Shown here piece by piece: positions 1 to 64,000 of a stretch of 64,000 bases of DNA. The position numbers and the translations under genes are program-made. The notes below the pieces were generated by a model, which saw only the letters and a list, made by a program, of their open reading frames with translations, ran no database searches and had not been told where the DNA came from. This DNA comes from a virus. Lineage: Duplodnaviria > Caudoviricetes. The DNA is taken from positions 32,001 to 96,000 of the IMG/VR virus record IMGVR_UViG_3300021399_000106; one strand, 5' to 3'. Every line of letters starts with the position of its first letter. The first letter of the stretch is position 1.

Positions 1-1069
1 CAGAAATAAGGATGTTAAATTCACTTATGCTATGCTAGATGAAATCAATGAACAAATTGATCATTTATGCACGTTAACATTTACAGATGAGGAATTAAAT
101 TATTTAAGAAGTATTAGATTTATTAAACCTGATTATGTAGAATTTTTAAGATTATATAGACCAATTAGAGACTATGTTAAAACTGATTTAGATGAATTAG
201 GTAATTTAACTATTAGAGTTGATGGTCCATTATTTAGTGCAATGCAATATGAAATATATTTATTAGAAATTGTAAATGAAGTATATTTTAGAATGAAATA
301 TGATTATCAAAAATTATGGTATAGCGCATTAATTAAAGCATCTTATAAGGTTGAGGATTTCATTACAGGTAAATATGATTTCAATTTTGCTGAATTTGGG
401 TGTCGTAGAAGATTATCCAGAGAATGGCAAGAATATGTATTAAAAGAAATGCTAAAGACTGGACATTGTGTAGGAACAAGTAATGTTTATTTAGCAATGA
501 AACATAATCTAACACCAATAGGAACTTATGCTCATGAATATGTTCAAATGTTCCAAGGTATTGAAACTATTCCAGTAGCACATTCAAATAGAATTGCATT
601 AAAAGAATGGTTTGATGAATATAATGGAGATTTAGGTACAGCTTTAACTGATACCTTAACAACAGATTGTTTCTTAAAAGATTTTGATAAGTTACAAGCA
701 ACAATGTATTCAGGTGTAAGACATGATTCTGGCGACCCTTACACATGGGGAGAAAAAATTATTGCTCACTATGAGAAATTAGGAATTGACCCTAAAACAA
801 AAACATTATTATTCAGTGATTCATTAAATTTCGATAAAGCACAAGAAATCTATGAATATTTCAAAGGTAGAGGTAAGGTATCATTTGGTATTGGAACATT
901 TATTACTAATGATACTTGTGAAGAACCTTTAAATATCGTTATTAAATTACAATATGTAAATGGTAGACCAGTAGCTAAGTTATCAGATGTTGAGGGTAAA
1001 TCAATGTCTCAAGATGCAGAATATACAACTTATTTAAGAAGTGCAGTTAAGAGAAGAGTTGAAGAGTAG
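1..1069 (+). CDS. pncB: Nicotinate phosphoribosyltransferase (5' truncated by window)
   Basis: EFGCRRR, GTSNV, GTYAHE, GVRHDSGDP, FSDSL and VAKLSD motifs; frame is open from position 2. Confidence 0.93.
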   Translation, partial: RNKDVKFTYAMLDEINEQIDHLCTLTFTDEELNYLRSIRFIKPDYVEFLRLYRPIRDYVKTDLDELGNLTIRVDGPLFSAMQYEIYLLEIVNEVYFRMKYDYQKLWYSALIKASYKVEDFITGKYDFNFAEFGCRRRLSREWQEYVLKEMLKTGHCVGTSNVYLAMKHNLTPIGTYAHEYVQMFQGIETIPVAHSNRIALKEWFDEYNGDLGTALTDTLTTDCFLKDFDKLQATMYSGVRHDSGDPYTWGEKIIAHYEKLGIDPKTKTLLFSDSLNFDKAQEIYEYFKGRGKVSFGIGTFITNDTCEEPLNIVIKLQYVNGRPVAKLSDVEGKSMSQDAEYTTYLRSAVKRRVEE

Positions 1070-1234
1070 TGAAACAAGATTTTAAGGATTTTTTAAATAA
1101 ATTCAGAAATATTAAATTAGCATACCTACATAACCTATATTTTATATTTACTGGAGATAGAAAACCTTATGATGCTTATATGAAGTATATTGAAAAATAT
1201 GGCTTAGTAGAATTAGTGGATATAGGTAATTTTT

Positions 1235-1840
1235 ATGGATAAAAAGTTTAAATTAGGATTTATGGTAGGTAGAATGCAACCTATCCATAAAGGACATCAA
1301 CAATTAATTGATTTAGGATTAGAATTATGTGAAAGATTTGTTATACTATTAGGTTCTAGTAATGAATCTAGAACTAAAAGTAATCCTTTAACTTTTACTG
1401 AAAGATATGATTTAATTAAAAAAATATATGGAGATAAAGTTGAAATATATCCTATTGTAAATATTGGTATTGGATTTGTGCCTGAATGGGGTAATTATAT
1501 AATGAATACTATGAAATTCTACTGTGATTCTTATCCTGATTTTTATATCGGTGGTGTTGAAGAAGGTAGAAAAGATGTATTTAATAATTATCCTAATCTT
1601 TCAACATTATATATAGGTAGAGATAAAATTGATGTTTCAGCAACTCAAATTAGAGATCTTGTTAAAAATATCGCTTATCCTATGTATATGAATACAGACA
1701 GAATGTTGATTCATATGTCAAATATAGAAGATAGATTAAAACAGTTAATTGATGAAAAAATTGTACAAAATGTTCTAGGGTATAGAGGTGTAATAAAAGA
1801 TACCTACAAAGAAAATAATGGGAAGGAAGCGAATTCATAA
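1235..1840 (+). CDS. NMN/NaMN adenylyltransferase (NadM-like HxGH nucleotidyltransferase)
   Basis: GRMQPIHKGH, SNPLTFTER and VSATQIR motifs; adjacent to pncB. Confidence 0.85.
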   Translation: MDKKFKLGFMVGRMQPIHKGHQQLIDLGLELCERFVILLGSSNESRTKSNPLTFTERYDLIKKIYGDKVEIYPIVNIGIGFVPEWGNYIMNTMKFYCDSYPDFYIGGVEEGRKDVFNNYPNLSTLYIGRDKIDVSATQIRDLVKNIAYPMYMNTDRMLIHMSNIEDRLKQLIDEKIVQNVLGYRGVIKDTYKENNGKEANS

Positions 1841-2186
1841 TATGGTTTTTAAAATAAATAAATATAGTATAAATAGTGGATTTGATATATTTCTAGTCAT
1901 TGTTAATATTATTTTAATAATTGGACTTATATTCTTTTCTACATTTGGCGAAATGTTATATTGGAATTGGTTTATAACACTGGCTACTGGATGGTCAAAG
2001 ATAAATTACTGGTTAATGTTAGGCATAAGTTTTACTATATCACTAATAAGAGGAACCCTTAGTTCCAATAACTCTTCTAACGAAGAAGGTTGTAGTGCCG
2101 GAGAATTATTAACTAAAATATTTGGATATTATTTAGGTATAGGGTTAATGATTGGTCTTGGTGCACTAATACATTTAGGGGTATAG
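1818..2186 (+). CDS. Hypothetical membrane protein
   Basis: ORF with three hydrophobic segments. Confidence 0.6.
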   Translation: MGRKRIHNMVFKINKYSINSGFDIFLVIVNIILIIGLIFFSTFGEMLYWNWFITLATGWSKINYWLMLGISFTISLIRGTLSSNNSSNEEGCSAGELLTKIFGYYLGIGLMIGLGALIHLGV

Positions 2187-2192
2187 AATAAA

Positions 2193-2333
2193 ATGAAGAC
2201 CAAAAGAATAAAAAAGGAAACATTATTTGAAGTTAAATGTGTTTGTTGTGGTAAAAAATTTAAAACCACAGATCCTAAACAAGATACATGTTTAAAATGC
2301 TCAGTTGAACTAATTGAATTTCTTAGTATGTAA
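2193..2333 (+). CDS. Small Zn-finger protein
   Basis: 46-aa ORF with CVCC...CLKC. Confidence 0.5.
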   Translation: MKTKRIKKETLFEVKCVCCGKKFKTTDPKQDTCLKCSVELIEFLSM

Positions 2334-2373
2334 CAAATAACTAAATTATTATATAAGGAAAGGTTGAATTATT

Positions 2374-2565
2374 ATGAAAAATAAAAAATATTTAAATAAT
2401 CCAATTCTAAAGAGCGTTAAAGCTGCAAATTTATGCCTAGATGAATGGCATGAAAATTATAATAATCCAGAAATGGTTGAATGTAATCATAACAGAGTTT
2501 TACCTAAAATTGGATTATGTCTAGTAACTATACTGTTAGTAATAACTTTAATTGCAGTATTTTAA
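2374..2565 (+). CDS. Hypothetical small membrane protein
   Basis: GAAAGG RBS, hydrophobic C-terminus. Confidence 0.55.
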   Translation: MKNKKYLNNPILKSVKAANLCLDEWHENYNNPEMVECNHNRVLPKIGLCLVTILLVITLIAVF

Positions 2566-2683
2566 TTTTTCGATTTAAATAAGTTGTTTTTATATCGTAT
2601 ATAAATTTATAACAACGTTATAAAAACTTCTTAAAATCGAAATTTGAAGGTGTTTACGCTATATTATACTAAGGAGATTCAAT

Positions 2684-3781
2684 ATGATAAAAAAAGAAGG
2701 AAAATATTTTGTTATTGACAAGATAGATGGAATAAGATTAATTGAGGTTATCTTTGCAGGAGAAGAAGATAGACCTCTTTATAAGATTTATGATGGTAAG
2801 GAATGCGTTAAAAAGTGGAGAAGTAAAAAAAACCTTCACGGAATGGCCGATTATGATATCATAGATTCTGATGATTATAATACATACTTGAATTATGTTG
2901 AAGATAATTCTGATAACATAATTTCTTATGATATGTTTGGTTTACCTGATGGCAGTCTTTTAGGAACTAGCAGAGGCAACAGAGAAATACATAAGAAAGA
3001 TAATTCTGAAACACGTACTAATACTAATACACCTTATAGACCTTTTTATGGATCTTTCTATTCTAATTATGAGCCTCCAAAGAAAGAAACCGGCTTTTAT
3101 GATAAATTAACTAAAAGTAATACCTTAGTATTCCATAGAACAGATCCTACAACAACAATGCTTAGTCAGTTATATGAAGGAAAAGGATGGGATGTTCTTA
3201 ATTCGTGCTATAACTTAGACCAAGAGGAATTATTTAAGGTTGTTGACGCACATGAAAGAATAGTTTGTTTAGGTCATGGTTATCCAGGAGGATTAATGGG
3301 AATGTTTGGTCCTGAAATGGCTCCTCATTTTAAAGATAAAAAATTATTTGTAATTTGGTGTAATGCAGATAAATATTTTGACAACGCTGGTATAGGAAAT
3401 GGTCAATTTATAACAGGAAATATTCCTAGCGAAGTTGGCGAGTCAATCGCTGCTGGTTGTGGAAATATTGGAAGACAAGAAATGCTAGATAATATTACAT
3501 ACTGGTCTAAATTATGTGCTGATGTAATCGAAAGATGCCTTGAAGGAGATGTAAAATCTTCCGTTGATTACATTAGAGAAAATTATATTTCTCACTATGG
3601 AACTCATCCTGTTACAAAATATAATGCAATAAGAACAAAAGTTCATGGAACATCTTACGCAGCAAATGAAGCTGAAGTAAACAAAATTTATGAAAGACTA
3701 GGAATAGAAGTTAAACCTGCTGAAAGTAATGGAGGATTTGGTGGTTGGAACCGTGCTTCATTATGGGATAATGAAGATTAA
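2684..3781 (+). CDS. Hypothetical protein
   Basis: 365-aa ORF with AAGGAG RBS. Confidence 0.75.
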   Translation: MIKKEGKYFVIDKIDGIRLIEVIFAGEEDRPLYKIYDGKECVKKWRSKKNLHGMADYDIIDSDDYNTYLNYVEDNSDNIISYDMFGLPDGSLLGTSRGNREIHKKDNSETRTNTNTPYRPFYGSFYSNYEPPKKETGFYDKLTKSNTLVFHRTDPTTTMLSQLYEGKGWDVLNSCYNLDQEELFKVVDAHERIVCLGHGYPGGLMGMFGPEMAPHFKDKKLFVIWCNADKYFDNAGIGNGQFITGNIPSEVGESIAAGCGNIGRQEMLDNITYWSKLCADVIERCLEGDVKSSVDYIRENYISHYGTHPVTKYNAIRTKVHGTSYAANEAEVNKIYERLGIEVKPAESNGGFGGWNRASLWDNED

Positions 3782-3855
3782 TTTAAAATAAATATTGATT
3801 TTTATTAAATTGTATTATATAATATAAGTATATTAAATGAAAGGAAGATACTTAT

Positions 3856-4146
3856 ATGGTAGAGGTTAGTAAAACTGGTTTTAAAAATTTATGTTTTGAT
3901 TTAATTGGTAGTGAAACAAAATTAGATATTGTTGTTAGAGAAGAAAATGAAAAAGGTATCAGAGCAATATATTGTGAAGTTCCTACATTATCGGAATTAA
4001 AAAAACAATATCCTGATGTTAAAGAATTATATAAATATATAGCAAAACATATTAAAGATAGTTGCTTTCATGTTTGTGAATATAATAAAAAAACACAATT
4101 ATTAATTATAGATGGAAGCAAATATGAGGAAATAAAAATTGTATAA
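3856..4146 (+). CDS. Hypothetical protein
   Basis: ORF with GAAAGGA RBS. Confidence 0.65.
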   Translation: MVEVSKTGFKNLCFDLIGSETKLDIVVREENEKGIRAIYCEVPTLSELKKQYPDVKELYKYIAKHIKDSCFHVCEYNKKTQLLIIDGSKYEEIKIV

Positions 4147-4167
4147 TTAAATATAATTAACTTTAGT

Positions 4168-4744
4168 TCTTGAAATATATTGGATGAAAAACTCCTAAAA
4201 GTTAGCTCGATATAAAGAACATAGAATAAGAGCAAATATTTTCCTTATTTAGAAAAATAAGGTGGCGGTGGATGTGGTTTAATCACACACTAGCGGATTT
4301 GATTTTTTCGCTATATAAAATGAAATCTTAGAAGGAAAACTATGTAGTGACTACAATTTAGATGAGAACTCCTGATCATGTGGGATATACATTAATAGCG
4401 TGATAGTTTACAGTATGTTTACTATCCCTAGTATGCGAAGCACCGACTTAGTTTCGGAAAGATTATGTGAGAACCCTAAGTAGCATTTAAACCCGTTTGG
4501 CTGTATTTAGATGTGTCCACCTATTTGGGCCTCTATTTACCTGGTCTACTCACCTGACACGTTAGCAAAGGGAACTCTTGAAATTAAGATAGTAATTTGT
4601 AGATTAATGAGGGAAATCACAAGCGTCGAGTCCAATAAAAAGATGCCTTATGGGCGAAACGATGAGATAGGGATTGGCAACACATAGCCTATCGGTTAAA
4701 AGCCATTGTTGGTTCAAGTCCAACCAAATTATTATAATTCAAGA
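4168..4744 (+). ncRNA. Large structured ncRNA, ROOL-like
   Basis: 577-nt non-coding segment closed by TCTTGAA/TTCAAGA; internal segments (ATGTGGGATATA, CCCGTTTGGCTGT, TGAGGGAAATCACAA) resemble ROOL RNA as recalled; upstream of a tRNA cluster. Confidence 0.6.
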
Positions 4745-4771
4745 CAAGTGAGGTTGAGCCTCACAGCTATA

Positions 4772-4896
4772 TGTTCCAATATAGTTTAATGGTAAAACAA
4801 CAATGACAACCCCATAGATAGAACTATCTCTTGATTATTCAAGGCTTAATGCGTGTATGAGTGACGTGTAATCTGGTTCAAATCCAGTGAGGAACA
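4772..4896 (+). ncRNA. tRNA-like RNA with the anticodon arm replaced by a ~70-nt insert
   Basis: TGTTCC/GGAACA stem, D arm TAGTTTAATGGTAAAAC, T arm CTGGTTCAAATCCAG, no CCA. Confidence 0.5.
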
Positions 4897-5477
4897 GGGC
4901 TATTAGATTAGCAAATGGTTGTATGTTAGCCTGAAAAACATTCATAAACACAAGGTACTCTTAGATGAGTATCTTGTTGAATACAAATTAATAGTGGGAA
5001 TGACGCTTCGAATATCATTCACTTGATATTTACGTCTATTACTGCAACGTTCCGTTTAAATGGTAGCTAATAGATAAGAGCGAAAAAGCACCCTGTTATC
5101 GCTATATAAGGCAGGGTTTTAGATTGTTTACTGATGACAAGGGAAGCTTGGAAGAGGGGTCGGTTAGGTTAGCAATTATCCTAATATGTCAAAAAATTGC
5201 AATTTTATATTGTATAATATAATTGAAGGAAAAGAATATCCAGTGGTAGCGCCCAAACACTAGGACGGCAACCGGTAAGTCGGACGGTCAAGTACGCAGA
5301 ATAAGAGATGAAAATCCTTACAACCTAACTAGAGTGTAGGTTGAGCCAATTAAATAAGTAGAAGCCACTCATTAAGTCGACATTTAGATATCATTCATTT
5401 AGCGATGAAAGTGATCTATTTTTAGCGAAAATGTATCGATGCGCAGCGAGGTTCTTCGGACGTGGCTTGTTATATAT

Positions 5478-5553
5478 TGCGGGGTGGAGCAGTTGGTAGC
5501 TTGCAGGGCTCATAACCCTGAGGCCGTCGGTTCGAGTCCGGCCCCCGCGACCA
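5478..5553 (+). tRNA. tRNA-fMet (CAT)
   Basis: Cloverleaf, GGG/CCC anticodon stem, CCA end. Confidence 0.93.
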
Positions 5554-5583
5554 TGTAAAATAAATTAATTTTGTTAAATAAAT

Positions 5584-5691
5584 GATTGAATATGCAATTA
5601 TAAAAAGCAGCCGTTCTGTAACCACGGTGCCTATACAGTATACTAGTTAATTAAAAGGCTTTGCAGGTGTAATTCCTGTCTTCAATCACCA
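5584..5691 (+). ncRNA. Atypical tRNA-like gene (GTA in enlarged loop, long variable arm)
   Basis: GATTGAA/TTCAATC acceptor + ACCA, T arm GCAGG-TGTAATT-CCTGT. Confidence 0.5.
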
Positions 5692-5813
5692 GGTTACGGT
5701 TTTAAGGACATAAACAAGCCACGGTTAGGAATGTCCTTTTTATTTTATAAAATATATAATTTTTTATATACTAATATTGTATATTTAAATATAAAATATA
5801 ATAGAAAGGAATT

Positions 5814-6125
5814 ATGTTTATGAATACATTGTTTGATGTTTATATGTTACAAGCAAAATTATACCATTGACTTGATGGAGAATATTATAATGTAGCAGTT
5901 GAAAATTATTTAGAAATAGAAAAAGCTGAATTAGAATATGACGATGAAAGAGCAACATTAAGTAATGTTAAATTTCATATTCGTTGAGGTAGATTCTATG
6001 ATAATAAAGAAAAAGAATATTTGAATGAAGAACATAAAACTATTATAGATATTGATATTAAATATTTAGAAAATTATGATTATATTTTAGGAATTTTTAC
6101 TGAATATGCTAAAAAGATAGGATAA
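5814..6125 (+). CDS. Hypothetical protein (2 in-frame TGA=Trp)
   Basis: GAAAGGA RBS; 103 aa when TGA is read through. Confidence 0.65.
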
Positions 6126-6183
6126 TATATTGTATAATATAAAGTAATTATTTCCCGGAGTGAGATTCTCCGTTGATATAGAT

Positions 6184-6259
6184 ACCGGCGTAGCTCAACT
6201 GGTAGAGTCGCGGTCTTCAAAACCGTTGGTTGTGGGTTCGAGTCCTACCGCCGGTACCA
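6184..6259 (+). tRNA. tRNA-Trp (TCA), opal-decoding
   Basis: Cloverleaf, loop CTTCAAA, short variable arm (not Sec), CCA end, upstream of trpS. Confidence 0.92.
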
Positions 6260-6328
6260 GTCAGTATAATGGTTTATGGATTCATTTCTATAAACCATTT
6301 TTATTTTATATAGGAAAGGAATTAAATT

Positions 6329-7315
6329 ATGCAAAGAATGATAAGTGGTATTAAACCAACAGGAAAAGTAACGTTAGGAAATTATATTGGTGCAATAAAA
6401 CAATTTATAAAATATCAAGATGATTATGATTTATGGGTTTTTATAGCGGATTTGCACGCATTAACACTTCCTATAAGCCAAAAGGAGTTACTCGAAAATA
6501 CGGAGAATTTAGCGGCGATTTATATAGCTGCTGGATTAGATCCTAAAAAGGTAACTTTATTTAAACAATCTAGTATTGTTGGACCTACAGAATTAAGTTG
6601 GTTACTAACTTGTAATACTGTTTTAGGTGAATTAACTAAAATGCCACAATATAAAAATTATTGTGAAAATCATAAAGGTGAAGGTGTTCCAACTGGTATG
6701 TTAATGTATCCTTCCTTAATGAGTGCCGATATATTATTATATGATGCTGATTATGTTCCAGTAGGGGAAGATCAAAAATCGCATGTTGATTTATGTAGAG
6801 ATATGGCTGAAAAGTTTAATAAAAGATATCCTGATAGTTTTAAATTACCTGAAACTATATTAGCTAAACAAGGTGCCAAAATAATGAGTTTATCAAATCC
6901 TACAAAGAAAATGAGTAAATCAGAATCTGATAAAGGAACAATTTATATTTTAGATGATATAGAAATATCTAAGAAAAAAATTATGAAAGCTTTAACTGAT
7001 AGTGAAGATAAAGTATATTATGATCCAATTAATAAACCAGGAATTTCAAATCTATTAACAATTTATAGCTGTTTAAGTGGAGAAGATATTAAAGTAATTG
7101 AAGATAGATATAAAGATGCTATTAATTATGGTATATTTAAGAAAGATTTATGTACATTATTAGAAAAGGAATTATTACCTATTCAAGAAAAAGTTAGAAA
7201 GTTAAAAGAAAGTGGAGATTTGGATTTAATATTATTTAATGGCTCATTATCTGCACAATCAGCTGCAAAAAGAAAAATTACAGAAATTTATAAAAAAGTT
7301 GGTTTATTAGATTAA
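6329..7315 (+). CDS. trpS: Tryptophanyl-tRNA synthetase
   Basis: SGIKPTG-TLGNYIGA, ADLHALT, VPVGEDQ and KMSKS motifs. Confidence 0.97.
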   Translation: MQRMISGIKPTGKVTLGNYIGAIKQFIKYQDDYDLWVFIADLHALTLPISQKELLENTENLAAIYIAAGLDPKKVTLFKQSSIVGPTELSWLLTCNTVLGELTKMPQYKNYCENHKGEGVPTGMLMYPSLMSADILLYDADYVPVGEDQKSHVDLCRDMAEKFNKRYPDSFKLPETILAKQGAKIMSLSNPTKKMSKSESDKGTIYILDDIEISKKKIMKALTDSEDKVYYDPINKPGISNLLTIYSCLSGEDIKVIEDRYKDAINYGIFKKDLCTLLEKELLPIQEKVRKLKESGDLDLILFNGSLSAQSAAKRKITEIYKKVGLLD

Positions 7316-7531
7316 AATTAATTGTATAATATATTGTTAAAAATTAATAAATATTTAGTTAGATTCAAAGAAAATTATAATTTTATAAAAAAAGTTATTT
7401 TAGGTATTGATTTTTAGAAAAAAATATTGTATAATATATATGTAAAATAAAAATAATTAATTTTAGTAAAAACAGAGAAATTTGTTGTACTAAATTAGTT
7501 AAATAAAAAATTTGTTAAGGAGAACACAGTT

Positions 7532-7699
7532 ATGAAAACATTATTAAGTCTAATAAAATTACATAATCTTAATAGTCAATATCCGTTACAATCATACTGT
7601 GATTACTCTGAACAAATTACAGACAACGCTGTATTCACAAATAAACCATTTGGGTATGAAGCGAGAGAAAATAGCACACGAGGTTTTCCTAGAAGTTAA
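7532..7699 (+). CDS. Small ORF (55 aa) heading the tRNA array
   Basis: AAGGAG RBS, open frame, followed by terminator. Confidence 0.5.
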   Translation: MKTLLSLIKLHNLNSQYPLQSYCDYSEQITDNAVFTNKPFGYEARENSTRGFPRS

Positions 7700-7725
7700 C
7701 TGAAACTAATCTTTTAAAATAATTT

Positions 7726-7756
7726 AAGGACTAGCAAAGTTAGCTAGTCCTTTTTT
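7726..7756 (+). terminator. Intrinsic terminator
   Basis: AAGGACTAGC/GCTAGTCCTT hairpin + T tract. Confidence 0.8.
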
Positions 7757-7771
7757 ATTTGTTATTTATAT

Positions 7772-7847
7772 AGGTCTTTAGTTTAATAGGTAAAATGATA
7801 GTCTCCAAAACTATAAGATGTGAGTTCGAATCTTACAGGGCCTGCCA
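7772..7847 (+). tRNA. tRNA-Trp (CCA)
   Basis: Cloverleaf, loop CTCCAAA, G73, CCA. Confidence 0.92.
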
Positions 7848-7864
7848 TAAAATTAAATATAATA

Positions 7865-7964
7865 AAGACAGTTACAGCAATTCTAAATGCTAGACAAATG
7901 GATAAGTCAATTTCCTGCTAAGAAATCATTTTGGGTTCAAATCCCAAGCAAATAAAACTGTCTT
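7865..7964 (+). ncRNA. Handle RNA 1 carrying a tRNA(GCT)-like body
   Basis: AAGACAGTT-ACAGCAA...AACTGTCTT; D arm, loop CTGCTAA and T arm inside; no CCA. Confidence 0.75.
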
Positions 7965-7970
7965 GTATAT

Positions 7971-8046
7971 GGGGCATTAGCTCAGCTGGGAGAGCGTCTG
8001 TTTTGCACGCAGAAGGTCACCGGTTCGATCCCGGTACGCTCCACCA
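7971..8046 (+). tRNA. tRNA-Ala (TGC)
   Basis: Cloverleaf, CCA. Confidence 0.93.
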
Positions 8047-8203
8047 TATAGATTGTACCTGTTACTATAGAACAGTTATGATAAATATAAAGCGTTCATT
8101 TGATAAATGAAAGAAAGATAAAGTGGTGATTTATCTCCTTCCGATATACTGGTGGGATAGCTTATAAGCTAGTGTTAAGCCTAGGACAATTAACACTTAA
8201 AAT

Positions 8204-8279
<76 letters not shown>

Positions 8280-8302
8280 TAAAAATAAATATTTAAGATA
8301 TA

Positions 8303-8419
8303 AAGACTCATACTGCAATTATTCCATTCTAGGATTTTTAGCTCATTTGGTAGAGCGTCAAACTTGTAATTTGAAAGTAGCAGGTTCAAGTCCTGCAGAA
8401 TCTATGATAAACGAGTCTT
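8303..8419 (+). ncRNA. Handle RNA 2 carrying a tRNA-Thr(TGT)-like body
   Basis: AAGACTC-ATACTGCAA...GAGTCTT; cloverleaf at about 8331-8403 without CCA. Confidence 0.78.
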
Positions 8420-8425
8420 GTAAAT

Positions 8426-8502
8426 GGACATGTAGCTCAGTTGGTTAGAGCTCCCCGCTCATAACGGGGCGGTCCTAGGTTCGAGACCTAGCTTGTCCAC
8501 CA
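8426..8502 (+). tRNA. tRNA-Ile2/Met (CAT)
   Basis: Cloverleaf; GGAC acceptor resembles Firmicute Ile2. Confidence 0.88.
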
Positions 8503-8509
8503 GTTAAAT

Positions 8510-8585
8510 CGCCCCATCGACAAGCGGCCTAAGTCATTGGACTTTCTATCCAACATCGCCGGTTCGAATCCGGCTGGGGTGACCA
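8510..8585 (+). tRNA. tRNA-Glu (TTC)
   Basis: Cloverleaf, loop CTTTCTA (T37). Confidence 0.85.
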
Positions 8586-8589
8586 TAAT

Positions 8590-8667
8590 CGTCGCGTAGT
8601 GGAATTGGTTAACACACTTGCCTCTCAAGCAAGAGATTTACGAGTTCAAATCTCGTCGCGTCGACCA
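8590..8667 (+). tRNA. tRNA-Glu (CTC)
   Basis: Cloverleaf, loop CTCTCAA. Confidence 0.85.
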
Positions 8668-8672
8668 TAATT

Positions 8673-8748
8673 GTTCCCATAGGCTAATGGACTAGACCAC
8701 TAGGCTACGAACCTAGTAATGAGGGTTCGAATCCTTCTGGGAATGCCA
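8673..8748 (+). tRNA. tRNA-Arg (ACG)
   Basis: Cloverleaf, CCA. Confidence 0.92.
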
Positions 8749-8759
8749 TTTAAATATAT

Positions 8760-8836
8760 TGGCTGTTAGCTCAATTGGTTAGAGCATCGGACTGTTAATC
8801 CGGGGGTTGAGAGTTCAAGTCTCTCACAGCCAGCCA
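8760..8836 (+). tRNA. tRNA-Asn (GTT)
   Basis: Cloverleaf, CCA. Confidence 0.93.
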
Positions 8837-8838
8837 AT

Positions 8839-8913
8839 GCAGGTATAGTATAAAGGTTAGTATTTCAGTCTTCCAAACTGAGGATACGGTTTCGAGATCC
8901 GTTACCTGCTCCA
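8839..8913 (+). tRNA. tRNA-Gly (TCC)
   Basis: Cloverleaf, U73, CCA. Confidence 0.88.
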
Positions 8914-8986
8914 TAAAATTCTAAAGAAAGAGGTAATCGCTATGGAATCTGATTATAGCTATTATTACAACTTAATAATTAAATTT

Positions 8987-9071
8987 CGTGGCGTAGTTCG
9001 TTAAAGAGGCGAGGAAGTCCGTAAAACTTTCATCTTAGATCCGCTGAGAGCATTACTCAGAGCCACGACCA
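8987..9071 (+). ncRNA. Atypical tRNA-like gene (loop CCGTAAA)
   Basis: CGTGGC/GCCACG acceptor + ACCA; non-canonical T loop AGCATTA. Confidence 0.55.
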
Positions 9072-9075
9072 ATAT

Positions 9076-9165
9076 GGGTATGAGGCTACTGTCGGTTGCG
9101 TGGCGGCAGACTGTAAATCTGTTACATTGGAAACGTCGTAGGTTCGACTCCTACCATACCCACCA
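9076..9165 (+). tRNA. tRNA-Tyr (GTA)
   Basis: Loop CTGTAAA, long variable arm, CCA. Confidence 0.88.
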
Positions 9166-9168
9166 AAT

Positions 9169-9245
9169 GGACGCTTAGCTCAGCTGGGAGTAGCGCTTGC
9201 CTTACAAGCAAGAGGTCACAGGTTCGATCCCTGTAGCGTCCACCA
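9169..9245 (+). tRNA. tRNA-Val (TAC)
   Basis: Cloverleaf, CCA. Confidence 0.93.
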
Positions 9246-9330
9246 GCCGATTTTAAGACATAATTGCTTAAAGGTTGTTTGCCAGACTTTAGTAGTAACG
9301 GCATCGAATAAAAACTGGCATTTAATATTT

Positions 9331-9407
9331 CGGGATTTAGCTCAGCTTGGTAGAGCGCTTGGTTTGGGACCAAGATGTCGTAGGTTCGAATCCTATAATC
9401 CCGACCA
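9331..9407 (+). tRNA. tRNA-Pro (TGG)
   Basis: Cloverleaf, CCA. Confidence 0.95.
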
Positions 9408-9448
9408 AATAAGTTGTGGGTATAATAAGACTTGAAACCCTCATAAGT

Positions 9449-9524
9449 GGCCCGTTAGTTCAGCGGTTTAGAATCTTCGGCTGTCTCCCGAGGGACACGA
9501 GTTCGAATCTCGTACGGGTCGCCA
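9449..9524 (+). tRNA. tRNA-Asp (GTC)
   Basis: Cloverleaf, loop CTGTCTC (T37). Confidence 0.9.
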
Positions 9525-9528
9525 TAAT

Positions 9529-9621
9529 GGTCAGTTGGCAGAGTCTGGTTTATTGCACTGGTCTTGAAAACCAGCGACGGTGATGAGCCGTCCGTGGGTT
9601 CAAATCCTACACTGACCGCCA
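9529..9621 (+). tRNA. tRNA-Ser (TGA)
   Basis: Cloverleaf, long variable arm. Confidence 0.93.
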
Positions 9622-9639
9622 TTAATTAAAATTATATAT

Positions 9640-9768
9640 GCTCACGTTATAGTCACATCAATTTATGGATGGTTGCAAACTGAAATAAGGAGATGAGGAT
9701 GAATCTTGGAGATGGCCACCGAGATGAACGCAATACGGTATTAGGTGCAATTCCTTTTGTGGGTACCA
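9640..9768 (+). ncRNA. Atypical 129-nt tRNA-like gene
   Basis: GCTCACG/TGTGGGT acceptor + ACCA, T-arm-like AGGTGCAATTCCT; interior does not fit a cloverleaf. Confidence 0.45.
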
Positions 9769-9773
9769 TATAT

Positions 9774-9850
9774 CCAATAGTAGCTCAGTTGGTTAGAGCA
9801 CTCGGCTGATAACCGAGAGGTCGATTGTTCAAATCAATCCTATTGGACCA
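9774..9850 (+). tRNA. tRNA-Ile (GAT)
   Basis: Cloverleaf, CCA. Confidence 0.92.
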
Positions 9851-9856
9851 TAATAT

Positions 9857-9943
9857 GCTCCGGTGGTGGAACTGGTATACACGTTGGACTTAAAATCCAA
9901 TGCCTTTACAGGATTGAGGGTTCAAATCCCTCTCGGAGCACCA
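9857..9943 (+). tRNA. tRNA-Leu (TAA)
   Basis: Cloverleaf, long variable arm. Confidence 0.94.
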
Positions 9944-9952
9944 AATATAAAT

Positions 9953-10029
9953 GCTCGAGTTAGTTCAGTTGGTAGAACATCTGATTGTGGCTCAGAGGGT
10001 CAAGGGTTCGAGTCCCTTACTTGAGCCCA
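9953..10029 (+). tRNA. tRNA-His (GTG)
   Basis: Cloverleaf with G-1:C73. Confidence 0.93.
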
Positions 10030-10121
10030 TATAAAATATTAGAAAAAGGAGAACGACGTATATGAAACGAAAATGTAGATGTCGAAAGTGTTGTAGGAAA
10101 CAATTTAATAGATTTTTATAT

Positions 10122-10197
10122 GCGCCGTTAGCTTAACTGGTAGAGCTCTGGTCTCTTAAACCTGAGGTTATAGGTTCAAATCCTATACGGCGCACCA
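10122..10197 (+). tRNA. tRNA-Lys (CTT)
   Basis: Cloverleaf, loop CTCTTAA. Confidence 0.88.
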
Positions 10198-10203
10198 ATA
10201 GAT

Positions 10204-10279
10204 GTGCCTGTAGCTCAGATGGTAGAGCACTTGACTTTTAATCAAGGGGTCACGAGTTCGAACCTCGTCGGGCACACCA
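10204..10279 (+). tRNA. tRNA-Lys (TTT)
   Basis: Cloverleaf, loop CTTTTAA. Confidence 0.95.
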
Positions 10280-10284
10280 TGAAT

Positions 10285-10361
10285 GTGCCGTTAGCTCATT
10301 CGGATAGAGCAACCGCCTTCTAAGCGGTAGGTGATAGGTTCGAGTCCTATACGGCACGCCA
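10285..10361 (+). tRNA. tRNA-Arg (TCT)
   Basis: Cloverleaf, CCA. Confidence 0.94.
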
Positions 10362-10370
10362 TTATTTAAT

Positions 10371-10444
10371 GCGTCCGTAGCCAAGTGGTAAGGCAGGAGG
10401 CCGCAACCCTCTGATCACTGGTTCAAATCCAGTCGGATGCTCCA
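10371..10444 (+). tRNA. tRNA-Cys (GCA)
   Basis: Cloverleaf, U73; loop CCGCAAC (C33). Confidence 0.88.
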
Positions 10445-10448
10445 TTAT

Positions 10449-10525
10449 CTCCTAATAACCCAATCGGAAGAGGTAGTAAGCTCAAACCTTACAAAGTATT
10501 GGTTCAAATCCAATTTAGGAGACCA
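10449..10525 (+). tRNA. tRNA (CAA), Leu anticodon without long variable arm
   Basis: CTCCTAA/TTAGGAG acceptor, loop CTCAAAC, CCA. Confidence 0.75.
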
Positions 10526-10554
10526 TATATTGTATAATATTTAGATATAAAGTT

Positions 10555-10629
10555 GCCGCTTTAGTATAAAATCTATTACGATTGAATGGTAATCAATTGA
10601 AGGCGGAGAGTTACCGTCAAGCGGCACCA
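10555..10629 (+). tRNA. tRNA-Thr (GGT), atypical T loop
   Basis: Loop ATGGTAA; T loop AGAGTTA. Confidence 0.75.
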
Positions 10630-10635
10630 TTAAAT

Positions 10636-10711
10636 GCCACTCTAGCTCAGTAGGTAGAGCGTTGGCCTGAAGAGCCAAGCGTGGTAGGTTCGATTCCTAC
10701 GGGTGGCGCCA
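10636..10711 (+). tRNA. tRNA-Phe (GAA)
   Basis: Cloverleaf, CCA. Confidence 0.92.
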
Positions 10712-10714
10712 AAT

Positions 10715-10789
10715 GCGTGAGTAGTATAATGGTTAGTATATGTCCTTGCCAAGGATAAGGTGCGGGTTCAATTCCCGTCTCGCGCTCCA
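10715..10789 (+). tRNA. tRNA-Gly (GCC)
   Basis: Cloverleaf, CCA. Confidence 0.92.
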
Positions 10790-10816
10790 GAGTAGATTTG
10801 AAAGGAAGTAATTATT

Positions 10817-11233
10817 ATGAGTTTATATACTAGAGTATATGAAGATTTTATTAAAGCAAGAAAAGATAAAAATGAAGTAAATAAAAATATTTTAGGTTTA
10901 TTATATAATGCTTTAAAAAACAAAGCAATTGAATTAAGAGTTGATGAATTAACTGATGCTGATTCTAGTTCTGTAATTAAGAAAGTTTCTAAACAATTAG
11001 ATGAAGAAATTGAATGCAATGTAAAGGTTAATAGAACTGAAAAAGCAAATGAATTAACTTATCAAAAGAATTTAATTCAAGACTACTTACCAAAACAATT
11101 AAGTGAAGATGAAATTAAGACTATATTAAATACTCTAGAAGATAAAGCTATTCCTTCAGTAATGAAGTATTTTAAGACTAATTATAATGGTCTAGTAGAT
11201 ATGAGCTTAGTTAGTAAGCTCGCTAGACAATAA
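10817..11233 (+). CDS. GatB/YqeY domain protein
   Basis: YLPKQLSEDEI motif, size, tRNA-array context. Confidence 0.88.
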   Translation: MSLYTRVYEDFIKARKDKNEVNKNILGLLYNALKNKAIELRVDELTDADSSSVIKKVSKQLDEEIECNVKVNRTEKANELTYQKNLIQDYLPKQLSEDEIKTILNTLEDKAIPSVMKYFKTNYNGLVDMSLVSKLARQ

Positions 11234-11235
11234 TT

Positions 11236-11310
11236 GCCAGTTTAGCTCAGAGGAAGAGCAAACCGCTCATATCGGTTAGGTCGAGATATCGTAATTCTCA
11301 GCTGGTACCA
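11236..11310 (+). tRNA. tRNA-Met (CAT), atypical T loop
   Basis: Loop CTCATAT, CCA. Confidence 0.8.
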
Positions 11311-11315
11311 TATAT

Positions 11316-11400
11316 GCCGGTGTGGTGGAATTGGTAGACACCCTAGTCTTAGAAACTAGTGCTGAAAGGCGTGAGGGTTCAAGTCCCTCCACCGGTACCA
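11316..11400 (+). tRNA. tRNA-Leu (TAG)
   Basis: Cloverleaf, long variable arm. Confidence 0.94.
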
Positions 11401-11555
11401 TTTGATTATTCATTTATTAATAGTAAGCGCGGTAGTATTATTAATAAATTTATAATAGTTGCCATTTAGAAAAATGGAGCGTATGACACTGATTGCAAGG
11501 TGTGTAACGACTGATGAAATGTGGAGCCGACAGTATAAAAAAACTCCAACCATAT

Positions 11556-11630
11556 AGGACCGTAGCCAAGTGGTAAGGCAAGGGACTTTGACTCCCTCAT
11601 TCGAAGGTTCGAACCCTTCCGGTCCTGCCA
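11556..11630 (+). tRNA. tRNA-Gln (TTG)
   Basis: Cloverleaf, CCA. Confidence 0.94.
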
Positions 11631-11634
11631 AAAT

Positions 11635-11725
11635 GGTTGCTTACTCAAGAGGTCGAAGAGGGTGCACTGCTAACGCATTAGGAGTTTAATCGCTCGCGGG
11701 GGTTCAAATCCCTCAGCAACCGCCA
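11635..11725 (+). tRNA. tRNA-Ser (GCT)
   Basis: Cloverleaf, long variable arm. Confidence 0.92.
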
Positions 11726-11744
11726 TTTGAAAGGAATAATGTTT

Positions 11745-12284
11745 ATGAAAGATTTAGTAAAGGCTAGTAAGTATATTGCACTACTATTAAGGCATAAACC
11801 GGAAGAAGGAGATTTAAATCTCGACAAAGAAGGTTATTGTCCAACTGTTGATTTAATAAGAGCCTTAAAAAGAAAATTTAATTGGTTTACATTAAATGAT
11901 TTGTATGATATTGTAAATTCAGACGAAAAAGGTAGATATTCATTTAATGATAATAAAACCAAAATTAGGGCAAATCAAGGTCATTCAACAAATCAAGTAA
12001 ATATAACATTTAAAGAAGTAACACCTCCTGATATTTTATATCATGGAACAGCAACTAGATTTTTAAATGATATTTATAGAGAAGGTTTAAAACCGATGTC
12101 TAGACAATATGTTCATTTAAGTAAAGATATTGAAACTGCAACGAAAGTTGGTAGTAGACACGGAAATCTATATATTTTAGAAATTGATTGTAAGAAAATG
12201 GTTGAAGATGGATATAAATTTTATATTTCAGAAAACAATGTTTACTTAACAAAATTAGTTCCTAGAAAATATTTTAAAAATTAA
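11745..12284 (+). CDS. kptA: RNA 2'-phosphotransferase (Tpt1/KptA)
   Basis: LLRHKP, IRANQGHS, LYHGT, RQYVHLS and NNVYLT motifs. Confidence 0.95.
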   Translation: MKDLVKASKYIALLLRHKPEEGDLNLDKEGYCPTVDLIRALKRKFNWFTLNDLYDIVNSDEKGRYSFNDNKTKIRANQGHSTNQVNITFKEVTPPDILYHGTATRFLNDIYREGLKPMSRQYVHLSKDIETATKVGSRHGNLYILEIDCKKMVEDGYKFYISENNVYLTKLVPRKYFKN

Positions 12285-12313
12285 TTAAAAAATATAATAT
12301 TTTGGTAAAAGAT

Positions 12314-12325
12314 ATTGTATATATA
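12314..12325 (+). promoter_or_regulatory. Example of the recurrent ATTGTATAW promoter motif
   Basis: Same motif precedes about 20 transcription units in the window. Confidence 0.6.
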
Positions 12326-12347
12326 ATATGTAAAATAAAAATTTAAG

Positions 12348-12408
12348 AGACACAGACAGCAAACAATTAATGCAATCAACTTTTAATTGATCAGGCAAAA
12401 ACGTGTCT
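12348..12408 (+). ncRNA. Handle RNA 3 carrying only a Lys(TTT) anticodon arm, in the leader of the DUF2828 gene
   Basis: AGACAC-AGACAGCAA...GTGTCT enclosing ATCAA-CTTTTAA-TTGAT. Confidence 0.75.
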
Positions 12409-12425
12409 AGAAAGGAAGATTAATT

Positions 12426-14057
12426 ATGGATTTTTATGGAACAATGCAAAAGGTACAAAATAATGTATCAGTAACTGAAAATGGTATGGAAGGATACAAG
12501 ACAACTTTCCACCCATTACTAGATATGAATTTCAAGGTAACTTCATATCGTAAGCTTACAGATAGAGATATCTGTAATGATATTGACCAAATAATTTCTC
12601 AAGCAGAGGATGCTCAATATCTATTAAAATTCTTATTTATGGTAAGAGATGTTAGAGATGGTTTAGGAGAAAGAAGATTATTTAGAGTTGCATTAAAGCA
12701 TCTATTAAATACTGCTAATTTCGATAATAAGACTGAAATAATTTCAGACTTAATTAAAACTCAAATTTCTAATTTTGGTAGATTTGATGACTTATTTATT
12801 TTCGTAGGTACCCCTTATGAAAATATCTTAATTAAAACAATTAAGAATCAATTAAAGTCAGACTATGAGAATATGTTAGCTAATAAGAGCATTTCATTAT
12901 TAGCTAAGTGGATGCCATCTGAAAATGCTTCTTCAAAGGAAACTAAGAAGTTAGCAACAGCAATTAGAAAGGCATTAAATGCAGATTCTAAGACTTATAG
13001 AAAAACTTTATCAGCATTAAGAGCATATTTAAAGGTAACTGAAACTTATACTTCAGCTAATGAATGGGATAAGATTGATTATAATCAAGTTCCTTCTAAG
13101 GCAAACTTAAAGTATAAGGATGCATTCTTAAAGCATGATGAGGAAAGACGTAGAGATTACTTAGCTGCATTAAGAGTTGGTGTTGATAAGGAAGGTAATA
13201 AGGTTAAGATTAATTCTTCAGTTAACTTCCCACATGAAATTGTTGCTAAGTATACTAAGAAAAGCTACTGGAGCTTACAATTATCTGAATATGATGAAGC
13301 ATTAGAACAATTATGGAAGAATTTAAAGCAAAAAGATGGTTTAAATAACACAATCGTTGTTAGAGATGGTTCTGGTTCAATGACTTCAACAATTGGTAAT
13401 GGCGATACAACTGCATTAGATGTTTCAACAGCATTAGCAATTTATTGTTCAGAACATTTAAATTCAGGATTTAAGGATAAATTCTTAACATTCTCAAGTA
13501 GAGCTAAGTTAATTGATTTAAGTGCTGAAACTAATTTACATAACAAATTAAATAAGGTATTTAAAGAGGATGATTGCTCAAATACAAACATTGAAGATGT
13601 ATTCGATGTAATTTTAAATACAGCTGTTAATGGTAATGTTGCACCTGAGGATATGCCAGCACAAGTATTAATTATTTCAGATATGGAATTTGATGGTGCT
13701 TATGGTGGAAATAGATTCAATGGTACAAGCAACGTATTCAAGAAAGCAGCTACTAAGTATGCCAATGCAGGTTACAAGTTACCTAAATTAGTATTCTGGA
13801 ATGTATGCTCTAGAACAAATACTATCCCAGTAACACAAAATGAAAATGGTGTAGTATTAGTATCAGGATTCTCAGTTAATACCTTAAATATGGTATTAAA
13901 TGGAAAGACTTCACCTTGGTTATCATTAGTAGATGAATTAACTACAGAAAAGTATAATTCAATTCCATTATTAGCTAATGTAGTGAAGGCTAATGTAAAG
14001 GTAAATACTACTAAGAGAACCTCTAAGTCAAATAAGACACCTGATTTCTTAAAGTAA
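12426..14057 (+). CDS. DUF2828-family helical + vWA protein (Ro60/TROVE-like architecture)
   Basis: TENG, RDVRDGLGER, AKWMPSE, MIDAS DGSGSM, ISDMEFD, VFWN and VSGFS motifs. Confidence 0.85.
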   Translation: MDFYGTMQKVQNNVSVTENGMEGYKTTFHPLLDMNFKVTSYRKLTDRDICNDIDQIISQAEDAQYLLKFLFMVRDVRDGLGERRLFRVALKHLLNTANFDNKTEIISDLIKTQISNFGRFDDLFIFVGTPYENILIKTIKNQLKSDYENMLANKSISLLAKWMPSENASSKETKKLATAIRKALNADSKTYRKTLSALRAYLKVTETYTSANEWDKIDYNQVPSKANLKYKDAFLKHDEERRRDYLAALRVGVDKEGNKVKINSSVNFPHEIVAKYTKKSYWSLQLSEYDEALEQLWKNLKQKDGLNNTIVVRDGSGSMTSTIGNGDTTALDVSTALAIYCSEHLNSGFKDKFLTFSSRAKLIDLSAETNLHNKLNKVFKEDDCSNTNIEDVFDVILNTAVNGNVAPEDMPAQVLIISDMEFDGAYGGNRFNGTSNVFKKAATKYANAGYKLPKLVFWNVCSRTNTIPVTQNENGVVLVSGFSVNTLNMVLNGKTSPWLSLVDELTTEKYNSIPLLANVVKANVKVNTTKRTSKSNKTPDFLK

Positions 14058-14069
14058 AAAAATAAATAA

Positions 14070-14229
14070 AAGACACATACAGCGATATTTATATCATGCT
14101 TGAGGAGCCGCCGATGGAGGTATGAAATCCTCCCTTCCCGACCAAGAGCTATTAAGTTTAATTATTTAATAGTTGTTGCTCGGGAAGTAGCTTAATATTC
14201 ATAGAGCAGCGATTGATAAAACGTGTCTT
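14070..14229 (+). ncRNA. Handle RNA 4: circularly permuted tRNA-Pro-like
   Basis: AAGACAC-ATACAGCGA...GTGTCTT; T arm + CTTCCCG-ACCA precedes CGGGAAG + D arm. Confidence 0.8.
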
Positions 14230-14255
14230 GTTGACTTAAAAATAAATAACGGTAA

Positions 14256-14395
14256 AAGACATTTACTGCAATTCTAACGATTATCACATGTCAAGTGAGT
14301 GACGGTGGTTCGATTCCATCCTCCCCTGCCATTTATTATAATATATAGGGGAGTAGTTCAGTGGTAGAATGCTAAAAAATCAACCAAAATGTCTT
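14256..14395 (+). ncRNA. Handle RNA 5: circularly permuted tRNA-Asp(GTC)
   Basis: AAGACATTT-ACTGCAA...AAATGTCTT; anticodon arm, T arm, CTCCCCT-GCCA, linker, AGGGGAG + D arm. Confidence 0.85.
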
Positions 14396-14440
14396 GATTA
14401 CCTTTAAAATATAAATTTAATATAACATATATAAATAGAT

Positions 14441-14572
14441 TAGACACATACAGCAACTTTTAATCTTTTAGATTACTATAGGTTCAAATCCTATCTCAGC
14501 AACATTGCTAAGTGGCGAAAATGGTATACGCAAACTACTTAAAATAGTTATAATGAAAAAGAAACGTGTCTA
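14441..14572 (+). ncRNA. Handle RNA 6: circularly permuted tRNA-Leu(TAA)
   Basis: TAGACAC-ATACAGCAA...GTGTCTA; variable arm, T arm, loop-closed acceptor, D arm, anticodon arm. Confidence 0.83.
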
Positions 14573-14585
14573 GAAATTAAAATAG

Positions 14586-14617
14586 ATTGGTATTTTACTA
14601 GTAATACCAATTTTTTT
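14586..14617 (+). terminator. Intrinsic terminator after handle RNAs 4-6
   Basis: ATTGGTATT/AATACCAAT hairpin + T tract. Confidence 0.7.
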
Positions 14618-14647
14618 ATTGTATAATTTAATAGAAGAGGTGATATT

Positions 14648-14875
14648 ATGTTATTTTTAGAAACAAGTTCAGAATCTATGACATTATTTACAGCTTTAGT
14701 AATTGTGTTAGTAATAGCATTAGGAATAGTTGTATTATTAATTACATTAAAAACTAATCGATTATTTCCTTTTCATAAAATGCATAAAGAAGATGAAGAT
14801 AATTGTTATGATATGAATCTAAGAAAATCAAGTTCAGTAAAAAAGGATGAAAGAGGAAATAAATGGAAACATTAG
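14648..14875 (+). CDS. Small membrane protein
   Basis: GAGGTG RBS, one transmembrane segment. Confidence 0.6.
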   Translation: MLFLETSSESMTLFTALVIVLVIALGIVVLLITLKTNRLFPFHKMHKEDEDNCYDMNLRKSSSVKKDERGNKWKH

Positions 14876-16197
14876 CTAAGTTTAAAGAATTTGTTGATGA
14901 AATTCAACAAAATAATTCAAGAAATTATAAATTAGAAGTTTTAAAGAAATGATCCGATAATCCAATAATTCGTGTATATTTAGATTTTATTTATAATCCT
15001 TATAAGATTACTGGTATTTCAGAAAAGAAGTTATATAAGGAAATTTGAATGGAATCTGAAGAGATTACAAGTATGTATCAGCTTATGGATTATTTATTAA
15101 CTCATAATACCGGTAGAGATGAAGATATTTGTAAGGTTCAGCAATTCAAAGATTTATTAGATGTTGATTATTATGAATTATTTGATGCTATAATTACAAA
15201 ATCATTAACATTAGGTGTTGATGTATTAAGTATTAATAAATGTATGGGAAACTTCATTCCGCAATTTTCAGTCCAACTTGCCAATAAATATTTTGATAAA
15301 CCTGAAATTGTAGAAGGTAAATCATTTGCATTAACTAGAAAAATTGATGGATCCAGAATTATTGCTATTAAAGAAAATGGTGAAGTTACCTTCTATACTA
15401 GACAGGGACAATTATATGAGGGATTGGTTGATTTAGAAAAAGAAATGTTAGAAACTATGCCTGATAATATTTGTTTAGATGGTGAATTAACTATATTAGA
15501 TGCTAATGGTTTAAGTAGTAAAGACCAATATAAAGCGTGTATGAAAATTTCTAGAAAAGATGGAATTAAACATGGTTTAAAAATGTTAGTATTTGATTGT
15601 ATGAATGCGTCAGAATTTAAAAATCAATTCTGTAATAGACCATATAAGAGTAGAAGACAAATGCTAGTTCAAATTTTTAGAAATAATTTTGTTATGGATG
15701 GGGTTAACTATGATTCTGATTTAGCAAATCTAAACCATACTTATTTTGAAATGTTACCTATTTTATATGAAGGTGAAGATACACAACAAATAATGCCTAT
15801 TCTAAATAAAATGGTTGATAATGGCGAAGAAGGTATTATGATTAATATTTTAGACGCACCTTATGAGTTCCGTAGGACTCCGAATTTGTTGAAAGTCAAA
15901 AAAATGCAAGATTTAGATTTAGAGGTAATTGGTTATGAAGAAGGCTCTGGAAACTTTGCAGGAATGTTAGGTGCTTTATTAGTTAGATATAAACAAGGAA
16001 ATACTGTTAAAGTAGGTTCAGGATTGAATAAAGAATTAAGACAAGAAATTTGGAAAGATCCTGATTCATATATCGGTAAAATTATTTCAGTTCAATATTT
16101 TGAAGAAACAACAAATCAAAATGGTGGATTGAGTTTGAGATTTCCAGTCTTTTTAGAGTTTAGAAATCCAGCAGATAAAAACGTAGCAGATTTTTAG
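14863..16197 (+). CDS. ATP-dependent DNA ligase (2 in-frame TGA)
   Basis: KIDGSR, LDGEL, EEGIM, LLKVKK and SLRFPVF motifs; N-terminus restored by TGA=Trp. Confidence 0.93.
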
Positions 16198-16207
16198 GAG
16201 GTAAATT

Positions 16208-16468
16208 ATGTATATAGAGCCAAAAGTAAATGAATTAAAAATTGGAGATAGCGTATATATTAGACAAACTGCACCAATGGACGATGAAGAAGAATATCGT
16301 TTTTATGAATCTATAATTTATAAAATTGAAGGAGATAAAATTTATAGTAAATATACTACAAATAATCTAAAATTTAATTTTAAAAAGGAAGATGTATATT
16401 ACATAGAAGGTAAAGATAAATACTATGTAAATAGATTTGAAACTCGTTGGAATGGAATATACGGATAG
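16208..16468 (+). CDS. Hypothetical protein
   Basis: AGGAGG RBS. Confidence 0.65.
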   Translation: MYIEPKVNELKIGDSVYIRQTAPMDDEEEYRFYESIIYKIEGDKIYSKYTTNNLKFNFKKEDVYYIEGKDKYYVNRFETRWNGIYG

Positions 16469-16479
16469 GGGATAGAATT

Positions 16480-16911
16480 ATGGCATATAGAACTTATATA
16501 AATGGTCATGAATGGTTAGGCAATAACGTATTATATGATGAAATATATGATGAATTAAAAAGACAAGGTTGTCCATTTGATGAAGATTGTTGTGTAGGCT
16601 GAGAAACACCATTTGAGGTTAAGGATTTAGATAGTTTAGTTAAGGCAACAGAAAAAGCTATAATTAACTTATATAACAAAAGAATACAGATAAAAGAGAA
16701 TATTGCAGATTTTTCTGAGTATATTACTCATCCTATTGGTGATCTCACTTGGCAATTACAAGAAGCTAGAGACTATGGTTACATATTTATAAGTGCAATG
16801 TTATTAGAATATGTAGGAGAATGTCATAAACAGTGGGATTTCGAATTTACTAAATCAGGTATGAAATATGTACTAATTAATGATGGTAAATGTTTATTTT
16901 CTGCTTATTAA
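16480..16911 (+). CDS. Hypothetical protein (1 in-frame TGA)
   Basis: 143 aa in code 4; fills the gap in the ORF track. Confidence 0.7.
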
Positions 16912-16922
16912 GGAGGAGTAAT

Positions 16923-17429
16923 ATGAACTATAATTTTGATAAAGATATATTATATCAAGTTATGACCGAAGGAATATGGTATTATAATAAATTAGGAGAA
17001 GTAGGTCATAATACAAACGTAAAAGTAGATACACATTATATTAATTTTAAAGTTTTTGGAAGAAATATGGGTTTTAATTGGAAAGATTTAAATATAAAAT
17101 TCTTTTTAACCAAAAATGAAGCTGAAAAAGCAGCTAAAGAATATTTAGATTATCTACTAAAATATGTTGATATTAGTACTCTTAAAAAGATAGTTAATTT
17201 AAAAGAAAATGATGAAATAGTTGAATTAAGTTCTTCAAAACATTTATTTCATAGAACAGTTGAACAGTATTCTTACTGGGATAAAAAGAGAAAAACATTT
17301 ATTATTGTAAGTGAATATGATGACGATTATGGTGGAGGATATGATGAATTTGAATATCCTATTCATGAATATGGTCATTCTTGGTTTTTAACTGAAAAAG
17401 ATGCAAAGGAACATATTTATAATTCGTAA
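16923..17429 (+). CDS. Hypothetical protein
   Basis: AGGAGG RBS. Confidence 0.7.
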   Translation: MNYNFDKDILYQVMTEGIWYYNKLGEVGHNTNVKVDTHYINFKVFGRNMGFNWKDLNIKFFLTKNEAEKAAKEYLDYLLKYVDISTLKKIVNLKENDEIVELSSSKHLFHRTVEQYSYWDKKRKTFIIVSEYDDDYGGGYDEFEYPIHEYGHSWFLTEKDAKEHIYNS

Positions 17430-17461
17430 TAATTGTATATTTATAAAAGGAGAATTAGATT

Positions 17462-17881
17462 ATGAGTGATTTAAATTCGTTAGTTTTTAGTAAAAAAGAG
17501 CAAGAATTAGGATTGCATTTAGATTTTATAAATACATTATTAAAATTAAATAAAGAAAGTACAGATCATTATATAGAATTTTTAGTTAGACAAGAAGAGG
17601 ACTTTGTAATTATAGAATGATGTCAAATTAATTATCATTGTGAGGATTGTTATAGTCATTTTAAATTAGTTGAACCTGACCAAGTAGTTATGCTAGAATA
17701 TAGATTTCCTGATAACCACACTGAATATGTTTTTAGTGAAGAAGAAGGAAAAGAATTATTGGACGAATGATTAAAGGAAAATCCTGGTTGGGAAAAAGGT
17801 CCTTATGGTACTTGATATAATAAAATTGAGAATGATAGATTAAGAAAAGAATTTGGTTTAGATAAAGAAGGTAACGAATAA
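17462..17881 (+). CDS. Hypothetical protein (3 in-frame TGA)
   Basis: AAGGAG RBS; 139 aa in code 4; stop overlaps next start. Confidence 0.7.
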
Positions 17882-18417
17882 TGGGAAGAGAAATTATCGT
17901 TCAAATAAGAGATAGAAGTAGAAACTTTCAAGTTATGGATGAAGATTATGTTTGTGGTAGAGATGATGCTACAAATTATATTGCTCAATTAATTTATAAT
18001 AGAAGAGAAACTTTACCTGAAGTAGATGAGGATAATTTAGAAGGAAGAGAGTTAAGTGACAGATATTCCTTAATATTTGATATAAGTAATAAAGAGCAAT
18101 TTCATGAATTATCCGATATTTGTAACAGATTAAAAGAATATGCTGATGAAGATTATGCTGAAATAAATAAAGCAAAAGAAACATTAGCAGATTTAAAAAT
18201 TGCAAGAAGAAATTGTAGTATATATGAAGAATTTGAAAAATTTTCAGAAGCAATTGAGACAACTCAGGAATGGTTAGATAATGAAGACTATTCTAGAGCA
18301 GGTTCGTTATTAGATATGATTAATGACTGTAAAAGAATGATAGAAAATCAAAATACACCGGAAAGTAGTTTACCTTCTAATGGAAAATATGAAATTGTTA
18401 TTATTTTAAGCGAATAA
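17881..18417 (+). CDS. Hypothetical protein
   Basis: 178-aa ORF. Confidence 0.7.
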   Translation: MGREIIVQIRDRSRNFQVMDEDYVCGRDDATNYIAQLIYNRRETLPEVDEDNLEGRELSDRYSLIFDISNKEQFHELSDICNRLKEYADEDYAEINKAKETLADLKIARRNCSIYEEFEKFSEAIETTQEWLDNEDYSRAGSLLDMINDCKRMIENQNTPESSLPSNGKYEIVIILSE

Positions 18418-18487
18418 TTTTAACTAAATTAATTGTATAATATATATGAGGATAAAAAATATCCTTATTCCTATTATAAATAATGGT

Positions 18488-18577
18488 TAGTTACACACAG
18501 CAATTTAATAATACAAATACATGAACAACATTTATATCATTGTTTGGATACGAAAGTAATTAGTAGGTTCGTAACTA
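18488..18577 (+). ncRNA. Handle RNA 7 (no clear tRNA cargo)
   Basis: TAGTTAC-ACACAGCAA...GTAACTA. Confidence 0.65.
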
Positions 18578-18710
18578 GAAAAAAGTAATTTACTAATGAG
18601 GAATAGTATCGCGGCGCATATAAGTCACCTTGATGACAAATATTATATGTAGCTGTAATTATAGTTAACGCTATAACAATTCAAAGGAGTTGAAATATCC
18701 TTTAATAAAA

Positions 18711-18794
18711 AGTCGCATACAGCAAAATAAAAAATCTTTTAAAAAGAAGACAAATAATACAATCAAAAAAATTATTTTGATAGTTATGGCGACT
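18711..18794 (+). ncRNA. Handle RNA 8 (AT-rich cargo)
   Basis: AGTCGC-ATACAGCAA...GCGACT. Confidence 0.65.
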
Positions 18795-18993
18795 GTGAAT
18801 GCCTATATATAAAAGACAATAGCGAAAGCGACTAGTAAATTTAAAGCATTGTTTAGTAGTATATAAGACTAGATCAGTCCTAAAATTTAATACCAATGTG
18901 CATAAGCACCTCAGTTATGTTATCATTGATATCAAATTAATTGGAAACAGGATTCCAAAATATGATATTATAATTAAAAGGAGAATTAGAAAT

Positions 18994-19428
18994 ATGAGAA
19001 CATTATATGAATCTGAATTAAAAGAATTACAAGGAAAGACTTTTACTGATGTGAAGGAGCTTGAAAAAGCAGAAGCTGAAGTAAAGGAAAATGCAACAAA
19101 AAAAGAGGTAGCGTTAGCAGAAAAGAAAGCCGATTTAGCTAAAATTAATGAATCAGCAAATAAATATTTAAAGCTAGTTGAAGAAAATAATAAAAAGCGT
19201 GAGGAATTAAGAAAAGCTGAACAAGAAGTTTATGAGGCTTATAAAAAGGAGTTAGATGATTTTGCTGAAAAACATCAAGGATACCATTTAACTTATCGTA
19301 AAGATGGAGATAATGTGGAATTCCAAATTGAGGAAGCTAAACATCAAACACTAGAAAATTATTATAAGGAAACTCAAGAAACCTTTAATAAATTATTTAA
19401 TAATTTTTTCAATTCATTTTGGTTTTAA
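18994..19428 (+). CDS. Coiled-coil hypothetical protein
   Basis: AAGGAG RBS, E/K/A-rich. Confidence 0.7.
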   Translation: MRTLYESELKELQGKTFTDVKELEKAEAEVKENATKKEVALAEKKADLAKINESANKYLKLVEENNKKREELRKAEQEVYEAYKKELDDFAEKHQGYHLTYRKDGDNVEFQIEEAKHQTLENYYKETQETFNKLFNNFFNSFWF

Positions 19429-19462
19429 TAAATAGATTGAAAATTTCTGAGGTATAATAAAT

Positions 19463-19490
19463 AAGCCGATTATATATCGGCTTTTATTTT
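19463..19490 (+). terminator. Intrinsic terminator
   Basis: AAGCCGAT/ATCGGCTT hairpin + T tract. Confidence 0.75.
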
Positions 19491-19523
19491 TTACTAAATT
19501 ATAAAAAGAAGAGGTATAATAAT

Positions 19524-19757
19524 ATGTCACAAAGAGTTGAAAATTTAGTTCAAATGTTAGATACTTATGTATCAGATGGTGGATATCACTTAAATGTAAA
19601 TGTATTTAATAGAGAATTATTATTAGACGCACAACAACATCCTGAAAAATATCCACAATTAACAATAAGGGTAAGTGGATACGCTGTCAACTTTGTAAAA
19701 TTGACAAAAGAACAACAGAACGACGTTATTTCAAGAACTATCCACGAATCTATGTAA
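19524..19757 (+). CDS. grcA: Autonomous glycyl radical cofactor
   Basis: HLNVNV and [15 protein letters not shown] motifs. Confidence 0.93.
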
Positions 19758-19982
19758 ATGTATAACCTACAATTAGGTAATAACCTCTTTGTAGACATAG
19801 GTGTAGGAGATATATTCATTTACAAATATAAAGAAAATTGTTTTGCAATAAAAGATGTAACTGAAAATTATAAACCTGAATTAAATGAATTTACGATTGA
19901 AATATTATCTTTTTATAGCAAAAGGCATTTTATATTTAAAAGAGATAATGGATATTATTGATGAGAAGAAACTAAATTTTAA
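19758..19982 (+). CDS. Hypothetical protein (tandem TGA TGA)
   Basis: ORF extended to TAA in code 4. Confidence 0.5.
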
Positions 19983-20062
19983 TATTTTTTAATATTTTTT
20001 ATAGGAATACAGTTGTTATTCCTATTTTTTATTGTATAATTATATGTAACTAGGAGGATACT

Positions 20063-21193
20063 ATGGAATTAGCGTTATTAAAATTTATAAAAGAACATGA
20101 AAATTGGGAAGAATTATTAACTAGAGACCCATATAACCTAAAAATAAATAGAGATGGTAAATATATTATATTTAAATATAATCAATTATGTTCTGATTTT
20201 AATTTACCAGAAGTTCAAGAAGCCCGAGGTATAATTTTTAGAGAATCAGATTGGAAGTGTGTTTGTCACGCCTTCAATAAGTTTGGAAATTATGGTGAAT
20301 CATATTGCCCTGAAATAGATTGGTCAACTGCATCTGTTCAAGAAAAAGTTGATGGTTCATTAATGAAAGTTTGGTATGATGAATATTGGCATATATCAAC
20401 TAATGGTACTATAGATGCTTTTAAAGCACCATTAGAATGTGCTAATAAAGAAATAACTTCTTATGGAGAACTATTCTTATATTGTTTAAAAGAAAATAAA
20501 CCTTCATTTCCATTTCAAGATTTTATTTCATTTTTAGATAAAGAATATTGTTTTATGTTTGAAATGGTATCACCTTATAATAGGGTTGTTATTGAGTACC
20601 TTGAATCTAAGTTATATTATTTAGGATGTAGAAATATGAGCACTCATCAAGAGTATGGTTTTGCAGATTATTTTCATATTCCATTTGTTAATGGTTTGGG
20701 TAATATATTAAATATGCCAAAACTATATCCATTACATACCTTAAAAGAAGTTCAAGAAGCAGCAAATGCCTTACCTTGGAATGAAGAAGGTTATGTAGTA
20801 TGTGATGCTAATTTCAATAGAGTTAAGATTAAATCTCCAGAATATGTTTTAGCGCATCACGGAAGAACTAATGGTAATATTTCTATTTCAAGATTATTAG
20901 AAATAATTTTAAATAATGAGATAGATGAATTCTTAATTTATGCAGATGAATATAAAGATAAAATAAATAATTTAATTGCTGAAATGGAATTATTTAAAAC
21001 TCAAGTTAAATTAGAAATTATAAATCTAGCTCCAGCAAATTATACTTCAAGAAAAGAATATGCAGAAGTAGTTAAGAGATACCCAGCATATATGCAATAT
21101 TTCTTATTTAGATATAAAACTATTAATGAAGAATTTAAGAAAATAAATATTTCTGGTTGGAAAAAGATATTAAGTGCGAGAGGCATTATTTAA
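20063..21193 (+). CDS. T4 Rnl1-like RNA ligase
   Basis: EARGIIF, FNKFGN, EKVDGSL, FEMVSPYN, EEGYVV and RVKIKS motifs. Confidence 0.9.
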   Translation: MELALLKFIKEHENWEELLTRDPYNLKINRDGKYIIFKYNQLCSDFNLPEVQEARGIIFRESDWKCVCHAFNKFGNYGESYCPEIDWSTASVQEKVDGSLMKVWYDEYWHISTNGTIDAFKAPLECANKEITSYGELFLYCLKENKPSFPFQDFISFLDKEYCFMFEMVSPYNRVVIEYLESKLYYLGCRNMSTHQEYGFADYFHIPFVNGLGNILNMPKLYPLHTLKEVQEAANALPWNEEGYVVCDANFNRVKIKSPEYVLAHHGRTNGNISISRLLEIILNNEIDEFLIYADEYKDKINNLIAEMELFKTQVKLEIINLAPANYTSRKEYAEVVKRYPAYMQYFLFRYKTINEEFKKINISGWKKILSARGII

Positions 21194-21217
21194 AAATAAT
21201 TAAGGAGGAAATACTTT

Positions 21218-21499
21218 ATGCAATCAACTATAATTTTTGAACGAGAATCAACTTATAAACCTAATTTTAAAATTAGAACGGTTAAAGTTAAATTTGAAGA
21301 TACAGATAATACTGTTTTATACTTTTCCCAAGTTCTTAATGGGGATTCAATTATATTTCAACAAACGTATAAAAATAAAACTTACGCTATAAGTAAAGCA
21401 AAACAGTTTGATGATGATTTGGCTTGGCATAAAGATATAAATATATTAAATTTATTATATAATAAACAAGAGAAAGAAGGACTGATTAAAAATGATTAA
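21218..21499 (+). CDS. Hypothetical protein
   Basis: AGGAGG RBS. Confidence 0.65.
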   Translation: MQSTIIFERESTYKPNFKIRTVKVKFEDTDNTVLYFSQVLNGDSIIFQQTYKNKTYAISKAKQFDDDLAWHKDINILNLLYNKQEKEGLIKND

Positions 21500-21725
21500 A
21501 ATAATAAAAAATGGAAAATTACCTAAAGAAGATAAGGTGATATTTAGAACAAAATGTGATAAATGTAATTGTGAGTTTAAATTTGAGCAAGAAGATTTTA
21601 CTAAAATTGAGAGACGTATTGATGGATATTATTTTATAGCCTGCCCATGTTGCGGTTATGAAATTGTCGGTAAATATGAAGACTTTAATCCTCAAGTGAT
21701 TAAAGTAGATACTAAGGAGGAATAG
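21492..21725 (+). CDS. Zn-ribbon protein
   Basis: CDKC...CPCC. Confidence 0.65.
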   Translation: MIKIIKNGKLPKEDKVIFRTKCDKCNCEFKFEQEDFTKIERRIDGYYFIACPCCGYEIVGKYEDFNPQVIKVDTKEE

Positions 21726-21728
21726 ATT

Positions 21729-22121
21729 ATGAGTTGTTATATTAGAAGTAAAGATGGTATATTTGGCGTATTGAATTTAGGAGAATTCTATACTGATAAT
21801 GTAGGAGATTATCCTTTAGAATATGCTTTAAAAACCGCTAGTAATCCAATAGAATTATGTGATGGTTTTTATATTGATCATGAAGATAGTAAGTTTAGTC
21901 TAACAAGAGTTTTTTCAGATTTTGACAAAGCAAAAACTTTGTATGATTCATTTAAAAAATTAGGAATTAAAGTAAAGTTAATCGGTTTTATTAAGACAGA
22001 TAAAGGTTTATTATTTTGTCTTATATATGACGATGAAGATAATAGGTTTTTTACTTTGTGGGAAAATATAGATTTTAAATATTACAATAAATGGAAAGAT
22101 AGTGTAATTAGAGGTGAATAA
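21729..22121 (+). CDS. Hypothetical protein
   Basis: RBS, operon packing. Confidence 0.65.
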   Translation: MSCYIRSKDGIFGVLNLGEFYTDNVGDYPLEYALKTASNPIELCDGFYIDHEDSKFSLTRVFSDFDKAKTLYDSFKKLGIKVKLIGFIKTDKGLLFCLIYDDEDNRFFTLWENIDFKYYNKWKDSVIRGE

Positions 22122-22124
22122 ATA

Positions 22125-22763
22125 ATGGAAAAAGAAAAAATGCCAATGACGTTGTGTGGTTATCAAATACCAAGCAAAGATATAAAAATTAGGAAAAAAT
22201 ATTTGGCTTCTGATGGTTGGAGATGGTATATAGAAGTTGCCGATTATGGGTGGGTTATATCTAATGCACCTGGATATGAAACATATACCAAAGACGGTTA
22301 TAAAAACAACTTAGGTTATGAAAAGAACTTTGAAGAAGCATATCAGTGGTTATTAGAAACATGTAAAAGAAATGACTGGACATTAAAAGAGATAGGAACT
22401 TCAGAAGAAGAAAAAGAAGTTTTGGATGATGAAGAATGTAATTTAGATATAAATAAGTCTTTATATAATATTGAAAATAGAAAAATATATGAATATGATG
22501 ATGACATCGCTATTTTATTCTATAAAGGATATAAAGTAGCAAAAGGAACCGTTGAAACATTTAGATGTAATTGGTGTGAAGAAATGAGTAATTGTAAGGA
22601 TATGAACGATTTTCTAGATGATATTGGTGTAGAACTTGTCGTAGAATTAGATGATGAGGATGTTAAAGATAATTGGGAACACATTTGGGATGAGTTGGAG
22701 TGGAATGAAGAAAGTAAATCGTATAAATATAAAAATTGGGAATGGATTGTATTAGATCTTTAA
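22125..22763 (+). CDS. Hypothetical Trp-rich protein
   Basis: RBS, 212 aa. Confidence 0.7.
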   Translation: MEKEKMPMTLCGYQIPSKDIKIRKKYLASDGWRWYIEVADYGWVISNAPGYETYTKDGYKNNLGYEKNFEEAYQWLLETCKRNDWTLKEIGTSEEEKEVLDDEECNLDINKSLYNIENRKIYEYDDDIAILFYKGYKVAKGTVETFRCNWCEEMSNCKDMNDFLDDIGVELVVELDDEDVKDNWEHIWDELEWNEESKSYKYKNWEWIVLDL

Positions 22764-22809
22764 TTTTTAATTGTATTATAATTATATTAGAATAAACAGG
22801 AGGTAACAT

Positions 22810-23835
22810 ATGATAAAATTTATAATGTTAATTGGTTTACCAGGAAGTGGTAAATCTACCTACGCAAACAAATTAATAGATAATAATACCGTATGGTTAT
22901 CTTCTGATAAAATAAGAGAAGAAATTTATGGAACTGAAGAGGAACAAAAAAATCCAGCATTAGTTTTCTCAATTATGTTTGATAGAACAGTTGAAAATCT
23001 AAATAATAATAAGAATGTTATTTATGATGCTACAAATATTAATAGAAAACTTAGAAAAGATTTATTAGATAGATTAAAAAGAAAAGTAAATAATGTCTAT
23101 TATGAATGTGTGCTAGTATATACAAACTTAGAAGAATGTAAGAAAAGAAATTCAAAAAGAGATAGAAAAGTTCCTGAATCTATAATTGATAAAATGGTTA
23201 AAAATTTTGAAGTTCCTGTTAAAGGAGAAGGTTGGGATAATATTGAAGTTAATTATACAACTAAACCATCAGTACCTTATGATAAAGTTATTGATATTTT
23301 TGTAAGTAAAGAGCCTCATGATAATCCTCATCATAATATGGATATTGATTTACATATGTATGCTGCTTGGGATTATTATGTAACACATTATGAATATGGT
23401 ATAGATAATTATTTAAAATATGCCATCTTATTTCATGATATAGGTAAGAAATTCTGTAAAACATATTATAATAGAAGGAATGAATTATGTGAAAAGGCAC
23501 ATTATTACCAACATGCAAATGCTGGAGCATATTTCGCTTTTGATATAGATTTTTCTAATTATAATGACCCTTATTTTGATGGAATATATCAAGATAAAGA
23601 ATTTACAGAAAATGATAAATACAATATGATAATATTAATTAACTATCATATGAGACCTCTAGAAGCTTGGAAGGATTCTAAAAAATCTGAAAATAAAGAT
23701 AAACTAATTTTAGGTGATAAATTATTTAATTATCTTGAAATATTACATGATTGTGATAAGAATTCTGAAGAGGATGAAAAGTTTGTTAAATGGTTTCTTG
23801 AAAAAATGGTTAAGGTATATAGAGGTGAAAACTAA
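22810..23835 (+). CDS. Polynucleotide kinase (AAA_33) fused to HD phosphohydrolase
   Basis: GLPGSGKST, YDATN; HDNPHH...FHDIGK...YHM...HDCD. Confidence 0.88.
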   Translation: MIKFIMLIGLPGSGKSTYANKLIDNNTVWLSSDKIREEIYGTEEEQKNPALVFSIMFDRTVENLNNNKNVIYDATNINRKLRKDLLDRLKRKVNNVYYECVLVYTNLEECKKRNSKRDRKVPESIIDKMVKNFEVPVKGEGWDNIEVNYTTKPSVPYDKVIDIFVSKEPHDNPHHNMDIDLHMYAAWDYYVTHYEYGIDNYLKYAILFHDIGKKFCKTYYNRRNELCEKAHYYQHANAGAYFAFDIDFSNYNDPYFDGIYQDKEFTENDKYNMIILINYHMRPLEAWKDSKKSENKDKLILGDKLFNYLEILHDCDKNSEEDEKFVKWFLEKMVKVYRGEN

Positions 23836-24056
23836 TGTCTGATTATATAACTATTGTAGATTATAATAAAAGATTTAAAGAAGCTGATATTAAGTTAAAA
23901 GATTATATGCAATCATTTAATCCTAAATCAGCCACATTTGTTAAAATTGATGATGAATTAATTCAAATAACCAAAGTGGATAAGAAATATTATGATTGTA
24001 TTGTAGATCACCTAAGTTTAATACCTATGGGTGGAGTTATATATTTAAAAGATTAA
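23835..24056 (+). CDS. Hypothetical protein
   Basis: Translationally coupled ORF. Confidence 0.6.
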   Translation: MSDYITIVDYNKRFKEADIKLKDYMQSFNPKSATFVKIDDELIQITKVDKKYYDCIVDHLSLIPMGGVIYLKD

Positions 24057-24072
24057 AGAGGTGATTAAATAA

Positions 24073-24402
24073 ATGCCAAAAAAGATTAATAATAAAAATC
24101 TAGTTCCTAGAAAGCGTAAATTAGTTGCACCAAAAGCATCTTTAATTTATAGTTCTGATTTTGTTGCAATGTTATATAAAAAATGTACCAGATATGAAGA
24201 AATGGAAAATGGTTTAAATATTGATTTAGAAACTTTATTTAATGCCATTGCAAAAGGAATATATTGTAATAATAAATTTATTCAAGTAAAATTAGGTGTA
24301 AATATTAATGGACAATTCGTTTTATATGGAAATGATGGTTCTATTTTTAAATTAAGCGATTATAAAAAGATTTGGTTTTTAAAGAAAGATAAGAGTGAAT
24401 AG
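24073..24402 (+). CDS. Hypothetical protein
   Basis: GAGGTG RBS. Confidence 0.6.
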   Translation: MPKKINNKNLVPRKRKLVAPKASLIYSSDFVAMLYKKCTRYEEMENGLNIDLETLFNAIAKGIYCNNKFIQVKLGVNINGQFVLYGNDGSIFKLSDYKKIWFLKKDKSE

Positions 24403-24404
24403 AT

Positions 24405-24602
24405 ATGAAAAGTTATTTTGATGAAGTTAGATATGATTATGGTGAGTTTAAAAGTTTAAACGATTTTTCAGATTTAGGTCAAGAATGGGCTGAAGAATTA
24501 GCAAACTATTTTGATGATACAAATAAAGCACAAATGGAAAGTTTATTAATGTTACTTAATATGGCTTATGATTTAGGACTAAAGAAAGGTAAGAGTAAGT
24601 AA
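24405..24602 (+). CDS. Hypothetical protein
   Basis: Operon packing. Confidence 0.55.
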   Translation: MKSYFDEVRYDYGEFKSLNDFSDLGQEWAEELANYFDDTNKAQMESLLMLLNMAYDLGLKKGKSK

Positions 24603-24603
24603 T

Positions 24604-24897
24604 ATGGAAGATATTAAATTAGAAAATAAAGAAATGGAAAAGAATGTAAACCATCCAGACCATTATAATACACATCCTATGGAATGTATTGATGAAATGG
24701 TTGTTGTTTTTGGTTTTGATGCTGTTATAGATTTCTGTAAATGTAATGCTTGGAAATATAGATACAGAGCTGGTAATAAAGATGATATTAAACAAGATTT
24801 AGCAAAGTCAGATTGGTATCTAAATAAAGCAAAAGAGTTACAATCTATGAAAAATGGAAATCCTTATTATGATAGTAGAGGAGTTAAATTACTATAA
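24604..24897 (+). CDS. DUF3310 (SaV-like) protein
   Basis: VNHPDHY...ECID...NAWKY..R...DLAKSDWYL. Confidence 0.88.
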   Translation: MEDIKLENKEMEKNVNHPDHYNTHPMECIDEMVVVFGFDAVIDFCKCNAWKYRYRAGNKDDIKQDLAKSDWYLNKAKELQSMKNGNPYYDSRGVKLL

Positions 24898-25202
24898 TGG
24901 TTGATAAAAATTTTAGAGACAGATTAAATTATTATTGCGAAATTAATGAAATTGATGATGAGGATAGACCTTTAATTTTAGATAATTCAGCATATGATAA
25001 TTCAATAATTGGTATTAGTAATGATAATAGATTAATTTATGATTATGGAAAAATGCTTGTTGAATATTCTCAAGATAATAAATGCACTATTGAAGAAGCA
25101 ATGGAATGGATTGAATATAATACTATAAGAGCAATAGCATATAATAGTGATGAGCATAAACCAATTATAATTTATAATAGACAAGTTATTGAGGAGATAT
25201 AA
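24897..25202 (+). CDS. Hypothetical phage protein
   Basis: EEAMEWIEYN motif, coupled ORF. Confidence 0.65.
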   Translation: MVDKNFRDRLNYYCEINEIDDEDRPLILDNSAYDNSIIGISNDNRLIYDYGKMLVEYSQDNKCTIEEAMEWIEYNTIRAIAYNSDEHKPIIIYNRQVIEEI

Positions 25203-25759
25203 TGATTGATAAACAAGATATTAAAGTTGAAATATTAAAATATCCAACAGAACAAGATTGGCTATGGGCTAAAACTTGTACTTTAAATACTGTAGGTAAA
25301 AAATTAAAATCTTCAACAAAAAGTGTTGATAATGAATATAAGGCAAAATTATTAGCATCTGAACATAGTCCTATTAGAGAATTATGATTTGGTATTAGAT
25401 TAACAATCCCATATTTCATTTCAGTTCATATAGTTAGACATCATATTGGTTGTAACCATTATGTATCAACCCAGAGAGATGATAGACATCCTGAAAGAGA
25501 AATATCAAGAGAGGATTTACCACAAGGACAATTCGTATCTCATATTTTATCAATTAATGCACAGGAATTAATGTTCTTTATGCATAAAAGATTATGTAAT
25601 CAAGCAGATCCTATAATGAGATATGTAGCTAATATGATAAAGAAAGAAGTATTAAAAACAAATCCTGAATTTGAAGGATTATTAGTTCCTTTATGTGAAT
25701 ATAGAAATAATAAATGCACAGAAATGTTCCCTTGTGAAAAAGCTAAAACTTTTAATTAA
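25202..25759 (+). CDS. thyX: Flavin-dependent thymidylate synthase (1 in-frame TGA)
   Basis: EHSPIRE(W), VRHH...STQR and KRLC motifs after joining two ORFs. Confidence 0.85.
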
Positions 25760-25790
25760 TTGTATAATTTATATATAGGTGGTGATATTT

Positions 25791-26582
25791 ATGGCAAATA
25801 TATTTAAGAGATTATGGCATAAAATAACAAGAAAGCCATATTGGTATCCTAATAAAGAATCTCAAAAAATGTTAAGAAAAGAAGCTGATGAGTTAATTGG
25901 TTGGGATAAAAGCATAAATCCATGTTGGAATAAATCTTGGAAATATTTTATTAAAAGACAATATCCTTGGTATGGCTTACTTGAATTATGTCAATTCAAA
26001 ATAATAGAAATGAGAGATTATATGCAAAATCACTCTTTTATTAATGAAGAAGATACTCAAAAACAAATAAAACAAATGACTGAGGTTATTGAATTAGGTA
26101 AAAAAATATTAGCAGATGAATATGAAAATGCTGCTTTCCAATGGAATAGAGATAATGAGGTTGGTATTACAATAATTTATAAAAAACCAGATTATCCAAA
26201 AAATGCCACATTTAAAGATAAAATTTCTTATAATAAGAAAAGAGAGGAATTAGGTAGATTATATAATACCGGAATTTTTGAGGAAATTATTGGAAACTCA
26301 GATTTCTATGATGAACGTTTATCTGATGAGGGTAAAACTAGATTATATAACTATGTTAAGGATAAAGATACTAGAAAATTATCTGAATGGTTAAAAGACA
26401 ATAATTTAACTGAAAATGATATAGAAACAGCATATACTTCTGAATATACAAATGGTTTAAGTGAGGAAGAAAATCATAAAATATCAACACAAATGTATGA
26501 AGAGGCTTGGCAAGATAGGAGAAATGATATCGCTAAATACTTTGAATGTATTGGTGAATATGAATATACGTGGGGTGATTAA
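25791..26582 (+). CDS. Hypothetical protein
   Basis: Long ORF, GGTGGTG RBS. Confidence 0.7.
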   Translation: MANIFKRLWHKITRKPYWYPNKESQKMLRKEADELIGWDKSINPCWNKSWKYFIKRQYPWYGLLELCQFKIIEMRDYMQNHSFINEEDTQKQIKQMTEVIELGKKILADEYENAAFQWNRDNEVGITIIYKKPDYPKNATFKDKISYNKKREELGRLYNTGIFEEIIGNSDFYDERLSDEGKTRLYNYVKDKDTRKLSEWLKDNNLTENDIETAYTSEYTNGLSEEENHKISTQMYEEAWQDRRNDIAKYFECIGEYEYTWGD

Positions 26583-26584
26583 TT

Positions 26585-27082
26585 TTGGGAATTAAAGAAT
26601 TAATTGAGGAAAGAAAAAAAATCAAAGAAAATAAGAAACTAATAAAGGAATTTCCGTTTTTACTCCCTAGAAATGTATGGACAGGAGAGGCAATTAGTAA
26701 TTATGACTACTCATTTACCGAATTAGACTCTATGCCTGATGGTTGGCGTAAATCATTTGGATTGGATATGTGTAAAGAAATTAAGGAAGAACTTTTAAAA
26801 TACAATGCCTTAGATGATTATAGAATAACACAAATTAAGGAAAAGTATGGAAGTTTAAGATGGTATGATAATGGGTATCCAAAAGATAGTAAAATAGGGG
26901 ATATCATTGAAAAATATGAAAAATTATCTGAAGAAGTTTGTATTAACTGTGGTAAACCTGCAAAGTACTATACTAAAGGATGGATTTCTTTTATTTGTGA
27001 GGATTGTAAAAATAAAATTATTAAGGAAAATAATTATTATTCCGAAGATTCTTTTGCATTAATTGAAGAGGAAGGTATATAG
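26585..27082 (+). CDS. Conserved phage protein (QIKEKYGSLRWY, Zn finger)
   Basis: CINC...CEDC. Confidence 0.7.
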   Translation: MGIKELIEERKKIKENKKLIKEFPFLLPRNVWTGEAISNYDYSFTELDSMPDGWRKSFGLDMCKEIKEELLKYNALDDYRITQIKEKYGSLRWYDNGYPKDSKIGDIIEKYEKLSEEVCINCGKPAKYYTKGWISFICEDCKNKIIKENNYYSEDSFALIEEEGI

Positions 27083-27086
27083 TAGT

Positions 27087-27269
27087 ATGGAAGTAAATAA
27101 CAATTTATTAACTTTTTTTGTTAACTTATTAGAAGAAGACTTTAATAATGTCGATGCATTATTAATGTTGAAAGAATGTGCAATGAATCAATGGAAGAAT
27201 GGTGAATTAACTGATTCTCAACACTGCGATATCGAGGCATATTTAGACTATAAATTAAGTTTATTATAG
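27087..27269 (+). CDS. Hypothetical protein
   Basis: Short ORF in operon. Confidence 0.55.
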   Translation: MEVNNNLLTFFVNLLEEDFNNVDALLMLKECAMNQWKNGELTDSQHCDIEAYLDYKLSLL

Positions 27270-27280
27270 GATGTGATAAT

Positions 27281-28285
27281 ATGAAGTATTTTGTTGTGAG
27301 TGATATTCACTCATTTGGAAATATTTTAGAAAAAACTTTAAAGAAGTGTGGTTTTAATAAAAGAGATAAAAATCATACTTTAATTGTTTGTGGAGATATT
27401 TTTGATAGAGGACTAGATACAATTAAAGTTTATAATTATTTAAAATCCATTCCTAAGAAAAGATGTATTTTAATTAGAGGAAATCATGAATCTCTTTATT
27501 TTAGTTTATTAAATAAGTATTATCCTGAATCACATGATTTTAGTAATGGTACCGTATCCACTTTTGTTCAAATAGCTGGATATGATTTAGATGTTCAATA
27601 TGACTTGAGATATGGATATCATATGTCCTATGGTTCATATTTTGAGTATGAACATATTGACCCTGAATGTAAAGATAAATGGAGAGATATTAAGAAAAAG
27701 GTAAAAGAGTCCGAAATTACTAAATGGTTACAATCTAAACAATGGATAAATTATTATGAATTAGATAACTATATATTTGTTCATTCATTTATTCCTTTAA
27801 AATTTCATGAAGAAGATTATAGAGGATTTAATGAAGATTATTGTATATATTATGGTTGGGTTCAAGCATTTGAGGAAAAACCTAATTGGCGTGAATCTAC
27901 TAATGAAGAATGGGATAAAGCAACTTGGGGTTGTGCATATACATTCTTTGATGCTGGTTTATTTAATCAAGAAAAAGTTAAAAATAAAATATTAGTTTGT
28001 GGACATTATAAATGTTCTGCATTTAATGAACATTATCTTAATATAGAAACAGATGATATTTATTATGGTAAAAATTTAATTGCAATTGATGCTACAACCG
28101 CTTTAAGTAATAAAATAAATGTATTAATAATAGATGAGGACGGAAAATGTTATGACCAAAATGGTTTATTGAAATATAAAAAACCAATACCCATTATAGA
28201 AACTGTAACAGTAAGTCCAGAAGAATACAAAAAATTGGTTGAAGAGGAATATCAAAAATATGCTAATGATGTAACAAATTCTTAG
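27281..28285 (+). CDS. Calcineurin-like metallophosphoesterase
   Basis: SDIH, GDIFDRG, RGNHE, FVHS and CGH motifs. Confidence 0.9.
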   Translation: MKYFVVSDIHSFGNILEKTLKKCGFNKRDKNHTLIVCGDIFDRGLDTIKVYNYLKSIPKKRCILIRGNHESLYFSLLNKYYPESHDFSNGTVSTFVQIAGYDLDVQYDLRYGYHMSYGSYFEYEHIDPECKDKWRDIKKKVKESEITKWLQSKQWINYYELDNYIFVHSFIPLKFHEEDYRGFNEDYCIYYGWVQAFEEKPNWRESTNEEWDKATWGCAYTFFDAGLFNQEKVKNKILVCGHYKCSAFNEHYLNIETDDIYYGKNLIAIDATTALSNKINVLIIDEDGKCYDQNGLLKYKKPIPIIETVTVSPEEYKKLVEEEYQKYANDVTNS

Positions 28286-28304
28286 AATAGAAAGGAGTGA
28301 TATA

Positions 28305-29225
28305 ATGCCAAAATTTAATTTAAATCCTAGTTTTAAACACTGGGAAAAGTATGATAATATCTTTATAATTAGTGATACCCACTTTGGTGATATAGTAACT
28401 GATACCATAAATGGAAATGATTATAGAGAAAAAAATACTGGTATTAAAACTCCTACTATTGATGAACAAGTTGCAAAAATAAATAAAATTTGTCATAAAA
28501 ATGATTTATTAATTATTTTAGGAGATATTGGTGATATTGAACCTATTAAGAAAATTAAAGCAGGTTATAAAGTATTAATTATGGGTAACCATGATCAAGG
28601 TAAATCTAATTATGAAAAACATATAAAATTAAGACCAGCTACCTATGAGGATATAAATGATAAATCTAAATTAATTTATAATTTCACCCCTCCAGTTGGT
28701 ATAGATACAATGAGGTGGTTAAGATTTGCAAGTATGGAATTAAATATTCCTTTATCAACTATTCATGAATATTTTAGAAATCCTAATAATTATGTGGAAT
28801 TAAAGCCAGATAAAGAAGCAATTTGTGGTATACAGGAATGTATAGCTGTTGTTGAAGTAGAAAATAAAGGTTTATTTGATGAAGTATGGCCTGGTGTTTG
28901 TCCAATAAAGGAAGATATAGTATTAAGTCATGAACCTTATGATTCTAAATATTGCTTAAATATTCATGGTCATGACCATAATTGTCAACTAATGAAGGAT
29001 TTAATTAAAGGAAAGGAAATTAAACCTGAAGAATATTTCGATACACAATTAAGTTATTGTAAGGATGCAAAACGTTATTATCTTAATGTTTGTTCTGAAT
29101 GGGTTAATTATGAACCAGTAAACCTAAAAAACATTATAAAATCCGGAATTTTAAAGGAAATACCTAATATTCATAGGGAAGCTATAGATAAGCAAATAGA
29201 AAATCCTGTTCATAATAAACACTAA
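28305..29225 (+). CDS. Metallophosphoesterase
   Basis: SDTHF, LGDI, GNHD, SHEP and HGHDH motifs. Confidence 0.88.
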   Translation: MPKFNLNPSFKHWEKYDNIFIISDTHFGDIVTDTINGNDYREKNTGIKTPTIDEQVAKINKICHKNDLLIILGDIGDIEPIKKIKAGYKVLIMGNHDQGKSNYEKHIKLRPATYEDINDKSKLIYNFTPPVGIDTMRWLRFASMELNIPLSTIHEYFRNPNNYVELKPDKEAICGIQECIAVVEVENKGLFDEVWPGVCPIKEDIVLSHEPYDSKYCLNIHGHDHNCQLMKDLIKGKEIKPEEYFDTQLSYCKDAKRYYLNVCSEWVNYEPVNLKNIIKSGILKEIPNIHREAIDKQIENPVHNKH

Positions 29226-29393
29226 ATTAAATAGATATTATTTTTACGCAAACTTTTCCTTTCATAGCGTTTAAATAATATCTTTTTTTATTGATTATTG
29301 TATATTTAATTAGCAGAATTTAATAAGAATATTTGAGTTTATATTATATAAAATACTCTTTAAATTGTATATTAACGTAAAGGAGTTGATTAA

Positions 29394-30068
29394 ATGTCTT
29401 GTTGACTTGAAAATGAGTGTAAAAAACTTCATTGTAATGATAAAAATGGTTGTATGATTCAATATAAATTAGATTATTTATTTAATGAAGCAGGCATACC
29501 TTTAAATAGAAGAAAATCTCAATCCTTAGTAACAGATGCAGATGGCACTGACAGAGAACAATTTATTAAATTAAAATCTATTCAAGATAATATTCTAGAT
29601 TTTGTAAATAATGGTGATAATTTATATATTTATAGTATTCAAGCAGGTAATGGTAAAACATCTTGAGCGATAAGATTATTACAAAGCTATTTTAAAAAAA
29701 TATGACTTAAAACAGAATTAAAATGTAGAGCTTTGTTTATAAATGTTCCAAGTTTTCTACTAGCATTAAAAGCGAATATTAATGAACCTAATGAGTATTA
29801 CAAACATATAAATGAATATGTTTTAGATTGCGATTTAGTTATTTGAGATGATATTGGAAACAAGGTAGGAACTGAATTTGAAATCTCTCACCTTTTAAGT
29901 ATTATTGACACAAGAATAAATAGTGGAAAAGCAAACATTTATACATCAAATATTCTACCTGAACAATTAGGTAATTTATTAGATATTAGATTAGGTAGTA
30001 GAATTGTAAATGCATCAGAATGCATTCAATTTAAAGGCGGAGATAAAAGATCTCTTAATTTAGAGTAG
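29394..30068 (+). CDS. DnaC/IstB-like helicase loader ATPase (4 in-frame TGA)
   Basis: GNGKTS(W), LVI(W)DDIG, YTSN, RLGSRI in code 4. Confidence 0.88.
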
Positions 30069-30085
30069 CAAGGAGTTATAAGTAA

Positions 30086-31351
30086 ATGGTACAGTTACAA
30101 ACATTAAATAAAATATTACAGGATAAAGATCCTTCAATAATAACTTTAAATAATTTAAATGCAGATTATTTTCCAGAATATATTCCTGAGTTTTACTTTA
30201 TTAAAGAGCATCTAGATAAATATGGTTGTTTACCTGATATAGAAACATTTACAGCTAAGTTTGAGGATTTTGATGTTATTGAAGTTAATGAGCCTACAGC
30301 ATATTTGTTAGAGGAACTTTATAATGATAAAATTAGAAGAGATTTAACTAATGGATATAATCAGTTAAGACCCCTATTAATTAATGGGGATAAAGATGCT
30401 ATTGATAAAGCATTAATGCTAGTTAAAGAAACTGCAGAGAAGTCCGCTCAAGCAATAAGTTTAAATTGTGTTAACTTGTTTGAAGACACAAGTAGATATG
30501 ATGCTTATGTAGAAAGAACTGAAAATTATGATAAATATTTTATAACTACAGGATTTGATGAGTTAGATAAGGTTATTGGCGGTTGAGATGTAAAGGAAGA
30601 ATTAGCTACTATAGTTGCAAGAACTGGTATAGGTAAATCATGGTTTCTTATTAAATCTGCAACGGCTGCTGCATTACAAGGAAAAAGAGTAGGTATATAC
30701 TCAGGTGAAATGTCTGCTAATAAAGTTGGTTACAGAGCGGATACCTTAATAAGCCATTTATCAAATGGAGCATTAATTCATGGTGGTGCAAGTGTTAAAA
30801 ATGAATATAAAAGATTCTTAGATGAATTAAAGGAAAAGAATTTAACTTGTTATGTTTTAACACCAAAAGATGTTAATGGAGCAGCAGGTGTATCTGCATT
30901 AAGAGCATTTGTTGAAAAATATAATTTAGATGTATTATATATTGACCAACATTCATTACTTGATGATGATAGAAAAGCTAAGAATCCTGTTGAAAGAGCT
31001 GCAAATATATCTAAAGATTTAAAGATATTACAGGTTACTAAACAAATTCCAATTATTACAGTATCACAACAAAACAGAGAGCAAGTTGAAGGAAAAACAT
31101 TTGATACAACTCAATTAGCTCAATCTGATAGAATTGCTCAAGATTCAACTATTATTATATTTATTGAAAGAAAAGCTGATTTATTTAAATTACATTTAGT
31201 AAAATCAAGAGATACAGAAAATGGTAAGGTATTATCATACAAAGTTGATTTAAATACAGGTACTTTTCAATACATTGTTGAAAATGAAGATGGTGAAAGC
31301 ACTCAAGTACAATATGGAGATACCACTTATTCAGAAGACGAGGTATTTTAA
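30086..31351 (+). CDS. dnaB: Replicative DNA helicase, DnaB-like (1 in-frame TGA)
   Basis: TGFDELDKVIGG(W), ARTGIGKS, SGEM, IDQ, SQQNR and SDRIAQD motifs. Confidence 0.92.
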
Positions 31352-32334
31352 TGAATAACTATATTGAAGTTAAACGTAGACGTATATATACTCCTTTATG
31401 GGATATTATTATGGATATTAAAAGACAACTTCATAATGGTAAACTTAGAGAAGTTAGAACACCTAAGGATAATAATATTAGAGTAACATGTCCACATCAT
31501 AAAAATGGCTTAGAATCTGATCCAGATTGCAATATTTATATTGGTCCTGATATGAAAGATGCGTCAGGTAATCTTATTGTAGCTTATGGAACAGCTAACT
31601 GTTTTGCTTGTGATTTTAAAGGTGATTTTGTAAAATTTGTAGCAGAATGTTTTGACAAAAGTTATGAATGAGCAGCAGATTGGCTTATCGATAATTACTA
31701 TACTGGATCTTATGTTGAAGATATTGAGCTAGAACCTATTATATTAGCTAAATCTAAAAGACAATATCTTCCAGAATCAATTCTAAATGAATTTGAAGAT
31801 TTTCATCCATATATGTTACAAAGAAAATTAACAAAAGATGTAATTAAAGAATTTGAAATAAAGTATGATCCAAAAACAGAATGTTTAGTATTTCCTGTTA
31901 GAGATGAAAAAGGTAAATTGTGAATGCTAACAAGGCGTTCTGTTAAGGATAAAAAATTCATAATAGATAAAGAGAAACAGAAACCTGTATATTTATTATA
32001 TTATTTACAACAACATGATATAAAAGAAGCTTATGTTACAGAAAGTCAAATAAATGCATTAACTCTATGAACCCATCAACTTCCAGGTATTGCATTATTT
32101 GGTACAGGAAGTGAATATCAATATGATATCTTAAATAAATCAGGCATTAGAGTATATAATTTAATGTTTGATGGAGATGCAGCTGGAGATAAAGGCATTA
32201 GAGAATTTTTAAGTCACATTAGAAAAGATGTTATTGTAAATATTATTAACATGCCAAGAGGAAAAGATGTTAATGAATTAAGTTATGATGATGTAGAAAA
32301 TTTAATTTCTACACAAATGAAAGTAAAATTTTAA
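31351..32334 (+). CDS. DNA primase (Zn-binding + TOPRIM; 3 in-frame TGA)
   Basis: CPHH...CFAC, VTESQINAL, FDGDAAG, KDVNE. Confidence 0.9.
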
Positions 32335-32408
32335 GTAATAAAATTGTATAATTATTATAAGAGCTCATAGAAGCCTTAAAAATAGAAAGAAAAAGGAGAA
32401 TTTAAAAA

Positions 32409-33224
32409 ATGGCTAACGTTAGTTACGAAGAGTATCAAAAGCAACAAGCTGCAAGACAAGCAGCAAATGGTGGCAATCAAAAACCAGTTCATTTTATGAA
32501 CGAATGATTAGCAAAGGATGGAGATTTTGTAGTTGTAAGATTCCCTTACACATCTCAAGCAGATATTCAATTTGAATCTGTTCATAATGTTGTAGGAGTT
32601 TTTCCAGGAGATAAGTTTGGAAAAAGTGTAAGATGTACAGGAACAGATGATTGTCCTTTATGCAATAGCAAGGATGAAGCAGTTCAAAAGAGAAAATTAA
32701 AATTCTATGCAAAGTTTGTGGTTTATAATCCTACTTCAACAGGTGCAGAATTATGTGCAACAGTTTGGGAAAGACCTTCTGGATTCGCAGATATTGATTT
32801 AAAGAATCTAATGACTGAATATGGAGATTTAAGTAATTATTTATTTAAGATTGTAAGAACAGGAAAGGGTACAGATACAAGATATAATATTATTCCTGTT
32901 AATATGCAAAGTCCTGTATATTCTCAACCTGCATATTCACAAAAGGATTTCTCATGTTTAGAAGGAATTGATGCAACTAAGATTTTATCAAAGAGCATTG
33001 AACAATATAATCAAGCTTTAAATCCAACAACAGAAGCTACTGAGCAAAAAACTGTTGGAGAATTTAAGGTTCCTGAAAGCAAAACAATTGATGATGCATT
33101 AGGTTTACCTCCACAACAAAATCAAACTGTTGTTACATCTCAACCAACAGCTCAAACAGAAGTACAAAATCAAACAATTTCACAACCAACAAGTACATCT
33201 GGTCCAACAAGATATAAGTTTTAA
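32409..33224 (+). CDS. Single-stranded DNA-binding protein, gp32-like (1 in-frame TGA)
   Basis: VVRF, CPLC, RTGKGTDTRY, low-complexity tail; lies between primase and polymerase. Confidence 0.72.
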
Positions 33225-33318
33225 TTAACTTATATTAATACTAATAAAAGGTGAAGTTATAAACTTTGCCTTTTATTTTTAATTGTATAATTAAACAATA
33301 CTATGCAAGGAGATATAT

Positions 33319-36003
33319 ATGGAAAGATTAGAATCTTTATGAGGCGAAGAAATTGAAGAAGAAATTCCTAAGAGAAAGGAAAAAACTAAAAAAACATTAG
33401 ATAAAATAGCTAAGCCTAAGAAAATAACAGATACTAAAGAAGCAGTATCCAAAACCATTAAAAGCAAAACTATCTCGTTAAAGGAAAAGCTTGAACTTAT
33501 AACAACAGAAGTATTACGAGTATTAGGAAAACAGAAGGATAACATAGTTGTTATAAAGAGTAAGGAACAATATATAGAATATATTCAAAACGCTATTAAA
33601 CGTGGAAAAATAGCGGTAGATACGGAAACTAATAACTCATTGGACCCTATTACTTGTATGTTAATGGGTTTATGTTTATATTATCCAGGTGCTAAACAAG
33701 CATATATACCAGTTAATCATAGAAATTGGGAAACTAAAGAAAGATTAGATTGACAATTAACAGAAGCTGATATACGAGAAGGATTACAATTATTAATAGA
33801 CTCTAATATTGAAGAAGAATATCATAATGGTAAATTTGATAGAGAAGTATTACTATGTACTTGTAATATTGAAATGCCAGTTACAAAAGATACAATGATT
33901 GGAGCAAAATTAATTGATGAAAATGAATATAGTGCCGGATTAAAACAGCAATATATTAGTAAAATTGATCCAGACCAAGAAAAGTATTCTATTGACCACT
34001 TATTTGAAGGTGTAGAATATGCAGATGTAGATCCTGAAATATTTGCTTTATATGCTGCAACAGATTCATTAATGACCGATAAATTAGATAATTGGCAAGA
34101 AGTTATTTTAGAAAGTGACGATTATCAAAGAGTTAACAATCTATATAATGAAACAGAAATTCCATTAATACCTGCTCTTGCTGAAATGGAATTGAACGGA
34201 ATGCTTGTAGATAAGGAATATGCTGCTAGATTAAGTAAGAAATTTCATAATAAGCTAGATAATATTGATAATAATATAAATAATTTACTTACTTCTTTAC
34301 AAGGATTTATCGATGAATGGAAGTTAACACCAAATGCTTTAAATAAACAGATGAAAAAACAATCTGAAAAACAAAGAGCAAATGCAGTTAAAAGTACCAA
34401 TTATGATGATTCACTATGGAAGTATGAAAATGGTGTATGGTATAAGTTAAGTAAGGCAAAAATAGAGCAGCTTGATGAAACATTAACTCCAGAAAGTTTA
34501 GCATCACCAACACAATTAGCAATATTATTATATGATATATTAAAAGCGCCCATTGTTAATGAAGAAAAACCACAGGCAACTGGTGAAGAAGAGCTGAAAG
34601 CTATTGCGGATTCAGCTAAGAAATCAGGTAATTCTGCTCTTGAATCACTATGTGAATTAATGCTTGAAAGACGTGAAGTTGTTAAACTTATATCTACATA
34701 TATTGATACTATTCCAGAAATTGCAAAGAGATGGCCTGATGGTAGAGCTAGAACTCACTTTAATCAATACGGTGCTGCAACGGGTAGATTAAGTTCATCA
34801 GATCCAATTAATTTCCAAAACATTCCTTCTCACGAAAAATCTATTAGATTATTATTTAGAGCAGCTCCAGGTTATCGTATAATTGGTGCTGACTTCTCAG
34901 CCCAAGAACCAAGGCTTGTTGCTCACTATAGTCAAGATGATAATATGTTAAATGCATATTTAAATAAACAAGACTTATATTCAGTTATTGCGTCTCAATC
35001 ATTCAATGTTCCTTATGAAGATTGTTTGGAATTCTATCCAGAAGGAACTGAAATTCTATTTGAAGGTAAAAAAGTAGTATGTGGATATAAAACACATTTA
35101 AATACAGAGGGTAAAGCTAGAAGAACACAAGCAAAATCAATATTACTTGGCTTGCTTTATGGTAGAGGTGCTGCATCAATCGGAGAGCAATTAGGAAAAA
35201 GTAGAGAAGAAGCACAGGAAATTATTGATAAATTCTTTAAAGCCTTTCCTAAAGTTAAAAAGTGGATTGACGAAACTGTTGAATTCTGTAGAAAAAATGG
35301 TTATGTTGAGGATGTAGGTGGTAGACGTAGAAGATTACCTGATATTCAATTACCCCAATATACTATTAGATATATAAATAAAACTATGGCAAATGGTGAT
35401 TTTAATCCATTTATTGGTTGCGAAGATAGATTAACATCAAATAAATTATTTAAAGAGTATGAAGATAAATTATCTAAGATAAAATCAAGAAAACAATATG
35501 AAGCAATTAAATCAGAGGCTTTAGATAATGGTATTGAAATTATTAATAATGGCGGATTTATTAGTCAGGCTGAGAGACAGTGTGTTAATGCAAGAGTGCA
35601 AGGTGGTGCAGCTACATTAACAAAATCAGCATTAATAATGATTTATAATGATAAGAGATTAAAAGATTTAGGTGCAAAATTAATTAATTGTGTTCATGAT
35701 GAAATCTTAATTGAGGCACCAGTTGAAAATTCAGAATTAGCTGCTCAATATTTATGTGAGGATATGATTGACTCAGCTAAAAAGTATGTTCCAGTTGTTC
35801 CAATGAGCGTTGATGCTTATAATGTTGATGCTTGGTATATGGATGAGTATGCATCTATAATTCAAAAAGACTATAAAAAACTATTAGAAAAAGGTGTTAC
35901 GGAAAAGGATGCAGAGAATACTATAATTGAAAAATATTGTGAGTTATTACCTGAGCAGGTTAAGGAAGCAATTCATACTGGGGAAATGCATATCAATTAT
36001 TAG
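33319..36003 (+). CDS. polA: Family A DNA polymerase (2 in-frame TGA)
   Basis: VDTET exonuclease, TGRLSSSDPINFQNIP, ADFSAQEPR, K...GLLYG and VHDEI motifs. Confidence 0.95.
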
Positions 36004-36062
36004 AACTAAATTAATCATAAAAATTTAATATAAGAAATTAAGAAGTAAAGAGGGTTTAAATA

Positions 36063-36902
36063 GTGACAAATGAAAACAAAAGCAACTATCTAGGTTGAAA
36101 GGTATGAAATCCTACAGATGAAGAATTCGCAGAATTTTATACAGATAAACCTAAGGAACCGTTCCCTTTATTAGAGAACGAATATCTATTAATTTATGTA
36201 GATGATAAATTAGTAGATTCATATTGCAAGGAAGGAGATCATTTAAGGCGATTTAAACACAACACAATTAAAATAAAAGATAAAGAAACCATAGTTCCTA
36301 GAAATGATGAACAAAAGTGTGCATTTGATTTAATGAAGAATGATGATATAAAGGTTAAATTATTAACAGGAACTTGAGGTTCAGGTAAAACATTTATTTT
36401 AGTGTCTGCAGCATTAGAGGCATTGAAAGCTCATAAATTTGATAGAATTGTGTGAATTAGAAATAATGTTGATGTTAAAGATACCAAAGATTTAGGTGCA
36501 TTACCAGGTGAAGTAAATGATAAATTAAAACCTTTCTTAGGACCTTTCATTGACCATTGTGGTGAAAGAGAGGTTGAAAGAATGATTGAGGATGGTTTAT
36601 TAACTGTAGAACCTTTACAATCATTAAGAGGTAGAAATTTTGAAAATACACTAATTATGTGTTCTGAAGCTGAAAACCTAACAAAAGAACATATTCAATT
36701 AATTATTGCAAGAGCAGCTGAAGGAAGTGCAGTCTGACTAGATGCGGATTGTCGTCAACGCGATAAGGCAACATTTGAAAAATCAAAAGGTGTTGAAACG
36801 TTAATTGAAAGATTACAAGGTAATGAATTATTTGGTTATGTACATTTAATTAAAACAGAACGTTCTGCAACAGCTAGATTAGCAGATTTATTAAATGATT
36901 AG
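36063..36902 (+). CDS. phoH: PhoH-family ATPase (5 in-frame TGA)
   Basis: GT(W)GSGKT, LGALPG, LRGRNF, SEAEN, ERS motifs; absent from the ORF track. Confidence 0.9.
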
Positions 36903-36911
36903 GAGATTAAA

Positions 36912-37541
36912 ATGAATAATGTAACAATAAATACAAAACGTATGAGAATTATGATAGGTATTTTAGGTATATTACTTCCTTGATTAGTAGCACTAATTAC
37001 CTTATCTTGGCCTGGTTCAATTTCTGAAACTTATTATTCATTGTTTGCAGTAGGAACATTTATGGTGGTTTTAGGAAGTGCGGGTATATTATTAGTTAAT
37101 TATAAAGGTTATGAGAAAATAGATGATATTACGGCAACAATAGCCGGTATATTTGGTATATTAATATGTTTATTTCCAATGACGTATTTACCAGAGCCTA
37201 GCACACTTACAGGGGTACTGCATTTACCTTCAAATATAAGTAATATATTCCATTGTATAAGTGCTTTTGGATTCTTTGGAACATTAGCATTTATGTCATA
37301 TTTCCTATTTACTAAATCAGATGGAGAAATGACAAAACAAAAGAAAATTAAAAATATTATTTATAGAATATGTGGAATTGGAATGATGGGTTCATTCTTA
37401 CTAATGTTATTAAATTTCTTTTCTTGGGCACCTTATAATTTAACTTGGATAGTAGAAGCCATTGCATTATTCTTCTTCGGTGTAAGTTGGATTGTAAAAT
37501 CAGATGCTATACCATTTTTACAGGATAAACGTATATCATAG
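36912..37541 (+). CDS. Multi-pass membrane protein (1 in-frame TGA)
   Basis: AGGAG RBS, SISETYYS, about six transmembrane segments. Confidence 0.75.
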
Positions 37542-37644
37542 AAAATATAATAAATATAATAAATTAACCGCTTAATCGCGGTTTTTTATTTTGTATAATT
37601 GTATATATAATATATAAAAACTGAAAAGGAGATTTATATAAAAT

Positions 37645-38430
37645 ATGAGTTTAGTAATTGCAATTAAAGATAAAGGAAGAGTTGTATTAGGTGCTGATAA
37701 ACAAGTATCTTATGGTAATAATAAAGACCACTCTTGTACAAAAATATGGGAAGTCGTTGGTTTACCTGGTGCTATAATGGGTGGTGTTGGTTCTGCTAGA
37801 GCTAGTCAAATTATTCAATATGCTGATATAATTGATAAAAATACTATTAACGATGATTTAGGTATTGAATTTGTAATTAGATATTTAGCACCTACTTTAG
37901 TGGCAACTTTAAATGCTAATGGTGTTCCTTGTGATGTACCAACAGATCCTGAAACCGGAATTAAAGGTGGCTGTATTATGATGCCTAATGCTTTCCTATT
38001 TGCTTATAATGACAGAGCTTGGATGATTTGGCATGATTTATCAGTAACTGAAATTGAAGACTATTTAGCTATTGGTAGTGGTTCAGAGGTGGCAAAAGGG
38101 GCATTATTTGCAACTCAAGGACAAAATCCATTTGAAAGAATTGTAACGGCAATTGATGCAGCATCTTCAGCAACTATTGGTGTTGATGACGGTATTGATT
38201 TATTAGTAACAGAAGAAAGAAATACTGATATGAAAAATGTTGCAAAGGCATTTGGAGTAGAAATTAAAAAGACAGAAGAAAAATTAGATAAATTAGAAGA
38301 AAAGAAAGTTGAAATGGAATCTGGCGAGGAATCAGAAACAACTGAAAACGATACTAATGTAGTTGAAGAAGTTAAGGAAAAGAAAACAAAGAAAACAAAG
38401 TCTAAAAAAGAAACTGTTAAGGAGGATTAA
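37645..38430 (+). CDS. Ntn-hydrolase / proteasome-beta-like protein
   Basis: N-terminal (M)SLVIA...GADKQ, AIGSGS..A.GAL. Confidence 0.78.
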   Translation: MSLVIAIKDKGRVVLGADKQVSYGNNKDHSCTKIWEVVGLPGAIMGGVGSARASQIIQYADIIDKNTINDDLGIEFVIRYLAPTLVATLNANGVPCDVPTDPETGIKGGCIMMPNAFLFAYNDRAWMIWHDLSVTEIEDYLAIGSGSEVAKGALFATQGQNPFERIVTAIDAASSATIGVDDGIDLLVTEERNTDMKNVAKAFGVEIKKTEEKLDKLEEKKVEMESGEESETTENDTNVVEEVKEKKTKKTKSKKETVKED

Positions 38431-38432
38431 TT

Positions 38433-38624
38433 ATGACTAAAAAAGAATTCAATGCAGTAAGAGAATTAATTGTTAGAACTTGTAGCTCTGAAAATTTAAC
38501 AAGTTTATGTCACTATTATGGTGTAACAACTTCAGAATTTTATGAATATGTGGATGAATTAGCTTTAGAAGGTTTTAAAGATAAATATAATCAACATAAT
38601 CATCCAGAACATAATAAGGAGTAG
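38433..38624 (+). CDS. Hypothetical protein
   Basis: AGGAGG RBS. Confidence 0.6.
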   Translation: MTKKEFNAVRELIVRTCSSENLTSLCHYYGVTTSEFYEYVDELALEGFKDKYNQHNHPEHNKE

Positions 38625-38629
38625 ATAAT

Positions 38630-39103
38630 ATGAGTAATAATTTAGGTTTTTGGCAAGAAGCCGATAAATATGGTTGTTTTAGTAATTTTTATCCTTGTAG
38701 TTTTACTTGGAATGGAAGAAAATTTAATTGCTCTGAACAAGCATTTATGTGGGCTAAGGCAACATATTTTAAAGATGATGATACCGCAATAAAAATTATG
38801 TCAGAGAGTGATCCTAAAAAGATTAAAAAATTAGGTAGAACTGTAAAAGATTTCAATGATGAAGAATGGTCAAAAGTTAGATATAATTTTATGTTACAAA
38901 TCAACCATGAAAAATATCGTCAAAATTTAGATTTAAGAAAAATTTTATTATCCACTGGGGATATTACTATTGTTGAAGATTCTCCTTTTGATTATATATG
39001 GGGAATTGGTAAAGATGGTAGTGGTCAAAACTTATTAGGTAAGGTTTTAATGGAAGTTAGACAATATTATCAAAATATTAGAAATGAAGCAACAGAGGAA
39101 TAA
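38630..39103 (+). CDS. NADAR (YbiA-like) protein
   Basis: FSNFY, SEQAFMWAKA, EDSPFDYIWGIG, GQNLLGKVLMEVR. Confidence 0.93.
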   Translation: MSNNLGFWQEADKYGCFSNFYPCSFTWNGRKFNCSEQAFMWAKATYFKDDDTAIKIMSESDPKKIKKLGRTVKDFNDEEWSKVRYNFMLQINHEKYRQNLDLRKILLSTGDITIVEDSPFDYIWGIGKDGSGQNLLGKVLMEVRQYYQNIRNEATEE

Positions 39104-39105
39104 AT

Positions 39106-39636
39106 ATGATTAAGTTTGAAAAAGTAAGCTATGATGAATTTAAAAAAGCTATGAATATATTTTTTCCTCAAAATGAAGACGTTATAGAAGAAATATATAA
39201 TAATATTAAATTACCAAAAAGAGGTTCTAAACGTTCTGCAGGATATGACATTTATTCACCTATTGATTTTGATTTAACTGTCCGTAATACCATTGTTCCT
39301 ACATTTTTTGATTCAAGTAAACCAATTATAATACCATTAGGTATAAAGGCTCAAATGCCTGATGATATGTTTTTAAACATTGTTCCTAGAAGTAGTGTTG
39401 GTTTTAAATCTGGAACATATTTAGCAAATACTATTGGTATTATTGATAGCGATTATTATAATAATGAAAAGAATGAAGGACATATAATGATAAAACTTGT
39501 TCCTGGATTTGAGGATTTATATGTTAATGCTGGAGACAGAATAGTTCAAGGTATTTTTACTAGATATTATATTACTGATGACGATGAAGCCCAAGATGAT
39601 AGAAAAGGTGGATTCGGAAGTACCGGAAGTAATTAA
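39106..39636 (+). CDS. dut: Trimeric dUTPase
   Basis: SAGYD, PRSS, GIIDSDY and RKGGFGSTG motifs. Confidence 0.95.
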   Translation: MIKFEKVSYDEFKKAMNIFFPQNEDVIEEIYNNIKLPKRGSKRSAGYDIYSPIDFDLTVRNTIVPTFFDSSKPIIIPLGIKAQMPDDMFLNIVPRSSVGFKSGTYLANTIGIIDSDYYNNEKNEGHIMIKLVPGFEDLYVNAGDRIVQGIFTRYYITDDDEAQDDRKGGFGSTGSN

Positions 39637-39675
39637 TTATATTGTATAATATTTAAGAAAAGAGGTAAAAGTAAT

Positions 39676-40197
39676 ATGTATACTATTGAAACTAATATAG
39701 AATTACCTATTGCACACTGTTTATATAGAGGTGCATATAGTGGTTTATGCTGTGGTAATGTTTATAGAGATTTAAAAAATGATGGTGAAAAGGAAAGATA
39801 TGATTTAGGAGATTGTATATTTCCTATAATCCACGGTCATAATTATTTTGTAACTGTAGCATTAACAACAAATGAGCTAGATAAAAATGGAATGGTTGTA
39901 GATTTTAAGAAAATGAAGAAAATTATTCATGATTATTTTGACCAATATGACCATAGTATGATTCTAACACCTGATAATCCATTAACTCAAGCATATATTG
40001 AAAATTTTAAACAAAATGGTATTGATTTAAATAGAAGTAGATTATTTATTTGGAATGAAAATCCAACAGCCGAATATATGGCAAAATTATGGTATGATAT
40101 TATGTTAGAAAAATTTAAATCTGAAGGATTAAATGTAAATTCTTTGGCAATAACAGTTGAAGAAACATCACATAATAAAGTAACTTATACAGAATAG
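39676..40197 (+). CDS. queD: 6-carboxytetrahydropterin synthase
   Basis: AHCL, HGHNY, GMVVDF, DH, NPTAE, VEET. Confidence 0.9.
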   Translation: MYTIETNIELPIAHCLYRGAYSGLCCGNVYRDLKNDGEKERYDLGDCIFPIIHGHNYFVTVALTTNELDKNGMVVDFKKMKKIIHDYFDQYDHSMILTPDNPLTQAYIENFKQNGIDLNRSRLFIWNENPTAEYMAKLWYDIMLEKFKSEGLNVNSLAITVEETSHNKVTYTE

Positions 40198-40210
40198 AAA
40201 GGAAAGTAAT

Positions 40211-40510
40211 ATGGAATTAACAAGTAAATTTTTAGGTAAAGAATTTGAAGGATTTAAAGTAGTTAAATATTTTGTTAAGAATGAGTATAAAAAGGTTTAT
40301 AAGAATCCTAAACAAAAAAATCATAGAGCATATAGTTATGAATTATATAATGAAACTACTAAGCAACATTTAACTATTAGCGGTAATCAATTAAGATTAT
40401 TAAATGAAGGTAAAAGAACAATTTCTCAAATGTTATCAGTTGATAATAGAGGAGGAAACAAAAATCCTCAAATTAATGCCTATAAAAAGTGGTTAAAATC
40501 ACAAAAGTAG
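40211..40510 (+). CDS. Hypothetical basic protein
   Basis: GAAAGGA RBS. Confidence 0.65.
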   Translation: MELTSKFLGKEFEGFKVVKYFVKNEYKKVYKNPKQKNHRAYSYELYNETTKQHLTISGNQLRLLNEGKRTISQMLSVDNRGGNKNPQINAYKKWLKSQK

Positions 40511-40605
40511 AATAACCTTATTTTTAAGGTTATTTATTTATCGTATATAAATTTATATAACAATTTAAAAAATATAAATAACAAGAAATTTGAAAGGAAT
40601 AACAT

Positions 40606-40986
40606 ATGTATAATAAAGATAATAAGTTATATGTTGAATGAAAAGATATTGAAAATTATGTAACTGAATTAGCAATTGAAGTTTGTAGAGATTTAAATAA
40701 ATGTCCTAATGGAGTTTATGGAGTTCCTAGAGGCGGTTTAATTTTAGCAACCTTAATAAGTTATAAATTAAATATACCACTTTTATTAGCACCTACAAAG
40801 GATTGTCTTATTGTTGATGATATAGCTGATAGCGGTAGAACATTACTACACTACACTGAAAACGATACACAATTTAATAAATATTATATTTCAACAATGT
40901 TTTATCATAAGAGAAGTATGGTAAAACCTGATTATTATGCATTTGAAAAAACTGATGAATGGATTGTTTATCCTTGAGAAGAGTAG
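40606..40986 (+). CDS. Purine phosphoribosyltransferase-like (2 in-frame TGA)
   Basis: GVPRGG, LIVDDIADSGRT, WIVYP(W)E; absent from the ORF track. Confidence 0.88.
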
Positions 40987-40994
40987 GTTATAAT

Positions 40995-41705
40995 ATGGAA
41001 GAATTAAAAAGAGAAGAAAATAAGCATATTGGTTATACTCCATTAAGATTAAAATGACAGAATGGAGAGTTAACTAGGTTAAATTGAGATATTGTTATTA
41101 GAGATGAAGAATATTTTGGTTATCATTTAGGTCCTGATTTTGATAATTATGACGAAAGTGATAAGGAAAAATACCTATATAGATATGATACCTGATTTAT
41201 ATGTAAAAGAGATTGTCCTGAAGATAAAATAATTGATAATTTAATTTCATGTAGTAGAGACGAAATGCAAGTTAGATGAGGATTTAGCATTAAAGAGGAT
41301 TCTTATTTAAAATATAAATGGGATGAATATGACCTTAGAACTAATGTAAAATATAATATAACAAGAAATGATGAATTATTTTATGAAGGTTGCTGTGGCT
41401 CTTTAGAAGGTGCATATGTAAATGCAATGAAAATTATATATCAATTAGAGGATTCAGCAGCAGAGATTACTACTATAGACTGGAATAAAAATATAATAGG
41501 AACAAAAGTTTGGTATTGTGATCAACCAGCTACTATTCAAAGCGTTTATCGAAGTGAAATGTATCTAGTTCCGGATAAGGAATTTATAAAAGAATTTAAA
41601 GAACCTGAATCTTGAAAAGGTGAGGATTGAATGTATTGAGGCGACTATAAAGATGGTTTATATGTAGAAATATGAGATCCTCGAATTACTTGATTTAGAA
41701 AATAA
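40995..41705 (+). CDS. Hypothetical protein (9 in-frame TGA)
   Basis: Continuous 236-aa frame in code 4. Confidence 0.7.
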
Positions 41706-41745
41706 TGTATAATAACATATCATATAATTGAAAGGAAACTAAACT

Positions 41746-42522
41746 ATGATAAGAGTAAATGAAAATGGTGAAAATCAAATAGGACTTGTAAATATCTTTC
41801 CTTCTATTAATGGAGAAGGTCACGCATCTGGTAAACCAACGGTATTTATTAGAGTGTTTGGTTGTAATTTACGTTGCGTTTGGTGTGACACAAAAGAAAG
41901 TTGGACTGAAGATAATTTATTAAAGGTATATCCTGAAAGATTAAATAATGTTTTAAAATGGAAAACTGCTAAAGAAATATTTAATGAAGTAGAATCATTA
42001 GAACAAAATTGGTATCATAAATCTATTTGTTTAACAGGTGGTGAACCTTTACATTTAGCCAATACTGATTTTATGTTAAATGAATTATTACCATTATTTG
42101 TAAATGCAAATTATGATGTAAGTATTGAAACTGATGGTGGAATTGATTATAAACCTTATAAGGAAAAATTTGGTGATTCTAAGGTAATTAATGGTAATGG
42201 AGATAGAGTAGGTGTAACTATTATTGCTGATTATAAGTTACCTTCTTCAGGAATGACTAAAATGATGATTAAGGATAATTTTAAAATATATTCTGAAATG
42301 GATTTAATAAAAATGGTTATATCTGATAATGAAGAAGATTGGAAGGAATTAGAAAATGTTGTTAATTCCGGAACTAAAGCAAGTATTTATTTAAGTCCTT
42401 GTTTTGGACAAGTTACAATGAACAGAATTCCTGAATTTGTAATGAAACATTCTGATAAACCTATCAGAGCACAAATTCAAGTACATAAAATATTTTGGGA
42501 GCCAACAAAAAAGGACGTGTAA
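41746..42522 (+). CDS. queE: 7-carboxy-7-deazaguanine synthase (radical SAM)
   Basis: SINGEG, FIRVFGCNLRCVWCDT, TGGEP, QVHKIFW. Confidence 0.93.
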   Translation: MIRVNENGENQIGLVNIFPSINGEGHASGKPTVFIRVFGCNLRCVWCDTKESWTEDNLLKVYPERLNNVLKWKTAKEIFNEVESLEQNWYHKSICLTGGEPLHLANTDFMLNELLPLFVNANYDVSIETDGGIDYKPYKEKFGDSKVINGNGDRVGVTIIADYKLPSSGMTKMMIKDNFKIYSEMDLIKMVISDNEEDWKELENVVNSGTKASIYLSPCFGQVTMNRIPEFVMKHSDKPIRAQIQVHKIFWEPTKKDV

Positions 42523-42526
42523 AAAT

Positions 42527-43009
42527 ATGATTAATTTAAATGGAGTAAGAGGCAGTGGTAAAACTGTAAATTTAGTAAAGTTAGCTAATAATAATTATGA
42601 ATTAGGACATCTATCTGTAATTATTACAATATGACCACATATGAGATTTATTTATAAAAATGCTGGTTTAAATGAAAATATACCAGTTATCACATTAAGA
42701 CAATATTTAGAGGATCCTAAGGCATTTGATAGCTATGATATTTTTATAGATGAACTTGAATATGTTTTAAGTACTAATTTATTTATCCACGGTAATTTGA
42801 GAGCATTTACTACCGAAAAGGAAAATGTAAAAGAACTTAAGAGAGAAGATTGGGATAAAAATTATCGTTTAAATTCTCTTATAGAAACTACTATTAACGA
42901 ATTTAAGAAAACATTTGGTTATAAGTATGAAGAAATACTTAATACAATATCAAAAGAAGATATTATAAAAGGTGTAGAAAAAATATTAAAGGAGATTCAA
43001 AATGATTAA
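42527..43009 (+). CDS. Small P-loop protein (1 in-frame TGA)
   Basis: GVRGSGKT, IFIDE. Confidence 0.65.
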
Positions 43010-43391
43010 AGTATTTATTAGTGTACCAATGAAAAATAGAAAAAAGGAAGATATTGAATATTCAATTCGTAAGATGAAAAGAATTGCTAGATCATATTTA
43101 GCAGAAAATGATATTGAAGCAGATAATATTGACTTTATTAATACTATTGTTTCAGAAAATCCTCCTAAAGAGGTGAATGAAAAAATTTGGTATTTAGGAG
43201 CAGCAATTCAATTATTAGCTAAGGCAGATTATTTAGTAACTATAAATTATGAAGATAGTTATGGTTATTCTGGATGTGAAATTGAAAGACACGCCTTTTA
43301 TGCTTATAAAGGAGAAGATAACATAATACAAATACCATTAGCTTATATTTTATCAGACAATGAAAAATTAAATTACAACACGGAAAAGTAA
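43002..43391 (+). CDS. Nucleoside deoxyribosyltransferase-like / DUF4406-like protein
   Basis: KVFISVPM...AD...SGCEIE. Confidence 0.6.
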   Translation: MIKVFISVPMKNRKKEDIEYSIRKMKRIARSYLAENDIEADNIDFINTIVSENPPKEVNEKIWYLGAAIQLLAKADYLVTINYEDSYGYSGCEIERHAFYAYKGEDNIIQIPLAYILSDNEKLNYNTEK

Positions 43392-43416
43392 TTTAATAGT
43401 TAAGGAGCTATAGTTT

Positions 43417-43809
43417 ATGCCTTATGATAAAGATATTATAGCCAGATATGAATATCAAGCTTTAGGAAGAGTTATTGCAGTTGACTTTGATAGTACAATA
43501 ACACAACATAGGCCCTATCCTCAAAAAGCACCTTTAAATGAGAAAGCTAAAAAATATCTGGATAAACTAAATGAAAAAGGATTCAGAATTGTTTTATGGA
43601 CGTCTAGATTAGAAGATGATTTAGAAGAAGCTTATGATAGATGTATAAATGAATTTGGATTATCATATTTAATTAAAGATAATTCAGATCTTATTCACGG
43701 TGCAACAGGTAAACTTGTAGCATCATTCTATATTGATGATAACTCTTATGTAAATAAAAAAGTACCGTGGAGAAAGATATATAAATACTTATTAAAAAAA
43801 TACAAATAA
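43417..43809 (+). CDS. HAD-superfamily phosphatase
   Basis: AVDFDSTI, LWTSR, K...YIDD. Confidence 0.85.
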   Translation: MPYDKDIIARYEYQALGRVIAVDFDSTITQHRPYPQKAPLNEKAKKYLDKLNEKGFRIVLWTSRLEDDLEEAYDRCINEFGLSYLIKDNSDLIHGATGKLVASFYIDDNSYVNKKVPWRKIYKYLLKKYK

Positions 43810-43879
43810 TTGTATAATATATATAACGCAGTTCGAACTCAAAATCCTGCGTAATAAATTAAAACTAAAGGAGATAAAA

Positions 43880-44797
43880 ATGGCAAAAAAATTGAGTGAA
43901 GAAAAATTAAATGTAACAGAAACATTGGCTGCTACGCATCTAGGTAAGAAATCAGCTGGTAGTGAAAAGTATGATAAAAGCTTACTTGTAGCTGTTCCTA
44001 GAATTGAAAACAGAACCGCTTATGGTATTGAAGAAAGTAATTTACCATTTGTAGGTTATGATGTTTGGGATGCTTATGAAGTATCATTTATGACTACTAA
44101 TAACGTTCCTTGTATGTATGTTTTAAAAATTAAATATCCTTGTAATAGTCCTTATATTGTAGAATCTAAGTCATTAAAATTATATTTAAATTCTTTCAAT
44201 ATGACACCTTTAAAGGATACTATTGAAGAAAGTACACAATACTTTTTAGATACTGTTAAAAAGGATTTAGAAGAGCTTTTAAAAACAACAGTTGAATTAC
44301 ACTTACATACAGAATATTCTAAATCAAAATGTAAAATGTTTAAAGGTTATACTAATTTAAAGAAATTAGTAAATATGAATGAATTACATTGCGAAAAGTT
44401 TAATGAAGCACCGGAACTATTAAGCTTTGATAGCTCTAATGCAAACAAGGAATTAAAAATTACTTTTGATTCAATGAGATCAAATTGTAGAGTAACACAT
44501 CAACCTGACTTCGCAGATGCATTTATTAGAATTAAATGCAAAGATGGTGTTGATTTAACTAATCTAACTAAATATTTAATTTCATTTAGAAAAGAGTGGC
44601 ATTTCCATGAAGAATGTGTTGAAATGATTTATAAGAGATTATTAGATAAATATAATCCAGAAATTCTTATGGTAGGTGCTTTATATACAAGACGTGGTGG
44701 AATTGATATTTGCCCTATGAGAGCATTAAATAGTGATTTATTAGATAAAGAATTAATTTCAATTAATAAATATACTAAGAAAACTATTAAACAATAA
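43880..44797 (+). CDS. queF: 7-cyano-7-deazaguanine reductase (bimodular)
   Basis: DVWDAYEVS, VESKSLKLYLNSF, SNCRVTHQPD, FHEECVE, YTRRGGIDI. Confidence 0.93.
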   Translation: MAKKLSEEKLNVTETLAATHLGKKSAGSEKYDKSLLVAVPRIENRTAYGIEESNLPFVGYDVWDAYEVSFMTTNNVPCMYVLKIKYPCNSPYIVESKSLKLYLNSFNMTPLKDTIEESTQYFLDTVKKDLEELLKTTVELHLHTEYSKSKCKMFKGYTNLKKLVNMNELHCEKFNEAPELLSFDSSNANKELKITFDSMRSNCRVTHQPDFADAFIRIKCKDGVDLTNLTKYLISFRKEWHFHEECVEMIYKRLLDKYNPEILMVGALYTRRGGIDICPMRALNSDLLDKELISINKYTKKTIKQ

Positions 44798-44812
44798 GGA
44801 GGATATTTGATT

Positions 44813-45637
44813 ATGAAATGTATTGTTAGTTTAAGTGGTGGTAGAGATAGCGCCACATGTTTAGGTCTTGCCGTAGAAAGATATGGTTCAGAAAATGTTT
44901 ACGCTGTAGGATTTGAATATGGAAGTAAACATCCTCAAGAATTAGATAGAGCACAACAAATTGCAGATTATTATGGTGTAGATTTCCAAGTTATTCAAAT
45001 CTTACCTGAAATCTTTAAAGGCTCTACATGTACAATGTTAAAAGGCTCTAAGGAAGAAGTGCAAAAAGGTAAAACTTATACAGAAATTCAAGCTGAAAAG
45101 GGAGGTAAAGTAGATACTTATGTTCCTTTTAGAAATGGATTATTTTCAGCATTTGTTGCAGCAAGAGCTGAAAGTCTAGTTCAACAATTTGATGAAGATG
45201 TTGTTATTATGCTTGGGCAACATGCAGATGATAGTGGATACTACATTGATGAAAATGGAGAAGAGCATTTAGATGATTCTAAGGCTGCTTATCCAGATTG
45301 TTCTGTTAATTTTGTAAGAGCATTTGAAAAAGTAGTAGCTATAAGTTCTGTAGGTAGAGTTCATTATGAAGCTCCATTTGTAAAGAACCATAAATGGGAA
45401 TTAATTAAAACAGGATTAGAGTTAGCAAAGCCTGTTCCTTATGAATTATGTTTAAGCTGTTATGACCCTATTGAAGAAAATGGCGAAGTTAAAGAATGTA
45501 TGCAATGTGCTACATGTTTAGATGTTATTGATAACACAAGAAAAGCATTAGAAGCTATTAAGAATTCTAATCCAGAATTGTATAATAATTTAATAAAAAA
45601 AGATTATTATAAAAAGTATTTAAAAGAGGTAGCTTAA
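44813..45637 (+). CDS. queC: 7-cyano-7-deazaguanine synthase
   Basis: SGGRDS, TYVPFRN, YPDC, SCY...CMQCATC. Confidence 0.93.
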   Translation: MKCIVSLSGGRDSATCLGLAVERYGSENVYAVGFEYGSKHPQELDRAQQIADYYGVDFQVIQILPEIFKGSTCTMLKGSKEEVQKGKTYTEIQAEKGGKVDTYVPFRNGLFSAFVAARAESLVQQFDEDVVIMLGQHADDSGYYIDENGEEHLDDSKAAYPDCSVNFVRAFEKVVAISSVGRVHYEAPFVKNHKWELIKTGLELAKPVPYELCLSCYDPIEENGEVKECMQCATCLDVIDNTRKALEAIKNSNPELYNNLIKKDYYKKYLKEVA

Positions 45638-46272
45638 TGAGAGATAGAAAAGATTTATTAAAAAGAGAAGAGCTTGAAAGAATTGCAAGAGAATTTCTTG
45701 AAGCTGTAGATGAAAATCCTGATAGACCTGGATTAATTGAGACTCCTAAAAGAGTTGCAAAATATTGAATGGAATTATTGGAAGGTCAAAAGTATACTAA
45801 TGATGAAATTGCTAGTATGTATGATAAGTGTTTCGATTTAGATGACGATGATGAAACTGATGTAGATCTTTCACAAAATGATACAGGATTAAAGAGAGAT
45901 TTAGTTATTGAAAAAGATATTCCTATTTTCTCACATTGTGAACACCATATTGCTTTAATGTATGATATGAAAGTAACAATTGCATATATTCCAAATAAGA
46001 GAGTTATTGGTTTATCAAAAATGGGAAGAATTGCTGAAATGGTTGGTAAAAGATTACAATTACAAGAAAAAATTGGAGCTGATATCAATTATATCATGAG
46101 AAAAATTTTAGGAACTAATGATGTTGCAGTTGTAATCGAAGGTAAGCACGGATGTATGACTGCAAGAGGTGTAAAGTCTAGAGAAGCTGTTACAAGAACA
46201 GCAAGTCTTGAAGGTGATTTTAAGAAAGATTCAGCTTTAAGAAACGAGCTTTATTCTTTACTAGGAATTTAA
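45637..46272 (+). CDS. folE: GTP cyclohydrolase I (1 in-frame TGA)
   Basis: ETPKRVAKY(W), CEHH, GLSK, RLQLQE, HGCMTARG. Confidence 0.95.
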
Positions 46273-46368
46273 AAAATAATTAAAAAAAAATAAAGAATCT
46301 TACCAGTTAAGATTCTTTTTTATTGTATATTTATATATACATAATTATGAATGAAAGGATTGATGCAT

Positions 46369-46764
46369 ATGAAAAAAGAAGGAATCAATATTACTAAGTT
46401 AACAGAGAATATGGATGTTTTTGACTCTTACTTATTTGGTGATAATTTAGAGGAAAAACAATTTGCTGTAGACTTACTTACTAGAGGACATGACTTTATA
46501 TATCGTATTGTAAATGGTAAACATAGATTCTATCCTTCTAGATTTATTGGTTATGCTAATAATAATATGGAAACTCATACAGCTGATCCTGGTGATGGAA
46601 GAAGAACTAATCACAGATTAAATGCAGCTGTAGGTAATAGATCTACTAAAGATGAATTATTAAGTAGCATCTATAATGCATATGTTAAACAAGTAAAACC
46701 AACTAATAAAAAGAAATATACTAAAAAGAAATTTTGGCACTATGATTTTGGAGGTCTTAACTAA
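46369..46764 (+). CDS. Hypothetical protein
   Basis: ORF with RBS; FYPSRFIGY. Confidence 0.65.
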   Translation: MKKEGINITKLTENMDVFDSYLFGDNLEEKQFAVDLLTRGHDFIYRIVNGKHRFYPSRFIGYANNNMETHTADPGDGRRTNHRLNAAVGNRSTKDELLSSIYNAYVKQVKPTNKKKYTKKKFWHYDFGGLN

Positions 46765-47834
46765 TGTTACCTGAATTACCTATTGAACAAAGAAATATGG
46801 AAAATCATTTTAGAAATATGCCTCCTCATCCATACTATCTAATAGCTGCAGGACAAGGATTTACAAAAGTAACATTTCCTGATGGAACTGAATCAACAAG
46901 TGATGAGGTTAAGAAAGAATTAGGTTATTGTCAACTATTTGCGTGAAATCTTGAAAAAAGTGCTCTTATGAAATGGGTTGAATACCTTACAGAGCATCCT
47001 GATCATCCTTGTAAACTCGTAGTTGATAGTGGTGCATATTCAATGTGGTCTAGAGGAAAAGAATTTGATATGGATGAATATATTAATTTCTTAAACTCTA
47101 ATAATGTAATTGAAAGAGCATTCTGGGTTGCAGAAGCAGATAAAATTCCAGGAAGTTTTGGTGTAGATCCTACACCAGAGGAAGTAGCAGCGGCTCCTGA
47201 AGAATCTTGGAATAACTATCTATATATGATTAAAAGAGTTAAATATCCAAAAAAGATTGTTCCTATCTTCCACATGGGTGAAGACTTCGAATATTTAAGA
47301 AGAATGCTTACATATCAATTTGAAGATGGCGATTTTATTCCATATATTGGAATTTCTCCAAGAAATGACGTTCATGTTAATTTCAAAACTGTTTGGTATG
47401 ATCAAGTATGGAAGTTTATATTTGAAGAATGTCAAAAATTAGGAAGAGATATTCCTTTAACACATAACTTCGGTATGACAACAATTTCCTTAATGGAGCA
47501 ATATCCAAGTTGTAGTTCTGACTCAACATCTTGGGTAAGATCTGCTTCTTTTGGAAATATAATGATTGTTAATAACGGAAAGATTGAAATTGTTTGCGTT
47601 AGTGATAGACAATTAAACAGTCCAGACCATATTAAAAATAAATCTAGAGCTTTACAAGAAGTTGTAGAAAGAGAATGTCAAAGAATTGGCAGAGGTTTAA
47701 CTCTTAATGATTTAATTTATAATGACCCATCATCATCTTTAAGAAAGTGTTTTAACTTGTATAGTTTACATGAATGGGCAACAAATTATAAATATTGTGG
47801 TACCGATGAATTTAAAGAAGATTTGTGAACTTAA
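46764..47834 (+). CDS. dpdA: DpdA-like 7-deazaguanine DNA transglycosylase (TGT fold; 2 in-frame TGA)
   Basis: VDSGAYS, PIFH, HNFG, SSDSTSW motifs; adjacent to the que/folE genes. Confidence 0.78.
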
Positions 47835-47880
47835 AAACAAATATAAAAGTTAAAAATGATAAGGAGATAATATTTAATAA

Positions 47881-49020
47881 ATGATTTTAAAAAACCAATT
47901 ATTTAAAGATGTATGTGGATCAATTCTTTTTGCAATTGACTCTAGTACACTTGCAACTATTACAGATACTCTTGAATTAGTAACTATAGGAAAAACATTA
48001 TATTTAAATGTAACTAATCAAGAATATTATGTATCTTACAAATTTGAACTAGAACATGAAGAAGTATTTCATGCAACAGTTAATGCAACATTATTCTTAA
48101 AGTTAATAAATAGAATAACAACAGAAAATATTGAATTAACTTTAGAAGATAAGGATATGTTAATTAGAGGTAATGGTACTTATAGAATTCCATTTATTGT
48201 AAATGAATCTACAGGCGAACTTCTTGAATTACCTCAAATCAATATTATTAATAAAACAAAGGAATTTACAATTCCAACAACTGTTTTATCATCTATAGCT
48301 GAATATAATAGTAAGGAAATTTCTTCTGTTTCAATGGGAAAAGAAATATATAATTTATATTATATTGATAGAGAAGGCTGTATAACTCATACAAAATCCT
48401 CAGCATGTGTTAATAGTTTTACATTATCTGAAGATGTTAAGTTCTTATTAAATGATAGAATTGTAAAATTATTTAAATTATTTAAGAAAGAACCAAGTGT
48501 TAAATTCGCTCTTGGATATGATGCTATAAGTGAAACAATAATTCAAACTAAGGTATCATTTGAAGTTGATTATATTAAATTAACTGCAATTATTAGATCT
48601 GATGATACTTTATTAAATCAAGTTCCTGTAACAGCTATAAGAACAAGTGCAAATAAGATTTATCCAAATAAAGTTATATTAAATAAAGCTGAATTTTTAG
48701 CTGCAATTGATAGATTAATGCTATTTAATTCCGCAGAATCTAATATTAAACCTTATAATACATTCAAGTTTGATGTTGAAGGAAATTTAACTATTTATGA
48801 TTCAAAGAATATCAACTATGAAACACTTGCATATCAACCAGGAACAGAATTATCTGGTGAGTATACAATGAGAGTTGACTTAGCAGATTTCAAGAAAATT
48901 CTTGATAGCACAGCAGATTCTTTAATATCATTAAATTGTGGAACTACAAGAAATGGTGTTATTTCAACATTAAATGTAAAAAATATCTTTGCAGAAGTTA
49001 AAAGAGAAACTAATCAATAA
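47881..49020 (+). CDS. Sliding clamp (DnaN-like), divergent
   Basis: 379 aa with beta-clamp-like pattern (LYLNVTN.E, LNKAEFLAAIDR); replication context. Confidence 0.6.
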   Translation: MILKNQLFKDVCGSILFAIDSSTLATITDTLELVTIGKTLYLNVTNQEYYVSYKFELEHEEVFHATVNATLFLKLINRITTENIELTLEDKDMLIRGNGTYRIPFIVNESTGELLELPQINIINKTKEFTIPTTVLSSIAEYNSKEISSVSMGKEIYNLYYIDREGCITHTKSSACVNSFTLSEDVKFLLNDRIVKLFKLFKKEPSVKFALGYDAISETIIQTKVSFEVDYIKLTAIIRSDDTLLNQVPVTAIRTSANKIYPNKVILNKAEFLAAIDRLMLFNSAESNIKPYNTFKFDVEGNLTIYDSKNINYETLAYQPGTELSGEYTMRVDLADFKKILDSTADSLISLNCGTTRNGVISTLNVKNIFAEVKRETNQ

Positions 49021-49034
49021 GGAGAGAATATTAT

Positions 49035-49787
49035 ATGCTAGCAGATTTATTAAGTCCTGCAAATTATATAATGGTAAATAGAGATGCTATCAGAATATTA
49101 GGATTAAATACAGCTGTATATTGCTCAGAGTTACTAACAATATATAAAAAGGTAGTAACTAAAAAGAAGTTTGTTAATGATGAAAAATACTTTGAAGTTG
49201 ACAGAGAATATATCAAGAAACAAACTTCTTTAGATATACAGGATCAGTTAAAATGTGATATTAATCTTGCAAAAGTTAATATAATAAAAATTGATAGTGT
49301 TAATCCTAATGTAATTTTCTTCGATATAGAAATATTTAGTTCCGTACTCGCATCTGAAGACATTAAACTATTAGATAATGTTGCAAAGAAAGTACAAGTT
49401 GAAAATCCAAAAGGAGTTAAACAAGCAGATAGAAACTATGTTATTCAAAGATTAAAGGATGGCATAGAGTGTAGAACTCCTGAAATATTATTTAAACTAC
49501 GCGAATGGATTGATTCTTTATTTGAAGCAGGTAAAGGATTATCTAAAGCTCAAGTAAAATTATTTAAAGATAAGTTAGATGATTATTGTAATGGTGATTT
49601 ACAAAAAGCTCTTGCTATAATTGAAATTGCAACTATTCACTCTTATATAGATTGTCAATGGGCAATTAACACTTATGAAAAAGATCATAATATTAAAAAC
49701 ACAATTACTTCATCACCTAACAGATATACATTTACAAGTACTAATGAGCAAAGAAAAACAACTAAAGTAAGCGATGAGGTGTTCTAA
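49035..49787 (+). CDS. Putative replication initiator (N-terminal wHTH)
   Basis: YIMVNR...LGLNTAVYCSEL pattern of phage Rep proteins. Confidence 0.55.
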   Translation: MLADLLSPANYIMVNRDAIRILGLNTAVYCSELLTIYKKVVTKKKFVNDEKYFEVDREYIKKQTSLDIQDQLKCDINLAKVNIIKIDSVNPNVIFFDIEIFSSVLASEDIKLLDNVAKKVQVENPKGVKQADRNYVIQRLKDGIECRTPEILFKLREWIDSLFEAGKGLSKAQVKLFKDKLDDYCNGDLQKALAIIEIATIHSYIDCQWAINTYEKDHNIKNTITSSPNRYTFTSTNEQRKTTKVSDEVF

Positions 49788-50362
49788 TGAATGGATTAAC
49801 ATATAGTGTAATATATACACCCTCAACACATACAGATTATAATGCAAAATATGTTTGCTCAGATGGAAAAGTTCATATTAGATTTAGAGATTATAATAAA
49901 ACACAGATTATTGAAGGTTTTGAAGGAAAATTAACATATTTAATAACTTTCTTATTTAACAGAAATGGATGTTCAAACATATCTGAATTTATGACTCTAA
50001 ATGAAACATGAATACTAAATCAATATTTAGAAAAAGGAATTTCTGAATATACCTATAACTATTATAAATATAAAGGTTTAAAATTATTTGAAAAGTATAG
50101 TAAAAAAGATTCTTCTGGAGGATTTGGAGATTATAATACCTCATGTTTCCCTCAGGAAAATATTAAATATGATAATGCTACTACTATCAATAATATTGAT
50201 ATCTTTATAAAAGATTTAAAAATACAAGATTTAAACGAATTTCTTTTTGATGATGGATATAGCATTATTATTCACAAAAAGAAAAATGATAAAGATAATA
50301 AATTCATCAGAAAACAGAAAAAGAAATTAAAAACAGAATCTGACTTAATAGAATTATGATAA
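49787..50362 (+). CDS. Hypothetical protein (2 in-frame TGA)
   Basis: 191 aa in code 4. Confidence 0.7.
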
Positions 50363-50377
50363 AGGAGATAATGCAAT

Positions 50378-50653
50378 ATGAAAAGACCTGTAATAAAATG
50401 TCCTAACTGTGGAGCTGAGTATATGGCTGCGGAAATTTATTTACCTGATTATTTTTTAGGTAAACCTTCTAATATCGTTAAGGGGCACGAACATAACATT
50501 TTAGCTTATGACGGAAATGATATGGATTTAGAAGAGGAATATCAATGTGATTACTGTAATCAAAAGTTTAAAGTTAAGGCAACTGTAACATTTAAAACAG
50601 AAGCATACAATGATTTATTCGACGATGATGAGTATGTAAGTAAAGGAGAATAA
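50378..50653 (+). CDS. Zn-ribbon protein
   Basis: CPNC...CDYC. Confidence 0.7.
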   Translation: MKRPVIKCPNCGAEYMAAEIYLPDYFLGKPSNIVKGHEHNILAYDGNDMDLEEEYQCDYCNQKFKVKATVTFKTEAYNDLFDDDEYVSKGE

Positions 50654-50655
50654 TT

Positions 50656-52335
50656 GTGATATTTATAACTGAAAACACTCCTAAAAAGTTATCAGGTATT
50701 ACATCACTATTTCTAAATTTTCCTTATAATAAGGATATCATTGAAACTATAAAAAGATGCGATAAATATGTATATGATGGAGAAACTAAAACGTGAGAGA
50801 TTCCTGTCACATTCCTATCATACATATTAGATGAGCTAACTTATTATGACGATATTACCCTCAAACTACTTAAAGAAGATAGTAAAGAGGTCTACTACCC
50901 TAAGCTTATAGAGAGATACAAAACAAAGCCGTTTAAACATCAAATTGAAGGTATTGAATGAGGATTAAACTTATCTAAAGGAGGTCTACTTTTAGACGAT
51001 CCAGGATTAGGAAAATCTTTACAAATGATTTATTTAGCAGAAGAATTAAAAGAGCAAAAAGGATTAGAACATTGTTTAATAATTTGTGGTATAAATACTC
51101 TTAAAGGTAACTGAAAATCAGAAATTCAAAAACATTCAAATCTATCATGTAGAGTAATAGGAGAAAAGATTTCTAAAAAAGGTAAGATAAGCTCTGCAAG
51201 TATCGCAGAAAGAGCAAAAGAACTTAAAGAACCTTTAGATGCATTTTTCTACATACTAAATATAGAATCTCTTCGTTATAAAGAAATTGTAGAGGCAATA
51301 AAAAAATCAAAAAACAAAATTGATTTAATAGTTTTTGATGAATGTCATAAATGTGCAAATGCTCAATCTCAACAAAGTCAAGGATTACTTAAATTAAAAG
51401 AAGCAAGATTAAAAATTGGTCTTACAGGAACACTTCTAACTAATAGCCCTCTTAATGCTTATACACCATTAAAATGAATAGATGTAGAAAAATCTACACT
51501 TACTAATTTTAAAGGATTATATTGTGAGTTTGGCGGATTTGGCGGTCATCAAATAATAGGTTATAAAAATATTGATATTCTTAAAAATGAGATAGAAACA
51601 TGCTCTTTAAGAAGAACAAAAGATATATTAGAAGATCTTCCTCCTAAAACAGTAATTATAGAAAAATTAGATATGAATGATGCTCATAGAGAATTCTATG
51701 AAGCTGTTAAAAATGGTGTTAAAGAGGAAGTAAATAAAATTGATTTAAACCTAAGTAGCACTTTAGCATTAACTACAAGATTACTTCAAGCTACATCTTG
51801 TCCCTCAATATTAACTACATCTGATATCATGTCAACAAAGATAGAAAGAGCTTTAGAGTTAGTTGAAGAAATTTGCGGCCATAATCAAAAAGTAGTTATA
51901 ATGTCAAGATTTAAGGAACCTATATATCAATTAGAAAAATTATTAAAAGATTACCATCCTTTAAGAGGTGATGGAGATATATCTGAAGACCAGTTTGAAA
52001 AGAACAAGAAGTTATTCCAAGAAGATAATGAGTATATGGTTTGATTAGGAACACATTCAAAATCAGGAACAGGAATAACATTAAATAAAGCTTCTTATAT
52101 GATACTACTTGACTGCCCTTGAACTGCTGCAGTTACAAAACAAGTAGAGGATAGAATTCATAGAATAGGCTCTAAAAACAATGTTTTCATTTATCGACTA
52201 GTATGTAATGATACTATAGATGAAGTTGTTCAAAAAGCTATTAAGTTAAAAGAAGCCTTAGCAGATTTCGTTATCGATGATAAGGTTGATGACGCTACAC
52301 TTCAAATTTTAAAGAACTATATTTTGGAGTTGTAG
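50656..52335 (+). CDS. SNF2-family helicase (6 in-frame TGA)
   Basis: DDPGLGKS, DECHK, LTGT, LRRTK, GTGITL, P(W)T, QVEDRIHRIG. Confidence 0.92.
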
Positions 52336-52423
52336 AGAGAGGAAATAACTCTTTAAATTCTTGAAATGAACATTCACTAAAATATTTACATTTGGAATTT
52401 AAAGATGAAAGGAAGACAGTTTT

Positions 52424-54640
52424 ATGCAAAAAGTTATTAAAAGAGATGGAACATTGGTTGCTTATGATTCTAACAAAATTAGACAAGTTTTAAAGAATGC
52501 CAATGCCGATGTGGCAAAAAAAGATAGAGCATCCGAAGAGGATGTTAATTTTATCATTAATTATATTGAATCTCTTCCTAGAATTAGAATGAAGGTAGAT
52601 GAAATTCAAGATATAATTGAAAACCAATTAGTAACTTTAAATAAATACCAATTAGCAAAAAATTATATTACATATAGATTTCAGAGAGATTTAGTTAGAA
52701 AGAGTAATACTACAGACCAAACTATTAGGGAATTACTTGATGGTACTAATGAATATTGAAAAACAGAAAATTCAAATAAAAATGATAGAGTAGTTACAAC
52801 TCAAAGAGATTATATTGCAGGTATTACATCTACAGATATCTCTAAAAGATTTTTACTCCCTAAAGAAGTTGTAAAAGCTCATGATGAAGGTATTATTCAT
52901 TTCCATGATATGGATTATTTCGGACAAAATGCCTTACATAACTGTGATTTAATTAATCTAGATGATATGTTACAAAATGGAACAATGATTAATGGTGTAA
53001 TGATTGAAAAACCACATTGGTTAAGTAAGGCAGTTACAATTGCAACTCAAATAATTACCGCTGTTGCAAGTTCTCAATATGGTGGTTGTACAATTAGTTT
53101 AACTCATTTAGCACCTTTTGTTAGAGAGAGTTATAAGAAGTATTTAAATAAATATGCTAAACGTGGATTTAGTAAAGAGGATTGTGAAAAATACGCTAAA
53201 GAGGATTTACAACAAGAAATTGAATCTTCAGTTCAAACATTCAATTATCAAATTAATTCAATGTCAACAACTAATGGACAGGCACCATTTTTAAGTGTTT
53301 GTATGTATTTAGGCGAAACAGAAGAATATAAAGAAGAATTAGCACTATTAATTGAGGAATTCTTAAAACAAAGAATTTTAGGTATGAAAAATAATAAAGG
53401 TGTTTATGTAACTCCTGCATTTCCTAAATTACTATATGTTTTAGAGGAAGATAATATTCATGATAATTCTAAATATTTCTATTTAACACAATTAGCTGCT
53501 AAATGTACAGCTAAAAGATTAGTACCTGATTACATTTCAGAAAAAGTAATGAAGGAATTAAAACATAATATTGATGGTTCTTCAAGTTGTTATCCTTGTA
53601 TGGGTTGCCGTTCATTCTTAACACCTGATAGAACAATGAATATTGGTAATATAGCAAATGCAAAAAATTATGTTAAAGGTAAACCAAAATTTTATGGCAG
53701 ATTTAATCAAGGAGTTGTAACTATCAATTTACCTGATATAGCATTATCAAGTAAAGGTGATATGAAAAAGTTCTGGAAAATATTTGACCAAAGATTAGAT
53801 TTATGTCATACAGCTTTAAGATGTAGACATGAAAGATTATTAGATAGATATTCAGATATGGCTCCTATTTTATGGCAAGATGGTGCATTAGCTAGATTAG
53901 GTAAACATGAAAAGATTAATAAGTTATTATATAATGGTTATTCTACTATTTCATTAGGTTATGCAGGATTATATGAATGTGTTAAGTATATGACAGGACA
54001 TAGTCATACTGATGGTAATGGTGGTAAAGCATTTGGACTTGAAGTAATGCAACATATGAATGATGCATGTAATAAATGGAAGGCAAAAGAAAATATTGAT
54101 TATTCAGTATATGGTACACCTATTGAGTCAACAACATATAAATTAGCTAAATGTTTAAAGAAGAGATTTGGTGAAGATGTATTTGTTAAGATTGATGGTA
54201 GAGATAGAAACTATGTAACTAATTCTTATCACGTTCCAGTATTTGAAGAAATTGATGCTTTTGATAAATTAAAATTAGAATCTGAATTCCAAAGATTAAG
54301 TCCTGGTGGAGCAATTAGTTATATTGAAACACCTAATCTTCAAAATAATACAGAAGCAGTACTTGAAGTTATTAGATTTATATATGATAATATTATGTAT
54401 GCTGAATTAAATACTAAATCAGATTACTGTCAAAAATGTGGTTCAACTGGGGAAATTGAAATGATTGAAGATGGTAAAGGTAAATTAATTTGAAGATGTC
54501 CAGTTTGTGGAAATACAGATATGAATTTTATGAATATTGCTAGAAGAGTTTGTGGTTATATTTCTACAAATGCAATGAATCAAGGACGTATGAATGAGAT
54601 AAAGGAAAGAGTAATACATCTGGATAATAAAGAAATTTAA
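52424..54640 (+). CDS. nrdD: Anaerobic ribonucleoside-triphosphate reductase with ATP cone (2 in-frame TGA)
   Basis: VIKRDG, ENSNK, HFHD, MGCRSFL, TNSYH, RRVCGY. Confidence 0.96.
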
Positions 54641-54709
54641 TAATTAAGGTCGAAAGACCTTTTTATTTTACTTGTTTATTGTATAATTATTTATAAAGTG
54701 GAGGTATTT

Positions 54710-54943
54710 ATGAAAATAGAAATAGATGTTAAATTCAATATTGGTGATAGAGTTTATGTAAGAAGTCATAACAATGATAGATTGGATACTGATGGTGAAG
54801 GTATTATTGAAGGTTATGTTATTAATAAAACAAAAAAGAGTTGTAAAGTTTATTATTTAGTTGAAGGAAGAGGTAGTTATCGTCGAAAATATCGTTATAC
54901 TGTAGGTGAATTGGAATTAATTGACGATAAGGAAGGAAACTAA
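54710..54943 (+). CDS. Hypothetical SH3-like protein
   Basis: KFNIGDRV; GGAGG RBS. Confidence 0.6.
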   Translation: MKIEIDVKFNIGDRVYVRSHNNDRLDTDGEGIIEGYVINKTKKSCKVYYLVEGRGSYRRKYRYTVGELELIDDKEGN

Positions 54944-54945
54944 TT

Positions 54946-55473
54946 ATGAGATATGCAAAAATAAGAAAAACAGATATTTCAAATGGTCCAGGAATTAGAG
55001 TAAGTATATTTGTTCAAGGATGTTCATTTCATTGTAAAGGTTGTTTTAATGAAGATACTTGGGATTTTAATGGTGGAAAAGAATTTACAGATGAAATATT
55101 TGATAAATTAATAGAATTATGTAAAGGTACTCATATTCAAGGATTAAGTATTTTAGGTGGTGAACCTTTACATAAAAATAATGTAAATACAGTTTTAGAA
55201 ATTGTAAAAAGATTTAGAAAAGAATGTCCTGATAAAGATATTTGGTTATGGACAGGATTTGAAATAGATCCTTTAATTAATGATTTAATTTTAAAATATG
55301 ATGATGTTAGAAATTATTTAGAATTACTTAAAAATATTGATGTTGTAGTTGATGGTCAATTCGAAATTGATAAAGCAGATCCTAATTTAAAATATAAAGG
55401 TTCATCAAATCAAAGGGTAATTGATATTAAGAAAACATTACAAAATCAAGAAATAAGATTATATGAAAATTAA
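54946..55473 (+). CDS. nrdG: Anaerobic RNR activating protein
   Basis: NGPGIR, CSFHCKGCFN, GGEP, GSSNQ. Confidence 0.95.
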   Translation: MRYAKIRKTDISNGPGIRVSIFVQGCSFHCKGCFNEDTWDFNGGKEFTDEIFDKLIELCKGTHIQGLSILGGEPLHKNNVNTVLEIVKRFRKECPDKDIWLWTGFEIDPLINDLILKYDDVRNYLELLKNIDVVVDGQFEIDKADPNLKYKGSSNQRVIDIKKTLQNQEIRLYEN

Positions 55474-55559
55474 AAAATATTAAAAAATATTAAAATTTGA
55501 GCGAATATCGCTCTTTTTTTATTGTATAAATAATATGAAGATTAAAAATTAGAGGTGAT

Positions 55560-55844
55560 TTGATGGAAAGCATTTATGAAACAATTGGTTATGTAGTTGC
55601 TAAATTATCCCGTTATTCATATTGGCGAGATCAGTTATATCGAAAATTAAAAGGTAGAGAAAATATTGATAGGGCTGAAATAGAAACTGCTTTTTTAAAT
55701 AAAGTTTTATTTGAAAATGGTATTTATACAGCATCACTTATCAGTTGGACTAATTTAGTTTCCAAAGACGAATCAGAAAAATATCTTAAAAAATATGATG
55801 ATATATGGAAAGATTATATTAATTGGCAATGGAGCCAAAGATAA
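55560..55844 (+). CDS. Hypothetical protein
   Basis: GAGGTG RBS. Confidence 0.6.
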   Translation: MMESIYETIGYVVAKLSRYSYWRDQLYRKLKGRENIDRAEIETAFLNKVLFENGIYTASLISWTNLVSKDESEKYLKKYDDIWKDYINWQWSQR

Positions 55845-55858
55845 AGGAGGATTATTTT

Positions 55859-56218
55859 ATGATTTCATTTATAGTTTCAATGATAGGATTAGTAATATTT
55901 ATTGTTTTTATTATTTTATATATTAAATTAGATGTATTAGAAATACCATTTATTATTATTTCTACATTTGGTTTGGTAATGTTTATGTTATGTGGTGTAT
56001 GGAGTATTATTGGAAATACAGAACATGTAAATCAAAAAGAATATATAAAGGTAAAATTATTAGCAGAACATTTTAATGAATTAAGTAATAAGGAAAAAAT
56101 TGAAGTTGGTTCTGAAATTGAAAAATGGAATACCGGTCTAAATACATATAATAATATTTGGTTTAAATTTGTTATTGAGGATAGAAGTGCATATATTATA
56201 GAATTAGTGGAGGAATAA
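55859..56218 (+). CDS. Hypothetical membrane protein
   Basis: AGGAGG RBS, two transmembrane segments. Confidence 0.65.
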   Translation: MISFIVSMIGLVIFIVFIILYIKLDVLEIPFIIISTFGLVMFMLCGVWSIIGNTEHVNQKEYIKVKLLAEHFNELSNKEKIEVGSEIEKWNTGLNTYNNIWFKFVIEDRSAYIIELVEE

Positions 56219-56221
56219 AAT

Positions 56222-56590
56222 ATGTATGCTAGAACAAAATTTGGTATTGAACAAATTTTAGGAGAAGAGGATGAAAATCTTTATATAGTTTATAATGGCA
56301 CAGCAATAAATAGATGGGTTAGACATTATATGAATAAGTCTGATGCTATCAAATTATCCGATAAAGTAGAAGATTTATGTGATGAGTTTATTATTGAAAC
56401 TAAAGATAAAACTTTTACTTGGAAAGCTATTAAGGATTATGAATTTGCAAAAGATAATTGTGACTTCAAAAATGGAGAAAAAATAATTGGTATAATAACT
56501 AGATATGATGGAGTTAAAGTTAAAGTAGCTGAAACAAATTATTATCACCAATTACGTCCAATTAATTTTTCAATATATAAGGAGGAATAG
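56222..56590 (+). CDS. Hypothetical protein
   Basis: GGAGG RBS. Confidence 0.65.
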   Translation: MYARTKFGIEQILGEEDENLYIVYNGTAINRWVRHYMNKSDAIKLSDKVEDLCDEFIIETKDKTFTWKAIKDYEFAKDNCDFKNGEKIIGIITRYDGVKVKVAETNYYHQLRPINFSIYKEE

Positions 56591-56591
56591 T

Positions 56592-56858
56592 ATGGTATTT
56601 GGTATAGATAATAGAAAAGTTGCAAAAATATTTGATCCTAAAAACTTTCAATGTTATCACATTTATTGTTATTATGATGTAGATGATAATCAAAGAATAA
56701 TTGAGGATAAAATATATGTTAATTCTACTAATATAGCTGTTGGTGATTTTATACAATTAAAAGAAGGAACTTTTATAGTTGAGTATGTGTATATTCAAGG
56801 AAAATCATATACCCATTTAGTAGTTAAGAAGGTTAGAATAAGTTATGAGGTGATATAA
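56592..56858 (+). CDS. Hypothetical protein
   Basis: AGGAGG RBS. Confidence 0.6.
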   Translation: MVFGIDNRKVAKIFDPKNFQCYHIYCYYDVDDNQRIIEDKIYVNSTNIAVGDFIQLKEGTFIVEYVYIQGKSYTHLVVKKVRISYEVI

Positions 56859-58129
56859 TGAGAGATTTAGCGAGTATTGTTAGTGTAGCTAGCGTAAACA
56901 AAATGTTTGAAAAGGATAGAATAGTTTGGATTTCATTAAATGAAAACGGATATGAATTTATAGTTCCTGCTGATACAAAGGTAGGGGATAAATTAGTTTG
57001 CATTCAAGAAGGTGCTATTTTACCAGTAGAAGAAAGATGGGAATTTTTAAGAAAGCGTTGTTATAGAGATGATTTACAAGGTTTCTTAATTAAGCCTATG
57101 ACAATGGGGGCAAAGGATTTAAATGGTGAAAAAGGTGATAGAGTTAAGTCTTGGGGTTTATGTGTAACTTTAAGTGAAGCTGGATTACCTGAAAATTTAA
57201 AACCTGAAACTGATGTAACTGATAAATTAAATATTAGAAAGTATGAACCAGCTGAAGATGCATCACCTCAAAAGATGCCTAAAATTCCTAGAATTATTAA
57301 GTTCTGTTTAAAGCATAAGATAACTAGATGGATTGGAAATAGATATATGGCTTATAGAAAAGCTAAATATCAAAAAGGAGATTTCCCAACTGAAATTATT
57401 TCAAGATCCGATGAAACAACAATTCAAAACTGTAAATCAATTATGAAGGATTTTCCTGGTAAGCAAGCTTTCATTACTGCTAAGATGGAAGGTCAATCAT
57501 TTACTTGTTCATTAGATCCTAAAAAGAAATATGAATTCTATGTATGTTCTAGAAATCATAGATTAGTTGAAGGTGAAAGTGATGCTAAAAGATTCTATGA
57601 TACAGCAAAGAGATATGATATTGCAAAGAAATTAAAGGATTATTATAAGAAAACTGGACATTTATTAATGATTCAAGGTGAACAAGTAGGTCCTGGTATT
57701 CAAGAAAACATTTATGGATATAAAGAAACTCAATGGTTTGTATTTAGAATGAAGGAATATATTAATAAGGAATGGGTTGAATTACCTTATTTTGCATTCA
57801 GAGATGTAGCTTGGAAATTAGGTTTAAAAGTAGTTCCTTTAGTTGATGTAATTAATGATATGGGTCAATTTGATACTATTGATAAATTAGTTAAATATGC
57901 TGAAGGTGTTGCTTGGACTCCACAAACAATTGATACAGGATTACAATATCATCCAAATGAAAATGATGTTTTATGGAAAACTTATTTACAACATGAAGGA
58001 ATTGTTGTTAAGAGCTTTGATTACAACAAAGAAAAAGGAAAAGGTTTCTCATTCAAAGTTAAGAATTTACAATATGCTGAAAAAGGTTTAAAGGAAATTG
58101 CTAAGGTAAGAGAAAAGCTTTCTAAATAA
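56858..58129 (+). CDS. RNA ligase, Rnl2 / DRB0094-like
   Basis: MRDLASI, SDETTIQN, KMEGQS, CSRN, QGEQVGPGIQEN, HEGIV, SFKV. Confidence 0.88.
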   Translation: MRDLASIVSVASVNKMFEKDRIVWISLNENGYEFIVPADTKVGDKLVCIQEGAILPVEERWEFLRKRCYRDDLQGFLIKPMTMGAKDLNGEKGDRVKSWGLCVTLSEAGLPENLKPETDVTDKLNIRKYEPAEDASPQKMPKIPRIIKFCLKHKITRWIGNRYMAYRKAKYQKGDFPTEIISRSDETTIQNCKSIMKDFPGKQAFITAKMEGQSFTCSLDPKKKYEFYVCSRNHRLVEGESDAKRFYDTAKRYDIAKKLKDYYKKTGHLLMIQGEQVGPGIQENIYGYKETQWFVFRMKEYINKEWVELPYFAFRDVAWKLGLKVVPLVDVINDMGQFDTIDKLVKYAEGVAWTPQTIDTGLQYHPNENDVLWKTYLQHEGIVVKSFDYNKEKGKGFSFKVKNLQYAEKGLKEIAKVREKLSK

Positions 58130-58139
58130 GGAGGATAAT

Positions 58140-58562
58140 ATGAGACTAGTTAGATTAGAACAATATTATATGGGTAATACTTATTCAACAACTAAATATG
58201 TATATAAAGCTGCAGATAATATTAAAGTAGGAGATTTAGTTTCAGGTTCTAAATATATTGGTATAGTTATTGAGGATAATGTAAAACCAGTATTAGAATT
58301 AAATAGATATAAAGATACCTATCCTTGTAGTAGAGAAGAAGCTTTTAAATTTTTAAAAGAAACTTATTTAGCTAAAGAGGCAAATGAATATTATAATGAA
58401 TATGAGCGAATACGTAAATGTGGTGGATATGAAGATCCTAATTTTGGTTGGGTATCTGCTTATGAAATGGATGATTGTGATTATGAACCTGAAGATAAAC
58501 ATAATCAAATATGGGCTGAAAAATTTGCTAACCGAGTTTTGGAAAAGTGGAAAGTGAAATAA
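58140..58562 (+). CDS. Hypothetical protein
   Basis: AGGAGG RBS. Confidence 0.65.
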   Translation: MRLVRLEQYYMGNTYSTTKYVYKAADNIKVGDLVSGSKYIGIVIEDNVKPVLELNRYKDTYPCSREEAFKFLKETYLAKEANEYYNEYERIRKCGGYEDPNFGWVSAYEMDDCDYEPEDKHNQIWAEKFANRVLEKWKVK

Positions 58563-58720
58563 TGTTTACACTCGATGAAAAACTAATTGTAATAGAAATT
58601 ATTCCAATAGAAGCAGTAAGTTGGGTAGAAATAACATTATTTAAGAATGGTAGTATAAGAATTGAGGATAAAACCATATTTTAAGAGGTATTATAACTAT
58701 ATACCTCTTTTCTTTTATTC

Positions 58721-58729
58721 ACTAAATTA
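58721..58729 (+). promoter_or_regulatory. Example of the recurrent ACTAAATTA motif (second promoter class)
   Basis: Eight intergenic copies upstream of genes. Confidence 0.5.
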
Positions 58730-58772
58730 TTTATAATAATAAATAATATATAAAAAGAAAGGATAATTTAGT

Positions 58773-59207
58773 ATGGATAAAATTATAGGATATACAACAG
58801 GTGTATATGATTTATTTCACATTGGACATTTAAATTTATTAAAAAATGCAAAAGGTATGTGTGATATGTTGGTTGTAGGTGTGACTGTTGATGAGTTGGT
58901 AACTTATAAAGGTAAACATGCTATGATACCATTTGAGGATAGAATTGAAATTGTAAGAAGTATCAAGTACGTTGATGCCGCTATTCCACAATACGATATG
59001 GACAAATTAACAGCGTGTAAAAAACTCGGAGCCTCTATTTTATTTGTTGGTGATGATTGATATGGAACAGATAAATGAAAAGCTTACGAGGAAGAGTTTG
59101 CAAAAGAAGGAATTAAGATAGTCTATTTTCCTTATACAAAAGGTATATCTTCTACAAAAATAAATAATGCGTTAAATAAATTTCAATCAGAAGTGGAGGG
59201 AAAATAA
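58773..59207 (+). CDS. TagD-like cytidylyltransferase (2 in-frame TGA)
   Basis: YDLFHIGH, VGDD(W), YTKGISST. Confidence 0.9.
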
Positions 59208-60257
59208 ATGTCAAAAGATAAAAATTACTGTATGTCTTCATACATAGCATTTAGATACATTGAGGATAATAATAAGGATTTTTCGGAAAATAAAAAACAT
59301 CAAAACATAAATCCAATAGATATAGATAAAAGAATAAAATGTTTTACAAGTGATGATATTGGTTTAAATATAGAAAAACAAATTAATATGTTAAAACAAA
59401 AATATAATAAACTTGGTGTTATGTTATCAGGGGGTATGGATAGTGCAATTGTTGCCTCTTATATGTCAGGATGTGATGCCTATACATTTAGATTTTTAGG
59501 AGGAGATTTTCAATCAGAGGAATTAAAAAGAGCCGAATATTTTGCTAATTATTATAAACTTAATCTTCATTATGTTGACATTTGCTGAGAAACAGTTATT
59601 AAGTATCTTGATCCGGTAATGGAATCTAAATGTGCACCCGTTCATTCAATTGAACCACAGATTTTACAAGCCGCCTTACAAGCAAAAGACGATGGTGTTG
59701 ACTGTATTCTTATTGGTGAGAGTAGTGATCTTGTTTTTGGTGGAATGGATGGTTTACTTGCAAAAGATTGAAGTTTTGAAGAATTTGTAAAAAGATATAC
59801 TTTTTTAGATCCATCGTTGGTTTTAAAGGAACCAGTATCTATGAATTACCTATTTGAAAGATATAGATTACCTGATGATAAAATAGATTTTATGAAATTC
59901 CTGGATGACGTATATTCAATAGAAAGTTCAAGTAGTTATTTAAATGCATTTAAGGTAGCAAATCTTGATTACTATGACCCATACGCTCATTTAATTATGG
60001 GTGATAAATTGGATCTAAATAGAGTCAGAAATGGTGAGTCTAAATATTTAATTAGAGAATTAATGGCTAAAAGATATCCGGAAATACCGGTACCAAATAA
60101 GACACCAATGCCTAGACCTGTAGATGAATACTTTAAATATTGAGAAGGTCCAAAAAGAGCCGAATTTAGAGATGATATTGATATGTCTAAATTAACAGGT
60201 AATCAAAAATGACAACTTTATTGTTTAGAAAAATTTTTAGATAATATGGAGAGATAG
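59208..60257 (+). CDS. Asparagine-synthase-like PP-loop ATPase (4 in-frame TGA)
   Basis: LSGGMDS, GESSDLVFGG, KYLIRE. Confidence 0.8.
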
Positions 60258-60258
60258 T

Positions 60259-61350
60259 ATGAATCCAATAGATATTGTAATTACTTATTTAAATTCAAAC
60301 GATAAAAAATGACAACAAGATTATAATATGTATATGGATAAGGAAATAAAAAGTGGTATACATAATAAAAATGATAGACAATCATTTGGTATTGAAAGAA
60401 TAAGAGAATGGGATAATCTAAGATACTGATTTAGAGGAATAGAAAAAAATTGTCCTTGAATTAATAAAATATTCTTTGTAGTTCAAAATGAAAGACATAT
60501 TCCTAATTGATTAGATAAAAATAATCCAAAATTAAGAATAGTTTATCATGAGGAGTTCATACCTAAAGAATTATTACCCACATTCAATGCAATTACAATT
60601 GCTTTCTATTTATCAAATATAAAAGATTTATCTGAAAATTTTATAACCTGTGATGATGATATGTTCTTTATAAATGAAACAACATCAGATTTATTCTTTG
60701 ATAATAATGGTAATGCTGTTCTTGATATAAGAAAAGAGCCTTATAAATTGAATTATTGAAATGATTGAGAAAGGATTCTAAATAATAATAAAGAGTTTAT
60801 TCATAATTTTATGAATAAAGATAACGAATGCTGTTTTAAGTATTCACATTTACCTGATCCAATGAATAAAAAAATTACACAGGATTTAATTAATAAATAT
60901 TACGATAAATTTTTTAATTCATTCAAATTATCTAAATTTAGAAAAACTGATAATTATCAAAGATTTCTTCTTGTTGATTTTCCTAAAATTGGTAAAAAAG
61001 AAAACAACGTACAAAGAATGAATGTATCTAAATATGTACATTATACATCAGAAATAGATTTAAGAAAATATAACAGGTATAAAATTGTATGTATAAATGA
61101 TACAGAGGCTATGGATGATTTTACAACATGTAAAAATAATCTTTTAGTTTTCTTACAAAATTTATTACCTAATAAATCGTCATTTGAATTGGATAATTTT
61201 ACCTATGAAGGTAACTATATCATAAAAGTTAAAAATGAAAACAAGAAGGTTGAAACAAACAAACCAAAAAAGCTTTTAAATAAACAAAAGGTTAAATCAA
61301 ATACTGCTTTTACCGGTTTACCTGATGAATGGTGAAAAGAAAATTATTAG
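60259..61350 (+). CDS. Stealth-family hexose-1-phosphate transferase (several in-frame TGA)
   Basis: IDIVITY, LRY(W)FRGIEKNCP(W), HEEFIP..LLPTFN, DDDMF, CIND. Confidence 0.88.
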
Positions 61351-61373
61351 TTAACATGAAAGGATAAAATAAA

Positions 61374-62183
61374 ATGAAAATTTGTATAGGAATTATAAGT
61401 TGACTACCCTCAGAAAATGAGCATAGAATACAACGAATTGAAAGATTTAATAAAACATTAGATGAATTAGATAATGCTTTTGGAGACAGAGTTGGATATC
61501 TAATAGTTTCTCAGAATTGAAGAGATTATAAATTACCTAAAAAAATAAAGGATAAAGCAGAAGTTTTCAACTATGATAAATTAGGTATATTAAAAGCAAG
61601 AAAAACTTTAAGAAAACATTTCTTAGAATCAGATTATGATTATTTAATAATGAGTGATGATGATGTTATGATGAAATATAATGATTCATCTGTTATTGAT
61701 AATTATTTAAAGGCTTTAAATGATAATCCTCAAGGATTTATGTTTTTACAATATGGTTGATCCTTAAATTTATGTGCCATTTCGAGATGAATATATGAAA
61801 GGGAAGATATGGTTGATGTTGATCCAGAAAAAAATGAAGGATATGAGGATACTACATTTCCTAATCTTTTACATTATAAATATCCTGATAAGGAATTTAA
61901 GGTACAAGGTATTGAATTCTTACAACATAAATTAGAAAATAGAAGAAAACTTAAATCAACTTGAGAAAATGTAAATATAAAGCATATATTACTTAAAAAA
62001 AGAAGTCAATATATAATAAATGGATTTAAAAATGGTAATTTTGATGTAAAAAAATTAAAGGATGAAGCTTTAGAAAAAGTGACAGATGAAAGTTGAATGA
62101 CTAGAACACGAAATCAAGTTGTAGTAAAAGATTCTACAGCATTTACAGGTTTACCTGACGAGTGGTGAAAAGAAGACTTTTAA
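61374..62183 (+). CDS. Glycosyltransferase-like protein (GT-A; several in-frame TGA)
   Basis: GILKAR, YLIMSDDD, GYED; absent from the ORF track. Confidence 0.7.
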
Positions 62184-62268
62184 TAGAAATAATAAACCTT
62201 TATTAATAATATAAAGGTTTTTATTTTTATCAACTAAATTAATTATAATAATGAATGGAGGTTATTCT

Positions 62269-63189
62269 ATGCCAAATAATATGAATAAATATGGTTTTGG
62301 AAATAATCAGGATACAGATAATAGAGATTGATATCCTACAAAACAAGAACCAATAAAGGCAAAATTATATCCATATAATCATATAGACGATTTAATTAAT
62401 GAAAAACTAGAACAACATATTCAAAGAACTGATAATCCACATCAAGTTACTTTACAACAATTAGGTGTAGATCATTTATTTACTCATAATATGAGAGTTG
62501 AATATGATGAAGATAAACCAATTATTCATTTAATATTATTAGATTTAAATGGTAATCCATTAAGTGATGTAGGTCCTATTGATATTGATGTTTCTGAATA
62601 TAGTGAAGAACAACTTGAAGAATTAAAAAGATATTTAGAAGAAAAAATTAATGTTATTGAAGAGGAAATTAAAGAGATAACTGATAAACTAAGTATTGAA
62701 GAATTAAGTAAAAGAACATATACAGATTTAGATAATATCGAACATACAGTAGTTAGAATTCAACTAGACGAAAAAGAAAGTATTTATAGAGATTATGATG
62801 GTAATGATGTAGTTAAAATTGTTGATAATAATGTTTTATTAAATGGCGAACCATTATCTCCTAACTTAACTGTTAATTCAGATACTATTATTAATAAGGT
62901 ATTGGAAACAAATGCAGAAGAAGTGTATGATAATAAATTAAATGTATTAAATTTAACAATTCCTAGTTCAGCTAAACACGGTTTCTGTTCATATATAAGT
63001 TTTGAACCTGCATCAACTTTTACATTTAATGTTATTAATGAAAGTGAATATAGCTTAAAAATTATTATGAATGGTGCTAAAACAACATTATCTGATATAC
63101 AATTCGTTGATAACTGTCAATATAATTTAATGTTCTTATGTAATGGAGTTAATGTTGAATTATATATTCAGGAAATTCAATTAGTATAA
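62269..63189 (+). CDS. Putative virion structural protein (1 in-frame TGA)
   Basis: HIQRTDNPHQVTLQQLG motif common in tail proteins; GGAGG RBS. Confidence 0.6.
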
Positions 63190-63201
63190 AGGTGGCAATT
63201 T

Positions 63202-64000
63202 ATGAGATATTTAGATGCCAAAAAGAGATTAATGTTTATGATGGCAACTCTAAAATATATTAGATTGCTATTTAAAAATGAAATAACAATAACAGATGAT
63301 GAGTTAAAATTACTAGTGCAGAAATCAATTCCACTAATATTTAAAGATTATACTATAAGAACAGAAGATATGAATGAAATAGTTAACGGAATTAAAAGTT
63401 GCATTTTACAATTTAATAAAAATATTAGTAAGATTAATGAAAATGTAACTATGGAAACAATTAGAAGAGGTCTTATTCATATTGATGATAAATTATTTGT
63501 AAATAATATTGCAAAATTAATTTTAGCACTATCAAATACATTTATATCAGATGAAAATTTAATTAGTTTAGTAGATTCTAATATGTTAACCACCTCTCAA
63601 ATAAAACCGCTTAAAAACGGAGAATTACCTATAAATATAGAGGATAAATTAATAGTAATTATTAAAAAAGCTATGCCATTTATATTTTATAATGAAAATA
63701 TAAGTATAGAAGATAAAAATATAATATTAGATAATATATCATCTATAATTTTAAAACCAAAAGATGATAATATAGAATCAAAATATGAAATGGTAATGGA
63801 AACTATAATTAGAAATTCATTATATATTAATGGAAAAATTAAGGTTAAAGAAGATTTAGCTAATTTAATTACATCAATTTCAAATTTATTTTATGTTGAT
63901 ACATTTATTACTACTAAAGATTATAATAAACTGTTAGCGTCAATTTCAAATAAATTAAAAATAGATTCAAAGATTACCGTAGATAATGCTTTTGAGTTAG
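63202..64000 (+). CDS. Hypothetical protein (3' truncated)
   Basis: Open frame to window end. Confidence 0.6.
   Translation, partial: MRYLDAKKRLMFMMATLKYIRLLFKNEITITDDELKLLVQKSIPLIFKDYTIRTEDMNEIVNGIKSCILQFNKNISKINENVTMETIRRGLIHIDDKLFVNNIAKLILALSNTFISDENLISLVDSNMLTTSQIKPLKNGELPINIEDKLIVIIKKAMPFIFYNENISIEDKNIILDNISSIILKPKDDNIESKYEMVMETIIRNSLYINGKIKVKEDLANLITSISNLFYVDTFITTKDYNKLLASISNKLKIDSKITVDNAFEL

Follow-up and report, generated by a model that had tools for sequence, protein, structure and literature searches.

The window analysed here is a 64,000-nucleotide stretch (positions 32,001 to 96,000 of the IMG/VR virus record IMGVR_UViG_3300021399_000106) of a phage represented by a single, AT-rich contig of 166,546 bp. 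TGA encodes Trp in this phage, and many of its open reading frames are open only under translation table 4. A tRNA array at 5478-11725 gave 32 ARAGORN calls, 31 of them confirmed by Rfam and 30 canonical, the latter including a tRNA-Leu(UAA) at 9857-9943 (ARAGORN). CCA is encoded in all 30 canonical tRNAs of the window, as read from the three bases past the end of the Rfam tRNA match. Besides the array, the window carries genes for NAPRTase, an NMNAT-like protein, TrpRS, YqeY, a KptA/Tpt1 RNA 2′-phosphotransferase (11727-12284, + strand; Pfam PF01885, E 5.8e-48; PHROG 5470) and, with the KptA/Tpt1 gene directly upstream, a Ro-like protein (12426-14057, + strand); an ATP-dependent DNA ligase, an Rnl1-like RNA ligase and a PNK-like kinase are also encoded in the neighbourhood. 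The whole looks like an island for tRNA supply and repair, and agrees with published work in which the ROT/TROVE proteins of jumbo phages, together with tRNA-like partners, are seen as platforms for RNA repair (PMC7824862). Within it, at 6184-7315, a tRNA(UCA) (SeC in ARAGORN) lies just 5′ of the gene for the class-I Trp/Tyr-type synthetase (TrpRS), and the two look like the phage's own opal-recoding kit. The NAPRTase gene and a cytidylyltransferase-like (NMNAT-type) gene at 32-1840, near the NAD-using KptA, suggest phage NAD+ salvage. The T4 Rnl1-like RNA ligase and the PNK-like kinase (AAA_33/KTI12), at 20063-21193 and 22810-23835, would be the classic pair for repair of tRNA anticodon breaks.

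The Ro-like gene is followed by three tandem permuted RNAs, the third of which, at 14441-14572 on the + strand and 385 nt downstream of the gene, is the element studied here. The unconstrained minimum free energy (MFE) fold of 14438-14576 recovers all six of its helices, and each arm proposed by a sequence-only reading of the locus was found where that reading had placed it. The two ends of the element pair with each other in a clamp, in which the 5′ strand UAGACAC-A-U (14441-14449) faces the 3′ strand A-C-GUGUCUA (14564-14572, followed by G), giving a continuous helix of 7-9 bp with one A.C mismatch and a core at 14441-14447/14566-14572. Next to the clamp is the heptamer ACAGCAA (14450-14456), which is unpaired in the MFE fold and conserved. 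The chain then runs through a variable-arm hairpin (14461-14475), which belongs to the class-II tRNA module and is conserved in orthologs, and a T arm (14478-14494; ATAGG/UUCAAAU/CCUAU) that is 100% paired in 7 orthologs, with 3/5 of its pairs changed on both sides. It continues into an acceptor hairpin (14495-14512) of 7 bp with a conserved C.A mismatch, a loop of ACAU and no CCA, then through U8-G9 and a Leu-type D arm (14513-14531, the D arm itself at 14515-14531; GCG/AAAAUGGUAUA/CGC), and ends with an anticodon arm (14533-14549; AACTA/CTTAAAA/TAGTT) whose loop, CUUAAAA, presents the Leu anticodon UAA (MFE, ARAGORN). The 3′ half of a tRNA is thus encoded upstream of its 5′ half. That the acceptor is closed as a hairpin, as had been proposed, holds in the MFE fold; the 8 bp and 2-nt loop originally drawn for it are sterically impossible, and give way to 7 bp with a 4-nt loop.

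When the halves were re-joined in the standard order, ARAGORN called a tRNA-Leu(taa) with a normal cloverleaf, including the G18-G19 and UUC T-loop elements, in 36/36 junction variants and in 399 further variants, and 0/2000 dinucleotide shuffles gave any tRNA call, bearing out the earlier claim of a permuted class-II tRNA-Leu(UAA). In its D, anticodon and T loops the element is almost the same as the canonical tRNA-Leu(UAA) at 9857-9943, the D loops being nearly identical, and all of the stems differ. In genomic order, 14441-14572 gave no ARAGORN call and no Rfam call at gathering thresholds (whole window). The Rfam tRNA model RF00005 matched the T arm alone in this order (positions 46-63), weakly, at 13.9 bits, and E-value scans of 12250-14700, 12335-12420 and 14430-14585 gave no meaningful Rfam match to the element or to its terminal structure. 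With an acceptor that lacks both CCA and a 3′ end, the element probably cannot be aminoacylated; the earlier suggestion that it stays uncharged is supported, indirectly, by the contrast with the 30/30 canonical tRNAs and by the orthologs described below. Cleavage of the 7-bp acceptor by RNase P is possible.

The clamp and the adjoining heptamer define a recurrent structure, here termed the handle: an AG-N4 stem, 2 nt, AC(A/U)GC(A/G)A, a cargo, the complementary N4 and then CU(U/A)G. The element at 14441-14572 fits this definition on the strand of the nearby Ro-like gene, and its ends (AGACAC..ACAGCAA / GUGUCU-AG) recur at 7866, 8304, 12348, 14071, 14257, 18489 and 18711, giving 8 handle RNAs in the phage, all on the + strand. 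Their stems vary with pairing kept (AC/GU, AG/CU, UC/GA, AU/AU, UUAC/GUAA, UCGC/GCGA), and their cargo comprises three permuted tRNA-like bodies with three breakpoints, two tRNA-like bodies in normal order, one bare anticodon stem-loop and two non-tRNA sequences. The two permuted siblings are a tRNA-like RNA at 14071-14228 (+ strand; fold z -5.27), which is opened at the anticodon stem and carries CCA and a hairpin linker, and a tRNA-Asp(GUC)-like RNA at 14257-14394 (+ strand; by its fold), whose break falls between the D arm and the anticodon arm. The breakpoint of the element, just 3′ of the anticodon arm, is thus unlike those of its neighbours, as the sequence-only reading had maintained. 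Part of the second sibling gave weak Rfam matches to YrlA (14300-14370; 21.6 bits against a gathering score of 69) and to tmRNA models (14304-14355). Rotation of the other permuted handle RNAs gave ARAGORN calls that were scattered and junction-dependent, so completeness as tRNAs is not claimed for them.

In the handle RNA at 12348-12408 (+ strand) the cargo is limited to an anticodon stem-loop of Lys(UUU) type, and the 3′ strand of this RNA directly adjoins the ribosome binding site of the Ro-like gene. The normal-order bodies lie within the tRNA array, at 7866-7963 (+ strand; Ser-gct in ARAGORN, below the Rfam tRNA threshold) and at 8304-8418 (+ strand; tRNA-Thr(UGU)-like by ARAGORN and Rfam, no CCA). 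These handles enclose the sole two non-canonical ARAGORN calls of the array, 7884-7955, which fails Rfam, and 8332-8404, which lacks CCA, and both calls are probably mimics and not tRNA genes. The remaining two RNAs, recognised by the handle pattern, are at 18489-18576 (+ strand; non-tRNA cargo) and 18711-18833 (+ strand; 3′ partner at 18789-18794 or 18828-18833). An 11-mer, ATTTATATCAT, is common to the cargo of 14071-14228 and 18489-18576, which are otherwise unrelated.

A sequence box, TGTATAAT, occurs 21 times in the window against 10.9 expected, 19 times on the + strand and twice on the - strand, often just 5′ of genes, and is probably the -10 box of the phage promoter. There is no such box within 12285-14619, the next being at 14620-14627. 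Downstream of the element, a terminator-like hairpin with a U run (14584-14617, + strand) ends the unit formed by the Ro-like gene and the three RNAs; the hairpin, folded separately as 14584-14613, has a free energy of -11.6 kcal/mol (z -3.65, with 0/200 shuffles as good). Over 12200-14700 a consensus promoter and terminator scan gave no terminator call, three G-C pairs being required by its rule. Given the absence of a box upstream and the hairpin and U run after the element, it is therefore probable that the element is co-transcribed with the Ro-like mRNA and its sibling RNAs, and then excised.

Orthologs of the element were compared for pairing and for the presence of each arm. Across 7 orthologs, 90.9% of the cells are paired, compared with 28-45% for slid partners, and 15 pairs are changed on both sides. 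In L099 the variable-arm stem is kept and its loop is different. The parts needed for decoding and charging are not conserved: the acceptor loops of the orthologs (GCAUU, GCAUG, ACCCG, GCAU) have no CCA, base 73 is A in the element and G in most orthologs, and the anticodon arm is absent from five lineages (L011/L012/L013/L098; L097; L099; L001/L014/L015/L100; L081), in which the D arm runs directly into the 3′ linker. Two further lineages do have the arm. In L101 its stem is ATTGA/TCAAT, with both sides changed in 3/5 pairs, and the loop is again CUUAAAA; in L102 the stem is that of 14441-14572 and the loop, CUUAUAAA, has 8 nt. An ortholog-specific pattern scan found one viral and two metagenome contigs.

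The anticodon arm had been described as retained. It is present in the phage, and its retention is less certain than this word suggests: it occurs in 3/8 lineages, which are not sisters on the protein tree, where the group of the window and P0002 has the arm-less L097/L011 as its sister, and L101 falls in a separate clade (the arm tally was made without the contigs of P0002, which is too short, P0003, at 89% identity, and P0004). The presence of the arm in this separate clade speaks against a single late insertion, and the arm is then either ancestral with repeated loss or exchanged between phages. It may be dispensable, since five lineages are without it and one has an 8-nt loop.

Other handle RNAs seem to exchange the anticodon while their scaffold stays constant. 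The normal-order RNA at 8304-8418 has counterparts at L011:10072-10185 and L001:8404-8518 that are near-identical apart from the anticodon, which is UGU (Thr) in the window, UUU (Lys) in L011 and UCU (Arg) in L001. The anticodon of 14257-14394 is GUC (Asp) here and in L011 and L101, GCA (Cys) in L014 and GAA (Phe) in L097. The handle RNA that precedes the Ro-like gene likewise has orthologs with an anticodon-type stem-loop only (L011:7922-7982, L102:2923-2983, L099:874-933 and L009:5928-5981), whose loops are of Lys(UUU) type in 12348-12408 and L099, Asn(GUU) type in L102 and L009, and Thr(GGU) type in L011; this RNA could serve in autoregulation or as another bait.

The product of the Ro-like gene is a 543-aa protein with DUF2828 and DUF7788/vWA domains, assigned to PHROG 850 ("RNA-binding protein"). 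Pfam matched DUF2828 and DUF7788 only, with no TROVE match, and neither phmmer with the single protein nor a profile of 67 sequences reached the Ro60 entries of the PDB. The evidence of kinship with Ro60 is therefore a predicted structure. An AlphaFold (AF2) model based on the 67-sequence alignment (pLDDT 87, pTM 0.87) has a HEAT-repeat ring and a vWA domain with a MIDAS site, whose residues, DxSxS included, are invariant in that alignment (D314, S316, S318, T387, D419). The best PDB matches of the model are Ro60 (Foldseek, 1yvr, E 9e-10), with Ro60 of phage phiLo and Rsr of D. radiodurans also matched, and in VIA-align the model superimposed on Ro60 with Z 19.0 over 420 residues (rmsd 4.0 Å), compared with Z 10-11 for vWA-only chains. 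The predicted structure shows here that the DUF2828 protein has a Ro60 fold. One search gave approximately 7900 homologues of the protein, in phages and gut bacteria. We found no literature linking DUF2828 to Ro60 or to handle RNAs.

The handle was looked for in 80 other viral contigs with a DUF2828 gene, encoding proteins approximately 45-74% identical to that of the phage. At least one handle on the strand of the gene was present in 77/80 of these loci, and the handles, 211 on the gene strand versus 2 on the opposite strand, cluster immediately before and after the DUF2828 gene. Their ends comprise 36 different covarying 6-bp stems, and for 142/204 distinct 5′ motifs a fully complementary 6-mer lies no more than 330 nt away, compared with 6.5% for base-permuted stems. 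Positions that the search did not impose are also conserved, namely the AA after ACNGC (A14 in 147/163 and A15 in 153/163 unique elements) and the G two bases past the 3′ CU (151/163), giving a conserved 3′ flank of CU-(U/A)-G. Many of these RNAs have the order of T arm, closed acceptor and D arm. Contigs from bacterial genomes with a DUF2828 gene gave 70 gene-strand handles versus 5. Handles also flank DUF2828 genes in the complete chromosomes of Clostridiales bacterium CCNA10 (L113) and Breznakiella homolactica (L173), and in contigs that binning assigned to Methanobrevibacter and Absconditabacterales (L123, L139); these four loci may be prophages or mis-binned phage contigs.

The closest working analogue of the element and the DUF2828 protein is Ro60 with YrlA, the latter being the Y RNAs bound by Ro60/Rsr in bacteria, with a tRNA-like domain in the order T arm, acceptor, D arm (Chen et al. 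2014, PMC4201824). The same order had been noted for the element, and its fold and orthologs confirm it, with the acceptor stem closed. As in YrlA, the element adjoins the gene for a ring and vWA protein with the predicted Ro60 fold, its ends pair into a stem, and several different RNAs are found per locus; systems of the YrlA type are carried by phages, an example being Thermus phage phiLo, which encodes Ro60 with Yrl1/Yrl2 (PMC12135203). The likeness does not extend to membership of the family. The YrlA model RF02553 had no match on 14430-14585 at E<=10 (gathering score 69 bits), and the terminal stem carries AGACAC..ACAGCAA and not the known Ro60-binding motif, GNCGAAN0-1G (PMC4201824). The putative partner is a DUF2828/DUF7788 protein, with a Ro60 fold in the predicted model (Z 19), and not a Pfam TROVE protein. 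Unlike YrlA, moreover, the element has its break between the anticodon stem and variable arm, and it has both a class-II variable arm and a complete Leu anticodon arm; a whole tRNA is therefore mimicked.

The handle itself has a counterpart in the Class I RNAs of dictyostelids, which are eukaryotic, 42-65 nt in length and reported to bind the RRM protein Rnp1A (Kjellin et al. 2021, PMC7919456). Comparison by eye of the Class I sequences from the supplement of that paper with the handle showed a similarly short, covarying end-joining stem, CCUUACAGCAA right after the 5′ strand, and variable cargo (PMC7919456). Class I RNAs start with AAG/G and end with 3′ C-UG(U), and the conserved G start and C-UG end are both present in the handle. 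The spacing from the conserved G to the motif is 9 nt in Class I RNAs and 7 nt in the phage handle, and, unlike the phage element, Class I RNAs are without tRNA-like cargo. Among the outgroup candidates in the same supplement, Arabidopsis ath_can_1 and a Capsaspora sequence have a terminal stem and (A/C)UUACAGCAA, and the paper draws no link to Ro60-like proteins (PMC7919456). The distribution of the handle may be much wider than has been described. Plants also encode DUF2828 proteins.

Permuted tRNA order is known from other systems, and the element differs from each of these in turn. Algal permuted tRNA genes mature via a bulge-helix-bulge cut and a circular intermediate to give working tRNAs; those of Cyanidioschyzon merolae, reportedly described by Soma and colleagues in 2007, are said to have the 3′ half upstream of the 5′ half with flanks that pair. 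The element shares this order and the paired flanks, but unlike the algal genes it has no bulge-helix-bulge, its 4-nt acceptor loop is without CCA, and most of its orthologs are arm-less. Two-piece (permuted) tmRNA genes also have a tRNA-like domain in permuted order; unlike these, the element has no tag reading frame and no free, chargeable acceptor end, and the Rfam E-value scan of 14430-14585 gave no tmRNA-model match. A literature search on permuted phage tRNAs and anticodon-nuclease decoys found no description of this system.

Taken with the fold of its neighbour's product, the element is probably a Y-RNA/YrlA-like, complete mimic of tRNA-Leu that is held by a Ro60-like protein, and not a working tRNA. 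It would be a non-coding RNA of approximately 130 nt from an uncatalogued Y-RNA-like family, made from the same transcription unit as the protein, with ends that pair into a clamp beside ACAGCAA, and this handle would be the docking site for the ring of the DUF2828 and vWA protein. The chain would enter at the variable arm, pass through the T arm, the capped acceptor and the D arm, and leave after the anticodon arm, so that the particle would display the elbow and anticodon loop of a tRNA-Leu look-alike. Such a module may serve as a bait or decoy for proteins that recognise tRNA, or may tether them; the candidates are tRNA nucleases of the host, those that cut anticodons among them, or the repair enzymes Rnl1, PNK and KptA of the phage itself. 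A function as decoy or scaffold, as put forward in the sequence-only reading, would fit a Ro60-fold gene lying 385 nt upstream and the way in which the handle follows that gene across phage loci.

The alternative that fares best would have the handle act as a processing or ligation handle, with a phage RNA ligase sealing the ends to give exonuclease-resistant circular tRNA mimics, or as a site for another protein. The clamp does juxtapose the 5′ and 3′ ends, in an island that also encodes KptA, a PNK-like kinase and a ligase of Rnl1 type, and a binder other than the DUF2828 protein is possible because the Dictyostelium RNAs with the same stem and ACAGCAA are reported to bind Rnp1A, an RRM protein (PMC7919456). 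We nevertheless consider a ligation handle or another binding site improbable overall, as the handle tracks the DUF2828 gene in 77/80 viral loci, flanking it, down to approximately 45% protein identity. A cis-acting or selfish element, that is, a 3′-UTR stabiliser or processing signal, or a miniature inverted repeat with captured tRNA fragments, would suit the position of the element in the 3′ region of the Ro-like unit, before the terminator-like hairpin, and the multiple copies with inverted-repeat ends. Unlike transposon termini, however, these ends keep pairing and not sequence (36 stems) and lie on one strand (211 versus 2), the internal tRNA helices covary and the single-stranded ACAGCAA is conserved, all of which makes such an element very improbable.

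A true circularly permuted tRNA-Leu gene would require that enzymes such as Rnl1, PNK and KptA of the phage cleave and re-join the ends brought together by the clamp, and that RNase P and 3′ trimming open the acceptor loop, with CCA then added to give a chargeable tRNA-Leu(UAA), as in Cyanidioschyzon merolae. All tRNA arms are present and the re-ordered sequence is accepted by ARAGORN, the genes for the three enzymes are nearby, and two siblings encode CCA and a linker. In M. smegmatis YrlA a 7-bp acceptor, as found here, lets RNase P cut, after which CCA is added in vivo (PMC4201824). We give this route very little credence: the acceptor loop has only 4 nt and no CCA, whereas CCA is encoded in 30/30 canonical tRNAs; base 73 is variable; the anticodon loop of L102 has 8 nt; five lineages lack the anticodon arm while the remainder covaries; the clamp is a continuous helix without a bulge-helix-bulge; and the phage already has a canonical tRNA-Leu(UAA). 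A decaying, functionless tRNA-Leu pseudogene scrambled by rearrangement would account for the AT-rich stems, the acceptor mismatch and the missing CCA, but is scarcely credible given compensatory changes that keep the helices in orthologs of eight lineages and T, D and anticodon loops that match those of the working tRNA-Leu(UAA) while all stems differ.

A broader idea can be put forward, tentatively and as a rather unlikely one: the protein and its handle RNAs may form a programmable bait platform that displays whole or partial tRNA look-alikes with anticodons swappable between close relatives. In it, a host nuclease attacking tRNA-Leu(UAA) would be titrated or reported by the Leu(UAA) copy, and the event coupled to repair by Rnl1, PNK and KptA. 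Were this so, the occurrence of the handle in Class I RNAs of amoebae would suggest a Ro-like RNP that is ancient and spans domains of life. Here the mimicry is complete, with elbow, variable arm and anticodon loop, on a different and very widespread family of Ro60-shaped proteins, which would give a putative RNA partner to DUF2828, a domain of unknown function. For annotators, the implication is that some entries listed as "tRNA genes" in the tRNA arrays of phages are probably mimics enclosed by a handle, and the change of cargo anticodon between close relatives offers a direct experimental handle on what these RNAs do.
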